Source: a virus (taxonomy: Duplodnaviria; Heunggongvirae; Uroviricota; Caudoviricetes). From it: a stretch of 17,832 nucleotides of DNA. The stretch spans positions 1 to 17,832 of the IMG/VR virus record IMGVR_UViG_2537561685_000014, one strand, 5' to 3'. Positions within the stretch are counted from its first letter, which is position 1, and every line of letters begins with the position of its first letter. Shown here one piece after another: positions 1 to 17,832 of the stretch. The notes beneath the pieces are model-generated. The model worked only from the letters and a program-made list of their open reading frames with translations, did not search any database and was not told where the DNA came from. A program made the position numbers and the translations under genes.

Positions 1-91
1 ACAGCTTACGAACCTGAGGAGTAAGAGACCAGGCGGGGGAGAATCCCTCGCCACCTCTGATGTGTCAGGCATCCTCAACGCACCCGCACTT

Positions 92-118
92 AACCCGCTT
101 CGGCGGGTTTTGTTTTTT
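92..118 (+). terminator. Intrinsic terminator-like hairpin
   Basis: Stem CCCGC / GCGGG with loop TTCG, followed by TTTTGTTTTTT. It lies inside the 5' part of the 62..469 ORF, so it probably ends an upstream transcript. Confidence 0.5.
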
Positions 119-190
119 CCTAGCATTCTGGTTTACAATTCGCACGCCAGCCTGAACAACTGGCACCTGCTGCGCCAGCAGAGACAACCG

Positions 191-469
191 ATGGCGCACG
201 ATACCAAATTACACAATTCTGATGATTCTGCCGTCTTTGCCAGCAGGCACGGGCGGCGTTCCCGCACTTTCAAATCTGACTGGTTCCAGCATCCCCCATG
301 CACTGAAGAACAGGCCGAGTGGCTAATTCAGTGCTACCGCAGACACGGATACGAGATTAAGAAAGCCCTCAGCCTCGATTATCGTCACTGGATAATCTCC
401 GTCAGGCTTCCTTACTCCGAACGCCCACCGCGTCCGTCCCGCACATTCCAGCAACGCATCTGGAGGTAA
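191..469 (+). CDS. Hypothetical nin-region protein (92 aa)
   Basis: First ATG after the terminator hairpin, in the frame that stays open back to the window edge; stop 2 nt before the next gene. No family recognised. The start could instead be GTG 62 or lie upstream of the window. Confidence 0.4.
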   Translation: MAHDTKLHNSDDSAVFASRHGRRSRTFKSDWFQHPPCTEEQAEWLIQCYRRHGYEIKKALSLDYRHWIISVRLPYSERPPRPSRTFQQRIWR

Positions 470-470
470 C

Positions 471-1517
471 GTGCGGGTATTACTTCGACCTGTTCTGGTA
501 CCGGAACTCGGGCTGGTGATCGTTAAGCCGGGCCGGGAATCCATGCCGGTATTCCACAATACCCGGGTACTGGTGGAGCCGGAACCGAAAAGCATGCGTA
601 ATCTGCCGTCCGGGGTCGTTCCTGCCGTTCGCCAGCCGCTAGTGGAAGACAAAACATTGCTGCCGTTTTTCAGTAACGCACGGGTGATTCGTGCTGCTGG
701 TGGTGCTGGTGCATTGTCTGACTGGCTGTTGCGCCATATTAAATCCTGCCAGTGGCCTCATGGTGATTACCATCACAGCGAAACCGTCATACATCGTTAC
801 GGTGCTGGCGCGATGGTGTTGTGCTGGCACTGTGACAACCAGTTGCGTGACCAGTCCTCCGAATCACTTGAGCAACTTGCTCACCAAAACCTGTCAGCAT
901 GGATGATTGATGTCATGCGCCATGCAATGAATGGCACACAGGAGCGGGAATTATCGCTGGCTGAATTATCCTGGTGGGCTGTCTGCAATCAGGTGGCGGA
1001 CGCACTACCGGAGGTAGTATTACGTCGTTCTCTGGGGTTACGTGCGGAAAAAATTCGCTCGGTGTACCGCGAAAGCGACATCGTACCGGGAGAGCAGACC
1101 GCCACCAGCATACTGAAGCAGCGCACAAAAAATCTTGCGCCGCTGCCTCACGCCCACCAGCAAAATCCACCACAGGAAAAGACGGTGGTCAGCATTGCTG
1201 TTGATCCGGAGTCTCCGGAATCTTTCATGAAGCGACCTAAACGTCGCCGTTGGGTAAATGAGAAATATACGCGCTGGGTAAAGACACAGCCGTGTGCGTG
1301 TTGTGATAAGCCAGCCGACGATCCCCATCACCTGATTGGTCATGGTCAGGGCGGAATAGGGACAAAATCCCACGATATTTTCACGCTACCGCTGTGTCGG
1401 GAGCATCACAACGAGCTTCATGCGGATCCGCTGGCGTTCGAAGAAAAGCATGGTTCCCAGATTGATTTAATTTTTCGTTTTCTTGATCGCGCCTTTGCAA
1501 CCGGCGTGCTCGGGTAA
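471..1517 (+). CDS. DUF968/YdfU-like nin-region protein with C-terminal HNH-like Cys/His motif
   Basis: 348-aa ORF with GTG start 4 nt after GGAGG. C-terminus has PCACCDKP...DPHHLIGHGQGG...LPLCREHHNELH, an HNH/zinc-finger-like pattern that I recall from YdfU-type prophage proteins. Confidence 0.55.
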   Translation: MRVLLRPVLVPELGLVIVKPGRESMPVFHNTRVLVEPEPKSMRNLPSGVVPAVRQPLVEDKTLLPFFSNARVIRAAGGAGALSDWLLRHIKSCQWPHGDYHHSETVIHRYGAGAMVLCWHCDNQLRDQSSESLEQLAHQNLSAWMIDVMRHAMNGTQERELSLAELSWWAVCNQVADALPEVVLRRSLGLRAEKIRSVYRESDIVPGEQTATSILKQRTKNLAPLPHAHQQNPPQEKTVVSIAVDPESPESFMKRPKRRRWVNEKYTRWVKTQPCACCDKPADDPHHLIGHGQGGIGTKSHDIFTLPLCREHHNELHADPLAFEEKHGSQIDLIFRFLDRAFATGVLG

Positions 1518-1529
1518 AAGAGGTTACTG

Positions 1530-1901
1530 ATGCGTATAGAGTTTGTTTTGCCTTACCCGCCGACGGTGAACACCTACTGGCGTCGTCGTGGCAGCACATA
1601 TTTTGTATCAAAAGCCGGTGAGCGTTATCGCCGGGATGTGGCACTTATTGTCCGCCAGCAGCGGCTGAAATTAAACCTGTCCGGAAGGCTGGCAATAAAA
1701 ATTACTGCAGAGCCGCCGGATAAGCGCCGTCGGGACCTGGACAATATCCTGAAAGCACCGCTGGATGCACTGACGCATGCGGGGCTTCTCATAGACGACG
1801 AGCAGTTTGATGAAATCAATATTGTGCGCGGTAAGCTCGTTCCTGGTGGTCGGCTGGGCGTGAAGATTTGCGAAATTAGAGGTGATAGTAATGGGGCGTG
1901 A
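1530..1901 (+). CDS. rusA: Holliday-junction resolvase RusA
   Basis: 123 aa; ATG preceded by AGAGG. Motifs LPYPPTVNTYWRR, PDKRRRDLDNILKAPLDALTHAGLLIDDEQ and GGRL match the RusA pattern. Typical position just upstream of Q. Confidence 0.85.
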   Translation: MRIEFVLPYPPTVNTYWRRRGSTYFVSKAGERYRRDVALIVRQQRLKLNLSGRLAIKITAEPPDKRRRDLDNILKAPLDALTHAGLLIDDEQFDEINIVRGKLVPGGRLGVKICEIRGDSNGA

Positions 1902-2244
1902 TATGTATGAGGTTTTAGACCGCTGGGGGGCATGGGCTGCAGCAGAAAATAGTGGTGTCGATTGGCAACCGATAGCAGCGGGCTTCAAGGGGCTTTTACC
2001 TCATGGTAAAAAGTCACGGATTCAGTGTGATGATGACGAAGGCATTATGATAGACAGTTGTGTGGCTCGGTTGAGAAGGTATAAACCAGAGGAATATGAG
2101 CTCATCATAGCCCACTTTGTTATTGGTATCTCATTACGCACTATTGCCAAAAAGAGAAGGTGTTCAGATGGCACGATTAGAAAGGAATTACAAACTGCAA
2201 TTGGTTTTGTAGAGGGTATTACGAGCGTTATTGCATGTAAATAA
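1891..2244 (+). CDS. Late-gene antiterminator Q, small QuuD/phage-82-like type
   Basis: ATG 1891 preceded by AGAGGTGA and overlapping the rusA stop (the ORF track starts at GTG 1882). Motifs LDRWGAWAA and IAAGFKGL plus Cys-rich centre are typical of small Q antiterminators of defective lambdoid prophages. Confidence 0.75.
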   Translation: MGRDMYEVLDRWGAWAAAENSGVDWQPIAAGFKGLLPHGKKSRIQCDDDEGIMIDSCVARLRRYKPEEYELIIAHFVIGISLRTIAKKRRCSDGTIRKELQTAIGFVEGITSVIACK

Positions 2245-2247
2245 AAG

Positions 2248-2273
2248 CTAAAAGCCACCGTAGTGGCTTTTAG
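2248..2273. terminator. Bidirectional terminator-like hairpin between convergent genes
   Basis: Perfect 11-bp inverted repeat CTAAAAGCCAC / GTGGCTTTTAG with CGTA loop, T-rich on both strands; sits 4 nt after the Q stop. Confidence 0.6.
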
Positions 2274-2450
2274 CATTTTAGGATTGTGCAGGTAATGTTT
2301 TGTTCAATTTAGTAAAGAAGTTAGATTGGCTTGTTACAGTACGTCGACTCTTTCCAGAAGTACTCAACTGAAAGAAATCATTGATGCTTTTGGGTTGAGT
2401 TCTTTCATAGGCTTGCTTAAGTGACATGTGTTCCCCTTGTCTATTTGTTG

Positions 2451-3734
2451 CTATGACCGTGAAAAGTAGTGATGGTTCAGTTCTTTTGCAAAATAGTGCT
2501 TACGTTTAACCCAGATAAAACCATCAGCTTTAGAAATGATTGCAACATCTATGGGGCCTCCCACTGTTTCAGTATCATCGGAGACCTTGCGCTTGAAAGC
2601 GGTTAAATTTACTAATGATTCAGCCATATAAGCTAAATCTTGCTTGGGTAAAAACTCGATCATATTTACGACTTTGTCAACATAGTTTTCTCGGACAAAG
2701 CTATCAATACGCCCCTTGCAATCGGAAACAGTTCTGCGCACTACATCAACTATAGCATCCTTGGCTCCTTCGATATCTGAAGTGGGCACCAAATCTGTGA
2801 TTACTGAATCAATACCATCAAGTAAATCGCCGATAGAACGTTGATACTCAGCATGAAGATTTTGGATAAGATGTGAACTAGCTCCTTGCATGAAAGCAGA
2901 AACTTCATCCTCTTGCGCAAAGGGAGTCACGCCGCAATTAGGAGTGATGCAGCACTTGTCAGCATCTGTGGTTTTCCTTATTTTATCATTAAAGAAGCCA
3001 CAAACTTCATATGATAATACTTTAGGGTAATAGTCTTTATCGCCATAACCTGCAATCACAATCCCAGAGACGGAACCAATATCACTTTGCTTGCATATCA
3101 TAGCTGCCAATACATCACTAACTGCTTTTGTCAACTGTGGAGTTATGGATATTGAATCAAAGTCACTAAACTTTTGAGCAATGATGCGTTGGGTAATTGA
3201 TGAAGCATAGGTTTGGGCTGCTTGTTCATCATCCGGAGTAAAACCATCAAAGTAATTAATATCAGATAATTTTGTAAGGAGATCGTTGCAATAATTCGTG
3301 AGGTCTGTAACAAATTGATTCTTATCGAAGTTAACGAGATATGTTGGTTCGAGACCTTCAGAAAAAGCATCAACAAGCATGCTGAATACAATCTCGCTCA
3401 GGAAGTGATAAAGATGAGCCTCACGCATACCTGGTGTGATGATTGATTTAGCTGACTGTAGATAATTGAAGAAATCCTCAGCATATTCCTCCAAAGAGTC
3501 AAAACATTTAGAGCCTAAATCCTTTCTATAAGCCTTAATGATAAGCTCCCATGGAGCTGTGCAGAGATCACCAGTTCCATATACCATCAAACCTACAGGA
3601 TGATGTTTAGTGAGAGCGAAAAGCTTTTCAGCGCCATTATAGATTTTATGTTTGCCGCCTCCAGAAATCGTTACAGCTGAATCTGCGGCTAAAGCTACTG
3701 CGGTCTTGTTAAATACGGCTATTTCTGCTGTCAT
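2451..3734 (-). CDS. Proteasome-beta/HslV-like Ntn-hydrolase homolog with large extra regions (427 aa); function unknown
   Basis: Long minus-strand ORF, markedly AT-rich compared with its flanks. N-terminus MTAEIAVFNKTAVALAADSAVT fits the Thr1 ... Asp17 ... Lys33 layout of proteasome beta/HslV; VGLMVYGTGDL, IVIAGYGDKD and C-terminal TVGGPIDVAIISKADG resemble other conserved proteasome segments. Family assignment is by recalled motifs only. Confidence 0.6.
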   Translation of the reverse strand: MTAEIAVFNKTAVALAADSAVTISGGGKHKIYNGAEKLFALTKHHPVGLMVYGTGDLCTAPWELIIKAYRKDLGSKCFDSLEEYAEDFFNYLQSAKSIITPGMREAHLYHFLSEIVFSMLVDAFSEGLEPTYLVNFDKNQFVTDLTNYCNDLLTKLSDINYFDGFTPDDEQAAQTYASSITQRIIAQKFSDFDSISITPQLTKAVSDVLAAMICKQSDIGSVSGIVIAGYGDKDYYPKVLSYEVCGFFNDKIRKTTDADKCCITPNCGVTPFAQEDEVSAFMQGASSHLIQNLHAEYQRSIGDLLDGIDSVITDLVPTSDIEGAKDAIVDVVRRTVSDCKGRIDSFVRENYVDKVVNMIEFLPKQDLAYMAESLVNLTAFKRKVSDDTETVGGPIDVAIISKADGFIWVKRKHYFAKELNHHYFSRS

Positions 3735-3768
3735 TTTTTACATAGGGTTTATATGTTGTGTAATGAGA

Positions 3769-3797
3769 AAAATACAAAAAAATTAACGCGTACGCAA
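3769..3797 (-). promoter_or_regulatory. Candidate sigma70 promoter for the minus-strand gene
   Basis: On the minus strand: TTGCGT (3797..3792), 17-nt spacer, TATTTT (3774..3769), about 35 nt upstream of the ATG at 3734. Weak Shine-Dalgarno. Confidence 0.3.
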
Positions 3798-3842
3798 AAA
3801 TTCTTGTAATCTGTTAAGAGTGGTTACTTCGCCACACAGCTT

Positions 3843-3868
3843 AAACCCGCCGTCGAGCGGGTTTTTTT
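3843..3868 (+). terminator. Intrinsic terminator-like hairpin
   Basis: Stem AAACCCGC / GCGGGTTT with loop CGTCGA, then TTTTGT on the plus strand. No obvious plus-strand gene ends here; may insulate the island. Confidence 0.45.
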
Positions 3869-3990
3869 GTACCTGTAAACTTGGTGCAGTACGGTAAACA
3901 CGCTGGTGGTAGTGAATACTGACTTTTTATCTTGCTGGCTTTTTAGACAAGAGTTATTGGTATGTCATGTTAACCAGAAGGGAAAAAGAC

Positions 3991-4185
3991 ATGCTAAAAC
4001 AGCAAGATATGACAGAAACGGCGAAAGTTGTTTTTAATGAATTAAGCATCGAACCGGCAACAGTCGGGGAGATTGCACAAAACACATACCTTTCACGCGA
4101 ACGCTGTCAGTTAATACTGACCCAGTTGGTTATGGCGGGGCTGGCAGATTACCAGTTCGGCTGTTACAGACGTCTTCAGCAATGA
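3991..4185 (+). CDS. Small winged-helix/HTH DNA-binding protein (64 aa)
   Basis: ATG 3991 preceded by AAGGGA (the ORF track starts at an upstream ATG 3967). Segment ATVGEIAQNTYLSRERCQLILTQLVMAGL looks like a helix-turn-helix; overall layout resembles small FaeA/PapI-like regulators (tentative). Confidence 0.5.
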   Translation: MLKQQDMTETAKVVFNELSIEPATVGEIAQNTYLSRERCQLILTQLVMAGLADYQFGCYRRLQQ

Positions 4186-4334
4186 AGGGCTTTTAATTTG
4201 TGAAAATGGGCGGCTGGTGGGTGTTGGTAGCACCTGCCAGCCATTCGCTCATGCTTACTGGTCACAAGCGAACCACGGCCCACTGCTTTAGCGCAAAAGC
4301 AGAGTGAGCCTACCAGAGTTACGCTTACTGATCC

Positions 4335-5381
4335 ATGAAAAATACTGTAAAAATAAACAGTGTTGATTTAATCAACGCTGATTGCCTGCATTTTATTCAG
4401 TCCCTGCCTGATGATTCCATTGACCTGATTGTTACCGATCCGCCTTACTTCAAGGTGAAACCCAACGGTTGGGACAATCAGTGGAAAGGGGACGAAGATT
4501 ACCTTAAGTGGCTGGACCACTGTCTGGCCCAGTTCTGGCGGGTGTTGAAACCTGCCGGAAGCCTTTACCTGTTCTGTGGGCATCGCCTGGCATCTGATAT
4601 CGAAATCATGATGCGTGAACGCTTTAATGTGCTGAACCACATTATCTGGGCGAAGCCGTCCGGACGCTGGAACGGATGCAACAAGGAAAGCCTGCGGGCG
4701 TATTTCCCGGCAACAGAGCGCATTCTGTTTGCTGAACATTATCAGGGGCCATACCAGCCCAAAAATGACGGCTATGCGGCAAAGGGGCGCGAGCTTAAAC
4801 AGTGCGTCATGGCCCCGCTGATTTCTTACTTTCGTGATGCGCGAGAATCTCTGGGAATAACATCAAAACAGATAGCGGAAGCCACCGGAAAGAAAAACAT
4901 GGCGTCACACTGGTTTGGTGCCAGTCAGTGGCAGTTGCCGAACGAGGCTGATTACAAAAAACTTCAGGCGCTGTTCGCGCGTGTTGCAGCAGAAAAACAC
5001 CAGCGCGGGGAGCTGGAAAAGCCGCACCACCAGCTGGTCAGCACATACAGTGAACTGAACCGGCAATATGCCAGCCTGCAGGAGGAGTATAAATCCCTGC
5101 GGCGTTATTTTTCCGTATCAGCTGCTGTTCCGTATACGGATGTCTGGACGCACAAGCCTGTGCAGTATTATCCAGGCAAACATCCCTGTGAAAAACCGGC
5201 AGATATGTTGCGTCAGATAATTACTGCCAGCAGTCGCCCCGGTGATTTGGTCGCTGATTTTTTTATGGGGTCTGGCTCAACAATAAAAGCAGCACTTTCA
5301 CTGGGACGTCGCGCAATTGGCGTGGAACTGGAAGAAGAGAGATTTAATCAGACTGTAACTGAAATAAAAAATAATCGTTAA
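4335..5381 (+). CDS. DNA methyltransferase, beta-class (probably N6-adenine), orphan
   Basis: 348 aa. Catalytic motif IV LIVTDPPYF near the N-terminus and AdoMet motif I DFFMGSGST near the C-terminus; this IV-before-I order is typical of beta-class amino-methyltransferases. GC content is host-like, unlike the upstream AT-rich gene. Confidence 0.85.
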   Translation: MKNTVKINSVDLINADCLHFIQSLPDDSIDLIVTDPPYFKVKPNGWDNQWKGDEDYLKWLDHCLAQFWRVLKPAGSLYLFCGHRLASDIEIMMRERFNVLNHIIWAKPSGRWNGCNKESLRAYFPATERILFAEHYQGPYQPKNDGYAAKGRELKQCVMAPLISYFRDARESLGITSKQIAEATGKKNMASHWFGASQWQLPNEADYKKLQALFARVAAEKHQRGELEKPHHQLVSTYSELNRQYASLQEEYKSLRRYFSVSAAVPYTDVWTHKPVQYYPGKHPCEKPADMLRQIITASSRPGDLVADFFMGSGSTIKAALSLGRRAIGVELEEERFNQTVTEIKNNR

Positions 5382-5549
5382 ATATGCATTTAATAATTTC
5401 TTTATTTCATAAAAAATAAAAATATATACGTATATTTACAAATCTTGATATGATTTTCCATTGAAAAGAGAGCTGGCATTATTAATATCGGTACCCGGTT
5501 CCGAAGGGGATGTAAGCGCGGTCATTTTTATTTCTCTTGAGGAACCTGT

Positions 5550-5625
<76 letters not shown>

Positions 5626-5628
5626 TAT

Positions 5629-5703
<75 letters not shown>

Positions 5704-6061
5704 GAGAAACAAGCCTTATTGTATCGTTGCACTGGCGTATTTTTTATTGCGTGGGAGCAGGTTGTTTTTAAAAGGCATTCTGTTTTCTGGCTGTGATTTG
5801 AGGTCGGTTATAGCCACAGTGCTGTTTTTTACACCACTGGAATGGTGCATTATCGGTGGAAATTGAGCATTTCCTGACAGGGGCCGATGATGCACTATCC
5901 CGGTGTTGTAAATAACACTACAGAGGTGTTCCTCAGTGCGAGGGTGGTTTATGTAACTGTTTAGCGGGAAACCACAGTATTCATGGAGAGATGGATACTT
6001 CGGGGGGCACCCGACACCTCTGTTTTTCTACTACAAAAATGATTCATCTCTGGCATTTTTC

Positions 6062-6088
6062 AACCGCCGTTCCGGGCGGTTTTTTTTA
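6062..6088 (+). terminator. Intrinsic terminator
   Basis: Stem AACCGCC / GGCGGTT with loop GTTCCG, followed by a run of 8 T. Confidence 0.7.
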
Positions 6089-6410
6089 TTCTGAACTCAG
6101 AAAAGAATACACGGGCATTGATATTACCCGTGTGGCAAGGCCATGAAAGCCAATAATGAACTGAGCGCAAAAAAAGCGCGGCTGTCGGATTAACGCCGCG
6201 GGACAAAGTCCGTGAAGAAGAATAAGCATCAGTCTCCTCCAGGAGACGATTTGATATTACTAAGCTTTAAAAATGGTTTAAACCCCCGGATTAACCTTAA
6301 TTTCAGATAAGCTTTATTTCATTTTCTCCGAGCCACGTCAGGCGCATATCACATCAGATAACACCACATAAAAGGTATCTGCGGGTGCCTTTCACGGGGT
6401 GTTTTTTTAC

Positions 6411-6434
6411 GGGCCGCTGGTGGCCCTTTTTTAT
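6411..6434 (+). terminator. Intrinsic terminator, tR'-like, just upstream of the lysis genes
   Basis: Stem GGGCC / GGCCC with loop GCTGGT, then TTTTTTATTT; 17 nt before the first lysis-gene start codon. Position is analogous to lambda tR' ahead of S. Confidence 0.7.
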
Positions 6435-6450
6435 TTACAGGAGAAAAAGT

Positions 6451-6843
6451 ATGTCTGAACCCTTATCCGGTTCCGGCACGGCTGCAGCGCTCGGCGGGGC
6501 GACGGTGTACGGGCTGTTTACCGGAACGGATTTCGGGATTGTGTTTGGTGCCTTTGCCGGGGCGTTATTTGTGGCAACGATGCCGCAGGCGCTTTCAGCC
6601 TGGCGTGTGGCGGCACATTTTCTGGTGTCGTTCATTGTTGGTGTGCTGGGGGCAGAAGTTCTGGCATCCTGGCTGGTAAAGCATACAGAGTTTGACGGTG
6701 CACCTGTCGACGCATTGTGTGCAGTACTGGTGTCAGTGGTGTCGGTGAAGATTCTCTCGTTCATCCACCAGCAGGATATTGCATCACTGGTGTCCGGTCT
6801 GTTCTCCCGTCTGCGGGGCGGAGGAGGCGGCAATGTTAAGTAA
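6451..6843 (+). CDS. Lysis-cassette membrane protein, putative holin (130 aa)
   Basis: ATG 6451 preceded by AGGAG (the ORF track starts at GTG 6385, which would run through the terminator). Three to four hydrophobic helices, Gly-rich charged C-terminus; first gene of the lysis cassette. Confidence 0.5.
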   Translation: MSEPLSGSGTAAALGGATVYGLFTGTDFGIVFGAFAGALFVATMPQALSAWRVAAHFLVSFIVGVLGAEVLASWLVKHTEFDGAPVDALCAVLVSVVSVKILSFIHQQDIASLVSGLFSRLRGGGGGNVK

Positions 6844-7111
6844 CCTTCCCGGATTGCTGAATGTGGCGTTATGCACGGTTATCGTGCTGACGCTCTTTTT
6901 TTATCGTCGTCGTGATTCCAGACATAAACCGTTGATGTCATGGCTGGCCTGGCTGCTGATGCTGCTTTATGCCTTTGCACCACTCAGTTATCTGTGCGGT
7001 CGCCCGTTAGCGGCGAACTGGCTGGCGGTGGGGCTTAATCTGCTGTTCTGCGTGTTGGTTATTCGCGCACGCGGGAACGTTTCAAAAATCTTTGTATTAC
7101 GAAGACGCTGA
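6833..7111 (+). CDS. Lysis-cassette membrane protein, putative second holin/antiholin (92 aa)
   Basis: ATG 6833 preceded by GGAGGAGG, overlapping the end of the previous gene (the ORF track starts at an upstream ATG 6779); three predicted transmembrane segments; stop immediately before the endolysin ATG. Confidence 0.45.
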   Translation: MLSNLPGLLNVALCTVIVLTLFFYRRRDSRHKPLMSWLAWLLMLLYAFAPLSYLCGRPLAANWLAVGLNLLFCVLVIRARGNVSKIFVLRRR

Positions 7112-7112
7112 T

Positions 7113-7658
7113 ATGAAGTCGAAAGATGAAATTTTTGACGAAGTTCTGGGAAAAGAGGGCGGTTACGTCAATCACCCGGATGATAAAGGCGGACCGACAA
7201 AATGGGGTATTACGGAAAAAGTCGCCCGCGCTCACGGATATCAGGGCGATATGCGTGACCTGACACGCGAACAGGCACTGGAAATCCTTGAGGCGGATTA
7301 CTGGTTCGGACCACGCTTTGATCAGGTGGCCGCATTATCCTCTGATATTGCTGCAGAGTTGTGTGATACCGGTGTGAATATGGGGCCGTCCGTAGCATCG
7401 AAAATGCTCCAACGCTGGCTGAACGTTTTCAACCTGCAAGGCAAATTGTTCCCGGATATGGACGCAGACGGGCGTATCGGCCCCCGCACGATTAATGCAC
7501 TACGGACTTATCTGCAAAAACGCGGCAAAGACGGCGAACTGGTGATGCTGAAGGCGCTGAATTGCACGCAGGGCGACCGCTATCTGGAGCTGGCAGAAAA
7601 ACGCGAGGCCAACGAGTCGTTTGTCTACGGCTGGATGAAAGAGCGCGTAGCAGTTTAA
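7113..7658 (+). CDS. Endolysin, GH108-type lysozyme with peptidoglycan-binding domain
   Basis: Motif EGGYVNHPDDKGGPTKWGIT is the glycoside-hydrolase-108 N-terminal signature; C-terminal half resembles a PG_binding_3 domain. ATG 7113 directly follows the upstream stop (the ORF track starts at TTG 7092). No signal-anchor sequence. Confidence 0.8.
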   Translation: MKSKDEIFDEVLGKEGGYVNHPDDKGGPTKWGITEKVARAHGYQGDMRDLTREQALEILEADYWFGPRFDQVAALSSDIAAELCDTGVNMGPSVASKMLQRWLNVFNLQGKLFPDMDADGRIGPRTINALRTYLQKRGKDGELVMLKALNCTQGDRYLELAEKREANESFVYGWMKERVAV

Positions 7659-7752
7659 AAACTGACGCTGAAGTGCTGAACACCCTCAACTCACGCAGGC
7701 TCTTTTCTGGGGTTACGATGAGCGAAAGTAAGGGGTACCGCATCAGATAGCA

Positions 7753-7786
7753 AAAACCCCGGCTGCTGGAACAGTCCGGGGTTTTT
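7753..7786 (+). terminator. Terminator-like hairpin after the endolysin
   Basis: 10-bp stem AAAACCCCGG / CCGGGGTTTT with 13-nt loop, followed by TAGTTTT. Confidence 0.55.
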
Positions 7787-7877
7787 AGTTTTCACGTCAA
7801 AGAGGAAATTGTGAGTAGTGAGTACGGAGAAAATCCTCGTGGGAAAGTATAAAAGATTCTTTTTGAGGTTGTCCATT

Positions 7878-17832: not shown

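Follow-up and report, generated by a model that had tools for sequence, protein, structure and literature searches.

Enzymes with the proteasome fold belong to the proteases that have been studied best. In prokaryotes, however, Fuchs, Alva and Lupas (Bioinformatics 2021, PMC8665760) catalogued 22 subfamilies of prokaryotic proteasome homologs, all functionally uncharacterised. The most abundant of the Proteasome homologs with Multiple Insertions is subfamily 4 (PMI-4), described computationally from 501 nr90 sequences, with HDY66466.1 as the representative. Its core contains Thr1, Asp17 and Lys33, the propeptide is absent, and a long insertion follows H1/H2, with another between H3 and H4. PMI-4 ranges over Proteobacteria, Firmicutes, Actinobacteria, Bacteroidetes, PVC, Cyanobacteria, Euryarchaeota and phages. 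No conserved genomic context was found for it, and insertions of this kind were argued to be incompatible with stacked proteasome rings (PMC8665760).

Connectase (the MJ0548 family) is restricted to methanogens; it lacks H1/H2 and has a two-helix lid between S3 and S4 (PMC8665760). It is a monomeric T1-family protein ligase, and its natural target is reported to be a key methanogenesis enzyme (PMC7980362). For the proteasome itself, the proposed catalytic pentad includes Ser129 and Asp166, and Gly47 is the oxyanion hole (PMC11947121).

The stretch of phage DNA analysed here, 17,832 nucleotides long and called the window, places one of these subfamilies, probably the largest, in a genomic context. 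New relative to the 2021 catalogue are a conserved small gene downstream of the enzyme gene and the setting in mobile elements and prophages.

Results

The enzyme gene occupies nt 2451–3734 of the minus strand, starts MTAEIAVFNKTAVALAADSAVT and encodes a T1-family (proteasome-beta fold) N-terminal-threonine hydrolase of 427 residues. The ORF and its start are exactly as described in an earlier sequence-only reading, which had proposed a proteasome-beta or HslV-like protein with a Thr1/Asp17/Lys catalytic layout. Counted without the Met, the three residues are Thr 1, Asp 17 and Lys 36, the last being the Lys of AEKLF. In a set of 264 family members, collected from databases without prior filtering on any motif, D17 is universal, and T1 and K36 are each conserved in 263, showing that the layout is not chance. 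The GGPxDVA block is essentially invariant in the same set. The enzyme has no propeptide and begins Met-Thr, and Thr also follows the initiator codon in family loci that start with GTG or TTG.

The fold is a four-layer alpha-beta-beta-alpha Ntn sandwich with the proteasome strand order, the same as that of HslV, Anbu and BPH, the three structures that had been proposed for comparison. By fold and catalytic residues, the enzyme is a T1 (proteasome-like) Ntn hydrolase, and its residues predict that it is catalytically active. Profile searches, also proposed at that time, gave no credible match in Pfam or PDB; a weak HMMER alignment (E about 1.4) has T. acidophilum proteasome beta-subunit sequences as its three top-scoring matches, and pairs D17 with E17 and K36 with K33 of that subunit. 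G47 is found in 251 of the 264 members, with Ala in 12. E388 (250 of 264, Asp in 13) falls one residue off the D166-equivalent column of this weak alignment. The apparent equivalent of the GSG (Ser129) motif is G228-[Y/F]229-G230, that is, GYG or GFG. With Tyr or Phe at the apparent Ser129 position, the chemistry of the enzyme may differ from that of the proteasome.

Searches of the 427-residue protein against Pfam, NCBIfam and PADLOC yield no credible match, and PF00227 in particular is not detected. A phmmer search of PDB and a search of the viral structure library BFVD find nothing, and PADLOC-DB v2.0.0 returns 0 families for the enzyme and 0 for the small protein described below. The only match in PHROGs is phrog_5990, of unknown function. 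An hhalign comparison of the enzyme profile with E. coli HslV gives a probability of 0.3%, which is not significant. The earlier proposal is partly supported: the proteasome-beta fold and the catalytic triad are upheld, and membership in HslV is not.

Two hypervariable, acidic, helical insertions (residues ~61–214 and 286–359) interrupt a highly conserved core composed of residues 1–60, 215–285 and 360–426. The median identity is 0.58 in the core versus 0.21 in the insertions. The first helices past strand S4, residues 61–93, form a helix pair at the H1/H2 position, and residues ~100–213 are extra helices between H1/H2 and the next core strand at residue 222. Residues 286–359 form a helical hairpin between H3 and H4. 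The S3–S4 connection is short (residues 40–45).

The family fits PMI-4, an assignment made from the published description of the subfamily. The window enzyme has the insertion after H1/H2, that between H3 and H4, and the Met-Thr start without propeptide, and its family shares with PMI-4 the broad range over bacterial phyla, Euryarchaeota and phages. The earlier reading did not recognise the gene as a known phage gene of lysis, regulation or defence, but the family itself fits one already catalogued. At 50% identity, its members now fall into at least 6,000 clusters, spread over nearly all prokaryotic phyla; the loci analysed represent more than 20 phyla and include Methanosaeta, ANME-1 and Methanophagales. 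The distribution is patchy and HGT-like, with 32–45% identity across phyla and archaea. Family members occur in 13 phage records, 154 IMG/VR contigs and 10 plasmids.

The enzyme gene had been called an orphan; the sequence-only reading did not report a second ORF at nt 2278–2427 of the minus strand, which starts 23 nt past the enzyme stop and encodes a protein of 49 residues, MSLKQAYERTQPKSINDFFQLSTSGKSRRTVTSQSNFFTKLNKTLPAQS. A Shine-Dalgarno-like AAGGGGAA (nt 2431–2438, minus strand) is located 3 nt upstream of its ATG, and the orthologs display AAGGAG, GGGGAG or GAGGAG at the same position. RefSeq carries no annotation of the 49-residue ORF; gene calls for the partner ORF are present in assemblies of Enterobacter and Pectobacterium. 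The product is basic, with a pI of 10.6 against 5.0 for the whole enzyme and 4.4–4.7 for the enzyme insertions, so that acidic insertions and basic partner exhibit charge complementarity. We infer that the two proteins interact; natural enzyme-partner fusions are absent from the protein database.

The window-type partner is conserved in Enterobacterales, where 13 distinct orthologs adjoin enzymes of 60–100% identity. Residues M1, Q5, D17, F18, F37, F38 and L41 are invariant in all 13. The dN/dS ratio is 0.17 against Enterobacter, and pN is lower than pS in six of six pairs. The partner gene is real and under selection.

In 164 of 166 parsed loci, the enzyme gene has on its 3′ side a small ORF, defined as 30–110 residues on the same strand with a start −70 to +60 nt from the enzyme stop. 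In a geometric control, 37% of other long ORFs also precede some ORF of 30–100 residues, so that the presence of an ORF is weak evidence by itself and the case for the partner is built on sequence conservation and selection. A pan-phylum partner HMM, trained on 26 downstream ORFs and searched against 27,410 six-frame segments (1.29 Mb), has all its matches immediately 3′ of the enzyme gene, 15 of them in loci outside the training set (E 1e-17 to 1e-3), and the reciprocal look-up of partner pairs succeeds in three of three. The partner overlaps the enzyme stop codon in 31 of 41 supported pairs. It is an obligate, previously unannotated companion of the enzyme gene. Links between the window-type partner and the pan-phylum partner family are non-significant (HMM E about 780, hhalign E 0.14, and likewise an iterative search). 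Therefore homology of the two is not claimed, and "same partner" refers to position, size and charge.

The GC content across nt 2000–4000 is 0.37–0.41 versus 0.52–0.55 in the flanks, in line with the AT-rich gene noted before. A GC-rich hairpin with a 12-bp stem, followed by a T-run on the minus strand, is found at nt 2247–2274; it scores as a terminator on the minus strand only and is positioned directly 3′ of the partner stop, between the converging Q gene and the cassette. A terminator past the partner and none between the two genes fit a single operon. Upstream of the cassette, the AT-rich nt 3735–3842 (minus strand) are the presumed promoter region. The sequence-only reading had assigned the gene its own promoter-like sequence, which a simple sigma-70 scan of the minus strand in this region does not recover, finding no consensus match. 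On the right, the inserted cassette is bounded by a terminator-like hairpin of the phage backbone (nt 3843–3864, plus strand). Lambdoid phages, SfV among them, become homologous again at about nt 3768–3844, and SfV annotates a terminator inside the stretch common with the window (nt 3844–4400). Both of the flanking hairpins reported earlier are thus present, the downstream one following the 49-residue ORF and not the 427-residue ORF.

The two-gene pair is the only conserved unit, self-contained and mobile. All-versus-all BLAST of the neighbours of 86 and 126 loci reveals no third conserved neighbour, and each of the other neighbours is common to at most 7 of 86 loci. A Pfam and PADLOC census of 150 upstream neighbours detects no larger partner, be it an AAA+ protein, an alpha subunit or a third gene.

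In the window and in 20 distinct other prophages the cassette is convergent with Q and antisense to the late operon. In 11–14 prophages it comes directly after a CI-like repressor gene and is co-oriented with it. The pair forms the last genes of Streptococcus satellites, and is cargo of one P4-like primase island and of one integrase/GPA island. The pair is frequent, too, on chromosomal islands, plasmids and satellites and in archaeal genomes, away from any phage. In Providencia phage PSTRCR_117lys the pair is in sense, flanked by the genes for methylase and holin and pointing the same way as Q and the lysis genes. Defence and mobile-element neighbours are anecdotal: the pair is sometimes beside a type I R-M system or directly beside SIR2-HerA. 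The Q slot of a Stx2a phage holds a different antisense cargo with no match to a recognised defence system; the argument for a defence hotspot is therefore not strengthened by it.

Discussion

Nucleotides 2278–3734 of the minus strand are read here as a self-contained operon of two genes that spreads horizontally and that a lambdoid prophage carries as accessory cargo. It would encode a PMI-4-like hydrolase and its partner, most likely as a module that protects the lysogen. Taken as a whole, this reading is tentative and falls a little short of an even chance. The anti-phage function is our best guess. Points against it are the empty PADLOC, NCBIfam and Pfam searches, the anecdotal character of the defence and mobile-element neighbours, the unrecognised cargo in the Q slot of the Stx2a phage, the non-significant link between the window-type partner and the pan-phylum family, the Tyr or Phe at the apparent Ser129 position, the sense placement in the Providencia phage and the empty promoter scan. 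Functional parallels are two prophage exclusion loci expressed in lysogeny, lambda rexAB downstream of cI and the Lit protease of e14; Lit shows that a prophage-encoded protease can serve as an abortive-infection effector. The positions of the cassette suggest sites of the kinds from which lysogens express protective genes.

A mechanism can be proposed as follows. Since the gene 1 product has no propeptide, loss of the initiator Met alone would free the Thr1 nucleophile, as happens in E. coli HslV. The insertions are of a kind incompatible with stacked rings (Fuchs et al., PMC8665760); thus the enzyme is expected to be ATP-independent, a monomer or small oligomer, and narrow in specificity. 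Gene 2 would supply the strongly basic 49-residue protein from the same mRNA as gene 1, and would be translationally coupled to gene 1 in most other lineages. This protein may bind the acidic insertions or the active-site cleft, as a gatekeeper (inhibitor) or as a dedicated substrate. The pair would be expressed from the prophage in the lysogen and act in abortive infection or superinfection exclusion. A phage infection would upset either the partner or the variable insertions, upon which the threonine peptidase would cleave a host or phage target. A bolder version makes the pair a previously unrecognised pan-prokaryotic immune module with the first anti-phage T1-family enzyme, its acidic insertions being the sensor and the basic protein the gatekeeper or sacrificial substrate; this is possible, and more probably wrong than right. 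Literature searches of open-access papers and bioRxiv found no T1/Ntn enzyme in anti-phage defence, no follow-up work on PMI proteins and no mention of the RefSeq accession.

Several other functions would also account for a mobile pair. An addiction module of the toxin-antitoxin kind, in which the peptidase or the basic protein is toxic, the other neutralises it, and prophages, satellites, islands and plasmids are stabilised with no dedicated anti-phage role, would suit a compact operon of two genes, the smaller one evolving fast, that is found on plasmids and integrative elements and has HipA and a Panacea-domain antitoxin among its neighbours. However, we know of no toxin-antitoxin component that resembles a 430-residue Ntn hydrolase, a DNA-binding autoregulator domain is detectable in neither protein, and lysogeny-expressed prophage sites and satellite ends are more typical of immunity cargo, which leaves this as a minority prospect, unlikely in itself. 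Addiction and defence roles of the pair are not mutually exclusive. The carriage by temperate phages, with 154 viral contigs, could instead reflect a benefit to the phage: a counter-defence enzyme for lytic growth or induction which, for example, degrades a host immune or regulatory protein, with the small protein as adaptor or activator. The sense placement with Q and the lysis genes in PSTRCR_117lys would fit such a lytic role too. The antisense, Q-convergent orientation in the window and 20 other prophages, the co-orientation with the repressor in 11–14, and the frequency of the pair in islands, plasmids, satellites and archaea without a phage all speak against it, and we consider it a shade more unlikely still.

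The partner would have yet another role if the enzyme were a Connectase-like ligase or transpeptidase, which cuts the small protein, as substrate or tag, at a conserved aromatic-aromatic-Pro motif and joins it to another protein. This motif is not conserved in the window-type partner, no conserved acceptor protein is encoded nearby, and the window protein possesses H1/H2 and has its helical insertions elsewhere than between S3 and S4. Such an activity is improbable, and so is its extension to a new mobile system in which targets are tagged with the small protein. The fold and catalytic residues shared with HslV, Anbu and BPH would fit a housekeeping or stress protease that works with host chaperones or AAA+ unfoldases and sits in a prophage by accident. 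An AAA+ gene is not a conserved neighbour, however, and the patchy HGT-like distribution at 32–45% identity across phyla and archaea, the obligate small partner, the location on mobile elements, and insertions that probably preclude a gated chamber make this very improbable.

If the anti-phage reading is true, bacterial immunity would gain threonine-protease chemistry, and the small partner would account for the restraint of a propeptide-free enzyme. Should it prove wrong, the pair would nonetheless offer a tractable way into a family with 6,000 or more clusters. The partner is the obvious candidate substrate or regulator of the enzyme, and the native E. coli prophage allele opens a PMI-like function to a simple E. 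coli experiment. The locus also illustrates that small ORFs missed by annotation can conceal the second half of a system.

The comparison with known systems places the enzyme apart from the classical proteasome homologs. The 20S proteasome beta subunit (T. acidophilum PsmB) and Anbu have about 200 residues, whereas the window protein has 427, with two helical insertions of ~150 and ~75 residues, and lacks both a propeptide and an alpha subunit; GYG or GFG apparently replaces the proteasomal GSG (Ser129) motif in the window family, and the enzyme gene travels on mobile elements alongside that of a small basic partner. HslV (ClpQ) is compact and insertion-free with ~175 residues, less than half the length of the window protein as the sequence-only reading had remarked, and its ring-contact sites are where the window enzyme carries the insertions. 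HslV adjoins hslU, whereas no hslU-like AAA+ gene is present near the window enzyme or among the conserved neighbours of 86 loci. In contrast to Connectase, the window enzyme has H1/H2, a short S3–S4 connection, and insertions after H1/H2 and between H3 and H4. The Connectase target is reported to be a key methanogenesis enzyme and not a dedicated small partner as proposed here. With no relationship in sequence or fold, rexAB and Lit resemble the cassette by functional analogy: they too are accessory genes and occupy prophage sites of the same kinds. PMI-4, the closest of the described groups, was published without a conserved context, and the family studied here, which fits it, adds a downstream small gene and a setting in mobile elements and as a prophage moron.

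Locus and Gene Order

The enzyme gene occupies nt 2451–3734 on the minus strand and encodes 427 residues with the N-terminus MTAEIAVFNKTAVALAADSAVT, in agreement with the sequence-only reading. The AT-richness ascribed to it is confirmed, with a GC content of 0.37–0.41 across about nt 2000–4000 versus 0.52–0.55 in both flanks. Enterotoxigenic E. coli carries near-identical prophage DNA (99.4%). RefSeq annotates strain TW10722 with DUF968, RusA, and the Q antiterminator together on one strand, and the enzyme gene (WP_000123148.1, "hypothetical protein") comes next on the opposite strand, followed by a small ORF, a DNA methyltransferase, two tRNAs, holins and endolysin, iss, and terminase and head genes. 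This order places the gene in the Q-lysis moron slot, as proposed. The predicted flanking hairpins are present at nt 2247–2274 and, on the other flank of the region, at nt 3843–3864; the former is a terminator just 3′ of a 49-residue ORF, not of the enzyme gene. The promoter-like sequence also claimed for the gene was not recovered, a simple sigma-70 scan finding no site upstream.

Other features of the prophage were observed. A 72-residue ORF just right of the cassette (the enzyme gene plus its small partner gene), at nt 3967–4185 on the plus strand, is conserved in SfV, phiP27, and Stx phages; it gives weak winged-helix matches (DprA_WH, TrmB) and is named a TrmB-family regulator in one RefSeq record. 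Two phage-borne tRNA genes on the plus strand, tRNA-Thr (TGT, nt 5550–5625) and tRNA-Gly (TCC, nt 5629–5703), lie between the methyltransferase and lysis genes, where Stx phages have ileZ/argN/argO and stx. At about nt 8346–8639 on the minus strand, 3′ of the lysis genes, is iss (RefSeq "increased serum survival lipoprotein Iss"), a second antisense moron unrelated to the cassette. Six E. coli genomes with near-identical prophages (H26–H31; e.g., NZ_LR883006.1, 2362718–2383011) carry ISCro1, an IS66-family element of about 2.7 kb, inside the window-equivalent stretch, and the match is in two pieces with a span of 20.3 kb versus 17.6 kb.

Fold, Catalytic Residues and Family

The secondary structure runs S1–S4, helices, four strands, helices, two strands, and a C-terminal helix. 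This is the order of a proteasome beta subunit and bears out the fold suggested earlier. The doubled length is due to two helical insertions: additional helices past H1/H2 (residues ~100–213; the next core strand is at 222) and, between H3 and H4, a long helical hairpin (residues 286–359). The core is strongly conserved, with a median 58% identity to the window protein, and the two acidic insertions are hypervariable (21% identity, pI 4.4–4.7).

Residues were counted in 264 family members taken from database searches with no motif filter. Asp17, Ser18, and Asp395 are present in all 264, and Thr1, Lys29, and Lys36 in 263 each; Gly47 is kept in 251 (Ala in 12) and Glu388 in 250 (Asp in 13). Strict selection acts on the nucleophile and the triad of this T1-fold enzyme. 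The few apparent N-terminal extensions are mis-called starts, since a Met or Leu start codon directly precedes TAEIA in all of them. The second codon is likewise Thr in loci with a GTG or TTG start; there is therefore no propeptide. The Thr1 nucleophile would become exposed through Met removal, as is also the case for E. coli HslV. By sequence comparison, the proteasome GSG motif (Ser129) appears to be replaced by GYG or GFG in the family; the Ser129 position belongs to the proposed catalytic pentad of proteasomes (PMC11947121), whose counterparts here are putative. Separately, VGGPIDV, otherwise almost invariant, reads VALPIDV in loci L028 and L029, from Terriglobales and Verrucomicrobiia MAGs; these GG to AL variants could show what the two glycines close to the active site do.

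A word-indexed search returned more than 6,300 relatives of about 430 residues; each is annotated "hypothetical" and lacks any Pfam domain. An exhaustive HMM search gave 6,017 clusters (50% identity) at E≤1e-3 and 3,327 at E≤1e-30, with the alignment beginning at residue 1 in almost all. With one genome per species, relatives at 32–45% identity occur in nearly every bacterial phylum and in archaea including Methanosaeta, ANME-1, and Methanophagales. A survey by Fuchs, Alva, and Lupas (Bioinformatics 2021, PMC8665760) introduced 22 previously undescribed proteasome homologs. Among the homologs with multiple insertions (PMI), subfamily PMI-4 is the most abundant; it is found in Proteobacteria, Firmicutes, Actinobacteria, Bacteroidetes, PVC, Cyanobacteria, Euryarchaeota, and phages, and has a long insertion past H1/H2, a second between H3/H4, and no propeptide (PMC8665760). 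The window enzyme agrees on every described feature and, matched by description rather than sequence to sequence, is a probable PMI-4 member. The protein type is therefore not new but fits a subfamily already catalogued and functionally blank; no functional work on PMI families later than 2021 was found in open-access papers and bioRxiv.

A Conserved Partner Gene

The enzyme gene had been read as an orphan. This does not hold, for a conserved ORF of 49 residues, MSLKQAYERTQPKSINDFFQLSTSGKSRRTVTSQSNFFTKLNKTLPAQS (pI 10.6), lies 3′ of it on the minus strand, from nt 2427 to 2278. It begins 23 nt past the enzyme stop codon, with AAGGGGAA just before it. RefSeq does not annotate it, and some assemblies call it as a gene. 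Thirteen distinct orthologs, in Enterobacter, Cronobacter, Pectobacterium, and IMG/VR prophages, stand beside enzymes 60–100% identical to that of the window; all of them have a Shine-Dalgarno sequence, and residues M1, Q5, D17, F18, F37, F38, and L41 are invariant. The dN/dS between the window and Enterobacter copies is 0.17, and pN<pS in six of six pairwise comparisons. The partner is an obligate, predicted co-transcribed, strongly basic small protein under purifying selection.

Across phyla, 164 of 166 parsed loci have a same-strand ORF of 30–110 residues starting −70 to +60 nt from the enzyme stop. Position by itself carries little weight, as a similar ORF follows 37% of other long ORFs; sequence is the stronger evidence. 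An HMM was built from 26 small ORFs, all from loci outside the gammaproteobacteria, and searched against the complete six-frame set of locus segments (27,410 segments, 1.29 Mb). Its significant matches fell exclusively just 3′ of the enzyme gene, including 15 non-training loci at E 1e-17 to 1e-3; the best true off-target had E 0.66. This pan-phylum partner has a basic N-terminus, then [YF]x[ST]-h-x-[EDQ]-[FYW]-x-x-x-[YFL]-[FLY]-Pro with the Pro nearly invariant, a variable linker, and an amphipathic helix LGxxLAxESLxxIxxxL. Its ORF overlaps the enzyme stop codon in 31 of 41 supported pairs (median offset −10 nt), an arrangement that suggests translational coupling. Against a database of 5.8 billion proteins the alignment found 79 proteins of 44–119 residues, every one "hypothetical" and free of Pfam domains and of fusions. 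Reciprocal look-up placed an MTAEIA... gene of 419–431 residues 2–21 nt upstream in all three cases, and GenBank phage records annotate a small CDS directly 3′ of the enzyme gene.

The window-type and pan-phylum partners showed no significant link by HMM (E about 780) or hhalign (E 0.14), and an iterative search from the former converged inside its own clade with no pan-phylum match. On the grounds of their identical position, similar size and charge, and intermediates such as that of a Providencia phage (...MAEWEQKFVEP...), the two may be the same partner. In a Bacteroidota subgroup (L025, L037, L060, L070) the enzyme starts MTAVIGILNK instead of MTAEIA, and a third small-ORF type, ML[ST]KLKK...KKN[VF]C, lies 3′ of it with a marginal score against the pan-phylum HMM.

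Mobility and Genomic Contexts

When all ORFs of 60 or more residues within 8 kb at 86 loci were compared all-versus-all by BLAST, the enzyme alone was common to the loci, followed by integrases (7 loci) and HsdM (5 loci). No recurrent upstream neighbour was seen, the 150 neighbours holding 175 Pfam families, each in at most three proteins. Therefore the two-gene cassette is the mobile unit. Twenty distinct prophages have it convergent with Q, and the identity of the alleles there goes as low as 40%. In 11–14 prophages it lies immediately 3′ of a CI-like repressor gene, co-oriented with it and opposite YdaS/YdaT/O. At this second recurrent insertion site (L159, nt 5398–7299, and about 11–14 other IMG/VR prophage loci), the cassette is about 215 nt 3′ of the HTH repressor, with YdaS-like, YdaT-like, and replication O genes divergent and a RecE-like exonuclease VIII downstream.

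Elsewhere the cassette stands last in the gene order of seven Streptococcus satellite phages, follows the primase as cargo of a Serratia P4-like element, ends an integrase/GPA islet in Alteromonas, and adjoins a type I R-M system in Vibrio. In a Candidatus Brocadiaceae MAG (L106, nt 1–4177) it is directly 3′ of a SIR2 and HerA pair, ~170 nt away and on the same strand; the pair is a recognised defence architecture (PADLOC E 1e-56 and 8e-134). The cassette also occurs on 10 plasmids and 154 IMG/VR contigs. It spreads horizontally as mobile-element cargo and settles at accessory-gene sites of prophages, beside Q and cI-like repressors. The moron status assigned to the enzyme gene is upheld. In phage Stx2a_WGPS2 (NC_049941.1; L191, nt 1758–3321) the Q slot, which extends from Q to the small-ORF/methylase block, is occupied by a different antisense two-gene cassette encoding 343 and 179 residues. 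Neither protein has a PADLOC match to a recognised system, and the latter has a faint, below-threshold Pfam transmembrane-region match. The Q slot looks like a place where uncharacterised two-gene cargo is exchanged. In Pectobacterium prophages (L101–L103, nt 6584 onwards) the cassette is in the tail region, directly 5′ of a protein of more than 2,500 residues with MuF_C/LPD domains, reminiscent of polymorphic-toxin or ejection proteins.

Proposed Function

Fuchs et al. argued that such insertions prevent ring stacking (PMC8665760); the enzyme would then work without a chamber and without ATP, as a sequence-specific peptidase or transpeptidase. Its basic partner may bind the acidic insertions or the cleft, as an inhibitor or a dedicated substrate, and infection would release or redirect the protease. 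The lysogen would be the one to profit, with abortive infection or exclusion as the most likely mode of action. We are highly confident of the structural and genetic findings underneath this proposal. The anti-phage role is a possibility that we place somewhat short of an even chance, and the whole chain from fold through partner to lysogen-protecting module is offered tentatively.

Other readings of the pair were weighed. A toxin-antitoxin-like addiction module is unlikely. An enzyme of benefit to the phage, or one of counter-defence, draws support from the Providencia phage pair, which is co-oriented with Q and the lysis genes, and is judged slightly less likely still. That the pair is a Connectase-like ligase or tagging system appears improbable, and a housekeeping protease very improbable.

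What appears new is the conserved small partner gene, missed by annotation pipelines and the 2021 survey, along with the systematic way in which the pair is placed on mobile elements and at accessory sites of prophages. With the two combined, an uncharacterised enzyme family becomes a testable two-component system. The site directly after the CI-like repressor is where lambda has rexAB, and the layout of the cassette there is rexAB-like.

Follow-up and report, generated by a model that had tools for sequence, protein, structure and literature searches.

What does a temperate phage use an orphan DNA methyltransferase for, and what does the small gene in front of it contribute? We addressed these questions for one viral DNA segment of 17,832 nucleotides (IMG/VR record IMGVR_UViG_2537561685_000014, positions 1 to 17,832), hereafter called the window. 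It represents the right arm of a lambdoid prophage, and its positions 2300-5600 are identical to prophages of nine complete E. coli genomes, including ETEC-2265 and TW10722; most of these are human isolates. A reading of the sequence alone (the original prediction) had proposed a beta-class methyltransferase preceded by a small winged-helix gene, and both open reading frames were found where it had placed them, in the ORF list and, for the small gene, in a RefSeq call at exactly 3991-4185. The methionine at 3991 is conserved in the family, while an upstream extension from 3967 is not. The features of the region are listed in Table 1.

Table 1. Order and coordinates of the features discussed, in nucleotides of the window.
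Feature	Position	Strand	Evidence or remark
DUF968/HNH gene, then RusA			First genes in the window order, before Q
Gene Q, late antiterminator	1882..2244	+	Pfam Phage_antitermQ, E=1e-43; putative trans-acting switch of the module
Bidirectional terminator	2247-2274		Directly after Q, before the 427-aa gene
427-aa gene, divergent, low G+C	2451-3734		Between the bidirectional terminator and the intrinsic terminator
Post-Q homologous segment	3768..3842	+	Matches the DNA directly after the Q stop codon in relatives; candidate pR'-like late promoter site
Intrinsic terminator, tR'-like	3843..3871	+	Terminator scan; strong; 8-bp G+C-rich stem, then T7 run
64-aa winged-helix protein gene	3991..4185	+	Good Shine-Dalgarno AGAAGGGA; PHROG 331 'unknown function'
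149-nt methyltransferase leader, conserved non-coding structured RNA	4186..4334	+	Conservation, structure, covariation
Leader hairpin	4206-4211 with 4247-4252, 4212-4221 with 4233-4242		
Leader inner helix	4276-4283 with 4304-4311		
Leader long-range helix	4260-4269 with 4323-4333		Ends 1 nt before the AUG
Methyltransferase, M.EcoGII-family beta-class N6-adenine (predicted), 348 aa	4335..5381	+	DPPY at nt 4437-4448; FxGxG at nt 5262-5276; no Shine-Dalgarno
tRNA-Thr(UGU) and tRNA-Gly(UCC)	5550..5703	+	3' of the methyltransferase, before the holin/lysin genes
Holins, GH108 lysin, iss, terminase and head genes			After the tRNAs, in that order

The class assigned to the methyltransferase in the original prediction was confirmed. 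The protein matched Pfam N6_N4_Mtase (PF01555; E=5e-45, 154.5 bits against a cut-off of 26.7) over profile positions 1-219 of 221, and PADLOC MTase_II (PDLC03265) with E=2.5e-151. Its DPPY motif (residues 35-38) precedes F-M-G-S-G (residues 310-314) with the recognition region between them, which is the beta-class order. Both halves of the enzyme aligned to RsrI, MboIIA and CcrM, and the closest solved relatives (RsrI, MboIIA, CcrM, DpnA) are beta-class. At the family level, the enzyme was 83% identical to M.EcoGII over 347 aa, that is, over its full length including the central four-helix recognition region, with 57 substitutions; the M.EcoGII reference was taken from Suppl. Table S1 of the SUPREM paper and carries a few OCR errors, to which both alignment gaps are attributable. 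Identity reached 84% with the enzyme of phage 1720a-02, named a very similar M.EcoGII homologue by Murray et al. (2018, PMC5778455), 89% with the reconstructed ancestor Anc291 and 73% with SUPREM. Like M.EcoGII and M.EcoGI, which come from prophages of E. coli O104:H4 C227-11 (Murray et al., 2018, PMC5778455), the window enzyme has the DPPY...FxGxG arrangement without extra domains, and like M.EcoGII it is a prophage-borne orphan. Phages with enzymes 95% identical to M.EcoGII, from which we judged the context of the M.EcoGII locus, likewise have the methyltransferase between Q and the lysis genes, accompanied by the same small gene. Judged by these alignments, the methyltransferase is a close member of the characterised M.EcoGII family and not an unknown orphan. 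The original observation was thus real but is largely explained by an already known and commercially used enzyme family.

M.EcoGII methylates adenine in any context, in both DNA and RNA, and by itself shows full activity and no specificity in vitro and in vivo (Murray et al., 2018, PMC5778455). For Anc291 as well as SUPREM, assays showed activity on DNA and RNA; on RNA, SUPREM and the tested variants were reported to largely lack sequence specificity (SUPREM paper). Since the sequence space of these three tested enzymes encloses the window enzyme, the same activity is considered very likely. Non-specific adenine methylation is accordingly a very likely property that we extrapolate from relatives at 73-89% identity, and with 83% identity to an enzyme that works in any context, hunting for a target motif is probably moot.

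The methyltransferase was also expected to lack a restriction partner, and this expectation held: no nuclease-like gene adjoined it in the ORF list, in the Pfam and PADLOC searches or in the RefSeq annotation of the window. A Type II restriction-modification system is recognised by a co-inherited cognate endonuclease, for which the sole candidate here is the divergent 427-aa gene, found with the module in 2 of 80 related viral loci. That the two genes form a restriction-modification pair, for which only their adjacency and divergent orientation speak, is extremely improbable given this scarcity. The 427-aa protein had no match in Pfam, NCBIfam or PADLOC and no nuclease signature, in agreement with the original argument against it as a cognate endonuclease. 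Its gene has a G+C content of its own (0.38-0.41) and its own terminator, and the protein is one of a very large group of related hypothetical proteins spread over Gammaproteobacteria, with more than 6,000 matches retrieved. A proteasome-beta-like reading of the protein was weak (E ~1.3; hhalign probability 37%) and was rejected. In one relative (locus L050), the slot of the 427-aa gene is occupied, in the same orientation, by an unrelated GmrSD_N gene. With such differing contents, the interval from Q to the late terminator resembles a hotspot for cargo genes, and the 427-aa gene is unrelated cargo rather than a partner of the methyltransferase.

Gene order provides a first indication of when the enzyme would be made. 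SfV, phiP27, 1720a-02 and many Stx2 phages share an arrangement in which Q is followed by a terminator, the small gene, the methyltransferase, tRNAs and stx where present, and then the lysis genes; in many of the Stx2 phages stx directly follows the module. In the window, the divergent cargo gene and the bidirectional terminator displace Q by 1.5 kb from the module. The window Q shares 55% identity with its counterpart in phage 1720a-02, which there immediately precedes the same module. Window homology to the Stx2 phages and 1720a-02 sets in at the last 9 nt of their Q gene, in 1720a-02 it extends through the terminator, and the window terminator aligns with the annotated post-Q terminator of phage SfV. 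The promoter scan scored no sigma-70 consensus promoter at 3768-3842, nor any between the terminator at 3843-3871 and the methyltransferase. By eye, a promoter-like TTAACG-16 nt-TGTAAT is present at 3783-3810.

Because the module sits behind the post-Q terminator and before the tRNAs and lysis genes, it most likely belongs to a Q-dependent late operon. The tRNAs are co-oriented with the module and precede the holin/lysin genes, which places the module inside the late transcription unit, and the lack of a scored promoter between terminator and methyltransferase leads us to infer that its two genes are the first of the Q-dependent late transcript. Since a cargo gene separates Q from the module and the late promoter has no consensus match, this Q dependence is deduced from homology of position. 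As far as gene order can tell, the late operon therefore most likely opens with the small gene and the methyltransferase as its first cargo, both silent in the lysogen. Such a placement fits what is reported for M.EcoGII, which is silent in its lysogen and deleterious when constitutively expressed (PMC5778455; review PMC12707154). For the window enzyme, the upstream terminator and the absence of a detected promoter or Shine-Dalgarno sequence point to the same silence. The Sakai prophage Sp5 lacks the module, so no published promoter or terminator mapping covering it was found, and a comparative study of the Q-stx region (pR') does not mention it.

Many lambdoid phages are without the module, Sp5 among them, which makes it dispensable cargo. 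Of the functions proposed originally, protection against restriction or a part in the phage cycle was judged the most plausible. In the anti-restriction scenario, Q would let RNA polymerase past the post-Q terminator during lytic growth, so that the methyltransferase would be transcribed only then. The SAM-dependent beta-class enzyme would methylate adenine at N6 with little or no sequence specificity, the replicating phage DNA would become heavily methylated before packaging, and the progeny DNA would be protected in the next host from restriction systems sensitive to adenine methylation. In the lysogen, the toxic enzyme would be off. The methyltransferase might instead serve a phage or host programme unrelated to restriction, such as epigenetic timing, packaging, induction or virulence control. 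There are precedents, as P1 Dmt acts at pac sites (review PMC12707154) and the orphan methyltransferase of phage phiPA8 modulates induction (PMC10810198), and the position of the module immediately before stx in many Stx2 phages would suit such a role. However, adenine methylation regardless of context can convey little positional information, silence in lysogens is reported for the enzyme (PMC5778455, PMC12707154), and many lambdoid phages do without this dispensable module, all of which makes a programme role very unlikely.

Between the small gene and the methyltransferase lies a leader whose length is nearly constant across loci. Its 130-nt core was 72-88% identical in loci where the synonymous sites of the flanking genes differ by 63-82%, i.e. 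are saturated. A spacer ORF (MGGWWVL..., 4207-4308) was rejected as the source of this conservation, as it is broken by stops and frame-shifting indels in many relatives; the leader is not coding. RNAalifold on 21 sequences returned three elements, a long hairpin, an inner helix and a long-range helix, and the window leader by itself folded more favourably than shuffled versions (z = -2.65). With a covariance model derived from the alignment of these 21 sequences, the leader was detected immediately 5' of the methyltransferase start at about 50 of 69 distant loci, some of which lack the small gene. Over 54 sequences, in an alignment that was fitted to the covariance model and is thus biased towards the structure, 91.8% of the cells were paired compared with 21-41% when the partners were slid, and 24 of 34 pairs showed changes on both sides; none of 500 shuffles reached the observed values. 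An independent RNAalifold run on the 54-sequence alignment again gave the main hairpin along with a portion of the long-range helix, and 16 of its 22 pairs were compensated. Support is weakest for the helix closest to the AUG, which is 85% paired and was not recovered in that run. A Chi octamer within the hairpin was considered as the cause of conservation and dismissed, as distant relatives lose Chi and keep the stem through compensatory changes. G-U pairs are frequent, so that the structure can fold only on the sense strand, which speaks for an RNA and against a DNA operator. Rfam 15 gave no match for the leader or for the stretch preceding the small gene at gathering thresholds over the window, and at E<=1 over 3700-4400 only a chance Trp_leader match, located on the terminator.

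The leader abuts the methyltransferase AUG, which has no Shine-Dalgarno sequence, while the small gene has a good one. These features suggest that the leader limits or gates translation of the methyltransferase: it would fold as a multi-helix RNA with its last helix at the start codon. A role in RNA processing, or in binding a ligand or protein, is also possible.

The small gene is clearly maintained by selection. Nonsynonymous differences were 0.08-0.17 against synonymous differences of 0.63-0.82, in a comparison that leaves out loci L070, L074 and L085, where a one-codon indel puts the sequences out of register. An AlphaFold model built from a 23-sequence alignment (mean pLDDT 88.7), which replaced a single-sequence model with pLDDT 65, showed the order H1-strand-H2-H3-beta-hairpin of a classic winged helix. 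Foldseek matched it in the PDB to winged-helix domains of MarR/OhrR, SarZ and IclR and to O-methyltransferase dimerisation domains; the query-normalised TM-scores of these fold matches reach at most 0.82 and their E-values are weak (~2e-3). The model and its matches agree with the winged helix that had been read from the sequence. Pfam matches to DprA_WH, TrmB and MarR_2 all lay under the gathering thresholds, so the protein is best regarded as a generic winged helix of no named family, and PADLOC and NCBIfam returned nothing. It is acidic (pI 5.1; family median 5.5), which is unusual for a nucleic-acid-binding regulator, while the enzyme is basic (pI 8.8), and this pairing mildly favours a protein-protein role. 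Arginines conserved in the recognition helix and wing (R36, R38, R61) make nucleic-acid binding possible as well. Only two cysteines, C39 and C58, are conserved.

A transcriptional controller of the methyltransferase, either like a restriction-modification controller (C) protein or of the methylation-sensitive PapI/FaeA kind, had been proposed for the small protein. C proteins, which are of the Xre-type HTH class, time a restriction gene through C-boxes. They share with the window protein a small size, a DNA-binding fold and a place beside a methyltransferase, and PapI/FaeA proteins are likewise winged helices of about 70 aa. The fold with its conserved basic residues and the tight linkage of the two genes would suit a controller, and an operator function is conceivable in principle for the inverted repeat at 4212-4242. 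Searches with 23 family members gave neither an HTH_3/Xre nor a FaeA match even at E<=10, however, and the locus contains neither a restriction gene that could be controlled nor a fimbrial operon or Lrp/GATC switch; it lies in a phage late region instead. Neither family assignment could thus be upheld. Furthermore, one and the same terminator precedes the small gene and the methyltransferase, so the small protein would be missing from the lysogen, the very state that calls for repression. The repeat varies via G-U intermediates, which fits RNA pairing rather than a DNA operator, and persists in loci without the small gene, and no sigma-70 promoter was scored in the spacer. Taken with these observations, transcriptional control by the small protein is quite unlikely.

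Linkage of the small gene to the methyltransferase is tight, at about 95 of 100 loci with a constant spacing of ~150 nt. Searching from the small protein and retaining the 77 viral loci with enough flanking DNA, we found a full methyltransferase 153-158 nt downstream in 71, a truncated copy in three and none in three. In one of the latter (L050), an AraC-family gene has taken its place and a leader stub is left. The pair was kept in 22 of 23 genome loci, from Escherichia to Plesiomonas. The picture differs for distant methyltransferases (52-73% identical): a recognisable homologue of the small gene lies upstream, at 150-320 nt, in 31 of 69 loci, and it was undetected in the other 38, six of which have too little upstream DNA to judge. 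Relatives in this identity range such as L167, L169, L113 and L157 have the leader and no detectable small gene, and in L167 the order is clearly Q-like gene, terminator, leader and methyltransferase. A promoter-like site and a terminator separate the two genes in one distant group. Since some loci have the methyltransferase and no small gene, the small protein is often an accessory but not a required subunit, and the more conserved companion of the enzyme is the structured RNA leader, which the original prediction had not noted. The tight linkage keeps a regulatory or partner role plausible. The small protein may act as a regulator on the leader or on DNA, or as a modulator that binds the enzyme.

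A closer association, in which the winged-helix protein would be a genuine subunit able to redirect or restrict the methyltransferase, so that the native holoenzyme would no longer be a non-specific DNA methyltransferase and would perhaps target particular DNA, RNA or rRNA, has a precedent in a Stx phage. PNB-2, a winged-HTH protein encoded upstream, co-purifies 1:1 with the methyltransferase M.EcoPA8orf6770P of phiPA8 and makes it prefer 16S rRNA (Gong et al., 2024, PMC10810198). As in the window, a lambdoid-phage methyltransferase is preceded by a small winged-HTH gene, there co-transcribed with it. The very tight linkage and constant spacing of the window pair, the opposite charges of its two proteins and the activity of M.EcoGII on RNA (PMC5778455) are in line with such a complex. 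The phiPA8 enzyme, however, is of the MT-A70 family (DPPW), lies at the other end of the prophage, is expressed in the lysogen and acts on rRNA, and its complex was demonstrated, whereas a complex of the window pair is hypothetical. This 'prophage rRNA methyltransferase' was considered as the same module and set aside for its different family and site. Further arguments against a subunit are that M.EcoGII acts fully and without specificity on its own, both in vitro and in vivo (PMC5778455), that relatives such as those named above keep the leader without a detectable small gene, and that a promoter-like site and a terminator lie between the genes of one distant group. We therefore regard a specificity-giving subunit as unlikely.

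Taken together, we favour the explanation that the window carries an M.EcoGII-type prophage methyltransferase expressed late under Q, acting against restriction, gated by its leader and accompanied by a winged-helix accessory, and assign it a probability of roughly 70% as a whole. Under this explanation, the multi-helix leader on a start codon devoid of a Shine-Dalgarno sequence would limit or gate translation, and the winged-helix protein would be an accessory factor of the module, not an essential subunit.

A parallel in organisation is the com-mom operon of phage Mu. Work by Hattman and Kahmann reportedly describes Mom as a toxic adenine-modifying phage enzyme with relaxed specificity, silent in lysogens and produced late. 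A review pairs Mom with M.EcoGII as silent and toxic (PMC12707154). In both cases a small gene lies immediately upstream of the enzyme gene and mRNA structure is found at the translation start. The two systems are not homologous, however, and Mom does not belong to the SAM methyltransferases. Com binds the mRNA leader as a zinc-finger protein, whereas the window protein is a winged helix with only two conserved cysteines. By analogy, Com-like translational activation by the small protein may be put forward as a hypothesis. More speculatively, the leader and the winged-helix protein might together gate translation or activity of the toxic enzyme, the leader as a new class of cis-regulatory RNA reserved for genes of M.EcoGII-type enzymes and the pair as a functional com-mom analogue assembled from unrelated parts, or else the winged-helix protein might be a specificity or inhibitory subunit; we hold this tentatively, as a possibility with the odds against it.

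M.EcoGII is a textbook example of a phage "methylate everything" counter-defence. A text search of Murray et al. (PMC5778455) found no mention of upstream or adjacent genes, neither of a winged-helix gene nor of a leader, and no description of the winged-helix companion and leader RNA was found in the literature searched. The locus hence adds two candidate means of controlling a toxic enzyme, the conserved leader RNA and the linked winged-helix gene. M.EcoGII is also a widely used reagent, in chromatin footprinting, MadID and RNA tools. If the winged-helix protein were a specificity or inhibitory subunit, this widely used 'non-specific' enzyme would behave differently in its native setting. 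For annotation, an "orphan methyltransferase of unknown motif" becomes a prediction of dense, context-free m6A that would appear only on prophage induction, and the leader on a start codon lacking a Shine-Dalgarno sequence, together with the linked winged-helix gene, offers testable handles on how the enzyme may be controlled.

The related loci L115 to L140 represent a distant phage group in which the small-gene homologue is separated from the leader and methyltransferase by a promoter-like site (TTGGCA-17 nt-TATCGT) as well as an intrinsic terminator. Given these intervening signals, the small-gene homologue and the methyltransferase may belong to different transcription units in this group. 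In the window, the 65 nt located 5' of the small gene were 83-87% conserved, above the level of the preceding 50 nt. No consensus promoter was found within these 65 nt, and they may represent a second leader element. A Dam site (GATC) was observed within the long-range helix, 1 nt 5' of the methyltransferase AUG, and almost every close relative keeps it in the form UGAUC.

The first 7 kb of the window contain eight Chi octamers (GCTGGTGG), as compared to 0.7 expected from shuffled sequences. In the leader hairpin, the 5' arm is formed by one of these octamers, and another is found just upstream of the small gene. The stem of the leader hairpin is kept in distant relatives although Chi was lost there.

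Coordinates of the features in the window and in related loci
Feature	Locus	Position	Strand	Remark
Promoter-like site and terminator	L125	2273-2357
Chi octamers	window	696, 1102, 1154, 3902, 4213, 5027, 6416, 6765
Conserved region 5' of small gene	window	3926-3990
Dam site	window	4330-4333
Slot with cargo	window	2245-3767	reverse	427-aa gene
Slot cargo	L050	2590-3747	reverse	GmrSD_N (DUF262) gene
Slot cargo	L004-like loci			insert of roughly 3 kb
427-aa gene, divergent	window	2451-3734	(-)	low G+C (0.38-0.41); terminator of its own
tRNA-Thr(UGU) and tRNA-Gly(UCC)	window	5550-5703
iss/bor-type serum-resistance lipoprotein gene	window	8347-8688	(-)	annotation of identical RefSeq locus
Perfect 12-bp hairpin	window	2247-2274		A-runs and T-runs on flanks; 3 nt past Q stop codon

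Between Q and the late terminator, there is a slot whose reverse-oriented cargo differs from relative to relative, and this site thus appears to be a cargo (moron) gene hotspot. In the window, the product of the 427-aa gene had no match in any of the family libraries, and more than 6,000 homologues were retrieved, spread across Gammaproteobacteria. Residues Thr2, Asp18, Lys37, and Gly48 are invariant and a GGPIDVAIISK motif is found at the C-terminal side, features which are reminiscent of a proteasome-beta/Ntn-hydrolase. Statistically, this resemblance is weak: the PDB profile comparison gave an E-value of about 1.3, and hhalign with a proteasome sequence gave a probability of 37%. The gene could be prophage cargo or a defence gene, as yet uncharacterised.

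Downstream of the methyltransferase, the two tRNA genes occupy the position of ileZ-argN-argO upstream of stx in Stx phages. The iss/bor-type gene was found downstream of the lysis genes.

The hairpin that follows Q could terminate both Q-ward transcription and that of the cargo gene. If the late promoter were located upstream of this hairpin, late transcripts would need to read across it.

Follow-up and report, generated by a model that had tools for sequence, protein, structure and literature searches.

A conserved structured RNA downstream of two phage tRNA genes, probably a divergent member of the STnc100/PasD group of prophage small RNAs

STnc100 and PasD are small RNAs (sRNAs) encoded by prophages. 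STnc100/EcOnc27 is bound by Hfq and has been detected on Northern blots (PMC12711010, PMC5331693), and one STnc100 copy lies beside the Shiga toxin genes, with sequence variants linked to clinical outcome (PMC12711010). The corresponding Rfam family, RF02076 (STnc100), overlaps EcOnc27 / sRNA103 of E. coli O157:H7. PasD1 and PasD2 of the EPEC strain E2348/69 are abundant RNAs whose stability depends on Hfq and whose seed is located in a linker (PMC8550237; Pearl Mizrahi et al. 2021). A common ancestry of PasD and STnc100 has been described in a preprint (bioRxiv 10.64898/2026.05.13.724894; Zhu, Shabalina & Storz 2026), and the resulting superfamily also takes in EcOnc27 and sRNA103. Its members, sRNAs of lambdoid prophages, occupy an accessory-gene ('moron') slot of the late region that is flanked by Q, pR' and the tRNAs at one end and by the lysis cassette at the other end. 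Among the accessory sRNAs that are bound by Hfq in pathogenic E. coli, those of the STnc100/PasD type rank with the most abundant.

Here, we analysed a stretch of 17,832 nucleotides of viral DNA, referred to as the window, in which positions 5900-6090 had been flagged as a structured RNA candidate. The candidate holds up as a conserved structured RNA. Sequence and structure comparisons assign it as an apparent diverged and unannotated relative of STnc100 and PasD, and the reading that we favour, and hold to be rather probable, is that of a non-coding RNA gene of the STnc100/PasD superfamily, about 170 nt long, specifying a late-region sRNA of a lambdoid prophage. Its parts are as follows.

About 5920-6089, plus strand: the element, a putative non-coding RNA gene of ~170 nt
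5920-6023, plus strand: multi-branch core domain of five helices (MFE fold, RNAalifold, pair counts and per-sequence duplex checks)
5920-5929/6014-6023, plus strand: P0, the outer stem, ACAGAGGTGT with ACACCTCTGT, 10 bp, 100% complementary
5931-5934/5940-5943, plus strand: P1, CCUC-AGUGC-GAGG, with the loop AGUGC
5944-5950/5969-5975, plus strand: P2, GTGGTTT/AAACCAC
5976-5984/5991-5999, plus strand: P3
6001-6004/6010-6013, plus strand: P4, CGGG-GGGCA-CCCG
6024-6061, plus strand: A/U-rich linker of roughly 40 nt, UUUUCUACUACAAAAAUGAUUCAUCUCUGGCAUUUUUCA, unpaired or weakly paired in the folds
6062-6089, plus strand: intrinsic terminator (terminator scan), AACCGCC (6062-6068) / GGCGGTT (6075-6081) with a 6-nt loop and a U8 tail

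The initial annotation had proposed a structured RNA with an outer stem at 5921-5929/6014-6022 and an inner hairpin formed by GTGGTTT (5944-5950) and AAACCAC (5969-5975). The inner hairpin proved exact and the outer stem is present, its actual length being 10 bp. Structure as such is well supported: positions 5915-6030 fold with an MFE of -45.8 kcal/mol (z -4.4), none of 200 shuffled sequences folding as well, and 5915-6090 with a z of -3.9. The hairpins P1 (5931-5943), P3 (5976-5999) and P4 (6001-6013) had not been listed in that annotation. Covariation, which it had named as a check, was assessed by RNAalifold and pair counts on 20 homologues, whose consensus fold comprises 31 pairs with 97.7% of the cells paired and 6 pairs showing compensatory changes. 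The pairing of this consensus was matched by none of 500 shuffles, and it fell to 41-49% when the registers were slid by 1-3 columns in the same alignment. Among 65 distinct viral-contig sequences, in an alignment fitted to the model, compensatory changes were found in 18 of the 31 pairs, and across relatives 97.7-97.9% of the cells are paired. The fold is kept by compensatory substitutions, including a UA-to-CG exchange in P1 within the family. Per-sequence duplex checks on 20 representatives, taken from the family, STnc100 and PasD, revealed a P0 that closes the domain in every one of them, each subfamily using different sequences for it. These checks were used in place of a superfamily MAFFT alignment, from which a P0 pairing of 62% was obtained as an artefact of an outer stem mis-registered by one base.

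The T-tract that the initial annotation had taken as the 3' end of the RNA, TTTTTC directly after the outer stem, is indeed found at 6023-6028; instead of ending the RNA, it opens the single-stranded linker. The strong terminator described at 6062-6088 was recovered as AACCGCC/GGCGGTT followed by a T8 tract, and its helix (helix 6) is paired at 98-99% among homologues. It is presumed to form the 3' end of the RNA, which by analogy with STnc100 and PasD most likely ends there. The linker in between is the most variable part of the family, with about 40 variants among the copies, and is presumed, by the same analogy, to be the Hfq-contact and seed region; in PasD the seed lies at the equivalent place in the linker (PMC8550237).

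In order to place the element among known RNAs, the window was searched against Rfam. At the gathering threshold only the two tRNAs were reported for the whole window, and the link to STnc100 became visible only in a permissive E-value search, in which the RF02076 model (1-206) aligned over its full length to 5892-6091 on the plus strand with 19.9 bits (E 0.015-0.054). The curated gathering threshold of 47 bits was reached by none of the ten family loci scanned, the best being L006 with 35.5 and L007 with 26 bits. PasD1 and PasD2 are, like the element, sub-threshold against STnc100, with 37.7 and 41.4 bits, so that family members and PasD form a graded sub-threshold series of 19.9, 26, 35.5, 37.7 and 41.4 bits. 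In the reverse direction, we used a model, R1, built only from the family of the element, with E-values that are rough due to a short calibration. At annotated coordinates, R1 gave hits on the STnc100-like copy of PhiR49_2 (L014; 37.3 bits, rough E 1e-6), on STnc100 in phage 1717 (22.5 bits, rough E 0.002), on PasD2 (rough E 0.03) and, with only 15-16 bits, on the canonical Stx2/Stx1 STnc100 copies (rough E 0.05-0.08); an STnc100 of Salmonella diarizonae scored 34.8 bits (rough E 6e-5). Since the Rfam score is far below threshold and BLAST similarity to PasD is absent, the grounds for placing the element in the STnc100/PasD superfamily are its structure, its motifs, the intermediate sequences and the synteny. 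Further Rfam hits below threshold were discounted as general resemblances, to long hairpins in the case of miRNA-precursor models over 5823-5919 and to terminators in that of anti-hemB, Hrs13, suhB/mmgR and RyhB over the terminators.

The element has its architecture and genomic position in common with annotated STnc100 and with PasD, and likewise its P1 hairpin and the invariant CGGGAGGCACCCG hairpin, P4. In STnc100 and the element alike, the outer stem is followed by P1 with an xGUGCGx loop, variable middle hairpins, CGGGAGGCACCCG, a linker and a terminator, on the same strand relative to the late operon and with a -10-like TAAAxA in the same register. The 5' hairpin CC(C)yC-xGUGCGx-GrGG adjoins the outer stem's 5' strand on its downstream side, here as P1 (5931-5943), and the CGGGAGGCACCCG hairpin abuts the 3' strand of the outer stem, here as CGGGGGGCACCCG at 6001-6013 with one loop substitution, followed by the 3' strand of P0. 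The single-stranded linker (6024-6061) and the terminator (6062-6081 plus U8) complete a length in accordance with that of the class, about 170-206 nt, and the site is in the late region, between Q/tRNAs and the lysis genes. The two RNAs differ in the sequence of the outer stem (CAGAGGUG/CACCUCUG in the element versus GCAUGGUG/CACCAUGC in STnc100), in the length of P1 (4 versus 5 bp), in the flanks of P4 (UUCGGG...CCCGAC versus ACCGGG...CCCGGC) and in the linker, and the STnc100 promoter region is replaced in the element by an 85-nt hairpin and a tRNA-Gly at fixed distance.

PasD resembles the element in its size of ~172 nt, its structured 5' domain, single-stranded linker and U-rich terminator, and in its location between Q and holin. 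Its seed is situated in the linker just upstream of the terminator, i.e. at the position of the nu1-complementary stretch of the element described below. PasD differs in lacking the full P4 hairpin, GCGGGAGGCGCC leading straight into the outer stem, and in its context, as it follows TerB-like and DUF3927 genes, not tRNAs, and has a TTGACT -35. At the level of primary sequence, blastn with word size 7 of PasD1/PasD2 against 5900-6090 returned chance matches of 10 nt only, a BLAST comparison of the window with PasD1, PasD2 and both the short and the long form of PasA gave no meaningful match, and the PasD seed UGUGAG was not found in the linker of the element.

In the window and its relatives the order is Q, tRNAs, element and holin, the latter located downstream of the element at 6452; a further terminator of the window is at 6411. 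PhiR49_2 has the order Q, methylase fragment, tRNAs, STnc100-like RNA and holin, and F004 the order Q, tRNAs, stx2AB and STnc100. The subfamily occurs in about 6% of complete E. coli genomes (312/5426) and in more than 100 viral contigs; a pattern scan of genome contigs was diluted by chance matches in high-GC Actinobacteria, and only its enterobacterial loci are informative. Its carriers include E. coli 120899 and ETEC-2265, whose copy is identical to the present one, as well as E. coli W (NC_017664, 1515360-1515566) and EAEC 042. The subfamily goes unannotated because it falls below the Rfam threshold, and the STnc100/PasD family is thus broader than Rfam-based annotation shows.

Stable RNAs located right after the last tRNA of an operon are known from E. 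coli as 3'ETS-leuZ and as RtT RNA of the tyrT operon. The element resembles them in following the last tRNA directly with no terminator in between, and in its proposed release by processing of a precursor. It has no sequence or structural relationship to these RNAs, which are chromosomal whereas the element is phage-borne. The features of this upstream region are given below.

5461-5488, plus strand: sigma-70-like promoter TTGAAA-16-TAATAT upstream of the tRNAs (scan)
5550-5625, plus strand: tRNA-Thr(UGU) (ARAGORN, Rfam)
5629-5703, plus strand: tRNA-Gly(UCC) (ARAGORN, Rfam)
5787-5824, plus strand: two small trailer hairpins (5787-5792/5802-5807 and 5811-5814/5821-5824; alignment A2), followed by a U6 run
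5828-5912, plus strand: long imperfect, conserved hairpin of 85 nt directly 5' of the core (inverted repeat I1; RNAalifold)

New here is that this 85-nt hairpin directly upstream of the element covaries and encloses the supposed -10. In 18 homologues it has 33 pairs at a pairing of 90-94%, 12 of which show compensatory changes, with many plus-strand G-U pairs. The trailer hairpins (helices 1 and 2 of alignment A2) are 87-91% paired with 5 compensatory pairs. Equally new is the fixed spacing between tRNA-Gly and the element in 82% of the copies: of the 104 copies that could be evaluated, 85 have a tRNA end 286-307 nt ahead of P4. The element is in the 3' trailer of the tRNA operon, as in the 3'ETS type, and no consensus plus-strand terminator was found by the scan within 5704-5929, between the tRNAs and P0. 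We infer 5461-5488 to be the candidate promoter of a tRNA-plus-sRNA transcription unit; a TTGnnA-16-TAtTAT arrangement is seen upstream of the tRNAs at the equivalent place in relatives. In the present subfamily, the RNA would probably be co-transcribed with tRNA-Thr and tRNA-Gly from this site and released by processing around the conserved hairpin at 5828-5912. The covarying 5' hairpin and the fixed link to phage tRNAs are relevant to the biogenesis of RNAs of this type.

That the RNA starts instead at about 5920-5922, from its own weak promoter with the TAAATA at 5909-5914 as in PasD and STnc100, is quite possible without being probable; this reading would compete on biogenesis only, leave the sRNA function unchanged, and make the upstream hairpin either part of the tRNA-trailer transcript or a regulator of the promoter. 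In the Rfam alignment, TAAATA falls exactly in line with the TAAAAA that precedes STnc100 and PasD. RNA-seq coverage places the PasD 5' end on the equivalent G of GCAUGG, and a Klebsiella STnc100 has a clear TTGAAA-17-TAAATT promoter at the corresponding place. Against it, the hexamer, which had been noted as lacking a good -35, has indeed no usable -35 and lacks the final T of a -10, the promoter scan detects no sigma-70-like site within 5645-5920, many relatives carry TAAAAG, TTAACA or GAAAAC instead, and the hexamer lies in the 3' arm of the upstream hairpin, where the would-be -35 and spacer evolve via compensatory pair changes, i.e. as RNA. A sigma-54 promoter downstream of tRNA-Gly (GCACTGGCGT...TTGCG) was rejected by eye, its spacing being 3 nt too long and the TTGC missing in relatives. 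That an STnc100-type RNA lost its own promoter, joined the tRNA operon via a processing hairpin and evolved a seed with a 16-bp match to nu1 is a scenario that we consider doubtful. A Q-dependent late leader had also been suggested, with this TAAATA as a lambda-pR'-like -10; it would be a 6S-like RNA that starts at pR', contains qut and pause elements and ends at tR'. The features that bear on this reading are:

1882-2244, plus strand: gene for the antiterminator Q (Pfam PF06530; so annotated by PGAP in the identical locus of E. coli 120899)
3768-3958, plus strand: block homologous to the Q-adjacent sequence of compact relatives (BLAST of the L008/L014 Q-to-tRNA intergenic regions)
3843-3864 plus T7, plus strand: intrinsic terminator within this block (terminator scan, fold)

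The resemblance of TAAATA to the -10 of lambda pR', the structured RNA and the strong terminator upstream of the lysis genes speak for a late leader, and lambda 6S/pR'-tR' is likewise a short terminated late-region transcript ahead of the lysis genes whose terminator is passed by Q-modified polymerase. The element differs from it in lying away from Q, in having tRNAs before it and in showing no recognisable -35 or qut. Q is 3.7 kb upstream, the element does not start at a promoter directly downstream of it, and tRNA genes stand between Q and the element in every relative. The block abutting Q in compact relatives, its own terminator included, maps to 3768-3958 and is separated from the element by the two tRNA genes; we infer this block to be the positional equivalent of pR'-tR', with a putative promoter. 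Moreover, the same RNA family is found downstream of stx2B or DUF3927 genes in other phages and also on plasmids. A late leader is therefore very improbable, and the other option of the initial annotation, an unrelated small RNA, is supported and can be given a name, that of a putative diverged member of the STnc100/PasD superfamily. In the lytic cycle, polymerase that has been modified by Q and arrives from about 3800, where pR' is predicted, would pass the terminator of the element and reach the lysis genes. A cis-acting element of the tRNA/late transcript appears unlikely; it would signal processing or stability or, in the manner of put RNA, bind polymerase or a protein and tune read-through into the lysis genes. 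Consistent with it, conservation is much higher in the domain and its loops (P1 AGUGC, P4 AGGCA) than in the linker, the trailer at 5704-6092 is extremely structured (overall folding z -9.15) and the next 360 nt are not (z -1.86), and the site is upstream of a terminator and the lysis cassette. An sRNA that works through a seed does not usually show such a pattern, with conservation highest in the structured domain and loops and not in the linker, and the domain itself may have a function. However, the relatives PasD and EcOnc27 exist as separate RNAs that bind Hfq and pair in trans with numerous mRNAs, plasmid copies are found beside a DMT transporter gene and away from lysis genes, and the phage already has the Q antiterminator, therefore an RNA-based antitermination device is not needed. 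A small protein-coding gene, such as the 51-aa ORF at 5991-6146 or ORFs over the homologues, can hardly be entertained. Hypothetical CDSs are annotated over the homologues in vB_EcoS-683R6 (minus strand), Sx181-0-1 (plus strand) and PhiR49_2, but the ORFs vary in strand, frame and extent among 18 homologues, four of which have none of at least 40 aa, indels of lengths not divisible by three are found all along the alignment, substitutions follow base-pair compensation, and there is no Pfam match.

Returning to the favoured reading of an STnc100/PasD-type RNA, its function is likely, by analogy, that of an Hfq-dependent trans-acting sRNA. As judged from PasD and EcOnc27, the RNA would be made in the lysogen and bound by Hfq via its U tail and U/A-rich linker, and the linker nucleotides beside the terminator would pair with mRNAs in trans. 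Targets would be expected to differ between linker variants, and these variants on one scaffold provide a natural series for studying how horizontally transferred sRNAs gain targets. The best candidate target of the present variant would be the nu1 terminase mRNA of the own prophage or of a superinfecting lambda-like phage, with the following site.

9879-9894, plus strand: candidate target site UGAAGAAUGCCAGAGA in nu1/nohD (terminase small subunit, 9584-10129), complementary to linker positions 6047-6062

This 16-bp complement of the linker within the phage's own nu1 gene is likewise new and is put forward as a lead only. It comprises 16 bp with one G-U pair. The predicted duplex has an energy of -32.8 kcal/mol compared to -23.7 +/- 1.4 kcal/mol for shuffled linkers (0/85), a value to be read with the finding that longer natural linkers get similar duplex energies in the window by chance. 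A helix of at least 16 bp with at most one G-U was reached in 3 of 2000 shuffles, and a run-length statistic with unlimited G-U gave no support for the match (146/1000 shuffles), which is supported only by the duplex energy and by the statistic limited to one G-U. Target searches at the own loci of other linker variants yielded nothing above chance. If the RNA is a tRNA-trailer sRNA with a nu1 seed, it would silence leaky packaging genes in the lysogen or cripple superinfecting lambda-like phages. Were the complementarity real, it would represent a case in which packaging genes of a phage are the target of an sRNA. The complementarity is variant-specific: L240, which has the same nu1 site and another linker, shows no pairing, and in the sister locus L183 the match between linker and nu1 is perfect (16/16).

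The window is a lambdoid prophage with 100% identity to E. coli strain 120899 (NZ_CP025916.1). The element lies in a 750-nt gap without annotated gene, extending from the tRNA-Gly side to the lysis genes, within the following arrangement.

Features of the window, in order of position
1882-2244: antiterminator gene Q (based on PF06530), preceded by genes for a DUF968 protein and RusA
2451-3734, strand opposite to Q: 427-aa ORF
4335-5381: DNA methylase gene, preceded by a small ORF
5461-5488: sigma-70-like promoter of the form TTGnnA-16-TAtTAT, some 60 nt before the tRNA cluster
5550-5625: tRNA-Thr
5629-5703: tRNA-Gly
5828-5912, + strand: long imperfect 85-nt hairpin directly upstream of the element, its 3' arm including TAAATA
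about 5920-6089, + strand: the element (core domain 5920-6023, linker 6024-6061, terminator 6062-6089)
from 6452: two holin genes and an endolysin gene
after the lysis genes: iss, then nu1/nohD and the gene of the terminase large subunit

The outer stem proposed in the initial annotation (5921-5929/6014-6022) proved exact and is part of a perfect 10-bp inverted repeat (5920-5929/6014-6023); the inner hairpin (5944-5950 with 5969-5975) was found as described, and so was the terminator, with a stem at 6062-6068/6075-6081 followed by T8. The minimum free energy fold of 5915-6030 is multi-branched, with the outer stem closing it and four hairpins inside (-45.8 kcal/mol, z -4.4), and an equal fold was obtained in 0 of 200 shuffles. 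A search with 5885-6095 against 5426 complete E. coli genomes returned homologues of 70-100% identity in 312 of them, a few on plasmids, none with an RNA annotation; an exact-pattern scan picked out 113 IMG/VR viral contigs. The covariation analysis suggested in the initial annotation was carried out on 20 homologues aligned without reference to structure, and the compensatory changes support a structured RNA. The RNAalifold consensus comprised 31 pairs in six helices, with 97.7% of the cells paired and six pairs changed on both sides (25 cells), values reached by 0 of 500 shuffles; control registers slid by 1-3 columns were 41-49% paired. A covariance model of the family, R1, recovered 104 copies from viral contigs at 31-199 bits. 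Among 65 distinct viral-contig sequences, compensatory changes occurred in 18 of the 31 pairs at 97.9% pairing, in an alignment that was model-fitted and so biased towards structure. Since the pairing covaries and the homologues share no ORF of the same strand or frame, 5920-6089 is a real structured, non-coding RNA.

In a permissive Rfam search, full-length STnc100 (RF02076) aligned to 5892-6091 on the + strand with 19.9 bits (E 0.015, 221-nt query), a match that is weak taken alone, the RF02076 threshold being 47 bits. Specific landmarks coincide in the alignment: outer stem, first hairpin (GUGCG loop), hairpin CGGGnGGCACCCG set against the outer stem's 3' strand, and terminator. RF02076 scores were graded, from 19.9 bits for the window through 26 and 35.5 for two related loci (L007 and L006), 37.7 for PasD1 and 41.4 for PasD2 to 48-104 for canonical STnc100; PasD1 and PasD2 are experimentally validated sRNAs related to STnc100 by a 2026 preprint (bioRxiv 10.64898/2026.05.13.724894). 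Conversely, R1, built from the element's family only, hit STnc100 and PasD where they are annotated and on the right strand, with approximate E-values from 1e-6 to 0.08, canonical Stx2/Stx1 copies lying at the weak end (15-16 bits, E 0.05-0.08). The outer stem forms in 20 of 20 representatives of the superfamily from differing sequences (CAGAGGUG/CACCUCUG, GAGACGU/ACGUCUC, GCAUGGUG/CACCAUGC, GUGUGGUG/CACCACAC and GCGGUG/CACCGC). Synteny is shared as well: the order is Q, tRNAs, stx2AB, STnc100 in an Stx2 phage (F004) and Q, methylase fragment, tRNAs, STnc100-like RNA, holin in PhiR49_2, and Salmonella diarizonae carries a bona fide STnc100 about 110 nt past two tRNAs. Because landmarks, graded scores, R1 matches of varying strength, outer-stem formation from differing sequences and synteny agree, we file the element as a putative diverged subfamily of the STnc100/PasD superfamily, one which genome annotation misses because it scores below the curated Rfam threshold. 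R1 also matched 87 nt in Kosakonia cowanii (L089, 3288-3493, minus strand) with 32.8 bits, within a locus assigned by Rfam to STnc560, likewise an Hfq-binding RNA; the match may be terminator-driven or hint at a wider relationship.

Of the two identities initially offered, late leader or unrelated small RNA, the small RNA stood and the Q-dependent late leader did not. In compact relatives, a conserved block directly 3' of the Q stop codon ends in an intrinsic terminator; it maps to 3768-3958 (terminator 3843-3864 plus T7) and is the positional equivalent of the late promoter and terminator, pR'-tR', its promoter being a presumed one. The element lies about 2 kb downstream, past the methylase gene and the tRNAs, so that, as far as sequence comparison shows, the late promoter is elsewhere and a late-leader role is very unlikely. 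The 427-aa ORF, without Pfam match and flanked by a 12-bp bidirectional terminator (2247-2274), is inserted between Q and its usual downstream block. Two tandem terminator-like hairpins, GGGUGCCUUUCACGGGGUGUUUUUUU and GGGCCGCUGGUGGCCC plus U6, occupy 6380-6433, within 70 nt of the holin start codon (6452) on its upstream side, so that the lysis genes should be expressed strictly by way of antitermination. The hairpins may also mark where another small transcript ends.

The TAAATA hexamer, which had been read as a -10 without a good -35, bears on how the RNA is made. It does stand in exact register with the TAAAAA preceding STnc100 and PasD, and this favours a weak promoter of the element's own, possibly in addition to a tRNA unit. 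By eye, STnc100 and PasD show a TTGACT- or TTGCCT-like -35, and TTGAAA-17-TAAATT occurs in a Klebsiella copy, but the element's subfamily has no -35 upstream of TAAATA, and the hexamer lies inside an arm of the covarying hairpin 5828-5912; we regard such a promoter as possible, though less likely than co-transcription with the tRNAs. In 18 homologues this hairpin has 33 pairs, 90-94% paired, 12 with compensatory changes, and many G-U pairs on the + strand that would be A-C mismatches on the opposite one. The compensatory changes and + strand G-U pairs argue that it acts as + strand RNA, in which case transcription must, at least sometimes, start upstream of 5828. A single transcription unit for tRNAs and element would fit the fold of the whole tRNA trailer (5704-6092, z -9.15; following 360 nt, z -1.86), a tRNA ending 286-307 nt before the P4 motif (6001-6013) in 85 of 104 evaluable copies (81 Gly, 4 Arg), the lack of a consensus terminator between tRNAs and core domain, and the promoter at 5461-5488, conserved at the same position in ten loci (L001, L002, L005, L009, L010 and L018-L022). 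We therefore lean towards co-transcription, in which promoter, tRNA-Thr, tRNA-Gly, structured trailer and terminator would form one unit and the sRNA would be released from the tRNA-containing transcript by processing. The promoter and its equivalents are followed by a GGTTCC...GGAACC leader hairpin. The permissive Rfam search matched hairpin 5828-5912 to miRNA-precursor models, and it may be an RNase III-type processing site. Around the -10-like hexamer lies a small palindrome (5903-5918, GTGTT-GTAAAT-AACAC; compensated in relatives as GGTG...CACC), which could form a hairpin competing with the base of the long one.

The class, its position and its probable mechanism were already known; the element joins the STnc100/PasD scaffold, below the Rfam threshold, to a covarying 5' hairpin, is tRNA-linked and has a linker of its own. 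It broadens an sRNA family of medical relevance and opens concrete, testable questions on biogenesis and targets. The function proposed is drawn from relatives. Both PasD1 and PasD2 occur in abundance, depend on Hfq for stability, and have many mRNA partners in RIL-seq through a linker motif just upstream of the terminator (PMC8550237). An stx2-adjacent STnc100 copy overlaps the Hfq-binding sRNA EcOnc27/sRNA103 (PMC12711010), and EDL933 expresses STnc100 copies (PMC5331693). The element has a matching anatomy, its linker starting U-rich and continuing as an A/U-rich single strand up to a terminator plus U8. Variation in the family is greatest in the linker (about 40 variants) and the scaffold is conserved, which fits target diversification on a common scaffold; the scaffold itself should also have a conserved role.

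When the linker was scanned against the window's own + strand, 6047-6062 (UCUCUGGCAUUUUUCA) paired with nu1/nohD at 9879-9894 over 16 contiguous bp, one of them G-U. Together with a further block rich in G-U, the duplex comes to -32.8 kcal/mol, reached by 0 of 85 dinucleotide-shuffled linkers (best duplex -23.7 +/- 1.4); longer natural linkers attain energies similar to that of the observed duplex by chance. Helices of at least 16 bp with at most one G-U arose in 3 of 2000 shuffles; with unlimited G-U, the run length is not unusual. The site, deep within the coding region, is present in three other loci sharing the linker (perfect 16/16 in L183), and a phage with the same site and a different linker shows no pairing. 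We treat nu1 as a testable target lead of fairly low probability.

Some phages (viral contigs L147, L170, L195 and L232) carry two diverged copies 770-1900 nt apart, and the LT-IIb toxin phage SerU-LTIIb (L002) has the entire module of tRNA, sRNA and holin in duplicate, upstream of its toxin genes. IncF-type E. coli plasmids (L006 1245-2666; L025 244-1194) retain copies of the hairpin-plus-sRNA module that adjoin a degenerate tRNA, with a DMT-family transporter gene about 20 nt downstream and any lysis genes far away. Just downstream of the element's terminator, a terminator-like hairpin on the minus strand (6109-6133, ACACGGGTAATATCAATGCCCGTGT with a T-rich tail) could terminate transcription running towards the element.

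Follow-up and report, generated by a model that had tools for sequence, protein, structure and literature searches.

A conserved non-coding leader upstream of the lysis genes in a lambdoid phage, and a candidate site of Q loading 2.6 kb away

Late gene control of the lambda type involves the antiterminator Q, the promoter pR', a Q-binding element, the terminator tR' and a short constitutive transcript (lambda 6S RNA; StxS in Stx phages; PMC7547250). The binding element of Q21 is a direct repeat, with two 8-bp subsites within pR' (bioRxiv 10.1101/651190). In EHEC prophages, convergent small RNAs (AgvB, AsxR and the EcOnc RNAs) are found at a moron site downstream of pR' (PMC4104026), and morons with their own terminators are known from Juhala et al. 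(2000), as that work is cited in PMC4104026. Small RNAs related to STnc100 have been described under the name PasD (bioRxiv 10.64898/2026.05.13.724894), and a start site for phage tRNAs has been mapped downstream of tR' in Sakai Sp5 (PMC7547250).

We compared these systems with a single stretch of Caudoviricetes DNA, the window, of 17,832 nucleotides (positions 1 to 17,832 of IMG/VR record IMGVR_UViG_2537561685_000014). Its late-gene leader is of a fairly ordinary lambdoid type and holds a few unannotated RNAs. As in lambda-type control, a Q-family antiterminator is accompanied by what appears to be its cognate promoter-proximal block, with a predicted intrinsic terminator following at once, and additional terminators precede the lysis genes. 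Unlike the lambda-type arrangement, 1.5 kb of opposite-strand cargo lies between the cassette and the Q gene, the short transcript is predicted to be only ~50 nt long, and the terminators T1 and T2 upstream of the lysis genes are not tR'. Our preferred reading, to which we assign a probability of about 0.7, is that positions 5700-6450 form a conserved non-coding part of the late leader, that Q loads at 3783-3868, and that a series of terminators insulates the lysis genes.

The late antiterminator Q is encoded at 1882..2244 on the plus strand and is a short Q21-family protein of 120 aa. In a profile search it scored 148.1 bits against Pfam PF06530 (cut-off 26), PHROG 79 ('Q-like') gave the same assignment, and the Q21 structures 6p1b/6jnx matched it distantly and weakly (E = 0.0024). 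Just 3' of the Q stop codon lies a 12-bp hairpin (2247..2274), which reads as a terminator-like site on the minus strand (2274..2247) and is the predicted terminator of a minus-strand cargo operon; because this hairpin adjoins the stop codon, there is no space for pR' beside Q. The cargo genes (49 aa and 427 aa; 2278..3734, minus strand; PHROG 5990) are inserted between Q and the candidate pR', such that 2247-3734 consists throughout of terminator and minus-strand genes. Relatives carry other minus-strand genes in the same slot after Q. The first-pass annotation of this DNA does not mention this 1.5 kb of cargo, which would separate Q from the cassette at which it acts.

The candidate pR' lies beyond the cargo at 3783..3812 on the plus strand. 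It comprises a weak -35 hexamer (TTAACG), which counts against the reading, the palindrome GCGTACGC at 3788-3795 and a -10 hexamer (TAATCT) at 3807-3812, with the start predicted at ~3818-3820. An initial transcribed region, GTTAAGAGTGGTTACTTCGCCACACAGCTTAA, and a putative tR' found by terminator scan (stem 3843-3864, T-run to 3868) follow within 3813..3868; a sigma-dependent pause element was sought in 3813-3845 and none was identified. The resulting block of ~90 nt (3783-3868) is common to SfII, Stx1_499 and mEp460, all of which have the same Q type, and in a set of 55 loci it was present at every locus with a PF06530-type Q and at none of the ~25 loci with a different Q. In some phages it begins only 3-46 nt 3' of the Q stop codon.

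Within the block, the initial transcribed region and tR' are kept across all Q clades (a 15-mer of the former occurs in more than 120 viral contigs) and the -10 retains the form TAnnnT across sites, whereas the type of palindrome changes with the Q clade (126-137 sites). The form GCGTACGC accompanies Q proteins with 76-100% identity to that of the window, GCGGWCCGC those with 48-55% and TACGTACGTA those with 44-47%; GCGGTCCGC and TACGTACGTA are site forms belonging to other Q clades. Median Q identity is 79-99% within palindrome groups, compared with 42-62% between the major groups. These data make the palindrome between -35 and -10 a candidate Q-binding element. The element of Q21 is a direct repeat, while the clade-linked element here is a palindrome of 8-10 bp, so it could instead bind another protein. 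Most likely, judging from this comparison, Q acts at the candidate pR', 2.6 kb upstream of the lysis genes and outside 5700-6450, in a cassette that also holds the conserved initial transcribed region and tR'. The tR' position is occupied by the terminator at 3843-3868 and not by T1 or T2, which follow the Q-linked block at a distance of 2.2-2.6 kb. A 72-aa ORF and a DNA methyltransferase gene (3967..5381, plus strand) are inserted between tR' and the tRNA region; in three relatives without them (L029, L036 and L037) the block directly precedes that region.

Positions 5461-6450 appear to be organized as three non-coding units, the first of which would be transcribed independently of Q. We took as a sigma-70 signature a pair of -35 and -10 hexamers 16-18 nt apart that are conserved while the spacer diverges. 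The scan found such a site at 5461..5488 on the plus strand (TTGAAA, 16 nt, TAATAT), and hexamers and spacing are kept in 10 relatives (TTGAAA-16-TAATAT or TATTAT) despite diverged spacer and flanks. This promoter, absent from the first-pass annotation, would lie past tR' and the methylase insertion and give rise to the tRNAs and a structured trailer RNA. ARAGORN identified tRNA-Thr(UGU) and tRNA-Gly(UCC) at 5550..5703 (plus strand; Rfam 69.8 and 59.6 bits), and these were the only hits of an Rfam scan at gathering and permissive thresholds, all other matches being sub-threshold. The trailer (5704..5830, plus strand) folds into a three-way junction closed by GCACUG/CAGUGC and followed by U6 at 5825-5830 (MFE -40.9 kcal/mol, z = -3.07); its consensus fold scores -37.6 on the plus strand, compared with -13.7 on the minus strand. 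The U6 run may be a partial terminator, and a partial stop of the tRNA transcript at this point might leave the source of the RNA that ends at T1 unsettled. Next to it, at 5832..5908 on the plus strand, lies a long imperfect hairpin of 19 pairs that are 98% paired among relatives, seven of them changed on both sides and many of them G-U; it is a possible processing site, and its Rfam matches, resembling miRNA precursors, are sub-threshold.

A structured RNA resembling STnc100 then extends over 5921..6088 on the plus strand. It has a closing helix (5923-5929/6014-6020), a hairpin UCCUC-AGUGC-GAGGG and the motif CGGGGGGCACCCG, and its 3' end would be formed by T1, the putative terminator of the tRNA unit. 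T1 consists of a stem at 6062-6081 (AACCGCC/GGCGGTT, 7 pairs, loop of 6) and T8 at 6080-6087; among 32 distinct sequences, 28-32 retain the core CCGCC/GGCGG, with loops that vary. In the same 32 sequences, 50 pairs over 5832-6088 are 97.9% paired, compared with 40-57% when the structure is slid along the alignment, and 14 pairs are changed on both sides, compared with 1-3 when slid; many pairs are G-U. No conserved ORF was found in the interval among the relatives compared. Small ORFs at 5991-6146 (plus strand), 6060-6206, 6086-6229 and 5716-5895 (minus strand) were considered as genes and rejected, as they carry frameshifts and stops in relatives.

Structured RNAs from the 3' external transcribed spacers of tRNA operons, such as 3'ETS-leuZ, were reportedly described by Lalaouna and co-workers in 2015. 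The RNA here is similarly placed, with an operon's final tRNA on one side and that operon's predicted intrinsic terminator on the other, and would therefore be released by tRNA processing; unlike 3'ETS-leuZ, it is phage-encoded and much longer (~385 nt from tRNA to T1). It is also conceivable, if rather doubtful, that the T1-ended RNA genuinely belongs to the STnc100/PasD family, from which it would have diverged far, and that it regulates through Hfq as those RNAs do. It aligns collinearly with the STnc100 model over its full length (positions 1-206) and shares its helix order, closing helix, GUGCG-loop hairpin, motif CGGGRGGCACCCG and 3' terminator, and the cross-family match is the best outside its own family in both directions. 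Like STnc100 and PasD it occupies the late region of a lambdoid prophage, with T1 on the plus strand facing minus-strand terminators at 6133 and 6200. Phage Stx1_499 has a matching layout, in which STnc100 (plus) and a convergent AgvB (minus) follow stx1B; at locus L005 the two span 9363-9576 (plus) and 9578-9637 (minus). The score against Rfam STnc100 (RF02076), however, is 19.9 bits and fails to reach the gathering score of 47; that threshold was reached by none of the 12 homologous loci scanned. The reciprocal search with R1, a covariance model that we built from the plus-strand core, gave a marginal 12.4 bits (E = 0.083) against true STnc100 and no match to PasD2. Blastn at word size 7 between the spacer and the late region of E2348/69 PP2 (PasD2, PasA) returned chance matches only.

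On the opposite strand we identified a candidate small RNA of ~80 nt (6168..6248, minus strand), whose gene would run from ~6248 to 6168 and converge on T1. It begins with a 5' hairpin (6247..6232), continues with the single-stranded UGAUGCUUAUUCUUCUUCAC (6231..6212) and GGACUUUGUCC (6211..6201), and ends with a terminator stem (6200..6177) and U7 (6175..6169). The 5' hairpin is the palindrome GTCTCCTCCAGGAGAC that the first-pass annotation had noticed between the two terminators; it is indeed present, at 6232-6247 rather than 6231-6246. Among 40 distinct sequences the RNA is 98.3% paired, compared with 38-51% when slid, with 3 pairs changed on both sides, and its 5' part is variable while its 3' part is conserved. 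The palindrome itself retains pairing through changes on both sides regardless of Q type. A putative promoter lies at 6254..6282 on the minus strand (-35 TTTAAA at 6282..6277, 17 nt, -10 TAATAT at 6259..6254). Its hexamers and 17-nt spacing are kept despite a wholly different spacer in L019 and the L063 family (forms TTTAAA-17-TAATAT, TAGTAT or TATGAT), the signature expected of sigma-70. A second terminator-like hairpin on the minus strand, at 6109..6133, is followed by U7 in most relatives; in the window the run is degenerate. Neither minus-strand hairpin, 6200-6177 (with U7) or 6133-6109, appears in the first-pass annotation.

The predicted arrangement resembles the EHEC pairs. There, too, a terminator-ended RNA on the plus strand lies opposite a short RNA from the minus strand, downstream of pR' and ahead of the lysis genes, and the minus-strand member, like the candidate, combines a variable 5' region with conserved terminator sequence at its 3' end. 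Unlike AgvB and AsxR, which are 51-60 nt long, the candidate is ~80 nt, and it has no detectable sequence or model match to them (RF02702 and RF02703; E up to 10, both strands, 5380-6500). Complements of its seed within the window were found at its own locus only.

Alternatively, the hairpins in 6109-6247 could act in the plus-strand late mRNA leader, as RNase III sites or stabilizers, with no small RNA made from the minus strand. Being near-perfect palindromes, they fold on both strands, and the consensus is more stable on the plus strand (-19.7, compared with -16.0 on the minus strand). In the L029-type lineage it is also the plus strand on which pairing of the two central hairpins is better, and a unit of hairpin plus GGAC-AAA-GUCC occurs in tandem repeat. 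We nevertheless consider this unlikely. Both the minus-strand promoter signature and its spacing are conserved, and U-runs follow the hairpins on the minus strand only. In the commonest lineage the U-run behind the first minus-strand terminator is broken up, which weighs against the small RNA. One pair of the 5' hairpin is U-G in 21 of 37 sequences, which on the plus strand would read C-A, and the 6109-6133 hairpin of relatives is more stable on the minus strand (-11.5 kcal/mol, compared with -8.6). Finally, homology to the L071 lineage stops just after the minus-strand U-run.

The third unit, between the small-RNA gene and the lysis genes, folds on the plus strand (6330..6408; 40 sequences) into hairpin Y (6330-6346), a CA-rich single strand and a long hairpin Z (6360-6403) followed by U7 (6402-6408). 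The plus strand is favoured (-22.4, compared with -17.4 kcal/mol), and the fold is 98% paired over the 40 sequences with many G-U pairs; the copy of Z in the window carries a 6-nt deletion. We considered the CA-rich stretch 6344-6370 as a single-stranded decoy of the GcvB type and rejected it, as some of the stretch belongs to the 5' arm of Z. The hairpin with U7 at 6360-6408 does not feature in the first-pass annotation. T2 follows at 6411..6434 (plus strand) with a stem at 6411-6426 (GGGCCG/TGGCCC, 6 pairs, loop of 4), paired in 98% of cells over 40 sequences, and T6 at 6427-6432; against Rfam it gave a weak, sub-threshold mmgR-like match. Z would thus be the first and T2 the second of two tandem terminators directly 5' of the holin ribosome-binding site (Shine-Dalgarno GGAG at 6440-6443; ATG at 6451). 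The lysis genes (6451..7658, plus strand) encode a holin (Phage_holin_8), a second holin (Phage_holin_3_7) and a GH108 endolysin.

The first-pass annotation is partly supported by these results. Both of its terminators, at 6062-6088 and 6411-6434, were recovered by the consensus terminator scan as G+C-rich stem-loops followed by a U-run; they lie 323 nt apart (it had given about 320), and T1, T2 and the palindrome are all conserved in relatives. The reported end of T2, 6434, is 17 nt from the ATG of the gene it had called holin-like, which Pfam identifies as a holin (Phage_holin_8, E = 3e-22), and expression of the lysis genes most plausibly requires Q-dependent read-through of both terminators. 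The equation of T2 with lambda tR' and a late promoter within 5700-6450 are not supported, and comparison among phages points to a lysis promoter outside that interval. In the preferred reading, tR', T1, Z and T2 would jointly bar transcription from the constitutive promoters from entering the lysis genes, and only polymerase modified by Q at pR' would read through all four.

A quite improbable alternative is that the interval is inert debris, in which T1, Z and T2 were left by lost morons, the hairpins are decaying and no functional RNA is made. Three architectures among relatives break exactly at T1 and at Z, a modularity in line with the preferred reading; between these points relatives carry either nothing or TerB/DUF3927 genes, which end at Z. 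In relatives, Z and T2 close this insertion, and breakpoints fall at terminators, as in morons; unlike morons, the slot in the window has no coding part and holds a candidate small-RNA gene instead. The lack of a conserved ORF, the degenerate U-run after 6133..6109 and the deletion in Z would also fit debris. Against it, 32-40 distinct sequences show structure maintained by compensatory and G-U changes in three separate units, the promoters retain their hexamers and spacing while spacers diverge, and 372-483 of 5426 complete E. coli genomes contain the region. That pR' lies inside 5700-6450, with T2 as a lambda-like tR' and Q engaging polymerase between the terminators, might be suggested by T2 adjoining the first lysis gene and by terminators flanking a palindrome to which a protein might bind, but is very hard to sustain: the scan found zero plus-strand promoter-like sites in 5704-6450, the sole conserved promoter signature in the interval faces away from the lysis genes, the palindrome behaves like an RNA hairpin and shows variation unrelated to Q type, the Q-linked element is the block at 3783-3868 with its own terminator, the same scan of lambda placed a promoter-like site matching pR' ~600 nt upstream of S and gave no terminator-like site immediately ahead of that gene, and the tRNA-spacer module, because it is found downstream of two different, unrelated Q/pR' systems, cannot hold a Q-specific site.

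We tentatively suggest, at less than even odds, that the locus combines a clade of short Q21-family proteins recognizing a palindrome in the pR' spacer with a new, cassette-built family of minus-strand prophage small RNAs. If so, the short-Q21 clade would be widespread, with specificity diversified by coupled changes in protein and site, and opposite-strand cargo would routinely hold its pR' cassette 0.6-3 kb away from the Q gene. The small-RNA cassette would consist of its own promoter, an exchangeable 5' hairpin and seed, and a fixed 3' Hfq/terminator module, and the cassette is present in ~9% of complete E. coli genomes. Its RNA would either target host RNAs in trans or counter the late leader in cis, the latter damping leaky lysis-gene expression. 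Because AgvB, AsxR, StxS and the Pas RNAs rewire their hosts in related phages, the leader RNAs are reasonable candidates for a similar role. For this Q clade, Q loading should be sought at the recognizable block, possibly kilobases from the Q gene, which bears on the annotation of late promoters in prophages, carriers of toxin genes included. Layered terminators would explain how constitutive tRNA and small-RNA promoters are accommodated inside a lethal lysis operon.

The three leader units are unannotated, structurally conserved and non-coding: NCBI PGAP annotation of the region is empty or consists of spurious ORFs, and a full-text literature search did not find its conserved sequences. Species-representative genomes gave one match, a chance 20-mer in Paraburkholderia. 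In phages with a lambda-S-type holin, homology to the region ends at 6436-6439, just past the U-run of T2. Across 4500-8000 of the window, the consensus scan detected 15 terminator-like sites, compared with 4.0 +/- 2.0 in shuffled sequences.

The window is the late region of a lambdoid prophage. Its plus strand carries genes for a DUF968/HNH protein (471-1517), RusA (1530-1901), the late antiterminator Q (1882-2244; Pfam PF06530, 148 bits; remotely similar to Q21 structures, E = 0.0024), a 72-aa ORF (3967-4185), a DNA methyltransferase (4335-5381), tRNA-Thr (5550-5625), tRNA-Gly (5629-5703) and, after a 747-nt gap (5704-6450), two holins and a GH108 endolysin (6451-7658). Behind Q lie a 12-bp hairpin (2247-2274, strand not assigned) and minus-strand cargo genes (2278-2427 and 2451-3734). 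Terminator-like sites numbered 15 in 4500-8000, against 4.0 +/- 2.0 in shuffles. A consensus scan of the plus strand recovered both terminators named in the first-pass annotation, T1 (6062-6088; stem 6062-6081, then T8) and T2 (6411-6434; stem 6411-6426, then T6), with a spacing of 323 nt where about 320 had been given; the reported end of T2 does lie 17 nt before the ATG at 6451, which begins a Phage_holin_8 gene. The palindrome described between them is present, but at 6232-6247 and not 6231-6246, one base away. The comparison of T2 with lambda tR', the first terminator after the late promoter pR', fails. In the lambda genome, where the start of S is 45186, the promoter-like site corresponding to pR' falls at 44552-44580; immediately ahead of S the scan picked up nothing terminator-like. 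The 194-nt length of 6S RNA would place tR' ~400 nt before S. T2 is directly before the holin, whereas lambda tR' is well upstream of S, and T2 is therefore not placed as tR' is. The late leader of this lambdoid prophage does have terminators in layers, which is largely ordinary.

The late promoter had been sought within 5700-6450; a Q-linked block was found instead at 3783-3868 (the pR' block). The gene map leaves no room for pR' directly beside Q. In SfII, Stx1_499 and mEp460, which encode close relatives of the window Q, minus-strand genes likewise follow Q directly, and a ~90-nt block, of which 3783-3868 is the window copy, is common to all three after this cargo. Among 55 viral contigs holding the tRNAs-to-T2 spacer module, the block was present wherever Q is of the PF06530 type (identity to the window Q 100%, 87% or 44-50%) and absent from all ~25 loci with a different, 180-aa Q. 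Searching with the conserved 15-mer GTTAAGAGTGGTTAC and adding earlier loci gave 137 sites, 126 of which have a palindrome at the same position, centred ~15 nt upstream of a -10 hexamer, TAnnnT, that ends 1 nt before GTTAAGAG. A Q ORF lies at most 7 kb upstream at 101 of the 137 sites, and palindrome type tracks Q clade: the upstream Q is 76-100% identical to the window Q with GCGTACGC, 48-55% with GCGGWCCGC, 44-47% with TACGTACGTA, 41-44% with TACRATCGTA and 42% with TGTTATAACA. Median Q identity was 79-99% within palindrome groups compared with 42-62% between major groups. All Q clades retain the transcribed portion of the block along with its terminator (3843-3864, then a T-run, by terminator scan). 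Most phages have the block 0.6-3 kb from Q with cargo between; in some, the conserved transcribed block begins 3-46 nt past the Q stop codon, which leaves the promoter adjoining the 3' end of Q or overlapping it.

From this comparison, we read 3783-3868 as pR' with a clade-specific candidate Q-binding element, a conserved loading/pause region and then tR'. The predicted constitutive transcript would be short, ~50 nt, and a counterpart of lambda 6S RNA and StxS (PMC7547250). The candidate -35 is weak, and no pause element was identifiable in the conserved transcribed region. The solved Q21 binding site is a direct repeat (bioRxiv 10.1101/651190), whereas the candidate element in the window is a palindrome. 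This comparative placement of pR', with a palindrome specific to the Q clade, is a contribution of this analysis. Opposite-strand gene content between Q and the block (2247-3734) differs from phage to phage, with genes of 49 aa and 427 aa in the window (PHROG 5990, without a Pfam match) and two or three other hypothetical genes each in SfII, Stx1_499 and mEp460; by its gene content, the slot looks like a cargo hot spot. The 72-aa ORF and methyltransferase, within 3869-5460, are missing from three related loci (L029, L036 and L037), where the block lies directly before the tRNA region; they are thus another insertion, this one separating tR' from the tRNA promoter.

That promoter, also added by this analysis, was predicted by scan on the plus strand at 5461-5488 (TTGAAA-16-TAATAT); its hexamers and spacing are kept in relatives with diverged spacer and flanks. 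In Sakai Sp5, a mapped start site drives phage tRNAs downstream of tR' (PMC7547250). The leader (5495-5549) contains conserved complementary hexamers, GGTTCC (5497-5502) and GGAACC (5541-5546, just before the tRNA-Thr 5' end), which may form a helix. Downstream of tRNA-Gly, the plus strand encodes a three-way junction with U6 (5704-5830; z = -3.07), a long hairpin (5832-5908) and a domain closed by helix 5923-5929/6014-6020 and ending at T1. The conserved U6 (5825-5830), directly 3' of the junction's closing helix, could terminate the tRNA unit in part. Across 32 distinct sequences, the 50 proposed pairs were 97.9% paired, compared with 40-57% when partners were slid, and both sides had changed at 14 pairs compared with 1-3. 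G-U pairs are frequent and place the structure on the plus strand, which consensus folding energies likewise favour. The Rfam STnc100 model aligned over its full length to 5892-6091, with helix order and the CGGGRGGCACCCG motif in common, but scored just 19.9 bits where the gathering score is 47. A reciprocal covariance model of the RNA core (R1) scored the STnc100 of Stx1_499, taken as a true member (190.7 bits), at 12.4 bits (E = 0.083), and did not match PasD2. By these models the T1-ended RNA resembles STnc100, with family membership below threshold.

A second unannotated RNA unit with covariation support, added here like the first, was predicted on the minus strand. It comprises a promoter (-35 TTTAAA 6282..6277, 17 nt, -10 TAATAT 6259..6254), a 5' hairpin that is the palindrome itself (6247..6232), a pyrimidine-rich single strand (6231..6212), GGACUUUGUCC (6211..6201) and a terminator stem (6200..6177) with U7 after it; in most relatives a second hairpin (6133..6109) also has U7. 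At least 119 viral contigs contain the motif, as do 483 of 5426 E. coli genomes, ~190 of these with the 3' part only. Hexamers, spacing and 3' module persist even where a lineage's spacer, 5' hairpin or seed sequence is unrelated, and in one lineage homology stops right after the U-run. Its 16 pairs were 98.3% paired in 40 sequences (38-51% when slid), with both-side changes at three; one pair is U-G in 21 sequences, where the plus strand would read a C-A mismatch. Contrary to a minus-strand reading, however, pairing in one lineage is better on the plus strand, and overall folding energies differ little between the strands. The convergent layout mirrors the STnc100(+)/AgvB(-) pair after stx1B and agrees with the 'convergent sRNA genes' reported from the moron site of Sakai prophages (PMC4104026); neither the AgvB nor the AsxR model matched either strand of 5380-6500 (E up to 10). 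Matches to C4 antisense RNA and isrK near antirepressor genes of related phages (L005, Stx1_499, 539-727; L021, 5859-6057) are unrelated to the late-leader finding.

The third unit consists of hairpin Y (6330-6346), a CA-rich stretch, hairpin Z (6360-6403) with U7, and T2 with U6. It was 98% paired in 40 distinct sequences (43-55% when slid), and numerous G-U pairs place it on the plus strand. Several relatives have 6 nt more (GATGCC) in the loop-side arm of Z, at window 6380-6384; the window apparently lost them between short repeats, and its Z still folds. The spacer has three architectures: A is the window arrangement; B has TerB (141 aa) and DUF3927 (50 aa) genes between T1 and Z, the DUF3927 stop codon just upstream of Z, and Z and T2 as the terminators of this moron; C has T1, one small hairpin, then Z and T2. 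Breakpoints thus coincide with terminators. We infer that, without Q, polymerase from pR' would halt at tR', that from the tRNA promoter at T1 and perhaps in part at U6 (5825-5830), and leak-through or moron-started transcription at Z or T2. Transcription from the minus-strand promoter would head away from the lysis genes and end before running into T1. Only Q-modified polymerase, reading through all terminators, would reach the holins and endolysin; lysogen by-products would be two tRNAs, a structured T1-ended RNA of ~170-385 nt and a minus-strand RNA of ~80 nt.

The tRNAs-to-T2 segment is found again, at 72-100% identity, in 372 of 5426 E. coli genomes as well as the 55 viral contigs. Either Q type can precede it, and either a Phage_holin_8 or a lambda-S-type holin can follow; at lambda-S-type loci homology ends at 6436-6439, just past the T2 U-run. 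No small ORF of the interval is conserved in relatives. The spacer is a mobile, non-coding module. Among species-representative genomes, the sole match was an isolated exact 20-mer in Paraburkholderia oxyphila (L281, 1587-1606), without similarity on either side; in 596 Gb, chance alone should yield about one such match. The segment 5700-6450 is 100% identical to E. coli strain 120899 (L003), in which PGAP locus tags pass from RS23540 (tRNA-Gly) to RS23550 (holin), skipping a number; a feature formerly called in the 747-nt gap there seems to have been withdrawn. The large terminase gene of that strain (12241) is annotated as incomplete, its C-terminus missing and an ISCro1 transposase gene starting directly after it, unlike the uninterrupted 641-aa ORF of the window (10104-12029). 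The window is therefore likely to derive from another genome with the same prophage. In phage SerU-LTIIb (KU052038; 1122-4127), the tRNA-spacer-holin module is duplicated in tandem, the first copy being a full architecture A and the second a short architecture C, both upstream of the LT-IIb toxin genes.

Follow-up and report, generated by a model that had tools for sequence, protein, structure and literature searches.

A phiP27-type lysis module in a lambdoid prophage with a small lipoprotein gene in the spanin slot as a candidate for the outer-membrane step

The window analyzed here is a stretch of 17,832 nucleotides of viral DNA (IMG/VR record IMGVR_UViG_2537561685_000014, positions 1 to 17,832), in which positions 6451-7658 are filled by three co-oriented, coupled genes that encode two holin-family membrane proteins and a GH108 endolysin. 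An earlier interpretation derived from the letters alone (hereinafter, the sequence-only reading) had described two membrane proteins followed by a GH108-type endolysin, unlike the S-R-Rz/Rz1 order of phage lambda, and all three genes were confirmed. The product of the first gene (holin1; 6451..6843, + strand, 130 aa) matches the Phage_holin_8 family (PF16931, E = 3e-22, 79.5 bits, gathering threshold 26.4) with residues 1-124 aligned to positions 1-121 of the 121-position profile, matches phrog_198, annotated 'holin', with E = 3e-43, and contains hydrophobic segments at residues 25-77 and 81-107. The second protein (holin2; 6833..7111, + strand, 92 aa) matches Phage_holin_3_7 (PF05449, E = 2.9e-21, 75.7 bits, threshold 25.4) and phrog_217, also annotated 'holin' (2.2e-37); it consists of three transmembrane domains (TMDs; residues 1-25, 33-56 and 58-81) and a charged, basic C-terminal tail, RARGNVSKIFVLRRR. 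The two holin genes overlap by 11 nt, the endolysin gene starts 1 nt past the holin2 stop codon, and the dN/dS ratio is 0.20 for holin1 and 0.20 for holin2. Holin1 is a putative holin or holin partner, and holin2 is a putative holin of the class-I-like, three-TMD type. A literature search on the function of PF16931 and PF05449 found no paper, and neither protein matches a defense-system component in PADLOC at E <= 1. A weak terminator-like hairpin with a T-run, detected in the promoter/terminator scan 15 nt upstream of holin1 (6411..6436, + strand), folds at -10.8 kcal/mol (z = -1.9), which alone is not significant, and is located inside the Q-dependent late operon.

The third gene (7113..7658, + strand) encodes a soluble endolysin of 181 aa in which a GH108 N-acetylmuramidase domain (PF05838, 1.7e-26, 93 bits) is combined with a PG_binding_3 domain (PF09374, 1.2e-25, 89.9 bits) and the catalytic Glu of the EGGY motif is present (E15 within LGKEGGY). 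This protein is similar to Sen1395 (PDB 6V3Z, E = 1.2e-106) and to TtsA (PDB 6V40, E = 3.7e-86), and shows a sub-threshold NCBIfam match to 'holin-associated N-acetylmuramidase'. Ordinary peptidoglycan is a substrate of Sen1395, which cannot substitute for TtsA; the TtsA groove is uncharged, with I116, Q120, Q164 and N166 (PMC6996933); read against the same source, the groove of the window enzyme, with D117, R121 and E165, is of the Sen1395 type. With hydrophobicity averaged over 17 residues, no segment of the endolysin passes the threshold; the protein has no signal peptide and no SAR domain, and as a cytoplasmic, signal-less enzyme must therefore reach the cell wall via the holin lesion.

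The Pfam and PHROG matches, together with DNA identity of 87-92% to the lysis regions of phiP27, phiSTEC1575-Stx2k and SerU-LTIIb, identify the phiP27-type arrangement with two holins, here accompanied by a GH108 endolysin, in agreement with the non-lambda module that the sequence-only reading had proposed. An identical E. coli locus is annotated by PGAP (holin1 as 'putative holin', bor as 'iss'). The site of the cassette is a complete late operon, with Q on one side and the terminase, portal and head genes on the other, and the setting is a lambdoid prophage of an ETEC-type E. coli. The holin-endolysin part is already known from the Stx2e phage phiP27 and from LT-II prophages, and is a case of ordinary, routine mosaicism.

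Past the endolysin, the terminator that had been placed at 7753 corresponds to a stable hairpin (7749..7790, no strand assigned; -22.3 kcal/mol, z = -4.4, with none of 200 shuffles folding as well), which is preceded by an A-run and followed by a U-run and resembles a bidirectional intrinsic terminator. This hairpin lies at the left end of an insert of 334 nt, which separates the endolysin gene from a small lipoprotein gene (ORF B). A hairpin further downstream (8316..8340, - strand; -18.1 kcal/mol, z = -5.3) is homologous to the hairpin between Rz and bor in lambda; the alignment with lambda begins at this hairpin, directly past the Rz TAG stop codon, and the mosaic junction that had been proposed at 8317-8339 is real. 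On the minus strand, the 8316-8340 hairpin is the bor terminator; it is also the mosaic junction at the right-hand end of the replaced lysis module. The bor/iss lipoprotein gene itself (8347..8640, - strand, 97 aa; PF06291 Lambda_Bor, 5.7e-30; PGAP 'iss') belongs to the flank of the module, outside the lysis cassette; it had been described as identical to lambda and is indeed lambda-like, but the identity is 93.5% (275/294).

A scan of all frames with all starts on both strands of 6300-8345 detected no ORF in which a periplasmic domain follows an N-terminal TMD (that is, no i-spanin), no u-spanin and no embedded Rz1, and no spanin gene is embedded in, or overlaps, the holin and endolysin genes in another reading frame. 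Thus, the earlier statement that no i-spanin lies between the endolysin and the terminator holds before as well as beyond the terminator, and no spanin pair is hidden in another frame. The same scan found a single ORF with a lipobox, at 7993-8175, which is preceded by a small ORF with a C-terminal TMD (7818/7878-7991). The absence of spanins that had been reported therefore stands for i-spanins and u-spanins but overlooked a lipoprotein gene: that interpretation was incomplete because it stopped at the terminator and ORF B lies beyond. The cassette is not simply 'spanin-less' but has a non-canonical occupant in the spanin slot.

The first of these two ORFs, ORF A (7818..7991, + strand), encodes a small membrane protein of 57 aa if translated from the GTG at 7818 or 37 aa from the ATG at 7878, with a TMD at residues 34-57 and a dN/dS of 0.10; it belongs to a family of unknown function (phrog_4493, 3.3e-23) and matches no defense component in PADLOC at E <= 1. 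A tblastn search of phage records with ORF A gave only 2 matches, the TMD being lost to low-complexity masking. In phage GER2 and in Yersinia prophages, a homologue of ORF A is located directly before Rz, with the same TGGTGGTGATATGA junction, which led us to reject ORF A as a partner specific to ORF B; it is an accessory gene of a 'pre-spanin' position.

ORF B (7993..8175, + strand) encodes a lipoprotein precursor of 60 aa (51 aa from an alternative start at 8020) that matches phrog_7528, a family of unknown function, with E = 5.7e-39. The lipobox, LVG|C31, is followed by V32, and the mature part of 30 aa is predicted to be helical. According to the E. coli Asp+2 rule, Asp at position +2 retains a lipoprotein; residue +2 of ORF B is Val or Ala, and the mature protein should therefore sort to the outer membrane. 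ORF B thus has the features by which o-spanins are recognized, a lipobox lipoprotein without Asp at +2. The dN/dS is 0.21 in frame, equal to that of the holins, compared to 1.1 and 2.0 in the shifted frames; the lipobox, C48 and C57 are invariant across 139 ORF B homologues and a divergent subfamily, and the basic N-terminus, MxRKHWTHRxPR, is unusually conserved and subject to purifying selection. The dN/dS ratio and the invariant residues mark ORF B as a real gene. The only hydrophobic segment is the signal peptide (residues 13-37) and the polar end is QCMQN, so that ORF B has the lipobox but not the C-terminal TMD of a u-spanin of the T1 gp11 type. AlphaFold2 predicts one long helix with low confidence (pLDDT 66). 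The net charge of the mature part is -1, and its amphipathicity is modest, with a hydrophobic moment of 0.31, compared to 0.17 +/- 0.09 in shuffles, 7% of which reach 0.31. With 30 mature residues and no partner, ORF B is too short for bridging the periplasm as judged by known systems, which cover 62-300 residues, the lower bound of 62 itself coming from a doubtful call in phiP27. Searches with ORF B against Pfam (E <= 1), NCBIfam and PADLOC (E <= 1) identified no family, and there is no similarity to annotated spanins. Searched exhaustively with an HMM, 1.84 billion representatives yielded only 23 small proteins, all of the same kind, a scan of genome contigs yielded a single Salmonella locus, and the homologues are named 'hypothetical' in all sources.

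Homologues of ORF B are present in lysis cassettes of diverse composition. In compact cassettes, which lack the 7749-7790 hairpin, ORF B is located 17 nt past an M15 endolysin (22 loci); the two genes adjoin each other in Yersinia, where the start of ORF B overlaps the stop codon of the GH108 gene (ATGA), as well as in E. coli E24377A and CE0026f and in a divergent metagenomic relative; the distance to an M15 endolysin is 6 nt in a relative in which holin2 is only 25% identical. ORF B travels with the holins on terminase backbones of the lambda type, the P27 type and others. The ORF A-ORF B interval (7790-8180) has matches in 337 of 5426 complete E. coli genomes. Because ORF B accompanies two unrelated endolysins, M15 and GH108, a partner encoded within the endolysin gene is ruled out. 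Other loci have small TM ORFs, of 60 and 44 aa, ahead of ORF B; on the downstream side, a 69-aa ORF (E24377A) and a 72-aa ORF (L096) were rejected as partners, being soluble and not conserved.

Other copies of the cassette contain Rz/Rz1 at the position identical to that of ORF B. Yersinia cassettes with holin2 proteins that are 96% identical contain either ORF B or an ORF A-like gene together with embedded Rz/Rz1, and the junction alignments are homologous through the ATGA start codon, after which they diverge into ORF B or Rz. In phage GER2, an Rz/Rz1 cassette is located upstream of an ORF B copy with three in-frame stops. We took a census of the slot in IMG/VR viral contigs that were picked by holin2 alone (a viral scan with a holin2 alignment profile gave the same close relatives, and divergent single queries were then used). 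Among the 76 evaluable loci, 55 have ORF B only, 5 have Rz/Rz1 only, 16 have neither and none has both, with the qualification that near-identical prophages account for many of the 80 loci, which makes these counts an overstatement of the number of independent events. The 'neither' class consists mostly (14 of the 16) of one GH108 lineage in which bor abuts a truncated ORF A-like remnant. Together with the LT-II toxin genes that occupy the slot in some prophages, these 16 loci indicate that ORF B is dispensable, at least for prophage persistence.

Phage phiP27 was reportedly recovered in infectious form. Homology to Rz/Rz1 is absent from the whole phiP27 genome, and the homologue of ORF B is the only small lipoprotein of the late operon, the same candidate that was picked by Kongari et al. 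In that survey (Kongari et al., 2018; PMC6139136), this homologue (phiP27 20706-20861) is listed as a 'separated' o-spanin and is paired with a 64-aa i-spanin; the pair is the sole member of its family, and its periplasmic length, 62 residues, is the shortest of the set. The gene of this 'i-spanin' has a TTG start, is antisense to a 90-aa ORF and is found in 2 of the 68 ORF B loci, and was rejected on these grounds as the partner of ORF B. The published computational call is hereby corrected: the phiP27 'i-spanin' is not conserved.

Taken together, region 6451-8175 is a phiP27-type lysis module that has replaced lambda S-R-Rz/Rz1 in a Q-dependent late operon, and we lean towards the view that ORF B is the gene of this cassette that is responsible for the outer-membrane step, without a conserved inner-membrane partner. 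Under this scenario, the two translationally coupled holin-family proteins would open the membrane, the GH108 muramidase would pass through the lesion, and the outer-membrane step, judging from comparative genomics, would be supplied by ORF B instead of a spanin pair. ORF B would be the ancestral fourth gene of the cassette, split from the endolysin in this prophage by the 334-nt insert that carries the hairpin terminator and ORF A; Q-modified polymerase should read through the hairpin. The likeliest modes of action are that a partner-independent, oligomerizing (disulfide-linked) lipopeptide destabilizes the outer membrane after the loss of murein, or that ORF B interacts with a membrane protein of the cassette or of the host. 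It is also possible, if tentative, that ORF B represents a new class of single-gene outer-membrane disruptors, a non-orthologous replacement of Rz/Rz1 with no dedicated inner-membrane subunit. Such a disruptor could act on the outer membrane as a disulfide-linked helical lipopeptide, much as colicin lysis proteins or entericidins do; on a more speculative view, the precursor in its unprocessed form, anchored in the inner membrane by the basic N-terminus, might pair with mature ORF B in the outer membrane, so that one gene would provide a minimal bridge.

Several observations speak against a role of ORF B in the outer-membrane step: a mature peptide of 30 aa is too short to span the periplasm; the mature part is not cationic and is amphipathic to a modest degree only; the AlphaFold model is of low confidence; 16 of the 76 cassettes do without both ORF B and Rz/Rz1; and the strong hairpin before ORF B in the window also fits a moron. 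Moreover, lambda Rz1 alone is inactive (PMC6139136), and a lone lipoprotein is therefore without precedent as a spanin. A rather unlikely alternative is that the cassette has no spanin function at all, ORF A and ORF B being morons, namely membrane proteins for lysogenic conversion or exclusion in the class of Bor/Iss, Cor or Llp, that just happen to sit at a hot spot of recombination between lysis and packaging genes, with rupture of the outer membrane left to shear or not needed at all. The terminator-like hairpin precedes both ORFs in the window, the same interval in relatives holds morons (bor/iss, an ais-like phosphatase, KilA-N genes and LT-IIb toxin genes), 16 of the 76 cassettes do without ORF B and without Rz/Rz1, and ORF B resembles no annotated spanin family. 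However, the promoter scan found no sigma-70-like promoter on the + strand of 7660-7990, there are no PADLOC matches, and the compact cassettes couple or nearly couple ORF B to the endolysin (the ATGA overlap or the 17-nt gap). Furthermore, a moron unrelated to lysis should freely co-occur with Rz/Rz1, whereas ORF B is never found with an intact Rz/Rz1 pair, shares the start-codon junction with Rz and has decayed to a pseudogene in GER2, which carries Rz/Rz1.

As another alternative, ORF B would be the o-spanin of a genuine two-component spanin, paired with ORF A or another small TM ORF, a holin or a host protein. This is what the listing of the phiP27 homologue with a 64-aa i-spanin implies (PMC6139136); ORF A abuts ORF B, the 60- and 44-aa TM ORFs precede it elsewhere, and the conserved periplasmic cysteines recall the disulfide-linked dimers of Rz1. 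We nevertheless consider such a pair improbable. The phiP27 'i-spanin' is confined to 2 of 68 loci, with its TTG start and antisense position; in compact cassettes, ORF B follows the endolysin with nothing in between, and no TM gene lies downstream of ORF B; ORF A, with the TMD at its extreme C-terminus, has for this reason no periplasmic domain in the N-in orientation, and its homologues, as well as the 44-aa TM ORF, are found also in Rz/Rz1 loci; the holins have short loops only; and the combined length, 30 aa and no more than about 16 aa, is insufficient to reach across the periplasm. A very improbable proposition is that the holin and the GH108 enzyme form a TtsA-like device of type 10 secretion that releases a toxin or another cargo and does not serve lysis for virion release. 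The close homology of the endolysin to TtsA, the sub-threshold NCBIfam match and the location of the cassette directly upstream of eltIIbAB in SerU-LTIIb are consistent with such a device, but in the window no cargo or toxin gene adjoins the cassette, which is embedded in the complete late operon from Q to the terminase, portal and head genes, and the charged groove is unlike that of TtsA.

The spanin-slot lipoprotein matters more than the holin-endolysin part. ORF B is found in ETEC-type E. coli prophages as well as in phiP27-like phages with Stx2e or Stx2k. The cassette controls the release of adjacently encoded toxins (Stx2e, Stx2k and LT-II), and the sister cassettes with Rz/Rz1 in the ORF B slot are natural isogenic controls.

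The closest known systems are phiP27 (Stx2e; genes L28-L30 and a small ORF that is unannotated or called 'L32') and phiSTEC1575 (Stx2k). In these phages, the two holins show 88-95% and the ORF B lipoprotein 82-95% amino acid identity to the window proteins, the site follows Q, a methylase gene and tRNA genes as it does here, and ORF A of phiSTEC1575 is 100% identical; the differences are that an M15 L-Ala-D-Glu peptidase replaces the GH108 enzyme, that stx is located upstream and that, in phiP27, another filler separates the endolysin from ORF B. The LT-II prophages SerU-LTIIb and Rac-SA53 share the holin1-holin2-GH108 order, a GH108 enzyme that is 87% identical, and tRNA-Thr and tRNA-Gly upstream, but carry LT-IIb toxin genes in place of ORF A and ORF B, and lack both ORF B and Rz/Rz1. 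Among characterized enzymes, the window endolysin shares the two-domain fold family with the Salmonella GH108 muramidases Sen1395 (PDB 6V3Z) and TtsA (PDB 6V40) and has the EGGY Glu and a groove of the Sen1395 type. It resembles Sen1395, a general lytic enzyme, in contrast to TtsA, which is specialized for LD-crosslinked polar peptidoglycan and toxin export.

ORF B occupies the same slot as lambda Rz/Rz1, with an identical start-codon junction in the sister cassettes, and is, like Rz1, a small lipoprotein of the outer-membrane type with periplasmic cysteines. Unlike Rz1, it comes without an i-spanin, is neither embedded nor proline-rich, is predicted to be helical and shows no sequence similarity, and its mature length is 30 aa, compared to 40 aa plus a 130-aa partner in lambda. 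Colicin lysis proteins (BRPs) and entericidins, with mature lipopeptides of ~30 residues, compromise the envelope and are not known to need an inner-membrane partner; ORF B differs from both in having no Pfam match to either (E <= 1), in containing Cys and in its predicted helical structure. A non-spanin solution of the outer-membrane step is described for the 'disruptin' gp28 of phiKT, a cationic peptide of the antimicrobial type from a phage without spanins (bioRxiv 10.1101/515445). Compared to disruptin, ORF B is a lipobox lipoprotein with a net charge of -1 and a hydrophobic moment not significantly above that of shuffles. About 15% of the phages of Gram-negative hosts have no identifiable outer-membrane solution. 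To our knowledge, current models of lysis include only three such solutions, namely two-component spanins, unimolecular spanins and the cationic peptide disruptin, next to which ORF B stands as a well-defined and widespread candidate for a fourth route.

The sequence-only reading had described the interval 6451-7658 as a succession of two membrane proteins and a GH108-type endolysin, and the ORF, Pfam, PHROGs, hydropathy and structure matches bear out this arrangement at these coordinates. The first gene (holin1, 6451-6843, plus strand, 130 aa) belongs to the Phage_holin_8 family (PF16931, 3e-22), the second (holin2, 6833-7111, plus strand, 92 aa) to the Phage_holin_3_7 'putative 3TM holin' family (PF05449, 2.9e-21), and the third (endolysin, 7113-7658, plus strand, 181 aa) matches Glyco_hydro_108 (1.7e-26) and PG_binding_3 (1.2e-25); the Pfam matches of all three are far over the curated cut-offs, and the respective PHROGs labels are holin, holin and endolysin. 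The ORF table and the sequence agree on their common orientation, and the hydropathy scan detects several hydrophobic segments in holin1, three transmembrane domains (TMDs) in holin2 and none in the endolysin. The two holin genes overlap by 11 nt and the endolysin gene starts 1 nt past the holin2 stop; judging from this layout, the gene overlaps suggest that expression of the lysis genes may be coupled. No experimental work on the cassette or on the PF16931 or PF05449 family was found in the literature.

The region 6300-8400 is 100% identical to prophages of several human ETEC-type E. coli chromosomes. In an identical E. coli locus, PGAP annotates, upstream of the cassette, hokD, DUF968, RusA, Q antiterminator, a 427-aa minus-strand hypothetical protein, a DNA methyltransferase, tRNA-Thr and tRNA-Gly, and, from the cassette on, 'putative holin', 'phage holin family protein', 'GH108 protein', two hypothetical proteins, iss, ylcI, nohD, terminase and portal; from this gene order, the cassette lies in a lambdoid late operon, where lambda has S-R-Rz/Rz1. 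Homology to lambda on the right-hand side begins at the hairpin of 8316-8340 (-18.1 kcal/mol, z = -5.3), directly past the point that corresponds to the TAG stop of Rz, and a junction with a lambda-identical bor region had been proposed there; the junction holds, but bor/iss matches lambda bor at 93.5% rather than completely. The tRNA-Thr(UGU) and tRNA-Gly(UCC) genes (5550-5703), both confirmed by ARAGORN, follow the methyltransferase gene and precede the lysis cassette; in Stx phages, the matching position holds tRNAs and stx. The minus-strand ORF (2451-3734), flanked by the genes for the Q antiterminator (1891-2244) and the methyltransferase (4335-5381), is probably a moron. The terminase large-subunit ORF of the window is unbroken (641 aa, 10104-12029). 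In E. coli strain 120899 (locus L004, 12805-17437), whose lysis region is 100% identical, an ISCro1 element of the IS66 family interrupts terL, and this prophage copy is defective despite its identical lysis cassette.

The sequence-only reading also held that no i-spanin follows the endolysin before a terminator at 7753. A scan of 6300-8345, on both strands, in every frame and with all ATG, GTG and TTG starts, likewise yields no ORF with i-spanin features (an N-terminal TMD followed by a periplasmic domain), no u-spanin (a lipobox plus a C-terminal TMD) and no lipoprotein embedded in another gene. However, that reading stopped at the 7749-7790 hairpin (-22.3 kcal/mol, z = -4.4) and missed a lipoprotein gene beyond it. 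Two genes labeled hypothetical by PGAP follow this hairpin: ORF A (7818 or 7878 to 7991), whose small product has its TMD at the very C-terminal end, and, directly after it across a TGATATG junction, ORF B (7993-8175), the only lipobox ORF in the scanned region, which encodes a 60-aa lipoprotein precursor (MTRKHWTHRMPRTAAKWALVAILVPFFLVG/CVSLDKARQLFDTASQVCEIVDGVRQCMQN). The non-lambda cassette is thus confirmed and has no canonical spanin, but 'spanin-less' is too strong: the spanin slot, the place after the endolysin where lambda has Rz/Rz1, is not empty and holds orphan lipoproteins of a small, conserved family, in alternation with Rz/Rz1 between sister cassettes.

ORF B is a genuine gene under constraint. 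Its 139 homologues, none of them named and almost all from Enterobacteriaceae, are all 47-111 aa long (mostly 51-60 aa), with the lipobox cysteine, C48 and C57 invariant. The only addition from an exhaustive profile search of 1.84 billion representatives is a divergent subfamily with the mature part EKARNWFGVAADVCDTVKKIKDRC, which retains the size, the lipobox, both cysteines and the basic N-terminus. For ORF B, dN/dS across 43 distinct DNA sequences is 0.21, compared to 1.1 in the +1 frame and 2.0 in the +2 frame of this DNA; holin1 and holin2 each have a value of 0.20 and ORF A has 0.10. A value of 0.165 for the first ten codons of ORF B by themselves supports the start at 7993. These codons (7993-8022) encode the cytoplasmic n-region M-x-RKHWTHR-x-PR, which is conserved at the protein level even in the subfamily with the changed mature part; such conservation of the basic N-terminus of a signal peptide is unusual. 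The mature protein has 30 residues, a net charge of -1, only a modest amphipathic moment and hydrophobic residues that, read by eye from the sequence, show roughly heptad-like spacing. It is predicted to be helical, as a single helix of low confidence (pLDDT 66) in AlphaFold, and 83% helix is tabulated for the phiP27 homologue (Kongari et al., 2018; PMC6139136).

Comparison with related cassettes shows what occupies the slot. E. coli E24377A and CE0026f have the order holin1-holin2-M15 peptidase-ORF B, with ORF B beginning 15 bp past the annotated endolysin stop (3994 to 4009), or 17 nt by a scripted measurement; in Yersinia enterocolitica, the ORF B start overlaps the GH108 stop as ATGA, and the four genes recur, with a 6-nt gap, in a metagenomic relative despite a holin2 identity of only 25%. 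We surveyed 80 IMG/VR contigs picked by holin2 similarity only, many of which are near-identical prophages; among the 76 evaluable loci, the slot contains ORF B only in 55, Rz/Rz1 only in five, neither in 16 and both in none. The endolysin-ORF B spacers have at least 14 different lengths and therefore reflect several independent rearrangements. In one locus (L064), Rz takes the position of ORF B, starting 18 nt past the M15 gene. Cassettes of the Yersinia type whose holin2 is 96% identical differ in the slot: L093 has ORF B, and L184-L187 have an ORF A-like gene and a canonical embedded Rz/Rz1 pair. L188 and L189 form an additional branch, in which a different endolysin is combined with an embedded spanin pair. 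In alignments of the junction DNA, homology extends through the ATGA start codon inclusive and then splits into ORF B or Rz. In phage GER2, the S-R-ORF A-Rz/Rz1 cassette is intact and is followed by a minus-strand ais-like gene and a copy of ORF B interrupted by three in-frame stop codons (L005, 3971-4150); in E. coli WGI31CT, the same ais-ORF B unit, with ais on the minus strand and ORF B intact, follows the GH108 gene, presumably the parental arrangement. Taken together, these sequence comparisons bear the hallmark of non-orthologous displacement at a single functional slot. In a GH108 lineage comprising L074 (4826-5147) and 13 similar IMG/VR loci, bor is located about 320 bp past the endolysin, and all that is left in between is a truncated ORF A-like remnant (MKGIEKKV...), with ORF B and Rz/Rz1 both absent, which looks like a deletion.

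Small membrane protein genes can precede the slot. The ORF A family (window 7818-7991; L005 2606-2758; L185 1321-1527) shares the C-terminal TMD and a conserved KYKRFFLRLS...RWW motif, and the gene directly downstream is Rz/Rz1 in GER2 and the Yersinia prophages or ORF B in the window, with the junction CGxTGGTGGTGATATGA kept; ORF A could be a lysis accessory factor. As paralogues conserve the KYKRFFLRLS segment upstream of the 37-aa PGAP call, this call may truncate ORF A. Another variable small TM gene of the 'pre-spanin' kind, encoding a 44-aa membrane protein (MSDSIIKLARILCVVVGLSF...), precedes ORF B in L024 (5094-5321) and L009 (3867-4001) and is also present in the Rz/Rz1-carrying loci L056, L057 and L059.

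By analogy with canonical holin-endolysin systems, the 3-TM PF05449 protein would form the lesion, the PF16931 protein would be a second holin or a regulator, and the signal-less muramidase would then degrade the wall; judging from the slot comparison, the outer-membrane step would be performed or enabled by ORF B. We lean toward this reading, in which everything concerning ORF B function is inferred from comparison. A moron origin of ORF A and ORF B, in a cassette with no spanin at all, is possible but doubtful: the hairpin that precedes both genes, the abundance of morons in this interval, the toxin genes in the slot interval of LT-II prophages and the roughly one fifth of cassettes that lack both ORF B and Rz/Rz1 speak for such an origin, whereas the tight endolysin-ORF B coupling in compact cassettes, the mutual exclusion of ORF B and Rz/Rz1, the decay of ORF B to a pseudogene in GER2 and the failure to find a plus-strand promoter-like site argue against it. 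A TtsA-like secretion device is very improbable given the genomic context and the groove residues of the endolysin. The latter matches the structure of Salmonella Enteritidis Sen1395 (PDB 6V3Z, E = 1.2e-106) and PDB 6V40 (E = 3.7e-86), which we take to be TtsA, given that the TtsA and Sen1395 structures both come from Geiger et al. (2020). The endolysin has E15, the glutamate of EGGY, and, in the groove, the charged residues D117, R121 and E165 of the Sen1395 type; this type of groove is associated with ordinary peptidoglycan hydrolysis, not with the specialized substrate of TtsA (Geiger et al., 2020; PMC6996933).

Another alternative, a genuine two-component spanin in which ORF B has an unrecognized partner, bears on phiP27, to which a 'separated' two-component spanin was assigned as a singleton family with the shortest combined periplasmic length of the data set, 62 residues (Kongari et al., 2018; PMC6139136). 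The o-spanin listed in the supplement of that study (20706-20861) is the ORF B homologue. The listed i-spanin (20348-20542; L002 4287-4481) is a 64-aa ORF with a TTG start, antisense to a 90-aa minus-strand ORF (20332-20604), and is probably a false call; being present in only two of the 68 ORF B loci, it is ruled out as a general partner of ORF B. The whole phiP27 genome contains no Rz/Rz1 homology (E > 0.3) and, in a scan, no small late-operon lipoprotein other than the ORF B homologue. The rarity of the listed i-spanin and the slot results in relatives make a two-component system unlikely. Within the preferred reading of ORF B as the outer-membrane factor, the mature protein is not long enough to cross the periplasm and lacks a conserved partner, and we therefore favor, speculatively, a partner-independent lipopeptide, possibly acting as disulfide-linked oligomers, rather than a classical spanin.

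The cassette as such was known and annotated before, and the description 'non-lambda lysis cassette in a lambda-like prophage' is correct, but what it describes is ordinary mosaicism. Both holin genes of phiP27 (Stx2e) and phiSTEC1575 (Stx2k) show about 92% DNA identity to those of the window, whereas the endolysin of these phages is an M15 peptidase rather than GH108. The LT-II prophage SerU-LTIIb has a GH108 gene 87% identical to that of the window, and its record names holin1, holin2 and endolysin; here, the toxin genes eltIIbA and eltIIbB fill the ORF A/ORF B interval directly after the homologous endolysin (L001 5219-6368). Because ORF B and Rz/Rz1 alternate between sister cassettes, a non-canonical outer-membrane lysis factor can be tested for directly. 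Other non-canonical lysis factors exist, such as disruptin (bioRxiv 10.1101/515445) and Lcc6 of LambdaSo, a 65-aa membrane protein (10.1101/2024.01.23.576932).
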